NCBI GenBank assembly: GCA_963768655.1
Contig: CAVYIM010000003.1
Location: 160,001-224,000, forward strand
Source of the DNA: an uncultured Chloroflexia bacterium
Lineage (GTDB): Bacteria; Chloroflexota; Limnocylindria; Limnocylindrales; CSP1-4
Length of the DNA stretch: 64,000 bases
Direction of reading: 5' to 3'
Shown here: positions 1 to 64,000 of the stretch, piece by piece
Layout: each line of letters opens with the position of its first letter
How positions within the stretch are numbered: position 1 is the stretch's first letter
The notes under the pieces: generated by a model
The model's input: the letters and a program-made list of their open reading frames with translations, nothing else
Told to the model about the DNA's origin: nothing
Database searches by the model: none
Position numbers and translations under genes: made by a program

Positions 1-1
1 G

Positions 2-556
2 GTCTACGGCGTCGGCGTCTCGCTCGCGACGCCGGACGGCCTGCCGCGACTCTTCGCTGCCAAGGATCGTCCACTCGACCGGGCCGTCGTCCTGCTGGTG
101 GCCGATGTCGATCAGGCGGCTTCGGTGGGCGTTCTCTCGCCGGCCGCTCGAGCGCTGGCCGAACGGTTCTGGCCAGGAGGCCTGACGCTCGTCCTGCCGC
201 AAGCTCTCGGCGCCGGGCTGCCTTCGGCCCTCACGGCCGGCGCTTCGACCATTGGCGTTCGGATCCCCGACCACGAATCTCCCCGCACCCTGGCGCGTGC
301 CCTCGGCCCGCTGCCGGTCACCTCGGCCAACCTGTCCGGCCATCTCGAGGCCCACGACGCTGCCGGAGTTTTCGCCGAGTTGGGAACCCGCATCGACCTG
401 ATCCTCGACGGCGGCAGCGCCCGCGGCGGCGTCGCCTCGACGATCGTGGACTGCTCGGGTGACACGCTGCGGATCCTTCGGGTTGGCGCGATTGCCCCGG
501 CCGTTCTGGTCGAGACGCTCACGGCCGCAGGCTTATCTCACGAATTCGAGCCGTGA
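2..556 (+). CDS. tsaC: L-threonylcarbamoyladenylate synthase (TsaC/Sua5), 5'-truncated by window edge
   Basis: Frame open from base 2 (VYGVGVS...AKDRP); motifs FWPGGLT, GVRIPDH, TSANLSG, STIVD, LRVGAI. Confidence 0.92.
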   Translation, partial: VYGVGVSLATPDGLPRLFAAKDRPLDRAVVLLVADVDQAASVGVLSPAARALAERFWPGGLTLVLPQALGAGLPSALTAGASTIGVRIPDHESPRTLARALGPLPVTSANLSGHLEAHDAAGVFAELGTRIDLILDGGSARGGVASTIVDCSGDTLRILRVGAIAPAVLVETLTAAGLSHEFEP

Positions 557-688
557 TGGAAACGCCGGCGGCTGCCGAAGCGAGCCGCCGGCGCTGACCG
601 GGGTCGGGAGGACGCCCGTGAGTTGGTGCGGAGTGGAAGGATTCCCTGACTGCGCCGGCCCTGGGAAGGGCGCGGTGTGTCGGCTGCT

Positions 689-1477
689 CTAGCTACCGGC
701 GTAGGTTCCGGCGTGCGACTCCGTGGAGCCGGGCGTGGTGTCACCGGAGCATTCGTGCGCCGGGGCGAGAATGGGCAGCAGTGGCGTGCCGTTGTCGACG
801 TCCGGAAGAACCGCGAGCGGTTGAGGGCTGCCAATGGGGCCTGGATTTGAGCCGCTGCTGGTGACGGTCGTGACATCGATGGAACACGGGTCTGACTTAC
901 CGCCGCCTGGCGCTTTGGGCGTGCCGCTGGTCGCTTCCGGAAGCAGTTGCACCGGCTCAGGAGTGCCGGCAGCAGGGCCGGGGTTGAAAGGGCCCAGAAT
1001 GGTGCCGGGATTGGAGTCGATGTTGGTTCCGGCGTTGGTTCCGGCGCCGGTTCCTGCGTTACCGGCGTTGGTGCCTGTGCTCGGGCCCGACGGAGTGAAG
1101 CCGGGCGTGGTGTCACCGGAGCATTCGTGCGCCGGGGCGAGAATGGGCAGCAGTGGCGTGCCGTTGTCGACGTCCGGAAGAACCGCGAGCGGTTGAGGGC
1201 TGCCAATGGGGCCTGGATTTGAGCCGCTGCTGGTGACGGTCGTGACGGAACAGGGGTCAGACTGACTGCCGCTGGCTGCCTTGGACGTGCCGCTGGTCAA
1301 CGAGGCCAGTTCGGCTTGAGCGGCGGTCCTCGCGCCTCCAACGGGGTAGCCCTGAGGCTCCCGCGATGCGGCGACCGCGCCGGCTGTCCAAACGACGAGG
1401 GACGCGACAACGGCCGCGAGAATGATGGCGCCGACTGCCGGTCGTCGGAAGCGCTGCAGGTTGTCTAGCGAGTTCAT
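689..1477 (-). CDS. Putative exported low-complexity protein with two internal repeats, each with two Cys
   Basis: RBS GGAGGG before ATG; basic then hydrophobic N-terminus ending AVA; duplicated DPCS...AHECSGDTTPG unit. Confidence 0.7.
   Translation of the reverse strand: MNSLDNLQRFRRPAVGAIILAAVVASLVVWTAGAVAASREPQGYPVGGARTAAQAELASLTSGTSKAASGSQSDPCSVTTVTSSGSNPGPIGSPQPLAVLPDVDNGTPLLPILAPAHECSGDTTPGFTPSGPSTGTNAGNAGTGAGTNAGTNIDSNPGTILGPFNPGPAAGTPEPVQLLPEATSGTPKAPGGGKSDPCSIDVTTVTSSGSNPGPIGSPQPLAVLPDVDNGTPLLPILAPAHECSGDTTPGSTESHAGTYAGS
727..1246. repeat. Exact 148-bp direct repeat (727-874 and 1099-1246)
   Basis: Identical base for base by eye; offset 372 bp, in frame. Confidence 0.95.
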
Positions 1478-1800
1478 CGAAACCCTCCGTGAAGTGTGTA
1501 GGTGGATGTGGTGTCATGCATGCGCCCGTTTGACGCCAGCCACTCCGCTTGGGTTCCGCCAGCCGATTGAGCCCATCCGGCGGCGCCCGCCGTCGAGGTT
1601 CGGCCCGGGCGGCGGGGTCAAGATGTCGCGGCCCCAGATCGCAGTGGGTCCACCCCTGACGGACGCCGCCACGCCCGATCGGCGACAATAGGCCCGACGC
1701 CGGCCGCGGAGGCAAAGAGGAAGTCGGCGAGAGTCACGCGGCGGCGTTGACCCGATGGCGGCGGCGCGGAACGTCCGACCCGGAGCAGTAAGGAGCAACC

Positions 1801-3081
1801 ATGACGATCGCACGTCGAGAGGGGATCGCCTGGGCCCGGCTGGCCGACGTCGACCCCGAGCTGTGGGCGGCCATTCGCGGCGAGACCGATCGTCAGCGCT
1901 GGAAGATCGAGCTGATTGCCAGCGAGAACTACACCTTCGCGGCCGTGATGGAAGCTCAGGGCTCGCCGCTCACTAACAAGTACGCCGAGGGCCTCCCGGG
2001 CAAGCGCCATTACGGCGGCTGTGAGTTCGTCGACGTCGCCGAGCGCCTGGCCCAGGACCGTGCCCTGGCCCTCTTCCCCGGCGCGGAGCACGTCAACGTG
2101 CAGCCTCATTCCGGCGCCCAGGCCAACATGGCGGCATACCTCAGCGTCCTTCAGATCGGTGACCGGATCCTGGGCATGAACCTGGCCCATGGCGGGCACC
2201 TGACCCACGGCTCACCGGCCAACTTCAGCGGCAAGTGGTTCGAGGTCCACGCCTACGGCGTCGATCCGGTGACCGAGCAGATCGACTACGAGGCCCTGAA
2301 GAAACAGGCGGCCGAAGTCCGGCCCAAGCTGATCGTCGCCGGCGCCAGCGCCTACCCTCGAACCATCGACTTCGAGCGCATGGCGGCGATCGCCCACGGC
2401 GTCGACGCGCTGCTGATGGTCGACATGGCCCATATCGCCGGACTCATCGCGGCCGGCCTCCACCCGACGCCGTTCGGCCACGCGGACATCGTGACGACCA
2501 CAACTCACAAGACTCTCCGCGGCCCGCGCGGCGGCCTCATCTTCTGCCGCGAGGACCTGGGCAAGGCCGTCGATAGAAGCGTCTTCCCGGGTGTCCAGGG
2601 CGGCCCGCTGATGCACGTCATCGCCGCCAAGGCCGTCGCCCTCAAGCTCGCCGCCACGGACGAGTTTCGCGAAGATCAGCGCCAGACGATCGCCAATGCC
2701 AAGCTCCTGGCGGCTACTCTCACCGAGAAAGGCGCGCGCGTAGTCTCCGGCGGGACGGACAACCACCTCATGCTGGTCGACGTCACGCCGCTCGGCGTGA
2801 ACGGCAAGGAAGCCGAGCACCTCCTCGACGAGATCGGCATCACCGTCAACCGGAACTCCATCCCGTTCGACAAGAATCCACTCACGGTTGGCTCCGGCAT
2901 CCGCGTCGGCACGCCGGCCACCACCAGCCGCGGCTTCCGCGCGCCGGAGATGCGGCAGATCGGCGAGATCATCATCACCGCCATCGTCGCTCGGGACGAT
3001 CCGTCCGAGCAGGCCAAGCTTTCGGCCTTGGTCCATGACATGTGCGCCCGCTTCCCGGTACCTGGCCTGGCCGACGGCTGA
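1801..3081 (+). CDS. glyA: Serine hydroxymethyltransferase
   Basis: LIASEN, NKYAEG, GGHLTHG, PLP lysine motif [13 protein letters not shown]; RBS AAGGAG. Confidence 0.98.
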
Positions 3082-3204
3082 GCCGGATCGCCGCGCCGGC
3101 CGAGACGGCAGGATCGCCGGGTGGCCCTTTTCGGCGGCGCTTTCGGGGGGTAAGCGTTGCCGCAAGTCGGCTGCTACACTCACGGCGCCCTGCCAGGGAG
3201 ACCG

Positions 3205-3441
3205 ATGAACGATGTCGGGAAGGCGTCTGCGTACGTCGCCCTTTTCTCCGAAATCGCGTTCGTACTGCTGATCGCAGTGCTGGCAGGGGTGCTCGGCGGC
3301 TACTGGCTCGACCAGCGCCTGGGCACCGTCCCAGTCTTCGCGCTCATCGGGTTCGCGCTCGGGTGCATCGGTGGAGCCGTCGCCTGTTGGCGGTTCCTCA
3401 CCCGGTTCCTGGCCCAAATGGATGAAGACGACAAGGAATGA
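3205..3441 (+). CDS. AtpZ/AtpI-family small membrane protein
   Basis: GYWLDQRLGT motif between two TM helices; first gene of atp operon; GGGAG before ATG 3205. Confidence 0.8.
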   Translation: MNDVGKASAYVALFSEIAFVLLIAVLAGVLGGYWLDQRLGTVPVFALIGFALGCIGGAVACWRFLTRFLAQMDEDDKE

Positions 3442-3481
3442 CGCGGCTCCATGGCGGGCCGCAGGCTAACGCGGAGCTAGA

Positions 3482-4564
3482 GTGACAAGCGATCCGGACC
3501 CGGCGCCTGCCATGATCGAGGAGAGCCTGGAACCGGCCACGCCGGCGCAGGCGGCGCCGCCGGCTGCGCCCAGGAAGCGGGCCCACGGGATCCCATTCAA
3601 GTTCTTGATTCCCGCGGTCATCGGCCTCGACATGCTGGCCGTCATCCTGGTGCCGCCTTTCCCCGAAGGCGGAACGCAGGGCCAGGCGTGCGGCTTCCCG
3701 TCGTGCTTCGTCCAGAGCGCGATCGAACTGCCGCCGCCCGCGATCGTGTTCGACCTCTCGCCCTCCACGGCGCCGTCGCCACTGCCCATGATCTACTTCC
3801 ACCCCAGCATCAGTTCCACGATCCTGACGATGTGGATCGTGATGGCGTTCATCCTGCTGCTGGCTTTCGTCGCGACGCGGGGCATGAAGCTGGTTCCGGG
3901 CCGGCTGCAGAACGCCGTCGAGTGGGCTTACGAGTTCGGACGGGACTTCGCGGTGGGGATCGGCGGTGAGGGTGCGGGCCGCTACTATCCGATCTTCGCC
4001 GCCTTTTTCGTGCTGATCCTGGTCTCGAACTGGAGCGGCCTTGTGCCGCCGATCGGCAAGATCCCACAGCTCCGGGCGCCGACCAGCGACGTCAACATAA
4101 CCATCGGCCTGGCGCTCACCTCTTTCGTGCTGTTCCAGGGTGAGGGTTTCCGGCGGCTGGGCGTGCGCGGCTATCTCGGCAAGTTCTTCCCGCTCGGCGA
4201 GTTCCGCCACGGAATCGGCGCGGGCGTGCTGGCGATGTACGTCGGCATCATCGAGCTCTTCCTGGAATTCGTGAAGCCGGTGACGCTGGCCATGCGACTC
4301 TTCGGCAACATCTACGGCGGCGAGGTCGCCCTGGCAGTCATCTCGGCCCTGACCCTGGCGATCATTCCCGTGGCCCTGTATGGGCTCGAGGCGCTCCTGA
4401 ACTTGATCCAGGCCCTCATCTTCTCCGTGCTGACCCTTATGTTCATCCTGATCGCCATCGAGGGCCACGAACCCGAAGAGCATCATCCGGCGGTAGCCGG
4501 CGCAACCGCACCAGACCACCAGGCGCCGGGAGGCGCCGATCAATCTCAGCCCGTGGCGGCCTGA
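3482..4564 (+). CDS. atpB: ATP synthase Fo subunit a
   Basis: PGRLQNAVE, PTSDVN, KPVTLAMRLFGNIYGGE, IQALIF. Confidence 0.96.
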   Translation: MTSDPDPAPAMIEESLEPATPAQAAPPAAPRKRAHGIPFKFLIPAVIGLDMLAVILVPPFPEGGTQGQACGFPSCFVQSAIELPPPAIVFDLSPSTAPSPLPMIYFHPSISSTILTMWIVMAFILLLAFVATRGMKLVPGRLQNAVEWAYEFGRDFAVGIGGEGAGRYYPIFAAFFVLILVSNWSGLVPPIGKIPQLRAPTSDVNITIGLALTSFVLFQGEGFRRLGVRGYLGKFFPLGEFRHGIGAGVLAMYVGIIELFLEFVKPVTLAMRLFGNIYGGEVALAVISALTLAIIPVALYGLEALLNLIQALIFSVLTLMFILIAIEGHEPEEHHPAVAGATAPDHQAPGGADQSQPVAA

Positions 4565-4617
4565 CCGCCAGCAATGCGACTGCCCGGCCGTCGGTCCGGG
4601 ACAAGGAGGACACCTTC

Positions 4618-4833
4618 ATGCTCGAGCACATCGGAGCCGGACTCGCAGCCATGGGCGTGATCGGCCCCGGCATCGGCATCGGCATCCTGGCCGGCATGTC
4701 CAGCAACGCCATCGGGCGCAACCCGGATGCAGCCGGCCAGATCCGCGGCCTGGCGATCATCCTCGCCGGCTTCGCCGAAGGCCTCGGCGTGCTGGCGATC
4801 GTGGTCGGCCTGCTGACCATCTTCATCAAGTAG
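4618..4833 (+). CDS. atpE: ATP synthase Fo subunit c
   Basis: GxGxGxG helix, RNP loop, FAEG carboxylate; no Na+-type Q/ES(T) signature seen. Confidence 0.97.
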   Translation: MLEHIGAGLAAMGVIGPGIGIGILAGMSSNAIGRNPDAAGQIRGLAIILAGFAEGLGVLAIVVGLLTIFIK

Positions 4834-4857
4834 GGCCGAGGCCACGGAGCGAGTCGA

Positions 4858-5439
4858 GTGAACCCCCTGGCGACAGCCGTCGCGACAGCGGCCGCGACGG
4901 CCGCGGCTTCGACGACGACGGCGCCCGAAGCGCCCGGCCTGTCAATCAACTTCTTCTGGGTGATCGTCGCGGCGCTCAACTTCATCGTGTTCCTGGCCCT
5001 GATCTGGCGCTTCGGGTTCGATCCGATCGCCAACATCCTGGCCCAGCGCAAGACTCGCATCGACCAGGGGCTGGCCGACGCCCAGCAGGCTCGCAAGGAT
5101 CGCGATGGAGCTGCAGCCGATCGCGATCGGGTGATGGCCGATGCGCGGCGCGAGGCTCAGGCGCTCATCGTCGCGGCCCAGAAGTCCGCCGAGGAGCTCC
5201 GGGGAGCGGATATCGCCGCCACTCGCAAAGACCTGGACAGCATGCGTGAGCGGGCTCTAGCCGACATCCAGGCCGAGCGCGACCGCGCCCTCGCCGACCT
5301 TCGCTCCCAGGTCGCCGACCTGGCGCTCCTGGCGGCCGGCAAGGTCGTGGGCGAGACCATGACCGAGGCCCGCCAGCGACGCCTCGTCGAGGAGTTCCTC
5401 GCCGATCGCCCCGTGAACGGCGAGGGACGGACCAACTGA
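4858..5439 (+). CDS. atpF: ATP synthase Fo subunit b
   Basis: N-terminal TM ([18 protein letters not shown]) then coiled coil; operon position. Confidence 0.94.
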
Positions 5440-5981
5440 TGCCGCATTCCGCCCCGGCCCGCCGCTACGCCCAGGCGCTCTTCGAGCTGGCCACGCGCGC
5501 CGGCAAGGTCGACGCCTGGCGGGCCGACATCGGCCTCGCGTGCGGGCTGGCGCAGGACGAGCGAGCAGTCCAGGCGATCGACAGCCCCGCCGTGCCGTTC
5601 CGCCAGCGCCGCAAGATCGTGGAGCAGATCCTGGTGACCCGTGTCTCCAGGCAGGTGCTGAACCTGTCGCTGCTCCTGGCCGAGCGAGGTCGCTTCTCGC
5701 TGATGCCGGCGGTCAGCGACGAGTACGACGATCTGGTTCGCCAGTCGCGCGGCATCGTCGGCGTAACCGTGAGCTCTCCAGGGCCCCTCTCCCAAGCCGA
5801 GCTGGCAATGGTCAAGGACCGAATCGAGCGGCTTGCCGGGGCGCGTGTGGAGATCTCCACCGAGACCAATCCGGCACTCATCGGCGGACTGTGCGTCATG
5901 ATCGGCGACCTCCAGATCGATGCCAGCGTGGCGAACCGCCTGGCGCGGCTTCGCCGCCAGCTGGTCCAGGGAATGAACTAG
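5439..5981 (+). CDS. atpH: ATP synthase F1 subunit delta
   Basis: [18 protein letters not shown]. Confidence 0.95.
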
Positions 5982-6026
5982 AGTCGGGCACCGCCACGGC
6001 GGGCCCGCGGGCCGAACGGAGAAGGC

Positions 6027-7559
<1,533 letters not shown>

Positions 7560-7614
7560 GGCGAGGGCGGCGCAACCACAGGCGCAACCACAGTCACATC
7601 ACCGAACCTGGTAG

Positions 7615-9939
<2,325 letters not shown>

Positions 9940-10018
9940 CCGCGCACCTCGTGCTGGTCCGCCTCGGCACCGCGGGTCGACGCCACGGCCCGGCCGTGAC
10001 GAGTGAAGGAATGAAGTA

Positions 10019-10498
10019 GTGCCCCTCCACCTCGAGATCGTCACTCCTGAGAAACGGGCCTTCACCGGCGACGTGGACGAGGTTGTCGTGCCCGGCAGCG
10101 AGGGCGAGCTCGGCATCCTGCCCCACCACGCGCCGTTGATCTCGACCCTCGGTCAGGGCGTGCTGCGCCTCAAGAGCGGCGGGCGGGAGCAGGAGTTCGC
10201 GATCTTCGGCGGCTTCTTGCAAGTCCGGCCGGATCGCGTCGTCGTACTGGCAGAGACGGCCGACATGGACTCCGAGATCGATCTCGAACGCGCCGAGCGC
10301 GCCCGCCGCGAGGCAGAGCGCGTCATCGAAGGCGGCTTCGTGGAGCCGGCCGACCTGGCGGTCGCGCGGGCCGCTCTCCAGCGCGCGCTCATCCGAATCC
10401 GCGTCGCCGAGCGCGGGGAGCGCAGACCGCGAGGGCCGCACGAGGCGGCGCGCCGGCATGCGGAGGCGCATCGCGAGGAACCGCCGGGCGGCGAGTAG
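10019..10498 (+). CDS. atpC: ATP synthase F1 subunit epsilon
   Basis: LEIVTPE, GELGILPHHAPL, GGFLQV. Confidence 0.96.
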   Translation: MPLHLEIVTPEKRAFTGDVDEVVVPGSEGELGILPHHAPLISTLGQGVLRLKSGGREQEFAIFGGFLQVRPDRVVVLAETADMDSEIDLERAERARREAERVIEGGFVEPADLAVARAALQRALIRIRVAERGERRPRGPHEAARRHAEAHREEPPGGE

Positions 10499-10500
10499 CG

Positions 10501-11832
10501 ATGGCCGACGCCCGCCCGTTCCACTGGGAGTTCAAGCCCGAGGAAGTCGACCGCGAGGTCTTCCGAATCGAGGGCGGCCGCCGCCTGGAAGGTTCGGTTT
10601 CGATCAGCGGCGCCAAGAACGCGGCGCTCAAGCTGATGGCCGCAGCCACGCTGACCGGGGAACGGTGCCGCTTCACCAACGTTCCCGAGATCGAGGACGT
10701 GCGAGTCCTGGCCGAAGTCCTGGCGGACATCGGCGTGACCGTCGATCATCCCGAGCCCAATGTCTACGAAGTCGCAAGCGGCGATGCCGAATGGCTGTTC
10801 GTGCCCCTCGAGGCGGCGGCCAAGATGCGGGCCAGCTTCATCCTGCTGGGCCCGCTGCTCACTCGCTTCGGGCGGGTCATCATCAGCAACCCGGGCGGGG
10901 ACCGGATCGGCCGCCGGCCCGTGAACCTGCACGTCGACGCGATGCGGGCCCTGGGCGCGGAAATCGAGTACCGCAACGGCTACTACTTCGCCAAAGCCCC
11001 GGGCCGGCTGCGCGGCGGCCGCGTGTCGTTTCCGCAGATCACCGTCATGGGCACCGAGAACGCCATCCTCGCCGCGACTCTCGCGGTCGGGCACACCGTC
11101 ATCGAGCCGGCCGCCCGGGAGCCGGAGATCGACGACCTGATCGCCTTCCTCGTCGACATGGGCGCCGAGGTCGAACGGACCGCGCCAAACCGCATCGAGA
11201 TCGAGGGCCGGCGCAGGCTGCGCGGCGCTCAGCACGCCGTCGTCTCCGACCGCATCGAAGCTGGGACCTTCGTCGTCGCGGCCGCCGTCACGCGCGGTCG
11301 AGTCACGCTCCGGAATGCCCCGTGCGGCCATTTCGACGCGCTCGTGGGAGTCATGTCGGAGATGGGCGTCTCGGTCAGCTGCGGCGCCGACACGGTGGAG
11401 GTGGACGCGACCGCCGCGGATCTTCGCCCGTTCAAGTGCGCCGACATCGAGACGCAGCCCTACCCCGGCCTGGCGACCGATCTTCAACCACCCACCTGCG
11501 TTCTGCTAACCCAGTCGGAAGGCGAGAGCCACGTCACCGAGACGATCTTCGAGGATCGCCTGGAGTGGCTCGGCGAGCTGCGCCGCATGGGCGCCCGGAT
11601 CGAGATCCCGGATCCGCATCACGCCACCATTCACGGCCCGACGCAGCTTCACGGCGTGGATGTCGAGATCGGCGATCTTCGAGCCGGCGCGTCCCTTATC
11701 CTGGCGGCTCTGGCTGCCGAGGGCGTGACCACGATTCGCGGCGCGCACCACGTACACCGCGGCTATGAGAAGATCGACACGAAATTCCTGGAGCTCGGCG
11801 CCAGGATCGAACGGCTTGCGGAAGGGACATAG
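10501..11832 (+). CDS. murA: UDP-N-acetylglucosamine 1-carboxyvinyltransferase (Cys->Asp variant)
   Basis: SGAKNAAL, MRASF, PGGDRIGRRP, DRIEAGT, FEDR, DLRAGA. Confidence 0.97.
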   Translation: MADARPFHWEFKPEEVDREVFRIEGGRRLEGSVSISGAKNAALKLMAAATLTGERCRFTNVPEIEDVRVLAEVLADIGVTVDHPEPNVYEVASGDAEWLFVPLEAAAKMRASFILLGPLLTRFGRVIISNPGGDRIGRRPVNLHVDAMRALGAEIEYRNGYYFAKAPGRLRGGRVSFPQITVMGTENAILAATLAVGHTVIEPAAREPEIDDLIAFLVDMGAEVERTAPNRIEIEGRRRLRGAQHAVVSDRIEAGTFVVAAAVTRGRVTLRNAPCGHFDALVGVMSEMGVSVSCGADTVEVDATAADLRPFKCADIETQPYPGLATDLQPPTCVLLTQSEGESHVTETIFEDRLEWLGELRRMGARIEIPDPHHATIHGPTQLHGVDVEIGDLRAGASLILAALAAEGVTTIRGAHHVHRGYEKIDTKFLELGARIERLAEGT

Positions 11833-11841
11833 CGAAGCGGC

Positions 11842-12842
<1,001 letters not shown>

Positions 12843-12843
<1 letters not shown>

Positions 12844-13586
12844 TGGGCGGTCCCGAGGTACCCGCGGTGAACCCCGCACGGCGGGCGTTCATCGAACTGC
12901 ACTGTCACACGAGCGCCAGCTTCGACTCGCTGGCCGACCCCATGGCCGTGGCTCGGGCCGCGGCCAGGCGTGGCCTGACGCATCTGGCAGTCACGGACCA
13001 CGACCGCATCGATGCCGCCCTGCGCCTTCGCGACGCCGCTCCGCCCGAGTTGACGATCATCGTCGGCGAGGAGGTCAAGACGGCCGACGGCGACTTGATA
13101 GCGGTCTTCCTGCGTGAGGTCGTCCCGCCGGGCATGTCGGCCGTGGAGACGATCGCCGCGGTCCGGGAGCAGGGCGGCCTGGTGGGCGTCCCGCACCCAT
13201 TCGACGGCCGGCGCGGGTTCGGTCGAAAGAGCGGTGCAGAGCTCGAATCGATCGCCAATCTGGTCGACTGGGTGGAGGCCTACAACGCCCGCGTGATCGG
13301 TGGCTCGGCCAACGAGAAAGCGGCGCAGTTCGCCCACGAGCATGGGCTGCCGGGGGTCGGCGCATCGGACTCGCACACCGTCCTGGAGGTGGCCGTCACC
13401 TGCACCATCGTGACCGGCGATCCCGGAACTCCGGAGGGCCTGCGCGCGTCGTTGGCGGCAGTGGACTTCCTGCCGGGACGCGCGAGCTTCTACGTGCGCG
13501 CCTGGACGCCGCTTGCGAAGATGGTCCAGTCCATGAAGGGGAACGGCCGGCGCCGGGCCCAGGAAGTCAGGGGAGAAATCCGGTGA
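12843..13586 (+). CDS. PHP-domain metallophosphoesterase
   Basis: ELHCHT, VTDHD, GEE, PHPF, SDSH. Confidence 0.9.
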
Positions 13587-14734
13587 CCAAGCCAGCAGAC
13601 CATCACCGCCACCCGATGGGCGAGCCGCTCGAGCAAGAAGCCGAGGCTCTGATCGATCCGGAGGCGGCGGTCGAGATCCCTCCGGCCGAGCAGATGTCGC
13701 TGCTGCGGCGTCTCCGGCAGCCCCGAACCATCCTGTCGATCGCGGTCCCGATCGTCGTCATCGTCATCGCCGTGGCCCTCAACTGGTCGCAGATGAGCCA
13801 GGTGCCGGGTGCGATCGGTGGCGCCGACCCGCGCCTCATCCTGGTCGCCTTCGTCATCTATTACATCGGGTTCCCGCTGCGGGGCTTCCGCTGGACGAGG
13901 CTCCTGCGCGGCGCCGGATACAAGGTCAAGACCAGCGATGCGACGGAGGTCCTGTTTCTCTCCTGGTTCGTAAACTGCATAGTCCCGGCCAAGCTCGGCG
14001 ACCTGTATCGAGCCTATCTGCTCAAGCAGAACAGCCCGGTGTCTGCCACACGGACGCTGGGCACGGTCTTCATGGAGCGCATCCTGGATCTGGTCGCCAT
14101 CGCCGCACTGGGCGTGGCCGCGGGGTACTTCAGGTTCCGCGGCAGCCTCAACGATCTCCCCGAGGGCGTGCGGGTGATCTTCGCCTTCGGTGTCGTGATA
14201 GTGGTGGCGCTGATCGTTGCGCTTGTCGCGATGCGCAGCTTCGGACGCCGGGTCATAGTCGTGCTGAGGGTGCCGGCTCGTGGCGTCGAGCTGTACGACC
14301 GGTTCGAGGAAGGGGTCTTCGGCTCAGTGGGGTTGCGCGGCCTGCCCGTCCTCGGTCTGCTGACCTTCATGATCTGGGCGACCGAGGCGCTGCGGTTGTA
14401 CTTCGTGGTCCGCTCGCTCGGATTCGCAGACGTGGATCTGGGTCTCTCCGGGGCCATGTTCGTGGCCCTAATCGGGTCACTGCTGACGGCCGTGCCTCTG
14501 TTCCCGGGAGGCCTCGGGCTGGTGGACCTGGGGATGCTCGGGGTGCTGAAGACGTTCTTCACCAAGAACTCGATACACGCGACCGCGATCGTCGTGGTCG
14601 ACCGGGCGATCTCCGTCTTCTCGATCGTCATCCTGGGCGGCATTGCATACGTGCTGTCCTCAAAGCCGAGGGGTGGAGGAATGACAGTCGAGGAGATCCC
14701 GCCCTCACTCGCGCCGATGCGGCCGCCGGCCTGA
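13583..14734 (+). CDS. Lysylphosphatidylglycerol-synthase TM / flippase-like (UPF0104) membrane protein
   Basis: RW..LL, NCIVPAKLGDLYR, ERILD, PGGLG; multiple TM helices. Confidence 0.85.
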   Translation: MTKPADHHRHPMGEPLEQEAEALIDPEAAVEIPPAEQMSLLRRLRQPRTILSIAVPIVVIVIAVALNWSQMSQVPGAIGGADPRLILVAFVIYYIGFPLRGFRWTRLLRGAGYKVKTSDATEVLFLSWFVNCIVPAKLGDLYRAYLLKQNSPVSATRTLGTVFMERILDLVAIAALGVAAGYFRFRGSLNDLPEGVRVIFAFGVVIVVALIVALVAMRSFGRRVIVVLRVPARGVELYDRFEEGVFGSVGLRGLPVLGLLTFMIWATEALRLYFVVRSLGFADVDLGLSGAMFVALIGSLLTAVPLFPGGLGLVDLGMLGVLKTFFTKNSIHATAIVVVDRAISVFSIVILGGIAYVLSSKPRGGGMTVEEIPPSLAPMRPPA

Positions 14735-14972
14735 CTTTCGGCACCGTTCGGCGGCTCAAACTCGGGCCAGTGATACTGGTCGGCCGCTCGCGTCCGCCCG
14801 AATCCGGCCATATCTGCCCGAATCTGCCCGAACTGGACCTTACAGCTACCTTGCGGGGCAAACCGACAGTCGCTACACGTGCGGTACCAAAAGGTCATTC
14901 ACGCTTTGGCCGGCCGCTCCGATAGTTCCAGTATCCGGGTAGAATGCCCGCCTATCGGAGCCCACGAAGCGC

Positions 14973-15485
14973 ATGGCCGTACAGAACGGGCGAGGCTTCA
15001 ACGAGTGGCTGCGGGCCCAGCTCAAGGCGAAGAAGATGTCGCAGCGCCAGCTGGCCCAGCAATCCGGCGTTGACCATTCGACCATTTCCCGGCTGATCCG
15101 CGGCGACCGGATGCCGTCCCTGGGAACAGCCACGAAGCTGGCCCGCGGGCTGCGCGAGATCCGAGACGACTCCGATGCGCCGCAGTACCTGGGTGTCGTG
15201 ACCGGCGGAACCATCAATCCGACTGCTCGCGTCGAATACGCCCTCCGGGCCGACGACGTGCTCACGGAACCGCAGGTCCGCCAGATCATGGAGTACTACC
15301 TCGCGGTGCGGATGCGCCGCTTCGGCCGCGGCTACATCGGCATGCGGACAGAGGAACGCCCTATCGAGCCGCGCCGGCTCCTGGACGATCGTCGTGATAC
15401 GCCTGTCATGTCCGCGGTCGCCGGTCACGCAGCCCGGCCGATGGTCCGGCAGCTGCCTCCTCGCGCTCGCTCCGCCCGAGACTGA
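14973..15485 (+). CDS. XRE-family HTH transcriptional regulator
   Basis: MSQRQLAQQSGVDHSTISRLIRGDRMPS; TAGAAT -10-like box upstream. Confidence 0.85.
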   Translation: MAVQNGRGFNEWLRAQLKAKKMSQRQLAQQSGVDHSTISRLIRGDRMPSLGTATKLARGLREIRDDSDAPQYLGVVTGGTINPTARVEYALRADDVLTEPQVRQIMEYYLAVRMRRFGRGYIGMRTEERPIEPRRLLDDRRDTPVMSAVAGHAARPMVRQLPPRARSARD

Positions 15486-15617
15486 CCGGGCGATCGTCCC
15501 CGGCCGCCAATCGCCGGTGGCTGCGCGCCCGCGCCCAGACGCCGGGCGGCTCGACCCGGCCAGCAACAGCCGCTCGCGAGCCTCGAGCCCAGGCGCGCGG
15601 GCCTCAGGGCACAGGCC

Positions 15618-17330
15618 TCAGGGCACCCGCCGGTAGACGCTCAGGCTTCGGTTCGGGGCGGGCGAGAAACGCTCCACGAACTGCAGCCCCTGGCCCGCCG
15701 ACGCGCTACTGAGCCAGCGAGCCTCTATAGTCGGGTCGCCGCAGCCGCTCGTGACCCACTCCGAGTCGCACAGGACCACGACGGTGCCGGCGTCGCCGGG
15801 CGTGGCCAGCGTCGCCCCGTCGTAGCTCAGGGGGTAGCTATAGGCGGCGGCGCTCTTGAACGCGGGCAGGTTGATGAGCGCTATCGAGCCGCCCTGGGCA
15901 TCCGCCTCGAGCCGTTGCGCGGCGGCGTGGGCGGCCGGCCAGCCGCCGTCGGGGGAGGTGAGCGGCGGCCAGTGGCTGACACCGAGGACCGTCAACCCGG
16001 CGAGCATGCCGATCGCGAGCGATCGACCGAGCCACGCCCTCGAAGCGCGGGCCTCTCGCCATAGCCCGCCCACGACCAGTGCCGCGCCGATGATGACAAG
16101 TACATCGGCGACGGAGTGGTATTGCTCCTGGTCCACGGGCTCCACCTGCGAAATCTGTTTGAGGCACAGGCTGAGCACTAGGGCGATGACGAGCAGTGAT
16201 CCGCCGACGAAACGAACGCCTTCGCGCTCGTGGTCCGCAGCGTGGGCCGTGTCCTGTCCCCTCGCGAAGGAACCCGCCACCCGCCAGACCACACCTACGA
16301 CGACGGCGACGGCCGCGACGAAGGCAAGGGCAGCGCCCGGCCTGAAGTCGTCGAGCGGCCAGTACATCAGCGGCCAGACGACGATCCTCATGCTGCCAAA
16401 CGCAACCTCGGCCAGGGGACCGCCGGCAGGTGGGCTCGGCTGGTTGAAGGCCAGCATCGCCCTGGTCTCGGCAAAGTCGTGGCCCAGTTCGTACAGGATC
16501 AATGGCAACCACGTCAGGACGAACAGGCCGGCGCCGGCGAAGCCCCATGTGAGGAGGCGGCGCCTCTCCCCCGAAGGACCCCGCCGCAACGCCATTGCGA
16601 ACAGCGTGGCCATCGGGAGCACGAGCACAAGCCCCGTGAGGTGGGCCTGCGAGGCCAGGGCGGTGCCGGACGCGGCGACCAACCACCAGCGAGGCTGGTG
16701 CGTCCTCCACGCCTGCCAGGCGCCCAGGCAGGCCAGTGCGGTGCCCGTCTCGAGGAGGACGGGGTTCCACAAGAACGTGGAGTAGCCGATCAGGCTCGGC
16801 GACACGGCGGCCAGAAGTGCCGCGGCGAGTCCCGCGGCAGGACCGCCGATCGAACGCGCCGTCCACCAGACCAGAGGGACCACGGCAACGCCGAATAGCG
16901 CGACGGCAAAGACGAGAGCCGCGGGATTGCCGTTGCTGAGCCATGCGGCGGGGATCATGAGATCGTAGAAGAGAGCCCCGTGGTGGAACGCTCCTCCCGT
17001 GCTGTAGGCCATCGGCCCAAAGGTCGGCAGGCGGCCCGTCACGACCGCGTTCCAGATGGCAGCCATCTGCGTGCCCTGGTCCGAATCCCAGATGCCGCGA
17101 GCCGGCAGGTTCACGAGCCTGTCCGCCGCGGCCAGCAGGAAGATCGCGGCCAGGCAGGCCGCCTCGCGTTCGTTGGAGCCGATGCGGGCGCCGAAGCTTC
17201 GCGCCGGCGCAGCGAGGCCTCTCGATTCATCGAGTCGGGACTGGTCGCGTGGCTCCCGGGAATCAGCCGGCTCCGGCAAGTCCGGCGGAGCGGCACCCTT
17301 CATTTCTTGTTTGGCGTCTGCTGGTTTCAA
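15618..17330 (-). CDS. ArnT/PMT-like (GT-C) membrane glycosyltransferase
   Basis: WDSDQG after first TM, FHHGALFYDL, WNP; many TMs; paralog of the adjacent gene. Confidence 0.8.
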   Translation of the reverse strand: MKPADAKQEMKGAAPPDLPEPADSREPRDQSRLDESRGLAAPARSFGARIGSNEREAACLAAIFLLAAADRLVNLPARGIWDSDQGTQMAAIWNAVVTGRLPTFGPMAYSTGGAFHHGALFYDLMIPAAWLSNGNPAALVFAVALFGVAVVPLVWWTARSIGGPAAGLAAALLAAVSPSLIGYSTFLWNPVLLETGTALACLGAWQAWRTHQPRWWLVAASGTALASQAHLTGLVLVLPMATLFAMALRRGPSGERRRLLTWGFAGAGLFVLTWLPLILYELGHDFAETRAMLAFNQPSPPAGGPLAEVAFGSMRIVVWPLMYWPLDDFRPGAALAFVAAVAVVVGVVWRVAGSFARGQDTAHAADHEREGVRFVGGSLLVIALVLSLCLKQISQVEPVDQEQYHSVADVLVIIGAALVVGGLWREARASRAWLGRSLAIGMLAGLTVLGVSHWPPLTSPDGGWPAAHAAAQRLEADAQGGSIALINLPAFKSAAAYSYPLSYDGATLATPGDAGTVVVLCDSEWVTSGCGDPTIEARWLSSASAGQGLQFVERFSPAPNRSLSVYRRVP

Positions 17331-17337
17331 GCCCCAC

Positions 17338-19002
17338 TCACTGCGACCGAAGATAGACGGTGATAATTCGGTCCGGAGCGGCCGCGAATCGATCCACCTG
17401 CGTCAGGCCGGGCGGCTGGGTGGCGAGCCATCCGGCCTCGGCCTGGCCGCCGCAGCCCTCCAGCCAGAAGGAATCGCATAGCACGACAACGACGCTGGCC
17501 CGGTCGACCTCTACCAGGGTAGTGCCATCGCGCGCCAGTGGGTAGGCGTAAGCATCGCTGCCCTTCTCCTCGAAGAGCGGGACGAGCGCCACCGGGGCAC
17601 CGCCGGAGATGCGTTCGATCCTCGTCGCCGCAGCCTGGGCGGCGGGCCAGCCCCCGTCCGGCGAGGTGAGCGGCGGCCAGTTCCCGACGTTCCAGGCGAC
17701 CAGACCTAGCAGGGCCAAGAGGGCGGCGCCACGGCCGATCTGCCTCGCCAGGCCGCCGCTTCCGGCCCGCCAGAGACCTCCCAGGACGAGCCCCGCAGCG
17801 ACGAGCACCAGCGGGTCGGCAACGACGTGGTACTGCTCCGTGGGCAGCTCCTGGAGCTGTGAGACTGCCTTGAGGCCAAGGCCGAGGGCGAGGATGAGGA
17901 GCACGAGCATCCCGCCGACGAAGCGGAGCCCCGCGAGCTCCTCGGTGGCGTCCCGCTCAGCCTTGCCTGCGGCGCGGTGCGGGGCATCCGCTGTCGCCCT
18001 GGCGGCCGAGGCCCGCGCGCCCGTCTTGACGATGCGCCAGACGAGCGCAATGGCCAGAGTGACGGCAACTGCCAGGGATGGCAGGAAAGCCGGCTTGAGA
18101 TTGACGAGCGGCCATCGGGTGAGAGGCCAGGCGAGGATCCGAATGGCGCTGAAGACGAGCCGGGTCAGCGGGTCGGCCACCGGCGTGGAATCCGGGCCGG
18201 TGAAGTAGCCGATGATGCCCCGTGTCTCGGCAAAGTCGTGGCTCAGCTCGCTCATGATCACCGGCAGGTACGAGAGCACCACCAGAGCCACTCCGGCTGC
18301 TCCCCAGGCCGTGACGCGACGCCGGCGGTCGCGCGCGCGCCGGAGATCGGCGAGGAAAGCGGCTGCCATCGGCACCACGATCACGCCGGCGGCAACGTGC
18401 GCCTGCATCGCCACGGCGCTGCCCGCGGCCGCCACCAGCCACCACTGTGGCCGCGCCGTGCGCCAGGCCTGCCAGGCGCCGAGGAACGCCACGGCCGCCC
18501 CCGGCTCGACGAGGGTCGGGTTCCAGATGAAAGTCGCGTAGCCGATCAGGCTGGCCGACACGGCTGCCAGGACGGCTGCCATCAAGCCGGCCACGGTTCC
18601 GCTGATCGAGCGGGCGATCCACCACACGATCGGGACGACGAGCAGACTCAGGAGCGCGATCTCCGCCACGACGAAGGTGGGGTCGCCGTTGCCCAGCCAC
18701 ACCGCCGGCAGCAGCAGGTCGTAGTACAGGGCTCCGTGGTGGAACGTGCCGCCGACGCTGATTGCCTGCGGCCCGAAGGTCGGCAGGCCCCCGCCGTTGA
18801 TCGCGTTCCGCAGCGCCAGCATCTCGGTGCCCTGGTCGGAATCCCAGCCGCCGCGCGCCGGCAGGTTGGCAAAGCGCGCTGCGGCGGCCACGACGAGGAT
18901 GGCGGCCAGGCAGCCGAGCTCGCGGACCTGCACCCCTAGGCGGGCGCTGACGCCGGCGACGCAGCGCGTGGGCAGGGACCTCAGACCGACGAGCCCGCTC
19001 AT
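17338..19002 (-). CDS. ArnT/PMT-like (GT-C) membrane glycosyltransferase
   Basis: ATG 19002 overlaps nfo stop (ATGA); WDSDQG, FHHGALYYDL, WPPLTSPDGGWPAA. Confidence 0.8.
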   Translation of the reverse strand: MSGLVGLRSLPTRCVAGVSARLGVQVRELGCLAAILVVAAAARFANLPARGGWDSDQGTEMLALRNAINGGGLPTFGPQAISVGGTFHHGALYYDLLLPAVWLGNGDPTFVVAEIALLSLLVVPIVWWIARSISGTVAGLMAAVLAAVSASLIGYATFIWNPTLVEPGAAVAFLGAWQAWRTARPQWWLVAAAGSAVAMQAHVAAGVIVVPMAAAFLADLRRARDRRRRVTAWGAAGVALVVLSYLPVIMSELSHDFAETRGIIGYFTGPDSTPVADPLTRLVFSAIRILAWPLTRWPLVNLKPAFLPSLAVAVTLAIALVWRIVKTGARASAARATADAPHRAAGKAERDATEELAGLRFVGGMLVLLILALGLGLKAVSQLQELPTEQYHVVADPLVLVAAGLVLGGLWRAGSGGLARQIGRGAALLALLGLVAWNVGNWPPLTSPDGGWPAAQAAATRIERISGGAPVALVPLFEEKGSDAYAYPLARDGTTLVEVDRASVVVVLCDSFWLEGCGGQAEAGWLATQPPGLTQVDRFAAAPDRIITVYLRSQ

Positions 19003-20054
19003 CCTGTCTCCCGAGTTCCAGCTCGTCCCGGCGTCTCGGCCCCAGCCCCGGCCTGCGACGCGGCACCGGCCCCGGCGTTCGGCGCGTACGTGGCCTGCGG
19101 TGCGGCCCCGGGCCTGGTCATCCGTCTGGGCAGGGGAGCGGGCGTGAGCGGTCTGCCCGTGACGAGGTCGCCGACCCGGGCCATGTTGACCGCGTCGAAG
19201 CCCTCCTCCATGCCGGGCGTCTCCAGGTAGAAGGTCACATGGCCCAGGGCCGGATGGAGGAGCAGGTACGCCAGTCCCACCGGCCCGATCCGTCCATTGC
19301 CCAGATGTTCGTGCCGGTCGTGCCGGGATCCGAGGCTCGAGGAGGTGTCGTTGAGGTGGATCATCCACAGCCTGTCCAGCCCGATGAGGCGGTCGAAATC
19401 GGCCAGCACGCGATCTATGACCGCCGGATCGGCGATGTCGTAGCCGGCGCCCCACAGGTGAGCCGTGTCCAGGCAGAAACCGATGCGGCTATCGAGGCCC
19501 CGTGCGGTGGCGGTCTCCAACACCGCCGCCAGCTGTTCGACGCTGACCCCGATGCCGTCGCCGCCCCCGGATGAGTTCTCGACGACCACCAGCGGGGCGC
19601 CCGGGCCGTCCGGTGCCTCGGCCAGCGCGCGCGACAGGCCTTCGACCAGTCGCGCGATGCCCGCCTCCACGCCGGCGCCGCGATGGGAGCCGGCGTGGAC
19701 GTTGACGAAGCGGGCCCCATAGGCAGGGGCCTGAACGAGCTCGTGGCGCAGAACGTCGACGGAGCGGCCGAAGAGGATGTCGTCGGCCCCTGCCAGGTTC
19801 ACGAGGTAAGCGGCGTGGATCGCCAGCGGCCCGATGTCGAGCTCGGCCAGACGCCTGCGGAAAGCGGGTGCTTCGGGCGGTGGCTCGGTTCGCCGCCGCC
19901 ACGCCGTGGGGTTGTCGCTGAATATCTGCAGCGCCGAAGCGCCGATCTCGCCGGCTCGTTCAGCGACCTTCAGAAGGCCGGGCCCGATGGGCAGATGCGG
20001 CCCGGCCCGGCGCCCGCCGGGCAGCTCGACACGCCGGCTCGTCGTGGCCGTCAC
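18999..20054 (-). CDS. nfo: Endonuclease IV (AP endonuclease)
   Basis: IHAAYLVNLA, VHAGS, VENSSG, CLDTAH, HLND, DRHEHLG, LETP. Confidence 0.92.
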   Translation of the reverse strand: MTATTSRRVELPGGRRAGPHLPIGPGLLKVAERAGEIGASALQIFSDNPTAWRRRTEPPPEAPAFRRRLAELDIGPLAIHAAYLVNLAGADDILFGRSVDVLRHELVQAPAYGARFVNVHAGSHRGAGVEAGIARLVEGLSRALAEAPDGPGAPLVVVENSSGGGDGIGVSVEQLAAVLETATARGLDSRIGFCLDTAHLWGAGYDIADPAVIDRVLADFDRLIGLDRLWMIHLNDTSSSLGSRHDRHEHLGNGRIGPVGLAYLLLHPALGHVTFYLETPGMEEGFDAVNMARVGDLVTGRPLTPAPLPRRMTRPGAAPQATYAPNAGAGAASQAGAGAETPGRAGTRETG

Positions 20055-20094
20055 GACATCCTGCCCCTCGTGGCGCGATGGCGGTCGATGGTCG

Positions 20095-20730
20095 TCAGTC
20101 CACCTTGTGGCCGTTTCGACCGGGCGTGTACTGGCCGGCAATCACCGGCTCGATCATCCCGTAGTCGCCGCCGTTGCGCTTGTACATGACGCACAGCCGC
20201 TCCGTCTCGGCGTTGACGAAGAGAAAGAAGACGTGACCGAGCTCCTCCATCCTCGCGACTGCGTCCTCTTCGAACATCGGCTCGATGGCGAAGCGCTTGG
20301 TCTTGACGATGCGCGAGCGACGGGCCTCCTCCTCAGGTCCCTCGATCTCCGTGGCCGCTGCGGCCCTGCTTGAGAGTGCCGGCTCGCTATCGTCGACGAT
20401 CCGTTTGCCCCTTCCGGCAGTCGGTCGAGCCTTGCCCCTGGGCTTCTCGCGGAAGTCCACCGCCTGGCGCTCGATGCGGTCGATGACTGTGTCGAGGCAG
20501 GCCTGGTAGCTCGGTCCCGCGGCGTGGCTGCGCAGGGGCTGGCCGTCGACGACGAGGGTCACCTCCACGATCTGCGAGTCCGTGCTGCTGCGGTGCTGCT
20601 CGGTCGACAGCTCGACTACAGCTTCCGATCGATCGTCCAGGAATCGCTCCAGCCGGCGCATCTTGCGCTCGGCGTACTGCCTCACGGAATCCGGGACGTC
20701 GATGTTCTTGCCCTTGACGATCGTCCTCAC
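20095..20730 (-). CDS. hpf: Ribosome hibernation promoting factor, long form (HPF/RaiA)
   Basis: VKGKNIDV N-domain; PMFEEDAVARMEELGHVFFLF C-domain; RBS GGAGG. Confidence 0.94.
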   Translation of the reverse strand: MRTIVKGKNIDVPDSVRQYAERKMRRLERFLDDRSEAVVELSTEQHRSSTDSQIVEVTLVVDGQPLRSHAAGPSYQACLDTVIDRIERQAVDFREKPRGKARPTAGRGKRIVDDSEPALSSRAAAATEIEGPEEEARRSRIVKTKRFAIEPMFEEDAVARMEELGHVFFLFVNAETERLCVMYKRNGGDYGMIEPVIAGQYTPGRNGHKVD

Positions 20731-20865
20731 GGCCTACCTCCGCAAAGCAATTGGCGCGTCCAGCCGACCTTCGGCCGACAACTGGCGCGCATCTCGTAGA
20801 GCCGCTACCACGCGGCCAGTATAGGAGCCGTTGCCGGCTCTCCGTCCCTGTCGTTCCCGGCGAAT

Positions 20866-21576
20866 TCAACGCTCTCGCGCCACCGTCAGAGCCGAAACCG
20901 CGACTGCCCCGGCGTCGTATAGCGCCTCGGCGCAGGCGACCAGAGTCGAGCCCGTGGTGACAACGTCGTCGATGAGAATCGGCCACCTGCCTTTCACCGC
21001 CGAACCCGTGCCGGCCCGCAGAGCGAAGGCCCCGCTGACGTTGTCCCGCCGAGCGCGGCGCCCCAGCTCGAACTGGGGAGTGGTGTGGCGCGTCCGCTCG
21101 AGGGGCGCCTGCCACGGAACGTGGAGTCGGTCCGAGGCGGCTGCCGCCAGCAGGAAGGCCTGATCGTAGCCGCGCCTCCTGGCCCGCTCCGCGTGCACCG
21201 GAACGGGGACGAGCATCTCCCCGCCGACGCCGACCGCTTCCCAACGCGTTGCCATTGCTGCCGCAAGCGGCGCGGCCAGTCGCCGCTCCCCGGAGTACTT
21301 GAGCCGGTGCAGCGCCATTCGGACCACCCCCGAGAAAGGCGCGCACCACTCCAGCTGCACCAGCGGCACCGGCATCGTCGCCGGTAGCCCGAGCGGGACG
21401 CCCGGGGGCAGCGCCAGGCGAACGTCCAGCGCGCGCCGACATCTGAGGCACAGCACCGTTCCCTCGGCCGCGCAGCCGGCGCAACTTGCCGGCAGCGCCA
21501 GATCGAGCAACGCTCCGCCCAGACGAGCCGCCCGCGCAACGCCGCCGATCCTGTTCGTCGCTGCCTGCGCTGCCAT
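20866..21576 (-). CDS. comF: ComF-family protein (zinc ribbon + PRTase)
   Basis: CAGC..CLRC, LKY, VPVP, RGYDQA, LIDDVVTTGST; TAGCTT 6 nt before ATG. Confidence 0.92.
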   Translation of the reverse strand: MAAQAATNRIGGVARAARLGGALLDLALPASCAGCAAEGTVLCLRCRRALDVRLALPPGVPLGLPATMPVPLVQLEWCAPFSGVVRMALHRLKYSGERRLAAPLAAAMATRWEAVGVGGEMLVPVPVHAERARRRGYDQAFLLAAAASDRLHVPWQAPLERTRHTTPQFELGRRARRDNVSGAFALRAGTGSAVKGRWPILIDDVVTTGSTLVACAEALYDAGAVAVSALTVARER

Positions 21577-21777
21577 GTCGGGAAGCTAGTCCCGGCCGCT
21601 TACTCGCCACGTACTTCGCGCTTATCCGCCGGGCGGGCGATGCCGGGGCAGCCGACGCACGCAAAGCCGGCGCCCGCAAGGCCGACGCCGGGGCGGACCC
21701 GGCCAGGTTCGACGTGGCCCCCGCGGTCGCCGAGGCCACTGGGGCCGCCGGGGCTACCGTGAAGTCGGTGCCAGTTT

Positions 21778-22164
21778 CTATCGTGGCTCGATCGCTATCT
21801 CGTCGCCCACGGCCGTCGCCGACTGGTCGATCGTTCCGGGCGGCAGCTCCAGGACTCCCTTCGCACCGCCGACGCGCCACACGACGCCGCGCCACGGCGG
21901 TACGGCTCGATGCAGCGATAGGACCCGGCGCGGCCCATCGCGCCTGTCCGCCGGCGGTGCAACGAAAACGACGTCGATCGCGAAACGCATGAACAGCATG
22001 TGGATGCCGTTTTCTCCCGGTAACCACAGTCCGTCTCCTCGCGGCAGCGACGAGCGACCCATGAGGCCCATGAACTTGGACCAGAAAGAGGAACCGTCCT
22101 CGAGCCGCTCGGCCAGCACGGTCCCCCGGCTGGTGTTGCGGGCCACCAGAAGCGGCCTGCTCAC
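21778..22164 (-). CDS. DUF192-family protein
   Basis: GLMGR, IHMLFMRFAIDVVF, VLELPPG. Confidence 0.88.
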   Translation of the reverse strand: MSRPLLVARNTSRGTVLAERLEDGSSFWSKFMGLMGRSSLPRGDGLWLPGENGIHMLFMRFAIDVVFVAPPADRRDGPRRVLSLHRAVPPWRGVVWRVGGAKGVLELPPGTIDQSATAVGDEIAIEPR

Positions 22165-22180
22165 CTGCCCGGAACCCCGC

Positions 22181-23135
22181 TCACCGGGTCGGGATGCCGC
22201 CGCCGGAGAAGGTCTTCACCAGCGAGATGATGGCCGGGCCGAGAATGACGACGAATAGCGACGGGAAGATGCAGCCGACAAGCGGGAACAGCATCTTGAT
22301 CGGCGCCTTGGCGGCCATCTCTTCGGCTCGCTGGCGGCGCTCGATTTCGGAGCTGCTCGGACTGAACCTGCAGCACCTTGGAGATCGAAACGCCCAGCGT
22401 CTCGGCCTGGATGATCGCGCCGATGAAGTTGGACAGGGGCTGGACGTTGGTCCGCGGAATCATGTCGCGCAGAGCCTCGCGCCGGGCCTTGCCCACGCGC
22501 ACCTCGGCCAGCGCCCGCCGGAACTCGTCGGTCAGTGGACCGGGCAGCTTCTCGACCACCTTGGCCAGCGCGGCGTCGAAGCCGAGACCGGCGCGCACGG
22601 AGATCGTCAGCAGGTCCAGCGTGTCCGGGATCATCTTGAGGATGACCTTCTGGCGAGCCTTGATCCTGCGGCCGAGCCAGAACTCGGGCGCAAGGTAGCC
22701 GATGAAGAAGCCGATGGCGCCGAACAAGACAGGCCGGGCCAGGTCGCCAGGCTTGGCGATCCCCCCGCCGGCCACGACGCCCAGCAACACGAACAGGACG
22801 ACGGCCGTGCCGATGCCCACCAGCATCTTCACGCCCATCCAGTCCGCCAGCCGCATGTCGCCCGGATTGCCTGCGAGCGCGAGTCTCTTCTCGGCCGTTT
22901 CGGACGACGAGGCGCTGCTCAGCCGCGACCCCGTCCGCGACAGTCGTGCGATGAGGGGGCGCAGGGTGCGTTCGGCGAAGGGCTGCTGGAGTTCGAGCTC
23001 TTCGAGATTGCGGGCCTGGATGTTGCCCAGCTGAGTCAGCCGGGCCTGGACCGGATCGACCGATCCGCCGCTGGCGAGAGCCACGAAGATCAGGAAGATC
23101 CCGAGGCCCGCCACGCCGGCAAGGACGTACACCAT
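22181..23135 (-). CDS. tadC: Tad pilus membrane platform protein TadC, one apparent extra base at 22345-22347
   Basis: [18 protein letters not shown]; removing one A restores [40 protein letters not shown], stop at 22181. Confidence 0.9.
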
Positions 23136-23136
23136 G

Positions 23137-24144
23137 TCAGACCTCGATGCTGATGATGCTGCGGATGATCATGAACCCGATGAACATGTTGATCCCGGCA
23201 AGGCACAAGACGATCAGGCCCACCGGCAGATTGAAGATCCCCGGCGGATTCTCGAACATGGGCTGCATGAACTTGGGGGCAATGACGAACAGGACGCCCA
23301 CCAGGCCGATCGGCAGGAAGGCGACCAGGTAACCGGACATTCGCTGCTGCGCGGTCAGGGTCCTGATCTCGCCCTTGATCCTGACGCGCTCGCGGATGGT
23401 GAAGGCGATCGAATCCAGGATCTCGGCCAGGTTGCCGCCGACCTGGTGCTGGATCGTGATGGCCGTGGCCATCAGCTCGAGATCGTCCGAGCGCACGCGG
23501 CGGACCATGTTGTCGAGCGCGACGTCGAAGGCAAGGCCAAGGTTGACCTCGCGGACGACGCGTCCGAACTCGGTCGTGATCGGCGGCTGGGCCTCGCGCA
23601 CGACCATCTCGATGGCCTGCAGGAACGAGGAGCCCGCCCGCAGGGCGTTGGCGATCAGCGTGATCGTGTCGGGCAGCTGCTTGTTGAAGGCATTGAGGCG
23701 CGACGCGCGGCGGCGGCCCAGCCAGAAGCGCGGCAGCCAGGCGCCGATGGCGGCACCTATCAGGAGCCCCAACGGAGACGAAAGCGGCTGTAGAACGAGG
23801 CCCAGGAACAGGAACAGGAAGGGGATGCCCACGATGGACCCGATCCAGAGCGCGATGAACTCGCCCGGCTTGAGCTTGAGATCGGCGCGCGCGATGTCGC
23901 GGGCCAGGTTCGCGCCGAAGTCGCGCTGCTCCACGATCTTGTTCAGGCGGGCCAGGGCGACGCTCTGAGAAAGTACGTCGCCGATTCCGACGCCCGGCTG
24001 GACGGTCGTAGTGGTGGCCTCGGGCTTGCTCGCGGTATAGCGCTCGAGCCGGGCGCTGATTCCCGATCCGCGCCCGGAAGTCGCCAGACCGATGAACACG
24101 AGAATGATCCCCAAGCCCAGGATCAGCGCGACGATGACGACCAT
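23137..24144 (-). CDS. tadB: Tad pilus membrane platform protein TadB
   Basis: QLPDTI..ALRAGSS, QVGGNLAEIL, IRER. Confidence 0.92.
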   Translation of the reverse strand: MVVIVALILGLGIILVFIGLATSGRGSGISARLERYTASKPEATTTTVQPGVGIGDVLSQSVALARLNKIVEQRDFGANLARDIARADLKLKPGEFIALWIGSIVGIPFLFLFLGLVLQPLSSPLGLLIGAAIGAWLPRFWLGRRRASRLNAFNKQLPDTITLIANALRAGSSFLQAIEMVVREAQPPITTEFGRVVREVNLGLAFDVALDNMVRRVRSDDLELMATAITIQHQVGGNLAEILDSIAFTIRERVRIKGEIRTLTAQQRMSGYLVAFLPIGLVGVLFVIAPKFMQPMFENPPGIFNLPVGLIVLCLAGINMFIGFMIIRSIISIEV

Positions 24145-24168
24145 GGCGGCCTCCCTGCCTCCGTTTCT

Positions 24169-25566
24169 CTACGCGAAGCCGAACAGGCCGCGCGGCAGGT
24201 GAATGCCCATCACTTCGAACTTCTCGACGAACTTGGGCCGGATGCCGGTCGGGCGGAGGCGGCCCTGGATCTTGCCTTCGACGACGCCGGTCTGTTCCCA
24301 GACGAAGACGTCCTGCATGACGATGACGTCGCCCTCCATGCCCTGGACTTCGGTGATGTTCACGATCCTGCGGGTGCCGTCCTTCAGGCGGGATTGGTGG
24401 ACGATGAGATCCACGGCGGAGGAGACCTGCTCCCGAATGGCTCGCAGAGGCAGGTCGACGCCGGCCATGAGCACCATCGTCTCGAGTCGGGCGAGCATGT
24501 CGCGGGGGCTGTTGGCATGGCCGGTGGACATCGAGCCGTCGTGGCCGGTGTTCATGGCCTGGAGCATGTCCAGCGCCTCGCCGCCTCGGCACTCGCCGAC
24601 GATGATTCGATCGGGCCGCATTCGGAGGCAGTTGCGGACGAGCTCGCGGATCGGGATGGCGCCGCGGCCTTCGATGTTCGGTGGCCGCGACTCGAGGGTT
24701 ACCACGTGCTCCTGACGGAGCTGGAGTTCGGCCGCATCCTCGACGGTGATGATGCGCTCGTCGTTCGGGATGAACGACGAGAGCACGTTGAGGGTCGTCG
24801 TCTTGCCCGAACCGGTTCCACCTGACACGAAGATGTTCAGGCGCGCTTCCACGCAGGCGCGCAGGAAGTCGAACATCTCCGGTGTCGACGTGCCGAAGCG
24901 GATCAGGTCGTCGACGGTGAACGGCGAGGCGGAGAACTTTCGGACGGTGATCACGGGCCCGATCAGGGACAGCGGCGGGATGATGGCGTTGACGCGGGAG
25001 CCGTCCGTCAGGCGTGCGTCGACCATCGGACTCGACTCGTCGATGCGGCGGCCGATCGGGGCGATGATCCGATCGATGATGCGCATCACGTGGTCGTCGT
25101 TCTGGAAGACGACGTTGGTGAGCTCCAGCCGGCCGTTGCGCTCGATGTACACCTGGCGCGGCCCGTTGACCATGATTTCAGTCACGGTCTCGTCGCGGAG
25201 CAGCGGCTCCATTGGCCCGAGACCGATGATCTCGTCGGTGATCTGCTCGAGCATGCGAACACGCTCGGCGCGAGTGAGAGCCAGGCCCTCCTCGTCGATG
25301 ACCCGTCCGAAGATCTCCTCGATCTGGCGACGAACCTCGACCTGGTTGGCCAGGTCGAGCTTGGGGTCCAGATCCTGGATGACCCGCGACTGGATCCGGA
25401 ACTTGACTTCTCGCAGGGATTCCCGAACGGGAGCCTGACTGAGGAGTCGTTGGCCGGAGGGTGCGGCGGGAACTCCCGGAGTTCCGGGAGGTGCGGCCGG
25501 CCCGCCGCCTGGCGCGCCTGGCGCCACGCCCGGTCGAGCGCTCTCGATTCGCTTCAGAAGGGACAT
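24169..25566 (-). CDS. cpaF: Tad pilus ATPase CpaF/TadA
   Basis: [29 protein letters not shown]. Confidence 0.96.
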
Positions 25567-25594
25567 CGCCTACACCCCTTGCTCGCCCGAAGGG

Positions 25595-26824
25595 TCATCT
25601 CCATGCGAAGAGTGACTTGCCTTTTTGGGACGACTTGTGATCCGCTTCGCGAGGTTCTCGGTTGCTTGTGATGGCCGTTGCCAGACGAAGAACGTCCTGG
25701 GAGACCTGGGCCTCACGATTGCTGAGAACGAACGGTACTCCCCGGTTCAGCGCGTATACGACGGCGCGGCCGTCGCTGACGATGGTGTTGTCTACCTTCC
25801 GGCCGATCGAATGCTCGACATCGGCCACTCTGATCCCAAGCGTAGTGTCGGCCCGGTTCAGGACGAGCCGAATCTTGTCCTCGTAGCCGAGCTTCTCGGC
25901 CACCTCGAGAAAGAGCCTGATGTTCTTGATGCTGGTGATCTCCAGCGTCAGGACGGTCAGCACGATGTCCGCCACGTCAAGGATACCCAGCGTCGTATCG
26001 TTGAACCACGCTGCGCAATCGATGACCACAAGCTCGTAGCTCTGCCGCAAAGCCTCGACCACGCGCTTCACGCCCGTCGGCGTGATCACGTCCGCCATCT
26101 CCGGCGATGGCGGAGCCAGGATCACGTGTACGCCCGACGAGTGGGTGACCGTGTAGGTGCCGACCGCGTCGATGTCGCCGCCGGCGTCGAGGTCCGAGAC
26201 GAGCTCGAACATCGACTTGTCTTTGGGGTTGAGGTTCAGCAGGACGGCAACGTCGCCGAACTGGAACGAGCCGTCGACCAGGACGACCTTCTTGTTCAGC
26301 TCGGTGGCGGCGACGATGGCCAGGTTGACCGCGATGGTCGTCCGGCCGACGCCGCCCTTGGGGCTGAAGACGGCCACGACGGTGCCGAGTTCCCGCGACT
26401 CGGGGCTACGCGGAGGCGCGATCGCGACGACGCGTCCGGCCTTCTCCTTCTCGCGCGAGTAGAGCTGCCGAACCGACGCCGTCAGCTCATCGCTGCTGAA
26501 GGGTTTGACCAGGAACTCCCGAGCGCCGGCCAGCATCGAGCGGCGGAGATAGTCGGCCTCTCCCTGGACCGACATCATCACCACCGAGGCGCTCGGAACC
26601 TGCGAAGAGAGGCGTTCGGTCGCGGTGATGCCGTCCATATCGGGCATGTTGATGTCCATCAGGATCACGTCGGGCAGGAGTTGCGTCGCCTGCGCGATCG
26701 CCTCGGTTCCGGAGGACGCCGCGCCCACCACCTCGATGTCCGGTTCGAAGCCCAGGAGCTTGGCGAGGTGGTCGCGGGTTTCCGGGATGTCGTCGACGAT
26801 GAGGACCCTGATCCGGTCTGCCAT
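25595..26824 (-). CDS. cpaE: CpaE/TadZ-like protein: receiver domain + ParA/MinD-like ATPase
   Basis: VLIVDD..LMDINMP..KPF; SPKGGVGRT. Confidence 0.88.
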   Translation of the reverse strand: MADRIRVLIVDDIPETRDHLAKLLGFEPDIEVVGAASSGTEAIAQATQLLPDVILMDINMPDMDGITATERLSSQVPSASVVMMSVQGEADYLRRSMLAGAREFLVKPFSSDELTASVRQLYSREKEKAGRVVAIAPPRSPESRELGTVVAVFSPKGGVGRTTIAVNLAIVAATELNKKVVLVDGSFQFGDVAVLLNLNPKDKSMFELVSDLDAGGDIDAVGTYTVTHSSGVHVILAPPSPEMADVITPTGVKRVVEALRQSYELVVIDCAAWFNDTTLGILDVADIVLTVLTLEITSIKNIRLFLEVAEKLGYEDKIRLVLNRADTTLGIRVADVEHSIGRKVDNTIVSDGRAVVYALNRGVPFVLSNREAQVSQDVLRLATAITSNREPREADHKSSQKGKSLFAWR

Positions 26825-26851
26825 TGAGTGTCTGTTACTCCAGCAAGTCGC

Positions 26852-26879
26852 GCGAGAGGCCGATTGCTCGGCCTCTCGC
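26852..26879 (-). other. Perfect 12-bp intercistronic hairpin with GCAA loop, no U-tract
   Basis: Minus strand GCGAGAGGCCGA-GCAA-TCGGCCTCTCGC between cpaB and cpaE. Confidence 0.75.
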
Positions 26880-26910
26880 TATCGCATCAGCCGTTGTGCG
26901 GCGGTGCGCG

Positions 26911-27873
26911 TTACCAGGAGAGCTCTTTGGCCAGGTCGGCCGGGATCATCGCTCGCGGATCGGGCGGCAGGACGCCGTAGATCGTCACCAGCTGCTTCAG
27001 GGTGATCCCAGGAGTGGTGACGTCCGGGGCATTGTTGTCCTGATCTGAGCGCAGAGCCAGGCCGAGGGTGATGTAGTTCTGCGGGTCGAGCTTCTCTTCG
27101 CGCTGAGCCCACCGGATGATCTCGGCCTGGTCAGGCTTGACCTCGATCACCACGATCATGTGGGCGCCGGTGTTGGTTATCGTCTGGGCGGTTGCCTCAG
27201 GGACCGGCGTCGGCGAGGCTGCGGCGGCCGCGCCATTCTGGGCGGCTGTGGGCGGCGGGAGAAGCGTGGCCAGGATCTTGACATTCTGGATGACCGTCTT
27301 GGTGGTCACATCCTGCGTCCCGCTCAGCGTGACCTTGAACTTGTCGGTGGGCGTTCCGATGTAGTCCAGGCCGAGCTCATTGACCCAGACGGACAGGATG
27401 ATGTCCACGTGGTCGCCCGGCACCAGGAGCTCGCCGACGCCGTTGACTTGATCGACCTCCATGGAAACCGCGACGCTGCCGGGGTCGATGCCGGACGCGA
27501 GATCCTGGCCCGCGACGAACGTTCCGGGCTGCAGGAAGGACGTGTCGGCATAGAGGATGCTGCCCTTGGTGATGGTGCCGCCGGCAATCTTGCCGATCAC
27601 CTGGTCCGTCGTGGTGTACGTGTCTCCCTGGAGAGCGTCGCGGTCCGAAAGCGACATGGTTTCGGTGGTGACCATGTCCGACGTGATCTTGTCACCCAGC
27701 GCGATGTCCGTCGCGGCTATGACGACCGAGACCTGCGGCTCAGGTGTTGGGGTCGGTGTGCCTTTCGCCCCGCCGCCGGAGCTGCTGCCGCCGGCGACGA
27801 CGATCACCCCGACCATCGCAAGGACCGCGAGGAATACCCCAAATAGAATGAGGAGCCGATTCGAACGCTTCAC
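26911..27873 (-). CDS. cpaB: Flp pilus assembly protein CpaB (SAF domain)
   Basis: N-terminal TM, VVIAATDIALG, PGDHVDII, VIQNVKILA. Confidence 0.9.
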   Translation of the reverse strand: MKRSNRLLILFGVFLAVLAMVGVIVVAGGSSSGGGAKGTPTPTPEPQVSVVIAATDIALGDKITSDMVTTETMSLSDRDALQGDTYTTTDQVIGKIAGGTITKGSILYADTSFLQPGTFVAGQDLASGIDPGSVAVSMEVDQVNGVGELLVPGDHVDIILSVWVNELGLDYIGTPTDKFKVTLSGTQDVTTKTVIQNVKILATLLPPPTAAQNGAAAAASPTPVPEATAQTITNTGAHMIVVIEVKPDQAEIIRWAQREEKLDPQNYITLGLALRSDQDNNAPDVTTPGITLKQLVTIYGVLPPDPRAMIPADLAKELSW

Positions 27874-28034
27874 AACGTCTCTCCCGAGGGCATGTGACAG
27901 GAGTCACCACAGTAGCCTTGCGGTGTACCTAAACGCGACTATACCAATGGGCTAGGCCGGCTAGGAAGGTTTCTCCGCAATTACGCCGCCGATCGAGGGG
28001 ATTCGAGCGTGATCGGCGGCGTTCAGAGGGAACG

Positions 28035-28064
28035 AAAAAGGGCCGCGCCAGAGGCGCGGCCCTT
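28035..28064 (-). terminator. Intrinsic terminator after Flp pilin
   Basis: Minus strand AAGGGCCGCGCC-TCT-GGCGCGGCCCTTTTT. Confidence 0.85.
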
Positions 28065-28084
28065 AGTTTGTCGCAGAGCAGCGG

Positions 28085-28225
28085 CTACAGGCTGTGGCCG
28101 ATGGTGCTGAGGATGGTGTCGATCTGGCCGCTCAGGAAGAGCAGAGCGGTGATCGCAAGGATCGCGATGAGCGCGAGGATCAGGGCGTACTCCGCAAGAC
28201 CCTGGCCCTTAGACCGGAGAAGCAT
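28085..28225 (-). CDS. flp: Flp pilin, 46 aa (absent from ORF track)
   Basis: AGGAGG then MLLRSKGQGLAEYALILALIAILAITALLFLSGQIDTILSTIGHSL; G/xxxxEY motif. Confidence 0.93.
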   Translation of the reverse strand: MLLRSKGQGLAEYALILALIAILAITALLFLSGQIDTILSTIGHSL

Positions 28226-28466
28226 CGATGGCCTCCTGATGAGAACGGCCTCCAATGAGAGGATGTCCAGTATTCTGAGAGCTGGGGATCGGCGGAGCCA
28301 CTAGCAAGATGGTAATGGGACCGGCCCGGAGTCCACCTCTCCGCACTGTTGCCGGCGCCCTCGAGCGCCCGTCCCGGCGCTGACGGGCAACGGGCTGTGG
28401 GCAACTCGCCCGGCCGATCCCGCGCCCCCGCCGAGCCGATCCCGCGCCCCCGCCGAGCCCGCCAGC

Positions 28467-28643
28467 CTAGACGGCGGACGCGATCAGGCTCAGCAGCGAA
28501 GACAGCTCGTCGCCGAAGAAGAGCAGCGACCCGATGCACACGACGACCGCCAGAACGAGGATTAGCCCGTACTCGACGAGCCCCTGGCCGGCCTGGCTTG
28601 CGGCGCTCGGCCGCCGGAACCGGGCCGAGTGGTCGCGGGTCAC
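28467..28643 (-). CDS. flp: Second Flp pilin, 58 aa (absent from ORF track)
   Basis: GTG overlaps kinase stop; ...QAGQGLVEYGLILVLAVVVCIGSLLFFGDELSSLLSLIASAV. Confidence 0.88.
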   Translation of the reverse strand: MTRDHSARFRRPSAASQAGQGLVEYGLILVLAVVVCIGSLLFFGDELSSLLSLIASAV

Positions 28644-29824
28644 CGAGTGGCCAGCACCAGCACGAGCTCACGGCCGTCGTCGACGAGCTCGGCTGCGACC
28701 CCGATGGTGTCGGCCCGCTGCTGAACCTCGCGCCACGTCGAGGCCGGAAGGGCGAGGACCTGGGATTGCCTCTTGGTGCTGCGCGCCGCGGCGGCGCCGG
28801 CGCGCTGCTCGTCGATCATAGCCCGCAGCGCCTCGGGAATCTCGCGGTCCCCGCCCTTGCCGCGCTTCTCCCCGTTGCCCGCCTCCTCCTCCGGTTCCTC
28901 CTCTTCAGCCGGCTCGGCACCTTCGCGGCGGGCGGCGACGTGAGCCTCGGTCTTGCTGTCTGACCACTCGATCTTGATCGAGATCAGGTCCGGGTGGCAG
29001 GAGAGGAACCCCGTGATCGTCTCGTCGATGATGCGAAAGAGCGCGCTCTCCACGTCCATCGGCAGGCGGCGGTCGGTCCCGTATGAGTCGAACTCGATCG
29101 GGACCTGCGAGCGCCGGCCGCGATCGCGGGCGACACGCCGCAGCGTGGGCACGAGTCCGAGATCATCGAGGACCATCGGCCGGACATCGAAGATGAACGT
29201 CTTGGTCGCGTCCAGGGTGTGCTGGACCATGCCGACCAGCTGACCGATCTCCGCCTTGGCCTGGGCAGGGTCGCGATCGAGCAGGCGCTCGACGATCTGC
29301 GCCTGGAGGACGATATTGGTCAGGCTCTGGGCCGGGCCGTCGTGCATGGCCCGGGCGATGTCCCGGCGAAGGTCCTCCTGCGCCGCCAGGACCAGACGCG
29401 ACACGGCCGGTGGGAGCGGCGTGCTCGTGTCCAGCTTGTCGGGTGTGTGTTGGGGCATCGCACCGCCCATCGAAGCGCGGTCGAGCTCCGAGCTGTAGCG
29501 GCGCAGGCTCTCTCGGAAGCGAGACAGGACCTTGAGCTTGCCTTCGAGAATGTCGACCTGCGCCTCCATGATGGCGGAGCGCCGGGTCAGGGCCATCAGC
29601 TGGTCGGTCTGCTGGGCGTCGTCGCTGTCGGGGTTGTAGCCGGCCGCGGTCTTGAGCTTGTCGGCGGACTGCGCGCGCTTCGTCTCGTGGCGTGAGGCCT
29701 CGGTTCGAGCCTGCTGGACGAGCAGCTCGATCTCGCCGATCTCCCGGGTCAGAAGATCGACCTCACGTCTCGCCCGCTCCGCGATCTCGAGCAGCGGCAG
29801 TGGGAGTGGCTCGGGGGCAGTCAC
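28640..29824 (-). CDS. DegS-like soluble HisKA_3 protein with degenerate ATPase domain
   Basis: ARAMHDGPAQSL and RPMVLDDLGL retained; N box and G boxes not recognisable. Confidence 0.8.
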   Translation of the reverse strand: MTAPEPLPLPLLEIAERARREVDLLTREIGEIELLVQQARTEASRHETKRAQSADKLKTAAGYNPDSDDAQQTDQLMALTRRSAIMEAQVDILEGKLKVLSRFRESLRRYSSELDRASMGGAMPQHTPDKLDTSTPLPPAVSRLVLAAQEDLRRDIARAMHDGPAQSLTNIVLQAQIVERLLDRDPAQAKAEIGQLVGMVQHTLDATKTFIFDVRPMVLDDLGLVPTLRRVARDRGRRSQVPIEFDSYGTDRRLPMDVESALFRIIDETITGFLSCHPDLISIKIEWSDSKTEAHVAARREGAEPAEEEEPEEEAGNGEKRGKGGDREIPEALRAMIDEQRAGAAAARSTKRQSQVLALPASTWREVQQRADTIGVAAELVDDGRELVLVLATR

Positions 29825-29831
29825 CGGGGGA

Positions 29832-30575
29832 TCAGTCCTCCGGCATTCGGATCCAGCCCTGGCGCATGGCGTACACGACGGCCTGGGTTCGGTCGTTGAC
29901 GCTGAGCTTGCGCAGGATGCTGGACATGTGGTTCTTGACGGTCTGCTCGCTGATGGACAGGGCATAGGCCACCTGTTTGTTGGTCATGCCCTGAGCGATG
30001 TTGTCGAGTATCTCCACCTCACGAGGAGAGAGCGGGGCGAAGATCGGGGCGGCCTCCTGGCCGTAGATCGCCAGCTCGCGGAACTCCTTGAGAACCCGGC
30101 TGGCGACGGCCGGCTTGGCGAAGACCTTGTCGTTGATCAGATACTCGCCGGCCGCGACGCGGCGGATGATCGCGACGAGATCGTCCGGGGCGACGTCCTT
30201 GAGGATGAAGGCGGCAGCGCCTGCCTTGATGGCGTCGAAAAGGGCATCCTCGTCCTCGCTGACGGCCAGGACGATGATCCCCGCCGACGGCAGTTCGCGT
30301 TTGATCCGCTGGGTTGTCTCGATGCCGCCCGGGGCCGGCAGGGACAGGTCCATGAGGATGATGTCGGGCGAGAGTTGCACTGAGAGGTCGAAGGCGCCGC
30401 GAGTGTCGTCCGCCTCTCCGACGATGTCGAATCCGGGCTCCTTTTCCAGGATGTTGCGTACTCCCACCCGGAAGAGGGCATGGTCGTCGACGAGAAGGAT
30501 CGTCGTCTTCTCGCCGCTTCGTGCGGGCGTCCCCGGCCGTCGCCGATCCGGCCCGGTGTAATCCATCGAACTCAT
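29832..30575 (-). CDS. NarL/DegU-like response regulator
   Basis: LVDDH, LMDLSLP, LSPREVEIL, TVKNH. Confidence 0.93.
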   Translation of the reverse strand: MSSMDYTGPDRRRPGTPARSGEKTTILLVDDHALFRVGVRNILEKEPGFDIVGEADDTRGAFDLSVQLSPDIILMDLSLPAPGGIETTQRIKRELPSAGIIVLAVSEDEDALFDAIKAGAAAFILKDVAPDDLVAIIRRVAAGEYLINDKVFAKPAVASRVLKEFRELAIYGQEAAPIFAPLSPREVEILDNIAQGMTNKQVAYALSISEQTVKNHMSSILRKLSVNDRTQAVVYAMRQGWIRMPED

Positions 30576-31687
30576 GCGCTCTCCTCTCCCACTGGAATCG
30601 ACAGCCAGACGACGGTCCCACCGCCCGGCCGCGACCGAACCTCGAATTGGGCACCGATGAGCTCTGCCCGCTCTCGCATGAACTGGAGCCCGAAGTTGCG
30701 ACGGCCTCGCGCTGCGACGGTACCGACGTCGAACCCCCGACCGTCGTCGCTGACCTCCAGAATCCAGTTCGATGCGTCGAGCTTAGTGGACACTACGGTA
30801 TGGCTCGAGCCGGCGTGCTTGCGGACGTTCTGCAGCGCCTCCTGGACAATTCGCAAAACGGCTGTCTGCTGGCTCGAGTTCAGCTGTTCGCCAGGCGCGC
30901 GCAGGTCGGTCGCGACCGTGGCGCCGGTCAGCGCGGCCATGCCCTCGACCGCGTCCATGATCGACCCGTCGAGGCCGAGCTCGTCCAGGAGCGGCGGTCG
31001 GAGCTGGCTGATGAAGGTTCGGACCTCGCCCAGCTCGCGGCGCAGCAACTCTCGCAGGAAGCGCAGCTCGTTGTGGGCGACGCGGGTGTCCTCGTCGAGC
31101 ACTCTCTCGATGTACTCGACCTGGAAGATGGCGTTGGACAGAGCCTGGGCCGGCCCGTCGTGGACTTCCTGGGCCAGGCGCGAACGCTCCGCCTCCTGGG
31201 CCTGGACGATGCGCATCTGCAGATCCGTGGGCAGGCCCGAGTTGGCGACTTCGGCCAGCAGGCTGGCGTCGCCGCGCTCGAGGAAGAGCCAGGCATTTTC
31301 CATGCTCCGGACCGAAAGCTCGAGCTTGGAGAGTTCCTGCTGGTGCTTGCCCAGGTCCCCGGTCTGGCGCTCGACGTCGGTACGCATCGTCTTCTGACGG
31401 GCATCCTCGGCGCCGGCTTCAGCCGCGGATGCCGCGTCGCCGTCCTCGGTCGCCAGGAACGGGGCGCGATCGGCGGCATCGACGAGGTCCCGCAGGCGGT
31501 GCCAGCGGGCGAGCGAGTCGCGGTAGGCCTCGCGGTATCGCTCCGTAACGGAGCGGAGGCTGTTGGCGCCGTAGCCCAGCGTGGACTTCGCTTCGGCGTA
31601 TAGCTCGTCGAAGCGCGGGTCACGCAATTCTGCGGCGCCGCGGGCAGCGTCCATATCGGCCTGAGTATACGGGGCGACCTCCATCAA
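30572..31687 (-). CDS. DegS-like soluble histidine kinase
   Basis: LAQEVHDGPAQAL, QEALQNVRKHA, DDGRGF, GLQFMRERA, GGGT; no TM helix. Confidence 0.92.
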   Translation of the reverse strand: MMEVAPYTQADMDAARGAAELRDPRFDELYAEAKSTLGYGANSLRSVTERYREAYRDSLARWHRLRDLVDAADRAPFLATEDGDAASAAEAGAEDARQKTMRTDVERQTGDLGKHQQELSKLELSVRSMENAWLFLERGDASLLAEVANSGLPTDLQMRIVQAQEAERSRLAQEVHDGPAQALSNAIFQVEYIERVLDEDTRVAHNELRFLRELLRRELGEVRTFISQLRPPLLDELGLDGSIMDAVEGMAALTGATVATDLRAPGEQLNSSQQTAVLRIVQEALQNVRKHAGSSHTVVSTKLDASNWILEVSDDGRGFDVGTVAARGRRNFGLQFMRERAELIGAQFEVRSRPGGGTVVWLSIPVGEESA

Positions 31688-33480
31688 CAGACGATCCGGA
31701 ATGCGCGTATTTGAAACAACGGAGAACCTCTCGGAGGGGAGTTACCCGAGTCGTCGGTCAGCTGAACCTCGCGGAAGCATTGTGTGCCCGGGCCGCCGCC
31801 GTCCAGGATCGCCGGCCACTCCCCGCCGTCGTCGGTTGGGATCACGACGAGCAGCTTCGACCCGAAACGGCGAGCCAGGGCCGAGACGGCCTGAGGCGAT
31901 TCCTCGGGCAGGGCCAGCGCGGTGACGTGCGCCGTCTCCGCCAGCCAGATCGGGTTGTCGGTGATGACCGGGGCATTGGCCGCCAGCGGGACGCCGGCGC
32001 GGTCCAGCGCCGCCGGCAGGGCTTCGAAGCGGGCCCGGGTCGTGTCGGCTGCGCGATCGAGTGAGACCACCGACACGAACAGCAGCGGCACGACGACGGC
32101 GGTCGCCAGCGTGGGACCGAGCCATGCCACCGGCCGCCACCAGTGGCGCAGTCTTCCGATCCAGGCGATGAACGCGTCCAGCGCCACCAGGAAGCTGACG
32201 ATCAGGAGAACGTAGATGGCTCCTGCCGCATGCAGGAACGTGCCCCAGATGGTGCTGACCGGGAAGACCAGGCTCGTGACCAGGAAGGTGATGACGGCCA
32301 GCACGACGAGGGGCCGCAAGGCGTAGAGGCGGGCACATCTCGGCAGCGTCAGCAGGCCGAGGAATCCGACCGGGAAGCCCGGCACGATCAACACCTCGAC
32401 GAGGTTGTGAAGGATGCCGGTGACGCGCATGCCGATGAGCGCCGCCGGACCCTGGGCCAGATAGTTGGCGAGGGTCGGCTGATCCTGGTAGGCGTAGATG
32501 TCGGTCGGGTTGACCGACAGTGCGTTGGCGAGGGTCTGGCCGGGCAGCGGGCTGCCGAACGCGAGCCAGTCGCGGACGGCCCACGGGGCGAAGACGAGGG
32601 CGGCGACGGCGGCCGGTACCGCGACCAGGCGGAGGCGCTCGAGACGGGACGGCCGCGCGCCGGGCGAGCCGGCGTCGCCGGCGGCGGTCAAGGTCCAGCG
32701 CCAGGCGACGACGAGCCAGGCCAGCCCGAGCCACACGGCCTCGCTGCGGGTCAGACCGGCGAGGCCGATGAGCAGCCCGAGGCAGACCAGCCGGCGGTCG
32801 AACTGGCGGACAAGACGGAGGCCGACGCGGCGAACGGAAGGACAAACGCCAGGGCGGTCGAAGGGACGGTCACCTCCGGCCGGGCGGTCGGAGAGCCTGC
32901 CCCCTTCGCCAGGTCGGCCACCTTCGGGCGTCCGCGCCTCGATTCGCGTCATGAGGAGGCACGCTGCCAGAGAGAGCGCGGCAAAGAGCGCCGTGGAATT
33001 GGGGAGCATCCCGTACACGACCAGCGGCCCGAGGAGGCACGCGACCACGCCCGTGCCGGCCGCCAGCGTGCGTGCCCGCCCCACGGGCAGCTTCATCTCA
33101 GCGGCCACGTCGGCGCCGAGCCGCCACGCCAGCGCGGCTCCGATCGCGCTCACGACAACGGAGAACACCTGAGCGGCGCGGAACCAGTTCGCGGCGCCTG
33201 CCAGCCAGACGGGGACGGCGGCGAGCAGCGTGGGCAACGGCAGCCACACCTCGAACGCGGCCCGCGGCACTTGCAGGGGTGGGGTCCCGTAGCTCCACAG
33301 GGCATCGCTCACCAGGCCGCGCCCCTCGACAAGGTTGCGGGCGACGCCGGCGTAGTACACGGTGTCCTCCGGGACCGGGAAGCTCAAAGTGGCTGCGGCC
33401 ACGGCCCGGACGGCCGCGGCCAGGGCGAAGATGACGCCGGCGCTCAGCCAGGCCTCGCGGCGGCCGGGACGGAAGCTCAC
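31684..33480 (-). CDS. GT-C-like membrane glycosyltransferase
   Basis: PEDTVYYAGVARNLVEGRG, WLPL, LAGLTRSE, WGTFLH; many TMs. Confidence 0.75.
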   Translation of the reverse strand: MSFRPGRREAWLSAGVIFALAAAVRAVAAATLSFPVPEDTVYYAGVARNLVEGRGLVSDALWSYGTPPLQVPRAAFEVWLPLPTLLAAVPVWLAGAANWFRAAQVFSVVVSAIGAALAWRLGADVAAEMKLPVGRARTLAAGTGVVACLLGPLVVYGMLPNSTALFAALSLAACLLMTRIEARTPEGGRPGEGGRLSDRPAGGDRPFDRPGVCPSVRRVGLRLVRQFDRRLVCLGLLIGLAGLTRSEAVWLGLAWLVVAWRWTLTAAGDAGSPGARPSRLERLRLVAVPAAVAALVFAPWAVRDWLAFGSPLPGQTLANALSVNPTDIYAYQDQPTLANYLAQGPAALIGMRVTGILHNLVEVLIVPGFPVGFLGLLTLPRCARLYALRPLVVLAVITFLVTSLVFPVSTIWGTFLHAAGAIYVLLIVSFLVALDAFIAWIGRLRHWWRPVAWLGPTLATAVVVPLLFVSVVSLDRAADTTRARFEALPAALDRAGVPLAANAPVITDNPIWLAETAHVTALALPEESPQAVSALARRFGSKLLVVIPTDDGGEWPAILDGGGPGTQCFREVQLTDDSGNSPPRGSPLFQIRAFRIVC

Positions 33481-35141
33481 GGCGTCGCTCCTGTCGCGCA
33501 GCGAGTGTCACCGGCGGTCGTACAGATCGGGAAGATCGCCAGAGCCGGCGCGGCGTCCGCCGCCTGATCGCCCGTTTCGGGCCCCGTGTACGGCACCGTG
33601 AAGATCGGCGCCCCGATCCAGTCCGGCCGCGGCTTCATCTCCAGGATCGGGATGAGCGGGGTCACGATGTGGGCTCGCTCCAGCACCAGCCAGCGCGTGC
33701 CGTAGTCGACGGCCACCTCGTGGATCACATCGAGCGAGTCGTTGGGGGTGACGACGCCACCGTGGCCGGTGAAGTACTCGAACCCGGCCGGATCGGCGCT
33801 CAGGAGCAGGTCGGTCGGCGGGGCCCCGGCGTGATCGAGGGCGGCGCCGGCGTCGAGCCGCAGGGTGCGGTCCTGATCCCATGACCGCCCGGCCAGGAAC
33901 GCGAAGGCGCCGGCGTTGAGCGCGATCGTGATCACGGCGGCGATCAGGAAAAGCCGGGCGGCGCGGTCCTCCTGCCAGCCACGTCTGTGCCGGGCGGCCC
34001 ACGCCGCCACGATCGCGACCCCCTCGAGCCCGGCGATGAAGGTGTATGGGATCAGCGCCTCGGCCGAGTGGAGGAAGGTCCCGTAGGGCACGTGGACGGC
34101 GAAGACCAGTCCCGAGGCGCCGAAGAGCAGGCCGGCGTAGAAGAAGAACGGCTCGAAGTCGATCGATCGGCGGCGTTCCCACCAGCCCAGGAGCACGAAC
34201 GGCACCAGCACGACCGAGCAGGCGATGACGGAGAAGATCTGGATCGCCGCGACGAACCCGAGGATGCGGCTGGTCAGCAGCGGCCCGACTCCCTGACCCA
34301 GGAAGGCCGTCAGCGAGGTGTCGGACGTGACGCTGTTCATCTGCTCGTAGTTCGCGATGAGCAGGATTTGGCCCGAGGTCGACGATGGCGAGAGGCTGCC
34401 GAAGACGGCCAGCTGGCGCAGATACCACGGCGCCATGACCACGAGGAAGAGGCCGAAGCAGGCGAAGGCGTAGCGCCATGGGATCGCCGGCATTCGGCCG
34501 CCTTTCGAGCGCCAGGCCCGCCAGCGATCCCACAGGAATGCGATCCCGACGGCGGCACCGAGCAGCACGCCGTCGTTTCGGGCCAGGGTCGCCAGGCCGA
34601 CCATCAGGCCCGCCAGCGCGAACGATCTGCGGTGGCCCTTGAGGCCGCGGGCGGTCAGCCACAAGGCGGCCGTGCCCAGCGGCTGGTAGAGGGCGAAGTT
34701 GTCGGGCTGGGCCATGTAGATGGCGGCGGCGGCGGGGAGCGACACGGCTATCGCGGCTGCCACGGCGATCCGATCGCCCGCCCCGACTTCCCGGGCCAGG
34801 AACCAGGTCATCGGCGCCGCCAGCGCCCCGATCACGAGGAACGGGATCGCCGATGCCAGCGAGGTGGGTCCGAGCAGCCACATCGTCGGCAGCTGCACGA
34901 TCGACGCGAGCGGCATCCAGTGGGCGTTGCTCGGGATCGGCAGCATCGGCTGGGCCGGGATTCGGCCGCCCACGTCCACGAACGACCAGATGAAGTCGAT
35001 GCTGAAGCCGTGGCCGGCCAGCAGAGCGCGGGCCACGTCGACGTAGTAGTAGGAGTCCGGATAGGCCGCGTCCGCGTGCACGGCGAACAGCACGGCCCGG
35101 GCCGCCAGCGCGAACGCATACAGAGCGAAGGGGATCCGCAC
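33477..35141 (-). CDS. GT-C-like membrane glycosyltransferase
   Basis: PDSYYYVDVARALLAGHG, WMPL, LATLARND, YGTFLH; GTG start 8 nt after TACGCT. Confidence 0.75.
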   Translation of the reverse strand: MRIPFALYAFALAARAVLFAVHADAAYPDSYYYVDVARALLAGHGFSIDFIWSFVDVGGRIPAQPMLPIPSNAHWMPLASIVQLPTMWLLGPTSLASAIPFLVIGALAAPMTWFLAREVGAGDRIAVAAAIAVSLPAAAAIYMAQPDNFALYQPLGTAALWLTARGLKGHRRSFALAGLMVGLATLARNDGVLLGAAVGIAFLWDRWRAWRSKGGRMPAIPWRYAFACFGLFLVVMAPWYLRQLAVFGSLSPSSTSGQILLIANYEQMNSVTSDTSLTAFLGQGVGPLLTSRILGFVAAIQIFSVIACSVVLVPFVLLGWWERRRSIDFEPFFFYAGLLFGASGLVFAVHVPYGTFLHSAEALIPYTFIAGLEGVAIVAAWAARHRRGWQEDRAARLFLIAAVITIALNAGAFAFLAGRSWDQDRTLRLDAGAALDHAGAPPTDLLLSADPAGFEYFTGHGGVVTPNDSLDVIHEVAVDYGTRWLVLERAHIVTPLIPILEMKPRPDWIGAPIFTVPYTGPETGDQAADAAPALAIFPICTTAGDTRCATGATP

Positions 35142-35633
35142 GGCGTCGCAGCGTAGCATCGGCCCGGTCCCACTCCACCGGTACTAAGGGCCTATCTGCC
35201 GGCCCCGACCGGCGGGGCGTGGAGCGGCGCCGGCACGGAATGGAGCGGCGCCGACACGGGGAGCGGAGTTGCGCCGGACGGCGCGGACGGCGTGGAGCAG
35301 CGCCGGATTTCGCCCGTTCCCGGTCGCATTACCGCCCAATATCGCCCGGGACATTCCAAAGCGAGACCGAAGGCCCCGTCCGGGCTGCGCGGCCAGGCCG
35401 GGAGGCATCCGGCCGCTCGATCCACGCTCAGCGCAGTGTCGCCGTGGCCGCGTCCCCGTCCGGGAGGCTTCGACCCGTTGTGCAGGATCGTCAGGGGCGA
35501 TATTGGGGCAAGTGACGTGGCCCCTCACCTGACGTGGCTTCGTCCAGGGCGAAGACGAGCAGGGATCGGCACGGATCGAACGAGCGGCGCGAGAGGTGCT
35601 GCGGCGCGGCGGCTGCGCCTCTAAACTCCGGGG

Positions 35634-36470
35634 ATGGTTTTCAGCAGCCTTTCGATCGTCCTGCCCGCGTTCAACGAGGAAGCCCGGCTCGGGCCCGCGC
35701 TGGACGAGTTGTTCGCCTATCTGCGTGCTGCGCCGAAGGGCGCTCTGCCCGGCAAGGTTGACGTGCTGGTCGTGGACGACGGAAGCACCGATGGCACCGC
35801 GGCGTTGGTCAGGGCGCGGGCCGAATTCGGCGGCGCCGCAGGAAGGGCGGCCGAAGGCAGCGCGACCGGCGCCGCAGGAAGGGCGGCCGAAGGCGACGGC
35901 CCGGTGCTGCGCCTGCTGACCGTCCCTCACGCCGGCAAGGGGGCAGCGGTCCGGGCGGGAATGCTGACCGCGCAGGGCGATGTGATCGTGTTCGCCGACG
36001 CGGATATGGCCACGCCGCCGGACCAGCTGCCGCGGCTGGTGCAGGCCCTGGCGTCGAGCGACGTCGCCCTCGGCAGCCGCATTCAGCCCGACGGCTCGGA
36101 CATGCGAGCCTCGCAGCCGCGCTTCCGACGTCTCGTCGGCAAGCTCTTCCGCCTCGCCGCGCGCGTCTGGGTGACCGGGCCGATCGACGACACTCAGTGT
36201 GGCTTCAAGGGGTTCCGGCGCGAGGCGGCGCGCGACCTGTTCGGCCGGCTGCGGATCACGAGCATCGTCTTCGACGTGGACCTGATCTTCCTGGCGCGGC
36301 GGCGCGGCTACCGCACAGCGGTCGTGCCCGTCGTCTGGGCCGATCGCCGCGGCTCGCGCATGCATGCTCGCCCGCGGCTGGCCCTCCGCGTCGTCTGGGA
36401 CCTGCTGCGTATCAGGCTCATCCACCGCGGTGTGAAACGAGTCGCGGCCGAGGGCGCGCCCGCGAAATGA
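35634..36470 (+). CDS. GT2 polyprenyl-phosphate glycosyltransferase
   Basis: VLPAFNE, VDDGSTD, GKGAAVRAG, DAD, DTQCGFK, FDVD. Confidence 0.9.
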   Translation: MVFSSLSIVLPAFNEEARLGPALDELFAYLRAAPKGALPGKVDVLVVDDGSTDGTAALVRARAEFGGAAGRAAEGSATGAAGRAAEGDGPVLRLLTVPHAGKGAAVRAGMLTAQGDVIVFADADMATPPDQLPRLVQALASSDVALGSRIQPDGSDMRASQPRFRRLVGKLFRLAARVWVTGPIDDTQCGFKGFRREAARDLFGRLRITSIVFDVDLIFLARRRGYRTAVVPVVWADRRGSRMHARPRLALRVVWDLLRIRLIHRGVKRVAAEGAPAK

Positions 36471-36480
36471 GCGCGCCGCG

Positions 36481-37638
36481 ATGACCTCGCTCCCGGCGTC
36501 CGCAAGGCAGCGGCCCCGGCTGACCGGGGCCTTCGTGCCCGTCGGTTCGATCGCCCTGCTCGTCGGGATGCTGGCTCTCGTCCTCGCGACGGCGGGCAAT
36601 ACCCTTGGCTACGACTTCAGCTGCTACGAGGGCGCGGCCGGGGCCCTGCGCGACGGGCGTCCCATCTACGACGTGGCCTTCTCCGTCAACGTCGGCACAT
36701 GCCCCGGCACATACACCTACCCGCCGGCCTTCGCCGCCTTCCTCGTCCCGTGGCTCTCTCTTGGGGGCGCGGCCGCGGGGCTGTGGTGCCTGGCAATGGC
36801 GGCGTGCTTCCTGGCCGGAGTGACGCTGCTGCCGGTCCGGCGCGACGTGCGCTGGCTCATCGTGGTCGTGGCCGCGCTCGACTGGCCGCTGCTCTACGCG
36901 GTCAAGCTCGGCCAGGTGGAGCCGCTCCTCTTCCTGGGTTTCGCGGCGGTCTGGCGGTGGATGGATCGCGCCGCCGTCCTGGGCGCGGTGACGGCGATCG
37001 GGACGCTGGTGAAGGTACAGCCGGCGCTGCTCGGGGTCTGGGCCATAGCCACGGGACGGTTCCGTGCGGCTGCGATGGCCGCCGCAGCCACCCTCGCGCT
37101 CGCGGCCGCGGCGACCCTCGTCACGGGCGTCGGCGCGTGGGAAACGTACGCCGATCTGCTGCGTCAGCTCGGCGGGCAGCTGTCGACGCCGCACAACTTC
37201 GCGCCGGGCGCCGTCGCCCATATGGCTGGCGCCTCTGACGCGGTGGCCACGACGGTCCAGCTCGCCTCGGCCGCGCTGGCCGTGGCCGCGCTCCTCGCCG
37301 CGTGGCGCTACGCCAGCCCCGAGCTCAGCCTGCAGGTTACGATCGTGGCCAGCCAGCTCATCTCGTCGCCGCTGCGCGACCACTACGCCGTGCTCCTGCT
37401 GCTGCCGACGGCGTGGCTCGTTGGGCGGGGTCGAACCTGGGCGGTCGTCTTCCCGCTGGCCGGCTGGATCGCGCTCTTCGCCGGCGACGCCTGGCTCCCC
37501 ACGGCCAGCGTCTCGATCACGTTCTTCGCCTGCCTGGCGGTCCTGCTGTGGGAGGCGGCGCTCCAACGGCGTGCCGCTCGCGGCGCGGCCGCTGCCGGCA
37601 CGCCTGCGGCTGCCGCAGACGCCGCGCCGGCGCCCTGA
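36481..37638 (+). CDS. GT87 (DUF2029) membrane glycosyltransferase
   Basis: GYDF..Y, YTYPP, LGQVE, VKVQP, SPLRDHY. Confidence 0.85.
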   Translation: MTSLPASARQRPRLTGAFVPVGSIALLVGMLALVLATAGNTLGYDFSCYEGAAGALRDGRPIYDVAFSVNVGTCPGTYTYPPAFAAFLVPWLSLGGAAAGLWCLAMAACFLAGVTLLPVRRDVRWLIVVVAALDWPLLYAVKLGQVEPLLFLGFAAVWRWMDRAAVLGAVTAIGTLVKVQPALLGVWAIATGRFRAAAMAAAATLALAAAATLVTGVGAWETYADLLRQLGGQLSTPHNFAPGAVAHMAGASDAVATTVQLASAALAVAALLAAWRYASPELSLQVTIVASQLISSPLRDHYAVLLLLPTAWLVGRGRTWAVVFPLAGWIALFAGDAWLPTASVSITFFACLAVLLWEAALQRRAARGAAAAGTPAAAADAAPAP

Positions 37639-37723
37639 GACCGGTTCTCGCCGGCTCCGCCGTCCCGTGCGCCACGAAGTTGCGCCGGCAAGCACGCTGA
37701 GGGCGTGGTGCTATTCTCGGCGA

Positions 37724-38950
37724 GTGACCATCCCCTCCACATCAGCCGGCGGGCCTGCCCGTCCGGGTCAGCGACCGCGCAATCTCGTCGCCCGCCGCCG
37801 GGCGTTCGATTCCATCGCGGCGAAGACCTGGGACGCTCTCGTCGATCGGACGCCGGCCGCGACGCCGTTCTCGCGCCACTGCGTGCAGCGGGCCTGGTGG
37901 GACGCGTACGGGGACACTGCCCACGACCAGACGCTCGTCGTCGTGGACGAGACCGCCCCGGACGAGATCGTCGGAATCGCGCCCCTGATGCATCGCCACG
38001 AACTGGAGCCGGGGGACCTGGCGGCGCGCACGACCATCCGCCATCAGGTCGGGCCCACGCTGCGCTCCGTGCCCGAGGCGGCGACCGCGGTTTTCTTCGG
38101 CGCCTCGTATCACGCGGACTACGCCACGATCCTGGCGGGACCCACGGACCTGCCCGGCGTGTGCGAAGCCGTCGTCGCCGAGCTTGCCGAAGAAGATCCG
38201 TCGCGCTGGGACGTCGTGGACCTGCGCCGCCTCCGCGCCGGCGATCCAGCCGCGGACGCGCTCCTCGCCGCCTTCGAGTGGGTGGCGCCGCGTGGCAGCT
38301 GGCTGGTGACGCGCGAGCAGGAGGAAGTCTGCCCTGTGCTGACCCTCCCCGCCGGCCTCGACTTCGAGGGCTACCTCGGCACACTCGACAAGAAGGAGCG
38401 CCACGAGATCCGGCGCAAGATCCGCCGCGCCGAGGCCGCCGGACCCGTCGAGTTACGCAAGTCGGAGGTCCCGGCCGCCGACCTCGAGACCTTCATCGAC
38501 CTGCATCAAAAGCGCTGGGGCGAGGATGGCCTCTTCCCGGCCACGCAGGGCGGAGCCGCGAGCCGCCGATTCTTCGCCGGGTTGTTCGAGAGTTGTGCTC
38601 CGGCCGGGATCGTCGAGCTCGACTTCCTGACGGTCGGAGGGCGCCGGATTGCGGCCGGAGTGATCCTCGACGACGGCCATACCGTCTACTACTACAACGC
38701 CGGCGTCGAGCCCGACGCGAGAGAGCTTTCCCCTGGAGTGGTCATGGTCGCGTCCTACATCCAACGAGCTATCGAGCTGGGTCGCACCCGCCTCGACTTC
38801 ATGCGCGGCAACGAGCCCTACAAGTACGAATGGGGCGCGGTCGACGAGCCGATCGAACGGCTGCTCGTTCAGCGAATGGCCGAGCCGGCTGCGGCAGCCG
38901 GGGGCGATGGCGTCGCCTCGACGGCTGCCGGCGCCGCGGAGGGCCGCTAG
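37724..38950 (+). CDS. GNAT-family acyltransferase (CelD/BcsL-like)
   Basis: GTG 6 nt after TATTCT; ADYA, FIDLHQKRW, YYNAG, SPG, DFMRGNEPYKYEWGA. Confidence 0.85.
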   Translation: MTIPSTSAGGPARPGQRPRNLVARRRAFDSIAAKTWDALVDRTPAATPFSRHCVQRAWWDAYGDTAHDQTLVVVDETAPDEIVGIAPLMHRHELEPGDLAARTTIRHQVGPTLRSVPEAATAVFFGASYHADYATILAGPTDLPGVCEAVVAELAEEDPSRWDVVDLRRLRAGDPAADALLAAFEWVAPRGSWLVTREQEEVCPVLTLPAGLDFEGYLGTLDKKERHEIRRKIRRAEAAGPVELRKSEVPAADLETFIDLHQKRWGEDGLFPATQGGAASRRFFAGLFESCAPAGIVELDFLTVGGRRIAAGVILDDGHTVYYYNAGVEPDARELSPGVVMVASYIQRAIELGRTRLDFMRGNEPYKYEWGAVDEPIERLLVQRMAEPAAAAGGDGVASTAAGAAEGR

Positions 38951-38952
38951 CG

Positions 38953-40164
38953 ATGGGCGCCGACGAAGGCCATGACGGCCACGAGGAGCCGTGTCTCGAG
39001 CTGGACGACCGCGGGCCACTCCCCGGTGGACGGGTGCGGGTCGCGGAGGTCATGGCCACCGGCACCAACGGCGGAGCGCAGGAGCACGTCTTCTCGCTCG
39101 CGTCGCGGCTCAACCCGGCCCGCTACGACGTCCGGGTCATCTCGCTCTCACACGGCAGCAGCGTCCGCCGGCTGCAGAAGGCCGGCATCGAAGCGTCGGT
39201 GATCGACGAGCCCGACGACCGGCTGGCCGTCCTGGCGCTGGCTTCGGAGCTCGCGTCGTTCGAGCCCGAGGTCGTCCACAACCACATGTTTCGGGCCGAG
39301 GTCGTGGGCACCAAGGCCGCGCTCCATCTCGGCGAGGAGGGCTGCCGGCGTCCGGCCGTCATCTCGACCGTGCATTCGAGCCGCATCCGCTGCGTCGAGG
39401 ATCGGGAGACGCTCCGCCAGCTCACTCCGCTGATGGATCGCCTCATCGTCGTCTCGAAGGCGATCGAGCAGAAGATCGCCGACGAGGGGCGCAAGGGCGC
39501 GCCCATCAGCCTCATCTACAACGGTGTGGACCTGCAGCGCTACAACCACCAGCAGCCGTGCTGCACGCTCCACGAGGACTACCACATCGACGCCGAGGCC
39601 CCGATCGTCGGCGTGGTGGCCCGGCTCGAGGCTGAGAAGGGACACCGCACGCTGCTCGAAGCCTGGCCGCTCGTCCTCGCCGCCGTTCCCGATGCCTGGT
39701 TGCTCGTCGTCGGTGAAGGTTCGGAGCAAGACTCCCTCGAGGCCCAGGCCGAAATCCTTGGGATCTCCGGTCGGGTCGTCTTCACCGGTCGCCGCGAAGA
39801 CGTGCCGGCGGTCACGGCCGCGCTGGACGTCTCGGTCCTGCCGTCCTATCGCGAAGCGCAGGGTCTGAGCGTTCTCGAGGCCATGGCGCTCAGCCGCCCG
39901 GTCGTGGCGTCGGCGGTGGGCGGGATTCCGGAGATGATCGAAGACGGCGTCAGTGGATTGCTGGTCCCGCCGCACGACAGCGAGGCGCTGGCGGCCGCGA
40001 TCGTCCGGCTGCTGACGGACCACCCGCTGGCGGACACGATCGCCCGCCGCGGCCACGACCTCGTGCACGAGCGCTTCTGCATCGAGCTTATGGTCAAGTC
40101 CGTCTCCGACCTGTACGACGATGCCGCCCTGCGGATCCGCCAGTCGGAGGGCGTGGCGAGGTAG
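38953..40164 (+). CDS. GT4 glycosyltransferase
   Basis: GGAQEH, IYNGVD, VARLEAEKG, EAQGLSVLEAMA. Confidence 0.9.
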   Translation: MGADEGHDGHEEPCLELDDRGPLPGGRVRVAEVMATGTNGGAQEHVFSLASRLNPARYDVRVISLSHGSSVRRLQKAGIEASVIDEPDDRLAVLALASELASFEPEVVHNHMFRAEVVGTKAALHLGEEGCRRPAVISTVHSSRIRCVEDRETLRQLTPLMDRLIVVSKAIEQKIADEGRKGAPISLIYNGVDLQRYNHQQPCCTLHEDYHIDAEAPIVGVVARLEAEKGHRTLLEAWPLVLAAVPDAWLLVVGEGSEQDSLEAQAEILGISGRVVFTGRREDVPAVTAALDVSVLPSYREAQGLSVLEAMALSRPVVASAVGGIPEMIEDGVSGLLVPPHDSEALAAAIVRLLTDHPLADTIARRGHDLVHERFCIELMVKSVSDLYDDAALRIRQSEGVAR

Positions 40165-40206
40165 AGCGGGCGCCGTTCGGCGCGGAGCCCTCCTGGGCGG
40201 CGCGCC

Positions 40207-40962
40207 TCAATGCCGCGCGCCGCCGAACGGGCTTGACCAGCGGCGCCGCACGTGGAGCGACTCCTGCTCGTCGTAGGCCGCTGCGCCGATCAGCGGCACG
40301 AAGACGCACCCACCGAACGCTCGTTCCTCGAAGGCCTCGCCGCGACGGATCACCTGGATCAGGTCCTGCGCGCCGAGCGGCCCGACGGGTATGACCAGCC
40401 GGCCGCCGTCTGCCATCTGGCGGCGCAGCGGGTCGGGCACGCGAGGCGCGGCGGCCGTCACGATGATGCCTTCGAACGGGGCGCGCGGTCGCCAGCCGAT
40501 GCTGCCGTCTCCGACCTCGATCCGGACGCGGTCGGCGATGGGCGAGCCCGTGGCGCCGGGATCGTCCGTGCCCGTGCCGACCGAGTTCAGCGACGCCAAT
40601 CGCGTTCGCGCGGCCGCCGCCAGCTCGGGATGGCGCTCGATCGAGAGCACCTCGCACCCGATCAGGGCCAGGATTGCGGCCTGATAGCCCGAGCCGGTGC
40701 CGATCTCGAGGACCCGCATCCCCGGGTGCGGTTCCAGCAGCTCGGTCATGAGGCCGACGATATACGGCTGGCTGATCGATTGACCCGAGGCGATCGGCAG
40801 GGCACCGTCGCAGTACGCGTCGCCGGCAAGGTCCGGCGGCAGGAACAGTTCGCGCGGCAACTCACCCATCGCAGCCAGGACACGCTCGTCGCGAATGCCA
40901 CGGCCACGGAGCTGGCGCTCGACCATCTCCGCTCGCAGCCGGCGGGCTCGCTCAGGATCCAC
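40207..40962 (-). CDS. pcm: Protein-L-isoaspartate O-methyltransferase
   Basis: GQSISQP, VLEIGTGSGYQAA, FVPL; GTG 6 nt after TATCTT. Confidence 0.94.
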   Translation of the reverse strand: MDPERARRLRAEMVERQLRGRGIRDERVLAAMGELPRELFLPPDLAGDAYCDGALPIASGQSISQPYIVGLMTELLEPHPGMRVLEIGTGSGYQAAILALIGCEVLSIERHPELAAAARTRLASLNSVGTGTDDPGATGSPIADRVRIEVGDGSIGWRPRAPFEGIIVTAAAPRVPDPLRRQMADGGRLVIPVGPLGAQDLIQVIRRGEAFEERAFGGCVFVPLIGAAAYDEQESLHVRRRWSSPFGGARH

Positions 40963-41050
40963 GCGTCGAAGATACGCCCCCGCCGGGCGCGCCAACGCCG
41001 GGATGTGCCGGCGGCTGGCGAAACGACCGGCGGTCGGCCGGTCGAGCGTG

Positions 41051-41545
41051 CTACGAAGCGGTGGCGCTCGGTGCCGCAGTCGGGGCCGCCGTGACCGAAG
41101 CGGTCGGCGTCGCGGCCGGAGTCGGCGTCGCAACCGGCGTCGGGGTTGGCACCGGCGTCGGCGTCGCGGGCGGAGGCGAGTAGGTCTCCAGGTTCAGTGG
41201 CGGCAACGTGGGAACTGCCCCGGCGGGCCAGACCGACACCACGTACGAGCCTGCGAGGATCGCGACCAGGCCCACGGCGCACACCAGGGCGAAGAGCCCC
41301 GAGGCGCGGTCGTCGATGTGGACGCGCTCGTGCGTCGCCCGAACCGAGCCCTGCGGGTGGACTTCGGCCTCGGCCTCGGCGGAGGAACGACGGAAGCCGA
41401 ATCGGCGGCCGGGCTTGCTGGGCTCCATCGGAGCGCCGGCCTCGGCTTCGTCGCTGGCCTCTAGGTCGTTGTCGAACTCTTCCTCGCCTGGCATGAATTC
41501 GTTGGGCTCGCCCTTTTCGAGGGCGTCCTTGTCCTGGTCCGGCAT
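41051..41545 (-). CDS. Single-pass membrane protein with acidic N-terminus and Pro/Thr-rich tail
   Basis: AGGAG upstream of ATG 41545; one TM; (TP)n tail. Confidence 0.7.
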   Translation of the reverse strand: MPDQDKDALEKGEPNEFMPGEEEFDNDLEASDEAEAGAPMEPSKPGRRFGFRRSSAEAEAEVHPQGSVRATHERVHIDDRASGLFALVCAVGLVAILAGSYVVSVWPAGAVPTLPPLNLETYSPPPATPTPVPTPTPVATPTPAATPTASVTAAPTAAPSATAS

Positions 41546-41778
41546 GCCCTGGCTTCGCTCCTGTGTTGGTGTCGGCACGCGCGTGCCTTGTTCGCCGGGT
41601 GCGGGCTGCCCGCACGATGACGGATTGGGCGCGACCCTCCCGCGGCAGTTTAGCCGGAATCCACGGATCGCCGCTTGCATCTCGCTCGGAGGAGTCCGCG
41701 CGATCATGCGGATGTCGCGCGCGATGTCGGGCGGCGGCACGCCCCGACCGCGCGCCCCGACGGCGCGACCCGGCCGCG

Positions 41779-43617
41779 TCAGGCTTCGCGGATCGCGCGG
41801 ACGGCGAGACCTGCCAGACCCGCAGCCGCGGCGAGGATGCCGCACGCCGCCAGCACGATGTGGAGGCCGAAGATCTGGGCGAAGAGGCCGCTGGTGATCA
41901 TCGCGACGGCGAGCATGGCGTTCACCAGCGCCAGGCGGATGGCGATGACTCGCCCCAGCATCTCGTCCGGCGTGCGCTGCTGGAAGATAGTCTGGCTCGG
42001 CACGACGAATATGACGTTGGCGACTCCGATAACCGCCGCCAGCACCAGCGCCAGCGGCAGGCTGCCGCCCACCGAGAAGAGGACCAGGCACACGCCCACG
42101 AGCGTGAACCCGGCCACGATCGCCGGCCCCTTCGGAATACGCGCCGCGACGGCGCCGATGGCGATGCCGCCGCCCAGGAGCCCCACGCCCATCGACATCT
42201 CGAAGAAGCCGTAGGCCGTGGGCGCGTCCAGCCTCCCCAGCGGCAACGCTGCGACGAGCAAGGGGGAGAGCGCCATCAATGCCCCAAGTCCATATTCGGC
42301 GATCGTGGCCTGGACCGTGGTCGCGAACAGGACCGTCTCGTCGCGCAGGAATCGCCAGCCGGCGAGGAGATCGGCCGTCAGCGACGCGACCGCGCCGCCC
42401 AAACCGGCTGCCCTCGCCCCGGCCTCGCCGCCTCCCGCCGGAACGATACGCGGGATCGCGACCGCGGCCACGAGCGCAGCGGAGGCGAGGTAGCTCGCCC
42501 CATCGATCCAGAACGCCATGGACAGCGCCGGTCCAAGGAACGCCACGAAGAGCCCGCCCAGGCCGTAGCCTGCCAGGTCGCTGGCGGTGTCGGCTACCCA
42601 CATCGCCGAGTTGGCCGTGAGCAGGTCCTCGTCCGGGACAACCTGCGGCAGCGCAGCCGCCCGCGCCGGGCGGAAGAACGACGAGGCGACCGCGATCAAG
42701 AGGACCAGGCCGATGACGAGGCCAATGTGCAGGTTCGCAACGACCGGGATGGCGAATACCAGCGCGGCTCTGACTAGATCCGAGCCGACCATAACCCACT
42801 TGCGATTCCACCGATCGACGAGCGCTCCGGCGAGCGGGCCAACCACCGACGTGGGAATCGTCATCGCGGCGAATACGAGGCCGAGCGCCAGCGGCGATTC
42901 GTTCGTGGCTCGAGCGACGAGGAAGACGAGCGCGATCTGATGGACTCGATCGCCCAGCGAGCTGATGACCTGTCCGAGCCACATGGCCGAGAACGGGCTG
43001 TTGGTCGCCAGCCGAACGTACGGATGGCGGAGCGCCCCCATTCGGACCGACCCGACCGAAACCGACACCAGCACCGGCGCCCGAACGACCGCGGCGAAGA
43101 CGAAGAAAGCCAGCCCCGCTCCGAGCAGCAGGTCGCCGACCGACGCGACAGATTGGATGATCGGGATCGGGATCGGGATGACGTCGGCAAGTGGACCACC
43201 GTGGGCGAAGAAGCTGGCGTCCATCGGGCCGGTCAGCAGGACGTGGAAGCTCGAATGAACGGCAGTCGGATCGAAGCCGGCGGCGGCCAGACTGGGTTGC
43301 CAGACCGGCATCCAACCGCCGTTTACGACGATGGCGATGCCGTTTGCCACGGTGCCCAGGGCGGCGGCCGTCAGCCCGGGCAGGTTCCGGTTGGCCAGCA
43401 ACATGGCTGTGAGTAGGACGTACGCGACCAGGACCAGCCACATCCGAACGGCGTCCGGAATGCCACCGGCTGCGAGGGCCGCGTCCAGCCCGAATCGGGC
43501 CCCTGCAGCCATCAGCAGCACTGGCCACCAGCGCAGCCGGACATCGAGCAGGTTCTCAAGTCGCCCGCCGGCGGCCAGACCCAGGCCAAACCCCAGGAAC
43601 ACGCCGAGGGCAGGCAC
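41779..43617 (-). CDS. Fusion of DUF5317-like membrane domain and MFS transporter
   Basis: N-part GGRLENL, NGGWMPV, LADVIPIP, SVGD; C-part WLGQVISSLGD, GALVDRWNRK, MLGRV; one frame. Confidence 0.85.
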   Translation of the reverse strand: MPALGVFLGFGLGLAAGGRLENLLDVRLRWWPVLLMAAGARFGLDAALAAGGIPDAVRMWLVLVAYVLLTAMLLANRNLPGLTAAALGTVANGIAIVVNGGWMPVWQPSLAAAGFDPTAVHSSFHVLLTGPMDASFFAHGGPLADVIPIPIPIIQSVASVGDLLLGAGLAFFVFAAVVRAPVLVSVSVGSVRMGALRHPYVRLATNSPFSAMWLGQVISSLGDRVHQIALVFLVARATNESPLALGLVFAAMTIPTSVVGPLAGALVDRWNRKWVMVGSDLVRAALVFAIPVVANLHIGLVIGLVLLIAVASSFFRPARAAALPQVVPDEDLLTANSAMWVADTASDLAGYGLGGLFVAFLGPALSMAFWIDGASYLASAALVAAVAIPRIVPAGGGEAGARAAGLGGAVASLTADLLAGWRFLRDETVLFATTVQATIAEYGLGALMALSPLLVAALPLGRLDAPTAYGFFEMSMGVGLLGGGIAIGAVAARIPKGPAIVAGFTLVGVCLVLFSVGGSLPLALVLAAVIGVANVIFVVPSQTIFQQRTPDEMLGRVIAIRLALVNAMLAVAMITSGLFAQIFGLHIVLAACGILAAAAGLAGLAVRAIREA

Positions 43618-43620
43618 CTG

Positions 43621-45012
43621 CTACGGGGTTGCGGCGGACGGAGTCGCGCCGGCCAGAGTCGCGCCGGCCGCCAGGCTCGCGCCGGCCGTCAGGCTCGCGA
43701 TCGAGCCCGCTGCGTCGCCGATGAGCGGCACGTCTCGAACTTCGCCCCGCCCCGGGTCGGCCAGCCCGCGCGCCCACTTGGTTCGGGCGAAGGCATCCAC
43801 GACATCCGGATCGAACTGGATCCCGCCGAACTTGCGCAGCTCGGCGAGGGCCTGCTCAGGCGCGAGCGGAGTCATTCGATACGGCCGCGCGTGCGTCATG
43901 GCCTCGAACGCGTCGGCAACGCCGAGGATTCGAGCCAGCTTGGGAATGTCGTCGCCCACGAGGTGGTCGGGATAGCCCGATCCGTTGAACCACTCGTGGT
44001 GGTGTCGAATGATCGGCAGTTCCGGCGCCAGGTGCGTGACCGGGGAGATGATCTCCGCGCCAAGGAGCGGGTGCATGTTCATGGTCGCGCGCTCGTCGCG
44101 CGTGAGCCTCTCCTGCTTGAGCAGCACCGAGTCCGGCACGCCGATCTTGCCGATGTCGTGGAGCAGGCCGCCCCACTCGAGGGCCTCGAGCTCATCGTCG
44201 CTCACTTTCATCGCCCGCCCGATGTCCATGGCGATCTCCTGGACGCCCTCACTGTGGCGGCTGGTGTACTTGTCACGCCTGTCGACCGCCGCCGCGAGGC
44301 TGCTCACGGTCTGAGTGAACATCTCGCGCACCTCCACGAATCGGGTGTACGCGAGCCTGGTCGTGTACAGCGGCACCGCGAACAGCAGTACGGCCCACCA
44401 TCCCGCCGTCAGGTACATCCGCGCCATGAGCCACGCGACCGGCGCAAGGGCGAGCATGTTCAGATACGCGCCACCTGACGCGCGCAGCAGCTTCGTGATC
44501 GGCTCCCCGTCGCGCAAAGAGACGATGCTGGCAGTTATCAGGATGTTCAGCGAGAAGTAGATCGCAGCAGCACCGACCGTCGCGGCGAAGTCGACCGCGA
44601 GGAAGGAGCGCCATGGAATGGCCTGGAGGGCGAAGCCGGCCAAGATGGCTGGCGTCATGATCGCGCAGTGATTCGCCAGTACGCCGTACCAGGGCAACTC
44701 TCGCCGAAGTTCGCGACGCTGCGTTGTCCCGAAAAGACCAACCCACGCAGCCACCGCGGGACCTCCGAGACTGACGGCTGCGATGACCGGGGCGAACCCA
44801 ACGTCGAGGACGCTCCCGCTCGGCATGCGTACGGCCAGTGACGAGCCGGCCAGAGCAAGAGCCACCCAGAAAACGACGCCAAGAATGACGCCGCCCTGGC
44901 CGCCCTTGATCGAAATCTCTGCTCCCGCGGGGCAAAGACCAACAGCGCTTGCCAGCAGCAAGCCACTGACGAGCGCCACTGCGGCGATCAGCGCTCCCAG
45001 CCGACGGTTCAT
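43621..45012 (-). CDS. Membrane-sensor HD-GYP cyclic-dinucleotide phosphodiesterase
   Basis: AGGAG then ATG 45012; several TM helices; YTSRHS, LHDIGK, HHEWFNGSGYP, ADAFEAM, RPYR. Confidence 0.92.
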   Translation of the reverse strand: MNRRLGALIAAVALVSGLLLASAVGLCPAGAEISIKGGQGGVILGVVFWVALALAGSSLAVRMPSGSVLDVGFAPVIAAVSLGGPAVAAWVGLFGTTQRRELRRELPWYGVLANHCAIMTPAILAGFALQAIPWRSFLAVDFAATVGAAAIYFSLNILITASIVSLRDGEPITKLLRASGGAYLNMLALAPVAWLMARMYLTAGWWAVLLFAVPLYTTRLAYTRFVEVREMFTQTVSSLAAAVDRRDKYTSRHSEGVQEIAMDIGRAMKVSDDELEALEWGGLLHDIGKIGVPDSVLLKQERLTRDERATMNMHPLLGAEIISPVTHLAPELPIIRHHHEWFNGSGYPDHLVGDDIPKLARILGVADAFEAMTHARPYRMTPLAPEQALAELRKFGGIQFDPDVVDAFARTKWARGLADPGRGEVRDVPLIGDAAGSIASLTAGASLAAGATLAGATPSAATP

Positions 45013-45080
45013 CGCCACTCCTAACTCAGGCGCGGCAATCTACCCCGGCCCAAAACCGAAGGGCTATGGGAGAGAGGTAC

Positions 45081-45170
45081 CTAGAACGGCCTGTAACTGG
45101 CGCCGCCGGCGGCGGCGGCCATGAGGCCTGCTCCGAGCACTAGGAGGAGGGATTCGATTCGACGACGCAT
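45081..45170 (-). CDS. Unannotated 29-aa signal-peptide-like ORF MRRRIESLLLVLGAGLMAAAAGGASYRPF
   Basis: GGTGA 5 nt before ATG; basic, hydrophobic, small-residue, short polar tail layout; between promoter and HD-GYP gene. Confidence 0.75.
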   Translation of the reverse strand: MRRRIESLLLVLGAGLMAAAAGGASYRPF

Positions 45171-45387
45171 TTCGTTCACCAAGGTCGGTTGTTGCGCGCA
45201 GGGAGCCACGGTCTGTTGTTTGCCTCGGGGGACACGGGAGTCCGCTCCTGAACAGGGAGCAACGCGCGGTGGGTCGCACTAGGTGCTGGGTCCCTGCTCA
45301 AGTGCCCGAATTCGGCCGGGGCCGCCAAGCGTCCGAGCGTTCTCTTGTCCGGAGGGCGTGACGGAACGACAGCCCCGGACCTTCGGC

Positions 45388-45416
45388 ACGTTAGGAAGCC
45401 AAAAGTAGGGGGTCAA
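45388..45416 (-). promoter_or_regulatory. Sigma70-type promoter upstream of the peptide ORF
   Basis: TTGACC-17 nt-TAACGT on minus strand. Confidence 0.7.
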
Positions 45417-45451
45417 TACGGTAGCTGGCCTAGGCTGGGGGCCTGGTTCGG

Positions 45452-48400
45452 TCAGATTGATTCGAGTGGGGGAGGCTCGATCCCCAGCTGCTCGCGCATG
45501 ACGCTCGCGTAGTGCGCGTACTGCTCGGCCGCAGCAGCGTGGGCGCCCGTTCGTCGGTAGAGCCGGAGGAGGCAGAGTTCGATCTGCTCTGCGTCCGGGT
45601 CGGCCTGCAAGGCCAGTTGAGCAACCGAAAGCGCTCGTTCGAATGCGCCTGCCTTGGTATCCGCGACGACCGCCCGCTCGATTCGATCCAGGAAGCTGGC
45701 GTGGAGGGTGTCTCGAAACGTCGACGCCCAGTCGTCATAGGTGAAGTCGACCGCGAAGCGTCCGGTGTAGGTCTCGGCGAGCCGGGTGACCAGCTCGGGC
45801 GATTGATCCCGGCGCATGGCACCAATGAGCTTCAGGCACTCTGAACTGCGGCTGCGCACCAACTCCGGATCGAGCCAAACCAGATCGGCACGGCTGTTGA
45901 GATAGCCAGCGGTCGCATCTTCTGCCGTCGTAGGTTCGAACACCTGACGGAGGAAGTACGAGGTCTGATTGAGGGAGTTGGCTCCTGCTTCCGGCTCCAT
46001 CTGCGGCCAGAGCGCCTCGATGACTTGCTCGCGTGATGCCGTGAATTGCGGGCGGGTCAGCAGGAAAGTCAGGAGTGACAGCACCTTCTTGCGAATCTCC
46101 GTCCCGGGAACAACCCGGTCGCCGAGGCGCACGGTCACGCGACCGAGGTCGTCTATGAAGGCCGGCGGGGCGAGCCGCCGGGTCAGGGCAAGCCCGGCAT
46201 CGGGGATCCGCAGGCTCTTCCTCTTTGACAACTCTCGCAGCAACTTGATGTCGGTTTCGTCACCGACCAGGTCCAGGAGCTCCGTCGCTCTCCTGATATC
46301 TCCCGGCCTGGCGTCCCCGTTGGAAAGTAACTGACGAAGGGCCCAGCGCCAGCGCTCAGGGCGGAGCGCCGCCTCTTGCCTGACGATTCCCAGGCTGGCC
46401 GCGTCGAGGTCCGCGAGCCGCCTCGTCACGAGTTCCGCCTGTATAGACAGGTACGCGGCGTCGCCGGATTCGAGCGAGCGGACATGGGTCACGAGCGCTT
46501 CGTTGCTGGAAACGAGCGCCTGGGTCAAGCGAATGCTCTTCCACCAGAACCAGGCCTGTTGACGCTCGGCGAACCTCAGGTGCTCGAGTAGCGAACCGGG
46601 GAGACTCGGATCGCCCGGTGATTGGGAGGCGAGTATCTGGAGGCCCAGCGAGCGGACGGCGCTGGAGAATGCGGGAGCCTGTAGATGTATTCCGAGCTCT
46701 GACAAGAGGCTGGTCGCGCGATCCAAGTTTCCATGCTCAAGTTCGAGCCTGGCTTCGACCTGCCGCCAGTACGTATTGTCGACCCAACGCGGGTTGTCCT
46801 GGAATGCTTGCACGAGGATCCGCTGGCCCTCCGCTGGATCCCCGTACATTGCTTGGAGCTCAGCGGCTTCGGCAACGGTCTCAGGCTCAACCCAGCTGCC
46901 CGGGTCGCCGAACGCCGAATTGGCGTGAGCTTGGGATTCACCCCACCTTCCAGCCAGAGCCAAACCCTTTGCCAGGTTCATATGCGCGGCACCAATGTCG
47001 CCGCTGTTCCCCGCGGACAGAACAAGGTTCACAGCTGCCTCGCCAACGCTGATCGCCGCTTGGTGGTCGCCTCGACTGCCTTCAACTATCGAAAGGTTCA
47101 CGAGACTGATTGCCTCGTGTCTCGTGTGGTTTCTCTGTCGGCTCAGGCGAGCGGCCTCGATGAGAGCATCGCGCAGTGCGTCTAGGCTCCCGGCGTCGGA
47201 AGAATCCACCACGCACTTGGCCGCACGCGCAATTGCCGCCAACTCGGGATCGCCGCAGCGGACCAGTTCCGCGCTCGCACTGGAGGACATCTCAGAGTCT
47301 TGGCGCTGGATTCCCAGAAGCAACCTATTCAGTGCATGTGTCATACCAAACTCTGGGTTCACGAGCGCCAGACCTGCCGAGGCTTCCTCGGCCTGGCGAG
47401 CGACTGCCACAGCCTCGTCGTAGCGGCCTTCGGCGGCAAGTTGGCGACTGCGGAGGATGTCGTACCAGGGGTTCGGGTTGGAGTCGGGGAAGCGGGTGAT
47501 AAGGTCCTCGGCCGCGGCAAAGTCGCCGGTGCCGATGATCGTGGGGACGGCGGCGCAAACAACCCGGCGCACCTCGTCCGCGTCACCGGCTGCGGCCCAG
47601 TGGCGGGCGGCGAGGCGCCACGATTGCGGCTCCAGGGCCGAGGCCAGACCGCGATGAAGACCGGTGATCCCCGCCTGACCAAGTTCCGCCTCGAGACGGG
47701 CGAGCAGGAACTCGCGCACAAGTGGATGAAGCCGCCACGACGCAATCGCCCCGGCCCCTCTTGACAGCAGCCCGAGTCGCTGCGCGTGGCCGAGGAGTCG
47801 CCGCGCCTCGGCGACGCCGACGTCGGCTGCCACTGCGGCGATATCCGCGTCGATCTCCGCCAGGAGCGCTATCCGGATGAGGAAGCCGCGCAGATCCGCC
47901 TTCAGCTCGCCGACCACTTCCTCCGCCAGATAGTCGTAGAGGTCGCCCTCGGCGCCGGTCAGGGATTGAACGAAGGCACGAACCTGCGCGGTCGATCGGC
48001 CGTCGACGGCAGTCCTCACCAACTGCAGAGATGCCGCCCAGCCTTCTGTTCGCGCCTGCAAGTCATGCAGAACGTCGGGTTCGAGCGGCTGGCGATAAGA
48101 CTCGCGAAAGAGGCGCCCGGTCTCGGTCTCGTCGAAGCGAAGCTCCTCCCGTCCCAGCTCGGCGAGCTCGCCCCGGGCGCGCAGCGCCGCCGCGGCCAGG
48201 TTCGGTGTCCGCCTGCTCGCCAGGATCACCGTCAGCTTCGCGGGCGCCCTCGCGATGAGGCGCTCGACCACCGCCCGAATCTCCGGCACGTCTTCGGCGA
48301 GGTGGAAGTCGTCCAGAACGATTGCCGACGGAACGTCCCCAAGACAGTCGATCTCGGTGAGAAGCGTCCGCAGGACCGTTTCCTCCCGCGTCGGTTCGAC

Positions 48401-48772
48401 CGACGTTTCGGACAGAAGAGACGCGCACCGCTGGAGCAGTCTGGGGTCCACAGCCTGGCACGAGGCAACCAGGTAGCGAAGGAAGACCAGGCCGTCGGTG
48501 TCGCCCTCGTCCAGCCGATACCAGAACGTTCGAACGCGCGAGCGACGGAGGAAATCGGCGACGAGTGTCGTCTTACCGAAGCCCGCCTCGGCGACCACGT
48601 ACAAGACCCTGCGGCTTGCCCGAGTCTCGAGCCAGGTGAAGAGCCGATCGCGCCGGAGCGTCTCCGGTGGAAGAAGTGGTCTCTGGATCTTGCCGGGGCG
48701 CAGCGGAAAGCTCGGGCGCACGTACTCGGCATCGCCGGCGACCCGATCTCCGGTCCCGGGCTCGACTGACAC
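45452..48772 (-). CDS. Large regulator: MalT-like STAND NTPase, helical/TPR-like middle, C-terminal wHTH-BTAD
   Basis: GAGGAG then GTG 48772; AEAGFGKTT, IVLDDFH, TEGW, YLAEEV; REQVIEALWP, DPDAE, LGIEPP. Confidence 0.85.
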   Translation of the reverse strand: MSVEPGTGDRVAGDAEYVRPSFPLRPGKIQRPLLPPETLRRDRLFTWLETRASRRVLYVVAEAGFGKTTLVADFLRRSRVRTFWYRLDEGDTDGLVFLRYLVASCQAVDPRLLQRCASLLSETSVEPTREETVLRTLLTEIDCLGDVPSAIVLDDFHLAEDVPEIRAVVERLIARAPAKLTVILASRRTPNLAAAALRARGELAELGREELRFDETETGRLFRESYRQPLEPDVLHDLQARTEGWAASLQLVRTAVDGRSTAQVRAFVQSLTGAEGDLYDYLAEEVVGELKADLRGFLIRIALLAEIDADIAAVAADVGVAEARRLLGHAQRLGLLSRGAGAIASWRLHPLVREFLLARLEAELGQAGITGLHRGLASALEPQSWRLAARHWAAAGDADEVRRVVCAAVPTIIGTGDFAAAEDLITRFPDSNPNPWYDILRSRQLAAEGRYDEAVAVARQAEEASAGLALVNPEFGMTHALNRLLLGIQRQDSEMSSSASAELVRCGDPELAAIARAAKCVVDSSDAGSLDALRDALIEAARLSRQRNHTRHEAISLVNLSIVEGSRGDHQAAISVGEAAVNLVLSAGNSGDIGAAHMNLAKGLALAGRWGESQAHANSAFGDPGSWVEPETVAEAAELQAMYGDPAEGQRILVQAFQDNPRWVDNTYWRQVEARLELEHGNLDRATSLLSELGIHLQAPAFSSAVRSLGLQILASQSPGDPSLPGSLLEHLRFAERQQAWFWWKSIRLTQALVSSNEALVTHVRSLESGDAAYLSIQAELVTRRLADLDAASLGIVRQEAALRPERWRWALRQLLSNGDARPGDIRRATELLDLVGDETDIKLLRELSKRKSLRIPDAGLALTRRLAPPAFIDDLGRVTVRLGDRVVPGTEIRKKVLSLLTFLLTRPQFTASREQVIEALWPQMEPEAGANSLNQTSYFLRQVFEPTTAEDATAGYLNSRADLVWLDPELVRSRSSECLKLIGAMRRDQSPELVTRLAETYTGRFAVDFTYDDWASTFRDTLHASFLDRIERAVVADTKAGAFERALSVAQLALQADPDAEQIELCLLRLYRRTGAHAAAAEQYAHYASVMREQLGIEPPPLESI

Positions 48773-48816
48773 CCGCAACTCCTCTATCCCCAGCCGACCC
48801 CCGACCGGCGGGCCGT

Positions 48817-48846
48817 AGGATAGAAAGCCGAACTGGCGCGTGTCAA
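48817..48846 (-). promoter_or_regulatory. Sigma70-type promoter of the STAND regulator
   Basis: TTGACA-18 nt-TATCCT on minus strand. Confidence 0.65.
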
Positions 48847-49168
48847 TCGGATTGACGGCGGAGGCCTGCATTCCCAGATGATGGCGGCGCCCGATCACCT
48901 GCCGCTTAGCTGCGAATGCTCTGGCTTCAGACTGCGTTCAGGCCGGCCGGTGACGGTCGGCCGGCTGTCGCGATGCGGCAACCCCGGAGCGTCACCATCA
49001 CCAAGATCGCACGCGAGATCGCACGCGAGATCGCACGGATGTTCCGGCCGTCCTCGCCGGCCTCGATGGGCTGGGCGAGGTGCCCGCAGATGCCGTGCTC
49101 GCTCACTCGTCCAGCGCTGGAGGCTCACGAGCCGTGTTCCGCGTGCCCCGCGCCGACAGGCTCGCCGG

Positions 49169-50515
49169 TCAGTTGCCCTGCGTCCCGATCTCCGGCGCCG
49201 GCGTGTTGCCCACGGTCCAGGTCGCGGGCACGTACGTGGGCACGATCTGGATGAAGATCTGGCCCCGAACCATGGGCACCGGCTGGCCCTTGTTCGGACC
49301 GCTCGCGTAGGTCACGAGCGTGGTGGCGTGTTCGTTCTTCTTGGTCCAGATCGCCGGCGTTGCGAGGCCGTTGTTGAAGACCATCGCCGAACCGTGGCCG
49401 ACGTATTGGATGTCAAGGCGGTGCTTGTGCAGCTCGGCCGGAGTGTCGTTCGCCAGGCCTGCGGTCATGTACTCCAGGATCACATTCGAGGGGGCGATGC
49501 GCTGCCCGGTGGAGGCATCGATCTCGGGGCTATCGGCCGTGGCCGAGCGCGGATAGGTGTTCGTCGTCCAGTCGTAGTTGTAGACGATGACGTTGTGCTC
49601 GTACGGCACGACGATCTGGCCACCCATGAGCCGGGCGCTGCCGGGAAGCGCGTCTTCGAAGTTGAATGGTGAGGTCGTGACGGGAGCCGTGCCGCCGAGT
49701 TTCGTGGTCAGCGTTTCAAGCTTGGCGTACGAGGTGTACAGGTTATGGGGCGCCTCTCGGAACGAGGTCCGCCACATGTAGCCGCTCTTCCCGCCGTAGC
49801 GGAGTCCGTCGATGTTGTAGATGTACTTGCCGGTGTCCTGGGCCAGGCGGTTCATCGCATTCGGCGCGCCCCACATGTGCGTATAGCCGGCCCGCCATTC
49901 CTCGGCCCACGCGACGAAGTAGATCCTGGCGCTGCGGACCGGTCCGATGGCCGGCGGCGCCTCGGTCTGGAAGAGGGCCATGTAGCGCGGAATGCCGCCC
50001 TCGGCCGGAGCCTGGTAGACGATGTTCGCCATCGACAGTCCCGACTGCGGCCGGGCGCCCTGCTGGTCGTCGATCATGACGGCGATCGGCTTGCGGGTGG
50101 CCAGCGCAGCCTCGCCCGCCGGGAGCCACACGCCGTCGGTGGTGGCCGCCACCATGCCCGCCGGGACGGCCGAGCCCGACGGCGAGGGAGAGGGCCCCGC
50201 CGAGCCCGACGGCGTGGGCGAGGCTGCGAGCGAGGGTGAGGCCGTGGGCGAGGCCAGGAGCGCGGCCAGGGATGTGGCTGCCGGCGTGCCGGTTGCGTCG
50301 GCGCCGGGGAACGGCGTCGGCGACGGGGAGGTAGCCGAAATGTCGGCGACGGCGATGCTGCTGCCGACGACGGCCACGACGATGGCGATCGCGGCCCCAA
50401 CGACAATGGGACGGCGCGACGCAACGCGGCGAACGAACGCGAACGATCGTCCGATCAGTGGCAAGCGGGACGACAGGAGGCCGCGAAATGGCGCGAGCGA
50501 TCCCCCGGAATTCAT
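49169..50515 (-). CDS. DUF3048-family exported protein with S/P/T linker
   Basis: AVMIDD, ARPQSGL, EGGIPR, IGPVRSAR, APHNLY. Confidence 0.88.
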   Translation of the reverse strand: MNSGGSLAPFRGLLSSRLPLIGRSFAFVRRVASRRPIVVGAAIAIVVAVVGSSIAVADISATSPSPTPFPGADATGTPAATSLAALLASPTASPSLAASPTPSGSAGPSPSPSGSAVPAGMVAATTDGVWLPAGEAALATRKPIAVMIDDQQGARPQSGLSMANIVYQAPAEGGIPRYMALFQTEAPPAIGPVRSARIYFVAWAEEWRAGYTHMWGAPNAMNRLAQDTGKYIYNIDGLRYGGKSGYMWRTSFREAPHNLYTSYAKLETLTTKLGGTAPVTTSPFNFEDALPGSARLMGGQIVVPYEHNVIVYNYDWTTNTYPRSATADSPEIDASTGQRIAPSNVILEYMTAGLANDTPAELHKHRLDIQYVGHGSAMVFNNGLATPAIWTKKNEHATTLVTYASGPNKGQPVPMVRGQIFIQIVPTYVPATWTVGNTPAPEIGTQGN

Positions 50516-50580
50516 GCCCGGAAGCCTATCACGACGGCCAGATTGCCACGGCGTTGGCGATCGTGGCGGTGGCCGCGCGG

Positions 50581-50784
50581 CTACTCCTCGTATTCGAAGC
50601 CGAGCTTCATCTGGACTCTGTACTCGACAATCTCGCCGTTCTCAACGCGTGCGGTCGATTGGATCACCTCGACCGTCCGGATGTTGCGGACCGTCTTGGA
50701 CGCCAGGGCCACGGCCTGACGCGCTGCGTCGCTCCAGGAATGCGGGCTCGTGCCCACCATTTCTCGCACGATGATTGCGCCCAT
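50581..50784 (-). CDS. Dodecin-family protein
   Basis: VGTSPHSWSDA, ASKTVRN, EYRVQMKLGF. Confidence 0.9.
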   Translation of the reverse strand: MGAIIVREMVGTSPHSWSDAARQAVALASKTVRNIRTVEVIQSTARVENGEIVEYRVQMKLGFEYEE

Positions 50785-50823
50785 CGGTCTCCTCGCTAGG
50801 CGGGCGGCTGGCGCCGCCCAAGA

Positions 50824-52173
50824 TCAGACCGCCTCGGCGTAGCGCTCGGCGGCGTAGCTCACGAAGCGGGTCTGGCTCTTCTTGAACCATAGCTTGACTT
50901 CGCCCGTGGGGCCATTTCGGTGCTTCGCCAGGCGCAGGTTTACGACCTCGCCGTCCGTTTCGACCTCTTCGCCGGGCTTGTCTCTCTCCCTCCACAAGAA
51001 GAGCACGAGGTCCGCGTCCTGCTCGATGGCGCCGGACTCGCGGAGGTCGGACAGACGCGGCTCGCGCGACTCGCGCATCTCCGGCTGACGCGACAGCTGG
51101 GAGAGGGCGAGGACCGGTACCTTGAGCTCGCGGGCGAGAGATTTGAGACCGCGACTGATCTCCGAGACCTCCTGGACTCGGTTGGCGTCGCGCGTGTTGG
51201 TCGTGGCCTGCATGAGCTGCAGGTAGTCCACGATCAGCAGGTCCAGTCCGCGCTCCGCCTGTAGCCGGCGGGCCTTGGTCCGCAACTCCATGGTGCCGAT
51301 GCTGGGTGTGTCGTCGATGAAGATCGGCGCTTCGGAGAGGGCGTTCATCGCCGGCGCGATCCGGGCGAAGTCCATCTCCTCGAGGAAGCCCGACCTAAGC
51401 CGCTGCGAGTCGATGGACGCGACGCTCGAAAGCAGACGAAGGACGAGCTGCTCTTTGCTCATCTCCAGGCTGAACACGCCGACGGTCTTGCCCTCGCGCA
51501 CGGCCGCGTGCTCGGCGATGTTGAGCGCCAGGCTGGTCTTGCCGACGCTCGGCCGGGCTGCCAGGACGATCAGGTCACTCGCCTGAAAGCCGGTGGTAAG
51601 CAGGTCCAGGTCCGTGAAGCCCGAGGCGATGCCGACGATCTCGCCGCGATGGGCGTGTAGGTAGTCCAGCCGGTCGTAGGCGTCGTGAAGGAGCGTCCGC
51701 AGCGCGCTGAAGCTGTCGCCGGACCTCCGCTGGCTGACCGCGAACAGCTCGGCCTCCGACCGATCGATCGCCTCCTGGATGTCCGGCCCGTCCTCGTAAC
51801 CGATTGCCGCGATCTTGCCGGCGGCCTGGATCAGCCGCCGCAAGAGGGCCTTGCGCTCGACAATTCGCCCGTACTGGCCGACGTGAACGGCGGTGGGAGT
51901 GTCGTTGCCGAGTGTCGAGAGATAGCTGGCGCCGCCCACAGCCTCCAGCTCGCCGGCCCGCTCCAGCGCCTCCGCGACCGTGACGACGTCGATCGGCTCG
52001 CGATGCTCGAACAGGTCCAGCATCGCGGCGTAGATGCGGCCGTGGGCCTGGCGGTAGAAATCCTCCGGGTGGAGGAAATCCGCGACCTCGATGATCGCGT
52101 CGCGGTCGATGAGGATGGACCCGAGCACGGCCTGCTCGGAGTCGAGGTTCTGTGGCGGCAGTCGGTCGATCAC
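50824..52173 (-). CDS. dnaB: Replicative DNA helicase
   Basis: PPQNLDSEQAVLG, AARPSVGKT, DYLQL, LRESGAIEQDAD, KHRNGPTG; no intein. Confidence 0.97.
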   Translation of the reverse strand: MIDRLPPQNLDSEQAVLGSILIDRDAIIEVADFLHPEDFYRQAHGRIYAAMLDLFEHREPIDVVTVAEALERAGELEAVGGASYLSTLGNDTPTAVHVGQYGRIVERKALLRRLIQAAGKIAAIGYEDGPDIQEAIDRSEAELFAVSQRRSGDSFSALRTLLHDAYDRLDYLHAHRGEIVGIASGFTDLDLLTTGFQASDLIVLAARPSVGKTSLALNIAEHAAVREGKTVGVFSLEMSKEQLVLRLLSSVASIDSQRLRSGFLEEMDFARIAPAMNALSEAPIFIDDTPSIGTMELRTKARRLQAERGLDLLIVDYLQLMQATTNTRDANRVQEVSEISRGLKSLARELKVPVLALSQLSRQPEMRESREPRLSDLRESGAIEQDADLVLFLWRERDKPGEEVETDGEVVNLRLAKHRNGPTGEVKLWFKKSQTRFVSYAAERYAEAV

Positions 52174-52499
52174 GGGTGGGCGGACCCCTTGAAACCTGAC
52201 TTGACGGTGACGGTGACGGTGACGACGCAATGGTGGCTCCGCCGAACTCTCGCCGCGTCAACGAACCCGACTGGTCGGCGGCTCACCTATCCCCGAACTG
52301 GGCGCCCTGTGGGCGGACTGTGGACATTCGATGTGGATGGCTCACCCGCTTTCTCACCCGAATTCGCCCGCTACCCATCTGGCCGGCCCGAAGGCCGAGG
52401 CCGAGGCGCCGCCGAGCACCGCAGCGAGCGCACCGAGCGTGCGTGAGCGAAGGAGCGCAGAAGGCAACGAAGGCATCGGCCGTCTGACGGCCAGATGAT

Positions 52500-53150
52500 C
52501 TAGTCCAGGCGGCGGATGACCCCGATCAGCTTCCCCTGAATTCGCACGTCCGCGTAGAACATCGGCGGGTACTGAGCATTCGCGGGCTGCAGGCGAATGC
52601 GGCCCTGCTCCTTGAAGAACTGCTTGAGCGTTACTGAGTTCTCTTCCACCTGAGCGACGACAATGTCACCGTCACGGGCCGTCTGCTGCGGCCGGATCAG
52701 CACGAAGTCTCCATCCTGGATGTGGGCGTCGATCATCGAGTCGCCCCGGACACGCAGGACGTATGCGTCGCCCGAGGGGGCGAGCAGGTCCGGCACGGCC
52801 ATGCTCTCGGATGCGTCCTGGTAGGCCTCGATCGGGCCGCCGGCGGCGATCTCGCCCACGATCGGCAGCACATGGGCCTCCGTGGCGGTGGCCTGGGGCA
52901 TGAGCTCACCCGAGAGGCCGAGGCGCATTGCCGCCAGCGGCGTCAGGCGGATCGCGCGCGACTGAGCCGCGCCCCTCTCCAGGTAACCCTCGCGCTCGAG
53001 CATCTGGAGGTGATGGTGAACGGCCGACGTGGAGGCGAGATCGACGGCGACCGCGATTTCGCGCACGGACGGCGGGTAGCCGCGGGTTCGCAGCGTCGCG
53101 GCGATGAAGTCGAGGATCCTGCGCTTACGTTCGGCGTCGTGCTTGGTCAC
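52500..53150 (-). CDS. lexA: SOS repressor LexA
   Basis: GYPPSVREI, IAAG cleavage site, GDSM, TLK. Confidence 0.97.
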   Translation of the reverse strand: MTKHDAERKRRILDFIAATLRTRGYPPSVREIAVAVDLASTSAVHHHLQMLEREGYLERGAAQSRAIRLTPLAAMRLGLSGELMPQATATEAHVLPIVGEIAAGGPIEAYQDASESMAVPDLLAPSGDAYVLRVRGDSMIDAHIQDGDFVLIRPQQTARDGDIVVAQVEENSVTLKQFFKEQGRIRLQPANAQYPPMFYADVRIQGKLIGVIRRLD

Positions 53151-53171
53151 CGGCGCCTCCTTCCCATCCGG

Positions 53172-53200
53172 AGGGTACAGAACGCCCGTTCGATTGTCAA
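53172..53200 (-). promoter_or_regulatory. lexA promoter with SOS box in the spacer
   Basis: TTGACA-17-TACCCT; GAAC-N4-GTTC at 53180-53191. Confidence 0.88.
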
Positions 53201-53302
53201 GCAGGCGCGGGCGAAGACCAGGCGCGGGCGGGAGGCGCCCGGTCGGGCGCGGCCTGTCGCACGGACGCTCGCGGGCTCGGCGCGGTCGCCCGTCTCCCCA
53301 CG

Positions 53303-54145
53303 CTACGGCCGCAGCGTGCCGAAGAAGACCTGCCAGGCCAGGAGCGACTTCGCGATCAGGCTGAAGAGCATGTAGGCGTGCTCGCCGTAGAGATAGTCGC
53401 GCCAGCGGCCGATCTTGCGGTACTGCAGAACCATGTTGATGGCGAAGATGTTGAAGAAGACGAAGAGCGTCACGAAGATGGCGATCACGAAGCCTGGAAT
53501 TGGGGCCGAGCCCGGCTCAGTTGCGGAGACCAGGAGTGTCACGAAGATGACGACCCACGGGACCGCGCCGGCGATGCAGCCGAAGATGTAGTGCAGCCAC
53601 TGCGGCCGCTCGCGCCCCTCGTTGGCGATCTCCATGCTCCAACCGAACATGATCATGGCGGCGTTCACGCCGAAGATCGCGATGAGGGTGCCGACCTCCT
53701 GGACACCGGCCAGGGCTGCGATGACGACGATCATTACGCTCGAGCTGAACGAGTATTCGATCCAGCGAATCGGGTTCTGGCCGCGCGCCAGATGGGCCTC
53801 GTACCAGCGCCGCGCCGGGAACGCCATGCTGAAGTGAGCGATCGCGCTCATGAAGAAGAACAAAGCCACGAACGGGCCGATCGGAAGGTCCCAAATGGCG
53901 CGCTGAGCAGTGACGAGATGACGCGTGGCCTCGTCGAAGTGCAGGTACGTGCTGACCACGGGCGAAGTAACGACCGGGCTCTTCGCAAACGAGATGGCGA
54001 GGATGGCCAGCCCCTGGACCAAATGAAGCGCCGAGAGGGTGGCGTTCCAGCGGAAGAGACCGATCGATCGATCGACCGGGATCTCCCCGGCTGCCGGTGC
54101 GGCGCGGACTCCGGACGCGGCCGGCCCGGCGGCAGATTCGGACAT
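53303..54145 (-). CDS. Heliorhodopsin
   Basis: LHLVQG, AHF, NPIRWIEYSFSSS, LQY, retinal lysine in SLIAKSLLAWQ; RBS GGAGG. Confidence 0.93.
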   Translation of the reverse strand: MSESAAGPAASGVRAAPAAGEIPVDRSIGLFRWNATLSALHLVQGLAILAISFAKSPVVTSPVVSTYLHFDEATRHLVTAQRAIWDLPIGPFVALFFFMSAIAHFSMAFPARRWYEAHLARGQNPIRWIEYSFSSSVMIVVIAALAGVQEVGTLIAIFGVNAAMIMFGWSMEIANEGRERPQWLHYIFGCIAGAVPWVVIFVTLLVSATEPGSAPIPGFVIAIFVTLFVFFNIFAINMVLQYRKIGRWRDYLYGEHAYMLFSLIAKSLLAWQVFFGTLRP

Positions 54146-54285
54146 CGTTTCCCTCCTCCACTTGCGGGTGGGCTGGAATGGGCGGGGTACTGCCTACACG
54201 ATACGAGGGGCGAAGCTCCTGTCCAGCGGCCGGCCGCAGCCGTTGAGCCCCGCGCGACGCCTCCGCGCCCCGCGATCGTCGCCGG

Positions 54286-56913
<2,628 letters not shown>

Positions 56914-57144
56914 CGGCCGTTCCGGGAAGCTGTCACGGCACTGATCCTACCTCCGCGGGAGCCGCGACGACAGGTCCCCGCCGCCGGACCATCGGCCGAG
57001 GGAGACTGGCCCATCCGTCGCCACCGGAAGTGCCGTGGACGACGCGCTCGGGCAGCGAGGCTCGTTGTCAATCGTCGCGCCTGATAGACTCACAATTCCC
57101 CGGAGCGGACCCGCGAGTTGGGTCGCCCGGCGGACCGAGGACTG

Positions 57145-57663
57145 ATGGCCAGCACGGGTCGAGTCGTAGCGCGGAGGCGGCGCCGCCGCAGAGGCGGATT
57201 GATGCGCGCCCTCAACTGGCTGGCCTTCATGCCGCTCGCCAGCCGTGCGCCGATGTACTCGCGCCTCATCTGGGCGCTGGTGACGGACTCGCGGATCCCG
57301 ACCAGCCGAAAGGTGGTTCTCGTCGGGGCTGCCGGCTACGTGCTGGTGGGGCGCGACCTGATCCCTGACGACATCCCCGTCCTGGGCGGGCTCGACGATC
57401 TGGCTGTAGTCATCCTCGCAATCGAAGTATTCTTCGACGGCATTCCCGAAGAGATCCTCGACGAGAAGCTCGAAGAACTCGGCATCGACCGCGAGGCTTT
57501 CCGGCGGGACGTCGATCAGGTGCGACGGTTCACACCCACTCCAATCAGAAGGATCATTCGCCACCTGCCCGACGCTATAGACTCCGCGGGCCGGCTCATC
57601 GCCAAAGCAGAGCTCGGGCCGAAGGCCCGATCGCTCATCTCTAAGGAGGAATCGTTCGCGTGA
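57145..57663 (+). CDS. DUF1232/YkvA-family protein
   Basis: DLIPDDIPVLGGLDD; GAGGA before ATG. Confidence 0.85.
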   Translation: MASTGRVVARRRRRRRGGLMRALNWLAFMPLASRAPMYSRLIWALVTDSRIPTSRKVVLVGAAGYVLVGRDLIPDDIPVLGGLDDLAVVILAIEVFFDGIPEEILDEKLEELGIDREAFRRDVDQVRRFTPTPIRRIIRHLPDAIDSAGRLIAKAELGPKARSLISKEESFA

Positions 57664-58106
57664 AGGTCATCCTGACCGCCGACGTCGACAAGCTCGGCAA
57701 GAGCGGCGAGATGAAGGATGTCGCCGAAGGTTATGCCCGGAACTTCCTGATTCCGAAGAAGGTCGCAGTTCCCGCCGCCGGAGGGGCATTCCGCGCCTGG
57801 CAGCACGACATTGCCAGCCGCGAGGAGAAACGGCAGCGCGAACGCGAAGAGGCCGAGATCGCGGCCACGCGTGTCGCCAGCACGACGCTGACGATGGGCG
57901 TGAAGGTCGGCGAGGGCGGGAAGCTCTACGGCTCGATCACGGCCAAGGACATCGCCGACGCGCTGGCGCGCCGCGGCATCACCGTCGATCGCCACAAGGT
58001 GGAGCTGCCCGACCCGCTCAAGTCGCTGGGCACCTACAAGGTCGCCATCAAGGTCTACCCGGGCATGACCCCTGAGGTCACGGTCGTCGTCGAACCGAAG
58101 GGCTGA
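57660..58106 (+). CDS. rplI: 50S ribosomal protein L9
   Basis: MKVIL, GYARNFLIP, GKLYGSIT. Confidence 0.98.
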   Translation: MKVILTADVDKLGKSGEMKDVAEGYARNFLIPKKVAVPAAGGAFRAWQHDIASREEKRQREREEAEIAATRVASTTLTMGVKVGEGGKLYGSITAKDIADALARRGITVDRHKVELPDPLKSLGTYKVAIKVYPGMTPEVTVVVEPKG

Positions 58107-58118
58107 GCAAGGGGCCCG

Positions 58119-59621
58119 CTAAGGCTCGTACAGCTCCGCCGAGGCCAGAATCGTCGCGCCATCGTCGCCTCCGGCGATGAGTACGCTGCCGTCGTCCAGG
58201 AGGGCGGCAGATGCGCAGAAGCGGGCGGACGTCATCGATCCGAGCTGGCTGAAAGTGCCGGCGGCCGGGTCGTACAACTCCATCGTTGAGGAGGCCGCGG
58301 TGCCATCCTTGCCGCCGGCGATCAGGACCCTGCCATCGGGCAGCAGCGTCGCCGTCTGCCAGAACGCTGCGTGCGCCATGGATCCGGTTGCGCTGAACTT
58401 CCCGGTCGCGGGGTCGTAGATCTCCGCCGACGCGATCGCCGGTCCGTCGTACAGATGCTCCGCGCCTCCGGCGATCAGGACCCGGCCGTCAGCGAGCAGG
58501 GTCGCCGTGGGCATGGAGCGGGCGACGACCATCGAGCCGGTCGTCGTGAACTCTCCGGTCGCGGGGTCGTAGATCTCTGCTGATGCGAGCGCAGGATTGG
58601 ACCCCCAGTCCGAGCCGCCAACGATCAGGACGCGGCCGTCGGGCAGCAGCGTCGCCGAATCGTTGCCACGGCCTTGCTGCAGCGAGCCGGTGACGCTGAA
58701 CGTGCCGGTCTCGGGGTCGTACAGGTAGGCCGCGTCGCTTCCCCCGGTCCCGCCCGCGAGGAGGACGCGGCCGTCCTGGAGCAGGGTCGCGGTGCCCTCG
58801 TTGAAAGTCGCTGGCATGGATCCGGTCTGCGAGAACTTGCCGGTCGAGGGATCGTACAGCTCCGCCTCGTCGAGATAGTCCGAGCCCGAATCGCCTCCGG
58901 CGATCAAGACCCGCCCGTCATTCAGCAGGGTTGCGGTCTGGCCGACCCTGGGGGACAGCATCGATCCCGTGCGAGTGAAGGTGCCGGTCGCCGGGTCGTA
59001 GAGTTCCGCGGAAGCGGTGATGGCGGGGCCGTCCCGGGTCTGCCCGCCGGCGATGAGGACACGGCCGTCGAGCAGCCGCGTCGCGGTCTGATAGACACGA
59101 GGGGAGGTCATGGAGGCCGCAGGTCTGGACACGACCGGCTGCGCGGATGGGCTCGGGCTCGGCTCGTCGGTCGGAGTCGAGATGGGCTCGGTCTCCTCGG
59201 TCGGCGTGGCGCTCGGGCTCGGCTCGTCGGTGGGCGTCTGGCCTGCCGCAGGCTCGTCGGTCGGCGTCTCTATCGGCTCGTCGGTCGGCGCGAGCGAATC
59301 CGTCGGGCTTTCGAGGTCCGCGACCGGCTGAGAGCTGGCGGCCGGCGCGTTGCTCGAAGGTCCTCCGAGCAAGTACGCTCCGCCGACCGCGGCGCCGCCG
59401 AAGGCGATCACGAGGGCGATCAGGCCCATCTGAATGAGCAGGAGGCGGTGACCGCGGGCCAGGCTGGCGACGGCCCCAACTGCACGCACCGCCGGCCCGT
59501 CCCGTGAAAGGGCTGCGGCCTCGATCTTGCGTGAGACGTCGATGCCGCAGCGTTCGCAGTAGCGGTCGTCGGTGAGGATGAGCGGCTTGCCGCAGACCGG
59601 GCAGATCATCGAAGCGGACAT
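58119..59621 (-). CDS. Zinc ribbon, TM, PTDEP linker, Kelch/galactose-oxidase-like beta-propeller
   Basis: CPVC..CERC; repeated [15 protein letters not shown]...SAE(L/I)YDP blades; GGGGA before ATG 59621. Confidence 0.85.
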
Positions 59622-59785
59622 CTCTTCCCCCTTTGTTGGCGCGGGGCGGGGCGCCCAGTCATCGCGTCCGGCGACCTGCGGCGGGTGAGACGCGCCGGCG
59701 ACGGTCGATGTCTCGCTCCCGATTCGACCTTCGTTGGCGCTGGGCCGGAGCCAGCCCCAGTGAAGCCGGGGAACCGCCGGAAGCG

Positions 59786-60661
59786 CTAGAAGCGGGGTGG
59801 GCCGGCGGCGATTCGGCGGCGCATGTCGGCGAGCGTGCCGCGCGACGGGTTGATCCGTTCGGTCCACCACGTGGCTCCGGCCCCGGCGAACTCCGCGGCC
59901 GTGGCGGCGGCTGCTGACAGGTCGTCGGCCGGAGTGACGCCGGCCACGAGCACGTCGAATGGCCGTTCGGCGGGAGTTACGCCGGCCCGCTCCGTGGCCA
60001 GTGCGCGCTCCTCGGCGATGACGGCGCAGACGCCCCGGACGTCGTCCGGAGTGAGTGCCTGGCTCGTGCCGTCGGAGGCGCGCCGCAGCGGCCACACCCC
60101 GTCCCATCGGGCGGCGCGCCGTAGCGGGGCTCGGACAGGCCAGGTGGCGGCAACCCAGATCGGTATCCGTGGCTGCTGGAGGGGGGTCGGAAGGAACGTG
60201 GCTTCGTCGATTCGGTAGTGGGCGCCCTCGAACGAGAAGGGTCGCCCGCTCCACAGGCCGTCGAGTATCGCCAGCCCTTCGTCCAGCATCGCAGCCCGGA
60301 TGCGCAGGTCCGACTCGTCGCCGAACGCAGTGAACTCGCGGTCACGACTTCCGTTGCCCACACCCAGGGTGAGCCGCCCGCCGGAGAGATGGTCGAGGGT
60401 CGCGGCCTCGCGGGCCAGGTGCGACGGGCGGCGGCGCGCCATCGGCGTCACCATCGGCCCCAGCCGGATGCGGGTCGTGGCCGTGGCGATGGCGGCGAGG
60501 AGCAGCCACGGATCGGCGTGCGGGTCGGCCGGGTCGCGCATGATGTGGTCCCAGACCCACACCGCATCCCAACCGGCGGTTTCCGCATCACGCGCCACCT
60601 CCGCCGTCAGCCGGGGGTCGGCGAAGTGCCCGAAGTTCGGGATGTCGATAGCGAACTGCAT
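59786..60661 (-). CDS. LLM-class flavin-dependent oxidoreductase
   Basis: [36 protein letters not shown]. Confidence 0.9.
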
Positions 60662-60831
60662 GCGAGTAGGGTACCGGGCGAGGCGGGCCGGGGTCGTCGA
60701 GGCGCGGTCGCCGCCGGCTCTCTGGCTGCCCCAACCTCCGTCCTCACCTCTCCGGCCGTTCTCGCCTCCGCCTCTCCGGTCCCACCCGCGACCCCCTCGC
60801 CACGCGCGCGCCGCAGCGCCATCATTCGGCT

Positions 60832-62079
60832 ATGACAGCCGGCCGCCTGACCATCATCCACGTGGACCTCGACGCGTTCTTCGCGGCGGTCGAGCAGCGC
60901 GATCATCCGGAGTTGCGCGGCAAGCCCGTCATCGTCGGCGGCGACCCGCGGTCACGAGGCGTCGTCAGCACCTGCAGCTACGAGGCGCGCAAGTTCGGGG
61001 TCCATTCGGCCATGCCGCTCCGCACGGCCCTCTCGCTCTGCCCGAACGGCATCTTCGTGCCTGTCGACGGCGCCAAGTACCAACGCGTCAGCCGCGACGT
61101 GATGACGGTGCTCCGGCGCTTCACTCCAGCTGTCGAGCAGGTCTCGATCGACGAAGCATTCCTGGACGTTGCCGGCTCAGAGGGGTTGTTCGGGCCCGCG
61201 CCTGAGATCGCCCGCCGCATCAAGCGGGAGGTCGTGGGGACGGTCGGCCTGACGGTCTCGGTCGGCGTCGCGACGAACAAGCTCGTCGCCAAAGTCGGGA
61301 GCGATCTGCGCAAGCCCGACGGCCTCGTCGTGGTCCAACCCGGCGAAGAGGCCGCCTTCCTGGCGCCGCTCGAGATCCGACGGCTGTGGGGGATCGGGCC
61401 CAAGATGGCCGATCGGCTGCATGGCCTGGGCATCCGAACGATCGGCGACCTGGCCGCGCTGCCCGTGGAGACGCTCGGCCGCGCTCTCGGCGACCACGGC
61501 GCCACGCTGCATGATCGGGCGCTCGGGATCGACACGGAGCCGGTTCACGGCGGCGGCGAGGCGGCCAAGTCGGTCAGCCACGAGACGACTTTCGCGGTCG
61601 ACGTGACGGACACGGCCGAAATCGAGCGGACGCTGCTCGCGCTTACCGAAGGCGTGTCCGCTCGGCTGCGGGCCGCCGGGATGCGGGCCGGGACGGTGGC
61701 GGTCAAGATTCGAGACTCCCACTTTCGAACGATCACGCGCCAGAAGTCCCTGCCGGAGCCCAGCGACCTCACGGACACGATCTGGCGGGCGGCCCTGGAA
61801 CTGGCGCGGCCGGAGGTGCGCGGCAAGAAGATCCGGCTCCTCGGCGTCTCGGCGACGGGTCTCGGCCAGCCGGAGCAGACAAGCATGTTCGAGATCGTGG
61901 ACGAGAAGCAGCGGCGCGTCGTCGATGCGACAGACGCGGTGCGGCGGCGCTTCGGCGACCGAGCCGTCACGCGCGCGAGCCTGCTCCATCGCCCCATGCC
62001 TTCGCCGTTCGAGCGCGATCCGGCCTCCGCCGTCGAGGGCCGCGTCGGGATCCCGAAGATCGAGGACGAGATCGAGTAG
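60832..62079 (+). CDS. dinB: DNA polymerase IV
   Basis: HVDLDAFFAAVE, SYEARKFGV, SIDEAFLD, KPDG. Confidence 0.96.
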   Translation: MTAGRLTIIHVDLDAFFAAVEQRDHPELRGKPVIVGGDPRSRGVVSTCSYEARKFGVHSAMPLRTALSLCPNGIFVPVDGAKYQRVSRDVMTVLRRFTPAVEQVSIDEAFLDVAGSEGLFGPAPEIARRIKREVVGTVGLTVSVGVATNKLVAKVGSDLRKPDGLVVVQPGEEAAFLAPLEIRRLWGIGPKMADRLHGLGIRTIGDLAALPVETLGRALGDHGATLHDRALGIDTEPVHGGGEAAKSVSHETTFAVDVTDTAEIERTLLALTEGVSARLRAAGMRAGTVAVKIRDSHFRTITRQKSLPEPSDLTDTIWRAALELARPEVRGKKIRLLGVSATGLGQPEQTSMFEIVDEKQRRVVDATDAVRRRFGDRAVTRASLLHRPMPSPFERDPASAVEGRVGIPKIEDEIE

Positions 62080-62089
62080 GTCCGCCGGA

Positions 62090-62440
62090 GGGTGGAGCCC
62101 GAGGTTTCGCGTCCACCTGCGCCCGGCACGCCGGTCCTTCGGGCACTGATGTTTCTCGATTTCCCACCCCACCGACATTGAGCAAGGATCGGCGATCGGA
62201 ACGACCGCCTGGCGCCACAGAGCGGCCGAAAGGGCTCCCGATAGGGTCGAACCCGGGTCTCGAGGCGCCGTCGTGGCACCTCGAGCGGCAGCAATTCCGG
62301 TGTGGTTGGCGGTGCAGACGGGGCGCGGTTGCCTTGTGTCGTCCTGATGGGGAATTACGAGGCCAGTCCTGCTGCCGGCCGCAGGCCGCGAGGGTGGGGT
62401 CGTGCCTCCGACGGCAATCGCACGGCCGTTCGCTTTCTTG
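62090..62440 (-). ncRNA. Candidate structured non-coding RNA of unknown family
   Basis: Four nested long-range helices plus local hairpins whose G-U pairs favour the minus strand; ends approximate. Confidence 0.45.
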
Positions 62441-62506
62441 TGACACACTAGCTGTCACGAGGGACACGCACCATCGCGGCGTCAATGAAGGCCCCGAGCA
62501 ACTGAC

Positions 62507-62560
62507 TTGACATCGAACGTCTGTTCGACTAGTCTGGCAGTGCAATAGAACGTCCGTTCT
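62507..62560 (+). promoter_or_regulatory. Promoter with two SOS boxes
   Basis: TTGACA-17-TAGTCT; GAAC-N4-GTTC at 62515-62526 and 62548-62559. Confidence 0.88.
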
Positions 62561-62616
62561 TCAGCTCAAGTGCCCCCGAGCGAACGACGGCCCGCCAAGG
62601 CGAAGAGGAGTCCGCG

Positions 62617-62886
62617 ATGGCCATCGTCCGTATGGAACCTGTCAACGTCCGCGTCCGAGCCGGCTGGCTGGACGGCAGCCCGCGCGAGATCACCTGGGGC
62701 GACGTTCGCCTGCCGGTGACGCGACTGACCGCCGTGCGAAGCGAGATCTCAGCCTTCCGGGCCGCCGTCGGGCCCCGCACCTACTTCGAAGTCGAGACGC
62801 CCGGAGTCAAACTGGCGCTCTGCTACACCCATCGATCGCACCGCTGGACGGTCAATGGGGTCGACGACGAAGTGGGTCTGGTGTGA
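62617..62886 (+). CDS. Small, probably SOS-regulated protein (DUF6504-like)
   Basis: RBS GAGGAG; EPVNV...P...W...RTYFEV...WTVNGVD pattern. Confidence 0.75.
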   Translation: MAIVRMEPVNVRVRAGWLDGSPREITWGDVRLPVTRLTAVRSEISAFRAAVGPRTYFEVETPGVKLALCYTHRSHRWTVNGVDDEVGLV

Positions 62887-63016
62887 GCGTCCGCCCAGCC
62901 GAATCCACGGTCACCGGCCTGCCGGACCGGTTGCCCGCCCGGCCGGCAGTGCCACCCCGCCGGCGGATTCCGCGAGCGACCAACGGGATCGGCGGTTTGT
63001 TCCCTACAATCGCGCA

Positions 63017-63685
63017 ATGGCAGAGAAACGGAAATCCGTCTCGTTCGCTGATCTGACCGTTGGCCAGTTCGTAGAGCGCCTTTCCTCGGCCGAACCCGTT
63101 CCTGGAGGAGGAGCGGCTTCCGCCCTGGCTGCGGCGCTGGGTGCGGCACTCGTGTCCATGGTCGCGGGCCTGTCGGAGGGGCGGTCGAAGTACGCGGCCT
63201 ATGAGGCCACGCTGACACGAGCCAGCGCCGCGGGCAACGAACTAGCGGCGGAGTTGCTGGCAATCTCCGATAGAGACGCGGACGCGTACGCCCGCTACGC
63301 CGCGGCGCTGAAGCTGCCGCGGGACACGGATCAGCAGATCGAGGCGCGGCGGGAGGCGATCCGAGCGGCGGCGCGGGTGGCATCGGATGCGCCGTGGGAT
63401 TGCGTTCGCGCGTGCCAGCGGCTGGCGGAGCTCGCCGAGGCGCTCGCCGGGCGAAGCAACGTCAACGCCTCCAGCGACGTGCTCGTGGCGGCGCTGCTCG
63501 CCGAAGCGGGCGCGCGGGGAGCGGCCGAGAACGTGCGCATCAACCTGCCTTCGACCGGGGACGAGGCGTATTCGGAGGCGATGGACTGCCAGGTGGACGA
63601 AGCTCTCCACGACATCTCGGCGCTGGCGTCGCGGACCAGGGAGATGGTCCTGTCGGGACGGGCGAGAGACCCGGAGGACGAGTGA
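63017..63685 (+). CDS. Cyclodeaminase/cyclohydrolase family protein (FTCD C-terminal / FchA-like)
   Basis: PVPGGGAASA, DADAY, SNVNASSD, NVRINL; ATG 6 nt after TACAAT. Confidence 0.88.
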   Translation: MAEKRKSVSFADLTVGQFVERLSSAEPVPGGGAASALAAALGAALVSMVAGLSEGRSKYAAYEATLTRASAAGNELAAELLAISDRDADAYARYAAALKLPRDTDQQIEARREAIRAAARVASDAPWDCVRACQRLAELAEALAGRSNVNASSDVLVAALLAEAGARGAAENVRINLPSTGDEAYSEAMDCQVDEALHDISALASRTREMVLSGRARDPEDE

Positions 63686-64000
63686 GCGACCGCCGCGACG
63701 GGACGACCGCCACGACCGGACTCGCCGCGACGGCGCCGACCACCGGGGCGCCGGCGGCCGGGGCGACGGGCGCCACCACTACCGCGCCGTCGGACGCGAC
63801 AGCCGAAACGGCGGGCCCGCGGCTGCTGGCCGGCGGCCCCATAGCGGCCGAGATTCGAGCCGGCCTGACGGCCGAATTCGCCGCGTTCAAGGAGCACTGG
63901 GGTTACGTGCCCGCTATGGCCGTCGTCCTTGTCGGCGCGGACGCGCCCTCCGCTGTGTACCTCGGGCAGATCCTGCGGACGTGCGAGCGAGTGGGAGTCC
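63682..64000 (+). CDS. folD: FolD (methylene-THF dehydrogenase), 3'-truncated by window edge
   Basis: GTGA overlap; LLAGGPIAAEIR...PAMAVVLVGADAPSAVY...CERVGV. Confidence 0.85.
   Translation, partial: MSDRRDGTTATTGLAATAPTTGAPAAGATGATTTAPSDATAETAGPRLLAGGPIAAEIRAGLTAEFAAFKEHWGYVPAMAVVLVGADAPSAVYLGQILRTCERVGV

Follow-up and report, generated by a model that had tools for sequence, protein, structure and literature searches.

In the 64-kb stretch of DNA analysed here (the window), we identified a set of four genes, coding for a large STAND/BTAD regulator, a 29-residue micropeptide, a predicted membrane HD-GYP phosphodiesterase and a fusion of the DUF5317 domain with an MFS transporter, that, judging from comparison of many genomes, is a real module conserved in Chloroflexota. 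In the interpretation that we consider somewhat the most probable, the STAND/wHTH-BTAD regulator, the micropeptide, a MASE9-type HD-GYP protein and DUF5317 comprise a membrane module, the last three components of which are placed, in Limnocylindria, behind a riboswitch and a 10-codon mini-ORF; the resulting unit would be a feedback operon in which the micropeptide works together with DUF5317 at the outer face of the membrane.

Organization of the locus

The stretch derives from an uncultured soil bacterium (Chloroflexota) with a 3.37-Mb genome of 68% G+C that encodes 11 GGDEF proteins. We claim no habitat or strain, because no sequencing run contains even one tenth of the words of the stretch. 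A preliminary description, made from the sequence alone, had reported four co-oriented genes with the HD-GYP stop 3 nt from the DUF5317-MFS start, and both statements hold: the genes share the minus strand of the window (Table 1), and the stop ends at 43621 with the next ORF beginning at 43617. The leader between the regulator and the HD-GYP gene is 433 nt long. Two of its elements, the diverged aptamer and a conserved mini-ORF preceded by a Shine-Dalgarno (SD) sequence, uORF1, escaped the preliminary description. The HD-GYP protein is likely to start not at GTG 45018 but at ATG 45012, the codon that the aligned sequences have in common; the start codon of the regulator as called is uncertain.

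Table 1. Features of the module and of its leader (window coordinates)
Feature	Position	Strand	Description
STAND-type regulator	45452..48898	-	MalT-like NTPase, aa 66-626; helical/TPR-like middle; C-terminal OmpR-type wHTH, aa 935-992; BTAD, aa 1035-1144; ORF 48898-45452, 1148 aa
Promoter-like block	45388..45416	-	TTGACC 45416-45411, 17-nt spacer, TAACGT 45393-45388; conserved among 24 aligned upstream regions
c-di-GMP-II-class aptamer, diverged	45259..45343	-	P1, P2, P3 and pseudoknot GGGCAC/GUGC; full-length RF01786 match
uORF1	45176..45235	-	SD AGGAG 45249-45245; GTG start; 19 codons; terminal R-P-W-stop, 5 nt upstream of the following ATG
uORF2, 29-aa micropeptide	45081..45170	-	MRRRIESLLLVLGAGLMAAAAGGASYRPF; ATG 45170 to TAG 45081; GGTGA 5-9 nt before ATG
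Conserved post-stop block	45037..45080	-	GTACCTCTCTCCCATAGCC 45080-45062, TAGATT 45042-45037, then SD AGGAG 45022-45018; conserved in the 24-region alignment
Membrane HD-GYP phosphodiesterase (predicted)	43621..45012	-	Multi-pass N-terminal domain of ~230 aa (MASE9-like) and HD-GYP domain; ORF 45018-43621, 465 aa
DUF5317-MFS fusion	41779..43617	-	DUF5317, aa 28-174; 12-TM MFS of MFS_3/DHA3 type, aa 207-607; ORF 43617-41779, 612 aa

In the regulator, the BTAD domain (PF03704) scores 43.5 bits against the Pfam cut-off of 22.1, whereas the matches to Trans_reg_C (21.5 bits; Pfam cut-off 26.2), to TPR_19 (24.5 bits, just under the Pfam cut-off of 25) and, over the NTPase portion, to the NCBIfam MalT model (215.8 bits; equivalog cut-off 537) stay below their thresholds. 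The combination of BTAD, OmpR-type wHTH, P-loop NTPase and helical sensor region resembles that of the large SARP/LAL regulators. However, the DNA-binding wHTH-BTAD part of the window regulator is located at the C-terminus, after the NTPase, an arrangement that reverses the usual SARP order. This gene lies directly upstream of the HD-GYP gene in 19 of the 24 loci of the genus with sufficient upstream sequence, being absent from this position in the other 5, and in 15 of the 18 loci from other genera and families.

The preliminary description had anticipated that small ORFs would recur near DUF5317 loci and that the genes would co-occur, and both expectations are borne out across the phylum. 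Among 30 distant Chloroflexota loci, all of which lack the riboswitch, genes for signal-peptide-like micropeptides of less than 50 aa lie beside DUF5317 and/or HD-GYP in 25, HD-GYP and DUF5317 are no more than 1.5 kb apart in 19, and a wHTH-BTAD regulator is directly upstream in 10. The MFS domain is either fused to DUF5317 or encoded separately, in the order HD-GYP, MFS, DUF5317 (5 loci). The order regulator, peptide, DUF5317 recurs in distant loci, and the position of the micropeptide gene varies, namely, before HD-GYP, before DUF5317, after DUF5317, or duplicated. The distant micropeptides are built alike: they begin with basic residues, continue with a hydrophobic segment and the small-G-A motif, and close with a short tail that is often aromatic.

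The micropeptide

The predicted 29-residue product encoded in the window consists of a basic n-region, approximately 14-17 hydrophobic residues, the G-G-A motif and a 5-residue tail, SYRPF. Its gene was found in 70 of the 80 orthologous loci, and in 63 of these 70 an ATG or GTG start is located exactly 29 codons before the stop. The pN/pS ratio of the ORF is 0.65 in frame as opposed to 1.05 and 1.24 out of frame, and the entropy of the three codon positions is 1.31, 0.95 and 1.67, respectively; variation is in part synonymous, with Ser encoded by AGY as well as TCC, and with differing Arg and Pro codons within the SYRPF tail. The alanine in position 24, the -1 position of the putative cut, is invariant (70/70), and position -3 is occupied by G, A or S. 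A search of both strands of the window with the strict pattern of the micropeptide yielded a single match, the ORF itself, and a related, filtered (strict) scan of the 3.37-Mb genome gave 0.33 matches per 100 kb. For the micropeptides of the distant loci, these 0.33 matches are the background of the strict scan, and that of the relaxed scan amounts to 2.46 matches per 100 kb. By these sequence measures, the ORF is far above chance, and its coding signature and phylum-wide linkage are established. Because small ORFs of this kind recur in distant loci together with the linkage of HD-GYP, DUF5317 and BTAD, we regard the module as real and conclude that the micropeptide is very probably made as a product. 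A weak similarity of an extended version of the ORF to GVDTG_CTERM (NCBIfam, 16.2 bits; cut-off 29) was judged to be an artefact of the hydrophobic stretch.

As a hydrophobic helix some 30 residues long that is encoded next to a membrane protein, here a candidate partner, the micropeptide is similar to MgrB with PhoQ, KdpF with KdpABC and AcrZ with AcrB, small membrane proteins that act as modulators of a sensor or a transporter. It differs from these in that the hydrophobic stretch is short and ends in the invariant small-G-A motif, and in that the tail varies by clade. Tails are kept within clades and are unlike between them (SYRPF, SLKGF, SFKGW, DSRWA, NITV, PEDGGG...).

The mini-ORF and the block between uORF2 and the HD-GYP gene

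In 63 of the 70 loci, the micropeptide gene follows, at a distance of 0-40 nt, an SD-preceded ORF of 8-35 codons, and 60 of these 63 ORFs end in [KR]-x-[FW]. In most relatives, uORF1 consists of 10 codons; the 19 codons in the window result from an in-frame repeat of a 9-codon unit. The shift from K to R in the uORF tails of this genus may reflect G+C drift. The tails of uORF1 and uORF2 have, on average, 1.48 of 5 residues identical compared to 0.98 after shuffling (none of 2000 shuffles reached this value), in loci that are kin; exact matches occur in three loci (L121, L126 and L135), in which the two tails also agree in 13-14 of 15 bases. We do not rely on this similarity because the loci are kin and the three exact cases match at the DNA level as well; conversion or duplication may explain these exact matches.

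The stop codon of uORF2 is followed by a conserved block in which the GTACCTCTCTCCCATAGCC and TAGATT elements might serve as a second promoter or as an operator; in the former case, TAGATT could bypass the riboswitch. RNAalifold detected no consensus fold between the micropeptide stop and the HD-GYP start, and pairing of CCUCUCUCC with the SD of the HD-GYP gene, considered as an anti-SD interaction, was dropped given that there was no covariation.

This arrangement bears on the possibility that uORF1 and uORF2 are purely cis-acting, that is, couple or stall ribosomes through arrest at [KR]-x-[FW]-stop and so relay the riboswitch signal to the HD-GYP start, the peptides themselves having no function. 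Action at a stop codon is a feature of other short leader peptides with a regulatory role, for example TnaC, and the location of both ORFs downstream of the aptamer and upstream of the HD-GYP gene, their common basic-x-aromatic-stop ends, the fixed length of 10 codons and conserved end of uORF1, and the conserved block directly after the uORF2 stop are all compatible with such a role. Nevertheless, we deem this explanation improbable for the two ORFs together: similarly built micropeptides are encoded at varied positions in 25 of the 30 distant loci, which have no riboswitch; the spacing of the aromatic residue from the stop is not constant among the distant relatives; the core is strictly hydrophobic, free of Arg and Pro even in a genome of such high G+C content, a feature that arrest would not need; and no conserved RNA fold joins the uORF2 stop to the HD-GYP SD. 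For uORF1 alone, a cis-acting role is quite possible.

The promoter-like block and the diverged aptamer

The preliminary description credited the micropeptide ORF with an SD-like site and a promoter of its own. The former is present (Table 1) whereas the latter is not seen: a promoter consensus scan of the leader flagged no promoter-like site, the TTGACC/TAACGT block included. This block, the only conserved one of promoter-like appearance, lies upstream of the aptamer and uORF1, approximately 218 nt before the micropeptide ATG, and is a putative promoter. A scan of the 433 nt for terminator-like sites found none.

The aptamer matches RF01786 with 30.8 bits (E = 1e-4), short of the gathering cut-off of 53.5, and RF03169 with 29.6 bits, likewise under the Rfam cut-off. 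The alignment of the genus contains the P1-P2-P3 junction that characterizes RF01786, together with its pseudoknot, which joins the P3 loop to the 3' tail: 79.6% of the cells are paired compared to 30-46% when the alignment is slid, 12 of the 26 pairs are altered on both sides (none of 500 shuffles was that high), and the pseudoknot, recovered independently by RNAalifold, is near-invariant, with 97.8% of the cells paired. A purpose-built covariance model detected the aptamer upstream of HD-GYP in 16 of 18 loci from other genera and families, and 12 of the 16 syntenic copies scanned pass the Rfam cut-off, with 53.6-68.3 bits. By these comparisons of sequence and pairing, the fold in the window is orthologous to those of bona fide c-di-GMP-II riboswitches, with which it shares the three-helix junction, the pseudoknot and the location in the 5' leader of a gene involved in turnover of c-di-GMP; it differs from them in that it precedes two conserved small ORFs rather than the enzyme gene directly and in the replacement of ligand contacts. 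In the c-di-GMP-II riboswitch (structure 3Q3Z), c-di-GMP is contacted by A69, A70 and G73 (PMC13715770). Placed by spacing on the GUGC-AACCG motif, these positions are G, A and C in the window. Outside the genus, A69 and G73 are kept in 14 of 14 sequences and A70 in 13 of 14, whereas among the 23 sequences of the genus, A, C and G occupy position 69 in 12, 7 and 4 cases, and C, U and G occupy position 73 in 17, 4 and 2 cases, respectively. The canonical relatives have in common an alternative helix, AACCGAC/GUCGGUU, that overlaps the contact positions; a conserved switching helix was sought in the genus and none was found. A 9-bp alternative helix in the single-sequence fold of the window was set aside as not conserved. 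Because the contacts are changed and a conserved switching helix is missing, neither the ligand, which is uncertain in this genus, nor the ON/OFF direction is fixed.

Conceivably, then, the aptamer of this genus is a relic or has been retuned, such that sensing of c-di-GMP has been lost and control of the operon rests chiefly with the upstream regulator or with another ligand. Consistent with this possibility, which we entertain tentatively but do not favour, positions 69 and 73 are altered and variable only here, the canonical alternative helix is missing, the Rfam score is about half of the cut-off, and the genome contains other variant riboswitches (three copies of c-di-GMP-II-GAG and one of c-di-GMP-I-GGC). 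By contrast, the two-sided pair changes that uphold the fold and the near-invariant pseudoknot argue against this possibility, as do contigs from the RNA libraries of two studies that are identical to the window over 45224-45314 and cover the 3' half of the aptamer. Gaps of the RNA contigs at 45364-45426 and over most of the HD-GYP coding part were excluded as evidence, and contig depth cannot rank the parts of one gene. Adapter-bearing contig ends were observed at 45069, 45076 and 45309.

The membrane proteins and a possible released peptide

The HD-GYP domain has an HD_5 (PF13487) score of 129 bits against the Pfam cut-off of 27.2, with the HD, HHE and GYP motifs all present (LLHDIGK and HHHEWFNGSGYP). 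The N-terminal membrane domain of the window protein shows no match to MASE9 (PF20972) at E-values up to 10, whereas its ortholog in L076 passes the cut-off of 24.3 with 31.6 bits; those in L072 and L177 score 17.3 and 18.3. A MASE9-like assignment also came up as a lead in an Atlas feature search. The layout, in which a membrane domain with several passes precedes HD-GYP, is that of the MASE9-HD-GYP proteins TM1467 of T. maritima and HdgA of S. venezuelae, from which the window protein differs in lacking a MASE9 match of its own; in the available part of the paper describing these proteins (10.1101/2021.11.05.467447), the MASE9 ligand is proposed to bind within the membrane, and neither DUF5317 nor a micropeptide or riboswitch is mentioned as linked to them.

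DUF5317 (PF17248) is recognized with 70.3 bits (cut-off 25), and the transporter part with 109.2 bits by MFS_1 (PF07690) and 84.1 bits by MFS_3 (PF05977), above the Pfam cut-offs; no NCBIfam equivalog cut-off was reached, so no substrate is assigned. All of the best 120 longer relatives of the DUF5317 domain listed combine PF17248, PF05977 and PF07690. The domain is modelled with a pLDDT of 93.3 and contains the invariant residues N76, N92, G101, M103, P104, D145, S159, G161 and D162. A profile search of the PDB returned no matches, Foldseek none at E-values up to 0.001, and the best VIA-align hit (Z 6.3) was a designed helical barrel; since there is no significant structural or profile relative, no peptide-directed activity can be assigned to the domain. 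No paper on DUF5317 was retrieved from the literature library searched. The two invariant aspartates and the NGGxMP motif suggested an LspA-like aspartyl peptidase, an idea supported by none of the searches: the VIA-align scores to LspA (5dir_A and 6ryp_A; Z 5.0 and 4.9, ranks 20 and 26) are within the noise range, hhalign against the LspA of the same clade gave a probability of 0.4% (E = 0.14), and the genome encodes a separate, canonical LspA. In a prediction made without controls, the complex of DUF5317 with the micropeptide had a median score of 0.20 (mark 0.32), which speaks neither for nor against such a complex.

By analogy, the cassette could serve peptide quorum signalling, with the 29-residue precursor cut after G-G-A, and SYRPF released or exported via DUF5317-MFS and read by MASE9 and/or the helical region of the STAND regulator. 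The systems for comparison would be the RRNPP cassettes (Rap-Phr, PlcR-PapR, NprR-NprX and AimR-AimP), in which the gene of a small precursor lies behind that of the receptor; here, too, the gene of a helical-repeat regulator precedes a co-oriented gene for a signal-peptide-bearing precursor with its last few residues conserved. The n-h-c shape of the micropeptide with its invariant alanine at -1 and small residue at -3, the short tails that are constant within and different among clades, the recurrent gene order, two tandem precursor copies in L177, an MFS of an exporter family and the similar tail of uORF1 all fit such a scheme. Nonetheless, we regard it as unlikely. The regulator is a MalT-like STAND NTPase with wHTH-BTAD rather than an RRNPP receptor, its TPR match remaining below the cut-off; the precursor has no pro-region, and the cassette adds HD-GYP, DUF5317 and MFS; no oligopeptide importer is seen in the module; several distant relatives have Pro directly after the G-A motif, and Pro in the residue after the cut is poorly suited to signal peptidase I; and the hydrophobic stretch with G-G-A, about 17 residues, could equally be a stable membrane anchor. 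Quite unlikely, in our estimate, is a more elaborate scheme in which DUF5317 would be a new membrane maturase or receptor of the micropeptide: a cut after small-G-A would free the clade-specific oligopeptide (SYRPF) at the outer face, to be handled by the DHA3-type MFS, fused or encoded nearby, and read by MASE9 and/or STAND-BTAD, as a cell-cell circuit from peptide to c-di-GMP that is gated by the riboswitch in Limnocylindria, with uORF1 as a leaderless peptide carrying the same C-terminal pharmacophore.

A proposed feedback operon

Under the favoured interpretation, the feedback operon, the putative promoter at about 45416-45388 would yield the leader RNA, and the aptamer would take up a cyclic dinucleotide, c-di-GMP in the canonical relatives and a less certain ligand in this genus. 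Its occupancy would determine how accessible the SD and the start of uORF1 are, and ribosomes finishing uORF1 would pass to the micropeptide gene 5 nt downstream. Transcripts that read on would yield HD-GYP and DUF5317-MFS, so that c-di-GMP would fall and the feedback loop would close. The micropeptide would be oriented N-in/C-out, presenting its conserved G-G-A-S-x-R-x-F end at the outer face, the predicted location of the invariant Asn, Asp and NGGxMP residues of DUF5317, where it would be either cut or kept as a partner. The direction of the switch, the translational coupling, the membrane topology and any contact of the peptide with DUF5317 or MASE9 are inferences. Points that weigh against this interpretation are the sub-threshold Rfam scores and altered contacts of the window aptamer, the failure to find a switching helix in the genus or a terminator-like site in the leader, the possible bypass through TAGATT, the 5 genus loci in which the regulator is not directly upstream, the lack of significant relatives of DUF5317, and the Pro after G-A in several distant micropeptides. 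The preliminary description had a peptide signal tied to second-messenger turnover; the direct link, the c-di-GMP-II-class aptamer in the leader, was overlooked there.

Implications

The gene set points to a hitherto undescribed peptide-linked branch of c-di-GMP signalling. For two orphan membrane domains, DUF5317 and MASE9, the conserved micropeptide encoded alongside them throughout the phylum is a candidate partner that can be tested, and the small-protein genes of Limnocylindria are located inside the leader of a c-di-GMP riboswitch. The aptamer of this genus represents a natural c-di-GMP-II lineage in which the fold is kept and the ligand-contact nucleotides are changed, that is, raw material for new riboswitch specificities. 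If the peptide is a released signal, peptide signalling would feed straight into the turnover of c-di-GMP in a lineage of soil and peat that is abundant and uncultured.

Organization of the module

The module lies in a stretch of about 68% G+C, and its parts are all encoded on the minus strand (see the table). The preliminary description had proposed a peptide-signalling cassette built from a co-oriented set of regulator, 29-aa ORF (here uORF2), membrane HD-GYP and DUF5317-MFS genes, and this arrangement was recovered in full, as was the reported 3-nt spacing between the last two, which agrees with the boundaries of their ORFs. The genes that flank the module, DnaB and DUF3048 at one end and PCMT with a glycosyltransferase at the other, are unrelated to it.

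Residues 66-626 of the regulator align to MalT with 215.8 bits, below the equivalog cut-off, and its C-terminus combines a BTAD domain (43.5 bits) with an OmpR-type wHTH that scores 21.5 bits, below cut-off. The wHTH-BTAD DNA-binding part is therefore C-terminal, behind the MalT-like NTPase, whereas SARP proteins usually have the opposite order. Because the sole promoter-like site of a consensus scan lies within codons 1-27 of the listed regulator ORF, translation of the regulator probably begins further downstream. For the HD-GYP protein, the ATG at 45012, which is conserved in the upstream-region alignment, appears a more likely start than that of the ORF at 45018. In the last ORF, DUF5317 (residues 28-174, 70.3 bits) is fused to an MFS_3-type MFS. 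Further downstream, past the MFS stop, runs a long spurious frame whose 3' part resembles a real small protein with an acidic N-terminus, a single hydrophobic helix and a tail rich in Pro, Thr and Ala. Among the orthologous loci L027, L029, L031, L032 and L033 (genomes G015, G027, G003, G016 and G008), HD-GYP matches with internal stops or frame breaks were encountered, at L031 along with a broken micropeptide ORF; these genomes have few contigs and low completeness, and the disruptions may reflect assembly error or gene decay.

Coordinates of the module, its leader and related elements (G000, the window's own genome; L001, L002, L004 and L177, locus handles)
Feature	Location	Strand	Details
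Regulator ORF	48898-45452	-	1148 aa
Promoter-like site	48846-48817		consensus scan
Gap between regulator and HD-GYP ORFs			433 nt
c-di-GMP-II aptamer match (RF01786)	45343-45259	-	30.8 bits, E 1e-4
uORF1	45176-45235	-	19 codons
uORF2 (29-aa ORF)	ATG 45170 to TAG 45081	-	tail SYRPF
Conserved block 3' of uORF2 stop	45037-45080		begins GTAC, then TAGATT
Membrane HD-GYP ORF	45018-43621	-	HD_5, 129 bits
DUF5317-MFS ORF	43617-41779	-	starts three bases past HD-GYP stop
Putative small protein	~41051-41650	-	3' part of spurious frame
c-di-GMP-II-GAG variant (RF03169), L001	G000:C4:318475-318561		61.6 bits, above cut-off
c-di-GMP-II-GAG variant (RF03169), L002	G000:C3:684355-684439		53.0 bits, above cut-off
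c-di-GMP-II-GAG variant (RF03169), L004	G000:C6:106745-106827		63.8 bits, above cut-off
c-di-GMP-I-GGC variant (RF03167)	G000:C5:520041-520117		61.5 bits, cut-off 59
Tandem micropeptide genes, distant Chloroflexota	L177:1645-1719 and 1801-1875	-	identical, 24 aa each, upstream of HD-GYP

A diverged riboswitch aptamer in the leader

A permissive Rfam scan of the gap between the regulator and HD-GYP ORFs returned a full-length match to the c-di-GMP-II aptamer, an element absent from the preliminary description of the locus; the Rfam cut-off for this family is 53.5 bits, and at the gathering threshold Rfam yields no match within the window. When the Rfam fold with its pseudoknot was applied to 23 orthologous copies from the window's genus, 79.6% of the aptamer cells were paired, compared with 30-46% when the partners were slid, and 12 of the 26 aptamer pairs showed changes on both sides, a level reached by none of 500 shuffles. 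We built a covariance model from these 23 copies and applied it to 18 fusion loci, drawn from further genera of the family and from one other family of the class; in 16 of them it placed the aptamer upstream of HD-GYP. Of the 16 loci scanned with Rfam, 12 are recognized as c-di-GMP-II (53.6-68.3 bits). Given these syntenic, Rfam-passing copies in other genera and families, the window's element is, judging from sequence comparison, a diverged ortholog of genuine c-di-GMP-II riboswitches. A covariance-model scan did not detect the aptamer at distant DUF5317 loci. Two peat metatranscriptome runs, each from a different study, contain contigs that are identical to the window and span 45224-45314, with strand, ends and level not readable and DNA carry-over possible.

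The contacts to c-di-GMP described in PMC13715770 are A69, G73 with the ribose of A70, and the intercalating A70. With these positions inferred by spacing on the motif GUGC-AACCG, the other genera and families keep A69 in 14/14, A70 in 13/14 and G73 in 14/14 cases. Sequences from the window's genus vary, with 12 A, 7 C and 4 G at position 69 and 17 C, 4 U and 2 G at position 73; the window's aptamer itself has G, A and C at positions 69, 70 and 73, respectively. The alternative helix AACCGAC/GUCGGUU, located just 3' of the aptamer and common to canonical relatives, was not found in this genus. Thus, the fold of the window's aptamer is retained but, because the contact positions are changed and the alternative helix is missing from the genus, both the putative ligand and the direction of switching are uncertain.

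The window's own genome encodes 11 GGDEF genes and, elsewhere, carries three copies of the c-di-GMP-II-GAG variant and one of c-di-GMP-I-GGC. The pseudoknot of the three GAG copies is GGCCGCC/GGCGAGACC, as against GGGCAC/GUGC, and the copy at L001 sits ahead of a 115-aa ORF.

Two small ORFs between the aptamer and HD-GYP

In the upstream-region alignment, the leader proceeds from a promoter-like block to the aptamer, an AGGAG with a GTG/ATG start, uORF1 and, finally, uORF2. A search for SD-preceded ORFs of 8-35 codons ending 0-40 nt before uORF2, in which no end motif was demanded, recovered uORF1 in 63 of 70 loci; [KR]-x-[FW] forms the C-terminus of 60 of the 63 copies, and the majority have exactly 10 codons, with P-[E/N/D] near the start. 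The window's copy owes its greater length to the in-frame repetition of a 9-codon unit. Such growth by tandem 9-codon units is also seen at L086, L094, L102, L108 and L122; the expanded copies, from several lineages, consist of 2-3 units, each ending [KR]-[P/G]-W. The coding signature of uORF1 is weak, with a pN/pS of 0.77 compared with about 1.0 out of frame in a set chosen by the end motif.

The evidence for uORF2 is strong. Under a strict pattern, it is present in 70 of 80 oriented orthologous loci, with an ATG or GTG exactly 29 codons ahead of the stop in 63 of the 70. The pN/pS is 0.65 in frame versus 1.05 and 1.24 out of frame, the entropies of the three codon positions are 1.31, 0.95 and 1.67, and in-frame stops interrupt 1/70 sequences, as opposed to 56/70 and 11/70 in the other two frames. 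Ala24 is invariant across the 70 sequences, followed by Gly23 (63), Arg4 (61) and Phe29 (57). The product is built like a signal peptide, with a basic start, some 14 hydrophobic residues, a small-G-A motif and a 5-residue tail of the form [S/G/T]-[Y/L/V/F]-[R/K]-[P/G]-[F/L/V/W].

Conservation is strong in the block directly 3' of the micropeptide stop, for which no consensus RNA fold emerged. GTAC recurs, in two copies, in the promoter-like block upstream, and these GTAC/TAGATT blocks may act as regulator boxes or as a second promoter.

The micropeptide accompanies DUF5317 across the phylum

Of 301 genomes sampled from the phylum, 92 carry DUF5317 (one of these, G284, is unpublished and enters only this tally), and the best-scoring 30 loci were examined. 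An HD-GYP catalytic domain lies within 1.5 kb of DUF5317 in 19 of the 30 and a wHTH-BTAD C-terminus directly upstream in 10; five loci contain separate genes in the order HD-GYP, MFS, DUF5317. The prediction that small ORFs would be found at DUF5317 loci with linked HD-GYP is borne out: after 14 loci had been extended, ORFs built like uORF2 were present in 25 of the 30, although, the loci being kin, such counts overstate independence. The remaining five are L038 and L042, at contig ends, and L058, L060 and L065. These small ORFs encode a basic start, a hydrophobic run and [A/G/S]-G-A followed by D/N/P/S/G, with tails of 4-17 residues, often containing W or F, and are located just ahead of HD-GYP, between the regulator and DUF5317, or just behind DUF5317. 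In the window's own 3.37-Mb genome, the background of the relaxed scan is 2.46 matches per 100 kb, most of them visibly unlike signal peptides, and that of the strict scan 0.33. Even with the kinship among the loci, the linkage persists through differing gene orders.

This distribution bears on the possibility that the small ORFs are purely cis-acting leader peptides, which fits uORF1 and fits uORF2 poorly because relatives of the latter are found where there is no riboswitch, vary in position and can be duplicated in tandem.

One distant locus, L177, has two identical micropeptide genes in tandem (see the table). Several DUF5317 copies coexist in genome G341 (L063, L068). The micropeptide of the fusion module has the tail SLKGF, the standalone copies go with a different one that ends GLRWWD, and these combinations suggest cognate pairs.

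Candidate membrane partners and possible fates of the micropeptide

The membrane domain of the HD-GYP protein appears, by profile comparison, MASE9-like: an ortholog matches the Pfam family above cut-off (31.6 bits), the window's own copy gives no match, and an Atlas lead likewise points to MASE9. In a preprint (10.1101/2021.11.05.467447), the authors who defined this domain name T. maritima TM1467 and S. venezuelae HdgA as members and suggest that the ligand binds within the membrane.

The predicted model of DUF5317 is of high confidence (pLDDT 93.3) and comprises five helices, the last two separated by a beta region; the invariant residues are N76, N92, G101, M103, P104, D145, S159, G161 and D162. 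Sequence profile, Foldseek and VIA-align searches revealed no significant PDB relative, and the term 'DUF5317' was not found in the literature searched. A relationship to LspA was considered but is not supported, there being no profile kinship. All 120 listed longer relatives are DUF5317-MFS_3 fusions, named in their sources as MFS or DHA3 macrolide-efflux-like. Under the positive-inside rule, and with the N-terminus in the cytoplasm as expected for MFS proteins, the outer side would carry the beta region and the majority of the invariant residues; an N-in micropeptide would likewise present its G-G-A-tail end there.

The boldest interpretation is that the micropeptide releases a peptide signal. 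The invariant Ala at -1 with a small residue at -3, the variation of the tails from clade to clade and the presence of an exporter in the module are compatible with this, and so is the order of regulator and then precursor, which is that of RRNPP cassettes. However, several relatives have Pro immediately after G-A, the regulator falls outside the RRNPP proteins, and the cleavage and sensing steps are hypothetical. Retention of the micropeptide, as a single-pass partner for DUF5317 or MASE9, would account for the features equally well, and we therefore commit only to a cyclic-dinucleotide-responsive operon in which the micropeptide acts with DUF5317 at the outer face of the membrane.

Follow-up and report, generated by a model that had tools for sequence, protein, structure and literature searches.

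Described systems closest to the locus

MgrB, which acts with PhoQ, and KdpF in KdpFABC are small proteins of the membrane that bind sensors or transporters there and adjust their activity. We have analysed a small ORF of a Chloroflexota genome (hereafter the sORF) that is like them in having about 30 residues, one hydrophobic helix and a basic, presumably cytoplasmic end, in having its gene within or next to the operon of the membrane protein that it would serve, and in belonging to a kind of gene that annotation usually misses. On the other hand, MgrB and KdpF have no sequence relation to the sORF, the partner proposed here would be the MASE9 domain of a c-di-GMP phosphodiesterase or kinase, and the sORF is expressed behind a c-di-GMP riboswitch and a second mini-ORF.

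The Phr, PapR and arbitrium-type pro-peptides of the RRNPP systems carry their active 5–7 residues at the extreme C-terminus. The RRNPP receptors are defined by their TPR fold, and pheromones are known to diverge fast. If the sORF product were a pre-peptide, it would share with these systems a short secreted precursor whose gene closely follows, on the same strand, that of a repeat-containing regulator. The differences are substantial: the sORF has 29 residues and no pro-region, the regulator combines a MalT-like STAND module with a SARP module, and a riboswitch and a promoter separate that regulator from the sORF. In addition, peptides of the sORF type in other families co-occur with MASE9 and not with the regulator, and the host belongs to Chloroflexota, not Firmicutes.

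Two kinds of leader should also be compared. Members of the c-di-GMP-II riboswitch family (RF01786) resemble the element found here in the full-model match, in covariation and in the position within the 5' leader of a c-di-GMP-turnover gene; our copy differs in being diverged, and the first frames downstream of it are two conserved mini-ORFs. The drug-sensing erm and mef leaders, TnaC and PepNL are alike in that very short conserved uORFs precede an operon, here one with a Mef-like pump, and the genus form of our first mini-ORF (uORF1) carries both X+P and XPW, which are listed among the erythromycin arrest motifs in one portion of a published article (PMC8298421). They differ since most of the class ends uORF1 in K-G-W/F and the second ORF encodes a hydrophobic peptide of membrane type.

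The window, i.e., the whole analysed stretch of 64,000 nucleotides, carries these elements in the order promoter, c-di-GMP-II riboswitch, uORF1, sORF, MASE9-HD-GYP phosphodiesterase and DUF5317-MFS exporter (Table 1).

Table 1 Coordinates of the features at the sORF locus within the window.
Feature	Position	Strand	Details
Upstream regulator: MalT-like STAND ATPase, TPR repeats, OmpR-type winged helix and BTAD (SARP-type)	45452..48898	(-)	domain matches
Sigma-70-like promoter TTGACC-N17-TAACGT	45388..45416	(-)	~70 nt upstream of aptamer
c-di-GMP-II riboswitch aptamer (Rfam RF01786), diverged copy	45259..45343	(-)	full-model match
uORF1 Shine-Dalgarno AGGAG	45245..45249	(-)	9 nt before GTG
uORF1	45176..45235	(-)	GTG start; 19 codons here; VSPEANNRPWLPARNNRPW, then stop
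sORF	45081..45170	(-)	29 codons + TAG; ATG start
Spacer, sORF stop to HD-GYP start	45013..45080	(-)	GTAC, CCCATAGCC, variable hairpin, TAGATTGCCGCG, AGGAG Shine-Dalgarno 45018-45022
HD-GYP protein with probable MASE9 domain, membrane sensor and c-di-GMP phosphodiesterase	43621..45012	(-)	HD_5 E 2e-37; likely start ATG at 45012
DUF5317 fused to DHA3-type MFS transporter	41779..43617	(-)	DUF5317 2.3e-19; MFS_1; MFS_3; TIGR00900 2e-55; Mef(A) 5e-22

The 29-codon gene

Read directly from the minus strand, the sORF translates as MRRRIESLLLVLGAGLMAAAAGGASYRPF followed by its stop, which is the sequence that a preliminary description of this DNA had written. At its N-terminal end the peptide has a basic cluster (RRR), which is followed by ~18–19 apolar residues, the small-residue motif A-G-G-A-S and the tail Y-R-P-F. 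Such a shape is rare by chance in the window. Among the 557 ATG- or GTG-started ORFs of 20–45 aa in its six frames, only three combine two or more K/R among their first 8 residues with an apolar run of 17 or longer, and two of these three are the sORF itself with nested starts, leaving one other ORF.

A 29-codon ORF stands at the same place in all 12 loci first aligned (our own counted), with M1, R4, L16 and A24-S25-Y26-R27-P28-F29 invariant. The codons behind these residues vary: four are used for R4, five for L16, four for A24 and three for P28, S25 is written AGC, AGT or TCC, R27 is AGA, AGG or CGG, leucine alternates between TTG and CTN, and the stop is TAG or TGA. The gene is present in 38 of the 51 genomes of the genus (19/20 among those of high quality) and at 67 of the 80 loci with an HD-GYP ortholog in the class Limnocylindria; it has exactly 29 codons in 58 of these. 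In a count of start signals over 58 loci, 54 have a Shine-Dalgarno-like motif or the Trp-stop of uORF1 no more than 18 nt from the start. The dN/dS comparison in relatives that had been proposed as a check came out in favour of a gene: the frame is kept, with pN/pS of 0.63 overall and 0.40 for codons 23–29, while the two shifted frames give 1.09 and 1.25 and show no constraint. A profile of the family matched 26 genomes in a 401-genome sample of the phylum, all in two Limnocylindria families. Against Pfam and NCBIfam the sORF matches no family at the cut-off; the best score, 17.7 bits, is for a C-terminal sorting-domain model whose cut-off is 29.

In total, 57 distinct sORF sequences were available for closer comparison. 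An apolar run of 18–19 residues is present in 51 of them, and the conserved positions are R4, G/S13, A19, G23, A24, S25, [RK]27 and F29. K/R residues occupy positions 2, 4 and 7, and the tail holds a single basic residue. The earlier picture of a signal-peptide-like or transmembrane body with a short conserved tail is thus borne out. Conservation is strongest at the C-terminal end: the tail is nearly constant over ~50 species of the genus, and other genera carry SLKGF or GVRPV as the C-terminal pentapeptide.

The GC-rich background (68.5% G+C), where many open frames are rich in Ala, Gly, Leu and Arg, and the position within a structured leader could suggest a chance ORF, or one whose conservation comes from overlapping RNA structure alone with no peptide made. 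We regard this as scarcely credible, since the amino acids stay invariant while their codons change synonymously, even by more than one base (Ser AGC/TCC, Arg AGA/CGG, Leu TTG/CTN), the stop codons differ among loci, the shifted frames are unconstrained, and both the exact length and the rarity of the shape speak for a gene. Overall, because the same frame and length recur across relatives and the residues are kept through synonymous codon changes, the sORF, as judged by its conservation, is a real and strongly conserved protein-coding gene of fixed length under purifying selection at the amino-acid level, and it is presumably translated. Two peat RNA libraries from two studies contain short contigs that match the window exactly over 45224-45314 and 45076-45107; as these runs contain less than 0.1 of the sampled words and the matches are contigs only, they are a weak sign that the leader is transcribed. 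A type I toxin was considered for the sORF and rejected, since the gene order with the sensor gene is fixed class-wide.

The leader and its second mini-ORF

The preliminary description had missed two elements upstream of the sORF, namely uORF1 and the c-di-GMP-II riboswitch. It had pointed to a GGTGA 5 nt before the sORF ATG; this motif is indeed there, but it is also part of TGG-TGA, the final Trp codon and stop of uORF1. The uORF1 of the window is made of two in-frame copies of a 9-residue unit. Class-wide, its core has 10 codons with the pattern [VM]-x-P-[ED]-x-x-x-[KR]-[GP]-[WF]-stop. In the 53 distinct sequences, [KR]8 is found in 52 and position 10 is W in 49 and F in 4, while all three stop codons are used and arginine is written with four codons. 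The commonest ending in the class is K-G-W/F and the genus form is N-R-P-W. In-frame duplication of its unit, of 9 or 7 residues, has occurred in four or more separate lineages, and at one locus (L064) three more codons follow the last Trp, as read by eye. Judged by the same kind of comparison as the sORF, uORF1 is a second conserved mini-gene beside it. In the genus a C-terminal [KR]-[PG]-[aromatic] is common to the two in amino acids and not in nucleotides. Strict co-variation of the two tails was rejected, since in the clade whose sORF ends in GVRP[VL] uORF1 still ends in K-x-[FW].

The aptamer of the window scores 30.8 bits, below the RF01786 gathering score of 53.5, and 10 of 11 genus loci lie at 27–47.5 bits; among more distant orthologous aptamers, 18 of 20 are above the gathering score (54–72 bits). 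Since these distant copies pass the threshold, the window aptamer appears to be a diverged ortholog of a true RF01786 member. Our own aptamer model (R1) matches 62 of 80 loci. In the helices, 16 of 22 pairs show changes on both sides, and 81.8% of the cells are paired against 31–44% in slid controls, a figure that leans towards the model because the alignment was fitted to it. On these alignments, the orthologous riboswitch is shown to be genuine. Within the genome R1 finds a single copy and no further one, and RF01786 gives three further sub-threshold matches of another subtype, none of which precedes such mini-ORFs.

In 12 of 23 distant loci and in 7 of 28 loci of the genus, the 5' strand of P1 can pair with the region of the uORF1 start (p≤0.05 against shuffles); among the closest relatives of the window this pairing is not significant. 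It gives partial support to the idea that the apparent platform would sequester the start of the 10-codon ORF and not that of the enzyme gene. As for the promoter, TTGAC-N(17-19)-TnnnnT is found at its position in 57 of 59 loci, and a consensus promoter scanner did not call the window copy. Downstream of the sORF, a GTAC occurs within 8 nt of the stop in 52 of 67 loci, compared with 1.4% of background 9-nt windows, and in the window it follows directly. For the spacer between sORF and HD-GYP gene, RNAalifold found no consensus pairing among 24 genus loci. Pairing of the post-stop stretch with the ribosome-binding region of the HD-GYP gene exceeds that of shuffles in 6 of 44 loci; the other 38, all genus loci among them, fail in this.

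These features allow a reading in which uORF1 and the sORF matter mainly by being translated: ribosomes would unmask each next start and so relay the riboswitch, and the shared C-terminal motif would slow or arrest the ribosome at or near the stop, possibly on a tunnel-binding antibiotic given the Mef-like pump. Consistent with it are two consecutive small ORFs with a common C-terminal motif, a distance of 4–5 nt from the uORF1 stop to the sORF start in most loci of the genus, the two arrest motifs in N-R-P-W, an MFS transporter of the Mef(A)/Tap group, the GTAC after the sORF stop, and the few loci with post-stop pairing. We nevertheless consider it quite improbable. It has no need for the basic N-terminus and the apolar helix of 18–19 residues that are kept across the class, or for a small ORF that follows MASE9 across output domains where there is no riboswitch (see below). 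In addition, K-G-[WF], the ending in most of the class, is not among the published arrest motifs, the extra codons at L064 do not fit, and the post-stop pairing is absent from most loci. A chain of 29 residues is still inside the ribosome tunnel at termination, which rules out the sORF as a force-sensing monitor. The known termination-arrest peptide PepNL has a different ending, according to part of its description (PMC11890864).

MASE9, the neighbouring proteins and a proposed role of the peptide

The HD, HHHE and GSGYPD motifs are invariant in all 33 HD-GYP orthologs. The Pfam model for MASE9 (PF20972) matches 18 of the 33 at E≤1, the best at 1.2e-7; the window protein has no match to it at E≤1, and its Atlas feature score to MASE9 clusters is 0.93. 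The DUF5317-MFS gene follows the HD-GYP gene in 76 of 80 loci. Its product matches a peptide (ryptide) exporter weakly, at 22.8 bits. Within DUF5317, D145 and S-x-G-D162 are invariant, which suggested an intramembrane aspartyl protease of the GxGD type; fold searches with the AlphaFold model (pLDDT 81.7) lend this candidate no support, as Foldseek against the PDB gave no match at E≤0.001 and no protease fold, and a wide structure search returned generic helical bundles only (best Z 7.7). A search of the main texts of a paper library for DUF5317 found nothing. In 66 of 80 loci the leader is preceded by the C-terminal part of the regulator. This protein has a MalT-like match (1e-63) together with Trans_reg_C and BTAD, and no RRNPP-type match among the domain families searched.

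Outside Limnocylindria, 8 of 18 MASE9 loci have an upstream small hydrophobic ORF according to a script that takes M starts and asks for a basic N-terminus and W or F within the last three residues. One further look-alike starts with GTG, so that 9 of the 16 MASE9 genes with enough upstream DNA have such an ORF and 7 have none. The same script passes 41 of 2094 long ORFs in our own genome (2%), and in a strict form 2 of 2094. The MASE9 proteins with look-alikes, from other Chloroflexota families, end in HD-GYP, HD-GYP-MFS_3 or a histidine kinase. Beyond this phylum, a control flagged proteins of Thermotoga and Thermus, and the describers of MASE9 name HdgA of Streptomyces. No RF01786-type aptamer was found in the 16 loci searched, and the proteins beside the look-alikes have no MalT-like or BTAD regulator domain; MASE9 is the constant neighbour. 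In all nine look-alikes the apolar run finishes with a small-x-small motif. The Limnocylindria profile scores those of other families at only 4–10.5 bits, so that their common descent with the sORF would be conjecture. A fusion of the sORF to MASE9 was rejected, because the 18 MASE9 N-termini start at the first MASE9 helix with or without an ORF (by eye). A search of main texts in the paper library for small proteins associated with MASE9 found nothing. Taken together, these gene neighbourhoods show an association of the small peptide with MASE9 and not with the output domain, the regulator or the riboswitch. That the small ORF follows MASE9 across outputs and where no riboswitch is present points to a protein partner.

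Based on this association, our preferred though still tentative reading, to which we give not quite an even chance, is that the sORF product is a single-pass micro-protein that works with the MASE9 membrane sensor and is made when c-di-GMP is high. Its basic N-terminus would stay in the cytoplasm, the apolar helix would span the membrane, and the tail S-Y-R-P-F would lie at the outer membrane face. The sORF would then belong to an undescribed family of small ORFs directly upstream of Chloroflexota MASE9 sensor genes, and the peptide may be an accessory subunit or modulator of the neighbouring HD-GYP phosphodiesterase, acting on its MASE9 domain within the membrane. High c-di-GMP would free the uORF1 start, and since the sORF start follows 5 nt behind the uORF1 stop in the genus, translation of the sORF should follow that of uORF1. 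Peptide and phosphodiesterase made together would form a negative feedback loop on c-di-GMP. From sequence comparison we infer the topology, the way in which the switch works and a contact of the peptide with MASE9. The describers of MASE9, in part of their report, argue for ligand binding inside the membrane (10.1101/2021.11.05.467447).

A single-TM modulator of the HD-GYP sensor was one of two readings in the preliminary description, and it is the better supported one: the MASE9 look-alikes, the fixed 29 residues and the conserved G/S13 and A19 speak for it, while contact with MASE9 is presumed. Several observations count against a micro-protein. Conservation along the sORF shows no significant helical periodicity (permutation p 0.25–0.63), 7 of the 16 MASE9 loci outside Limnocylindria lack the ORF, and the window protein falls below the Pfam MASE9 model. 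Complex prediction for the sORF with HD-GYP residues 1–240 (both alignments) gave a median of 0.28 against a mark of 0.32, with a tool that is uncalibrated for chains under 30 residues, and this outcome weighs on neither side as regards binding. It is also left unexplained why the soluble 10-residue uORF1 ends in a like tripeptide, [KR]-[GP]-[WF].

The other reading takes residues 1–24 of the sORF as a Sec-type signal peptide. Signal peptidase I would cut after [G/A/S]-x-A and release the pentapeptide outside the cell as a self-made signal, which would be sensed by MASE9 or, after import, by the MalT-like/TPR regulator, and the uORF1 units would be a second signal source exported by the DUF5317-MFS protein. 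The n-h-c layout agrees with this: [G/A/S]-[G/E]-A precedes S25, and the -3 and -1 residues are small in 57/57 distinct sequences as well as in the 9 look-alikes, just what a cleavable signal peptide would show, a feature that is necessary and insufficient for cleavage and that also counts against the micro-protein. The strong conservation of the C-terminal end, the basic-small-aromatic ending of uORF1 with its unit duplicated as in multi-copy peptide precursors, the DHA3 MFS exporter at the end of the operon with its ryptide-exporter match, and the TPR repeats of the neighbouring regulator can be counted on the same side.

On the other hand, the fixed length and the conserved mid-helix G/S13 and A19 would be unusual for a mere export signal, and a tail that is nearly constant among species is unlike a fast-diverging pheromone. 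No adjacent RRNPP-type receptor travels with the peptide gene: the regulator is MalT-like with BTAD and is missing beside the look-alikes, where MASE9 alone is constant. Moreover, uORF1 has no export signal, the DUF5317 model matches no protease fold, and MASE9 has short outer loops of low conservation, as stated by its describers in the same part of their report (10.1101/2021.11.05.467447). Release of a pentapeptide therefore seems rather unlikely to us, though it deserves serious attention. We hold as improbable a wider c-di-GMP-gated peptide circuit, in which the riboswitch would turn on two mini-genes sharing the C-terminal basic-small-aromatic motif (a membrane-inserted or secreted 29-mer and a soluble 9–10-mer, tandem-multiplied in several lineages), both cognate ligands of the orphan MASE9 sensor, so that the c-di-GMP level would be converted into a self-made peptide signal feeding back on c-di-GMP breakdown and on DUF5317-MFS export.

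Neither a ligand nor a partner is known for MASE9, a widespread membrane sensor domain, and the sORF micro-protein would offer a concrete candidate that can be tested. In addition, HD-GYP phosphodiesterases and DHA3 exporters are linked by this locus, and another Chloroflexota family has the two fused in one protein. Besides, a c-di-GMP riboswitch that apparently regulates two conserved mini-ORFs first, and not the enzyme gene, is an unusual layout for the study of translational relay. Overall, two gene families of 29 and 10 codons, which standard annotation misses, are added for Limnocylindria, an uncultured lineage that is abundant in peat and soil.

Conservation and shape of the 29-codon ORF

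We have translated the 29-codon ORF (sORF) anew from the minus strand and obtained the same 29 residues as the preliminary description. The GGTGA noted there is also found 5 nt before the ATG; in addition, it turns out to be the TGG-TGA end of a second conserved mini-ORF, uORF1. The G+C content of the window is 68.5%, so open frames are plentiful. Of the 557 ORFs in its six frames (ATG or GTG start, 20–45 aa), three pair a basic start (two or more K/R among residues 1–8) with an apolar run of 17 or more, and two of the three are sORF itself, with nested starts.

Features of the cassette and its surroundings (window coordinates)
Feature	Position	Strand	Details
DUF5317 fused to MFS transporter, DHA3 group	41779–43617	minus	domain matches
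DUF5317 part	43048–43617	minus	51 sequences share 15 invariant residues, among them D145, S159-x-G161-D162 and three Asn
HD-GYP protein	43621–45012/45018	minus	domain match
GTAC	45077–45080	minus	directly after sORF stop; 52/67 loci vs 1.4% of background 9-nt windows
sORF	45170–45081	minus	ATG CGT CGT CGA ... CCG TTC TAG; MRRRIESLLLVLGAGLMAAAAGGASYRPF, 29 residues
uORF1	45235–45176	minus	VSPEANNRPWLPARNNRPW, then stop; two unit copies in window
c-di-GMP-II (RF01786) aptamer, diverged	45259–45343	minus	Rfam E-value scan, full model, 30.8 bits
Promoter-like TTGACC-N17-TAnnnT	45388–45430 region	minus	~70 nt 5' of aptamer; kept in 57/59 loci
Regulator, 1148 aa	45452–48898	minus	AAA/STAND, TPR, Trans_reg_C, BTAD; N-terminal half MalT-like, E 1e-63
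DUF3048 protein (Pfam)	49169–50515	minus	ordinary neighbour, outside cassette
DnaB-type helicase-like (by eye)	50824–52230	minus	outside cassette
LexA-type repressor-like (by eye)	52500–53150	minus	outside cassette

Of 24 other genus genomes, 19 match the intergenic DNA at 44900–45460, and none of 16 genomes of a small-genome sister family does. That the unannotated ORF noted earlier is a gene is borne out by the relatives: all 12 loci first compared (own locus counted) carry a 29-codon ORF at the equivalent position. M1, R4, L16 and A24-S25-Y26-R27-P28-F29 are invariant, with overall identity down to 45%, and the codons at these residues change synonymously (R4: CGA, CGC, CGG, CGT; L16: five, TTG among them; A24: four; S25: AGC, AGT, TCC; R27: AGA, AGG, CGG; P28: three), the stop being TAG or TGA. 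For 58 sequences pN/pS is 0.63 in frame and 0.40 for codons 23–29, versus 1.09 and 1.25 in the shifted frames; since pS is close to saturation, the true constraint should be stronger. With the 12-sequence profile, 38 of 51 genus genomes yield one copy, as do 19 of the 20 with at least 90% completeness. Judged from these sequence comparisons, sORF is a gene, and that it is a chance ORF is highly improbable.

We have further collected 80 loci via the HD-GYP protein, from metagenome-assembled Chloroflexota, mostly Candidatus Limnocylindria or Limnocylindrales. The sORF profile matches just 5' of the HD-GYP gene in 67 of them, and in 58 of the 80 the ORF has exactly 29 codons (start ATG in 51, GTG in 7). 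Among the 13 unmatched loci, 4 lack upstream DNA on the contig, 7 have a weaker form found by pattern, with the tail GVRP[LV] or similar, and 2 show nothing clear 5' of HD-GYP. The tails are SYRPF (25 loci), SLKGF, SLRGF, SFKGF, TLKGF and GVRPV/L, with SYRSF, SYRAF and SYRTF among the few single variants, so the tail proline is dispensable. A broader profile (A5) gives 26 matches at E ≤ 0.001 in a sample of 401 Chloroflexota genomes, confined to two Limnocylindria families (17/23 and 8/16 genomes), with zero outside them. Regulator, leader, HD-GYP, DUF5317 and MFS widely follow one another in this order, with the regulator 5' of the leader in 66 of the 80 loci and DUF5317 and MFS each 3' in 76.

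Over 57 distinct sORF sequences, K/R are mostly at positions 2, 4 and 7 (position 4 is R in 54, K in 3), and 51 sequences have an apolar run of 18–19 residues. Conserved positions are G/S13, A19 (52/57), G23 (55), A24 (56), S25 (49), [RK]27 (56) and F29 (52), and position 22 is G, A or S without exception. Helical periodicity of this conservation was tested and is not significant. Such a shape would suit a helix that crosses the membrane once, its basic end inside and a short basic/aromatic anchor on the outside, and would suit equally well a signal peptide cleaved at a small-x-small site; the preliminary description had put forward both a membrane modulator of the HD-GYP sensor and release of SYRPF.

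The riboswitch leader and uORF1

The aptamer of the window stays below the RF01786 gathering score of 53.5 bits. Matches of 27–47.5 bits were obtained in 10 of 11 other genus loci, and 18 of 20 more distant orthologous loci reach the gathering score (54–72 bits). With a covariance model on the Rfam structure, the element is found in 62 of the 80 loci, always 5' of sORF. Changes on both sides occur in 16 of 22 helix pairs, and 81.8% of cells pair versus 31–44% with slid partners, in an alignment fitted to the model and thus biased towards it. Since the promoter-like element is conserved, the leader should have its own promoter; a conserved TAGG(T/C)A...CGTA stretch preceding it could be a binding site of the adjacent SARP-type regulator. 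A CTAGTAC...GTACTAG palindrome also stands at the leader 5' end in distant loci, and both it and the GTAC after sORF might take part in long-range pairing or form a protein site.

Elsewhere in the window's genome (G000), three sub-threshold RF01786 matches of 28–33 bits (L136–L138; contigs C4:318475–318561, minus, C3:684355–684439, plus, and C6:106745–106827, plus) form a distinct subtype, alike among themselves. Directly 3' of two are ORFs of ~100–125 aa, and the third is followed by a signal-peptide- or lipoprotein-like ORF running past the fragment. These elements may be a variant riboswitch class.

Between aptamer and sORF, uORF1 is conserved in layout: AGGAG or GGAGG, a gap of 7–10 nt, and 10 codons that begin with GTG or ATG, with the consensus [VM]-x-P-[ED]-x-x-x-[KR]-[GP]-[WF]-stop. 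Of 53 distinct sequences, 52 keep [KR]8 (Lys as AAG/AAA, Arg via four codons), 49 end in Trp and 4 in Phe (TTC), and all three stop codons are used. The clade with the GVRP[VL] sORF tail also has a uORF1, M-x-P-N-x-G-x-K-x-[FW]. In most genus loci the stop lies 4–5 nt 5' of the sORF ATG. In-frame tandem units (27 or 21 nt, 2–4 copies) are found in at least four separate lineages, namely the loci L056/L057/L058 with the window, L064/L078, L072/L088, and L092.

Such a soluble mini-peptide, with its like tail and tandem copies, travelling with sORF, would be accounted for if the sORF tail were cleaved and released, a reading compatible with all sequence features. However, the adjacent regulator has no RRNPP-type family match, and we regard release as rather unlikely. 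Still less probable, in our view, is that sORF and uORF1 are purely cis-acting leader or arrest peptides. The shared tail and close spacing would then be explained, a Mef-like pump ends the operon, and genus uORF1 contains X+P and XPW, both listed as erythromycin arrest motifs (PMC8298421); but the class-wide membrane-type helix and the link to a protein domain would be left unaccounted for.

When three distant loci are folded to minimum energy, ACGCUCG, the 5' strand of P1, pairs with CGAGCGU over the uORF1 start codon. Compared with shuffles, this complementarity reaches p ≤ 0.05 in 12 of the 23 distant loci and in 7 of the 28 from the genus; the loci that most resemble the window do not reach significance. 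We infer a translational ON switch, in which ligand-stabilised P1 would free the uORF1 start and translation would pass on to sORF. Because the HD-GYP enzyme degrades c-di-GMP, this would amount to negative feedback on c-di-GMP. In the spacer between sORF and HD-GYP, a consensus fold was sought and not found, and only 6 of 44 loci show post-stop/pre-start pairing. In peat, two RNA libraries, each from a different study, contain short contigs identical to 45224–45314 (the 3' part of the aptamer plus the 5' part of uORF1) and 45076–45107, and a few diverged pieces of the HD-GYP coding part. As contigs with possible DNA carry-over, and with depth not comparable between parts, they hint only weakly at transcription of the leader.

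MASE9 genes and the likely partner of the peptide

Of 33 orthologs of the HD-GYP protein, 18 have a Pfam MASE9 match in the membrane half at E ≤ 1 (best 1.2e-7); the window protein itself has none. This half also resembles ESM Atlas MASE9 clusters (0.93). All 33 orthologs keep the catalytic HD, HHHE and GSGYPD residues unchanged. For MASE9, the defining preprint argues that the ligand binds within the membrane, based on poorly conserved outer loops and charged membrane-core residues (10.1101/2021.11.05.467447).

MASE9 is present in 23 of 301 Chloroflexota genomes searched, a tally that includes one unpublished genome whose locus was left out of the comparison. Outside Limnocylindria, 18 MASE9 genes were usable, two with less than 200 nt upstream. 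A look-alike of sORF (within 400 nt upstream, same strand, basic N-terminus, apolar run of at least 15, small-x-small, W/F in the last three residues) precedes 8 of the 18, and a ninth has a GTG start; that is, 9 of 16 where upstream DNA suffices. With the identical script, 41 of 2094 long ORFs in the window's genome (2.0%) have any look-alike and 2 the strict form, one of these being sORF itself. Of the MASE9 proteins encoded downstream of the nine, four are HD-GYP enzymes, two are MASE9-HD-GYP-MFS_3 fusions, two are histidine kinases (one carrying GAF), and in the last only MASE9 was matched. One look-alike from another class has exactly 29 residues and, by eye, agrees with the distant Limnocylindria form at 11 positions. 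Against the Limnocylindria profile, six look-alikes rank as the top six among 1425 frames of those loci; as the scores are only 4–10.5 bits, we call them look-alikes, possibly sharing descent with sORF. At two loci, by eye, a preceding 8–9-codon ORF has the same final residue as the small ORF (...FSW with ...VSW; ...WQF with ...LSF). The c-di-GMP-II aptamer is absent from all 16 non-Limnocylindria MASE9 loci searched.

At locus L166 (1524–5027 of its contig), a small hydrophobic ORF ending AQW and then a 19-codon ORF ending FRW-stop lie 5' of a MASE9-GAF-histidine kinase gene. In another Chloroflexota family, loci L174 and L161 encode MASE9, HD-GYP and MFS_3 in one protein of more than 720 aa, joining the counterparts of two genes that adjoin in the window. 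The AlphaFold model of DUF5317 (pLDDT 81.7) gives no clear PDB match.

A membrane protein partner, with MASE9 the most likely one, would explain why the association recurs across contexts, why the length is fixed and why residues in mid-helix are conserved. We tentatively favour this reading, at somewhat less than even chances; what the four readings weighed here together leave over falls to functions we have not thought of.

No Pfam or NCBIfam family searched covers the sORF peptide. The literature searched, main texts only, contains no paper on DUF5317 and nothing relevant on small membrane proteins with HD-GYP, nor, judged from the titles listed, on c-di-GMP riboswitches with leader ORFs; the portion covered of the MASE9-defining preprint mentions no small partner (10.1101/2021.11.05.467447). 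Overall, a micro-protein beside a membrane sensor is of an already known kind, and what would be new, as far as this literature shows, are the sORF family, the link to MASE9 and the relay from riboswitch through uORF to sORF.
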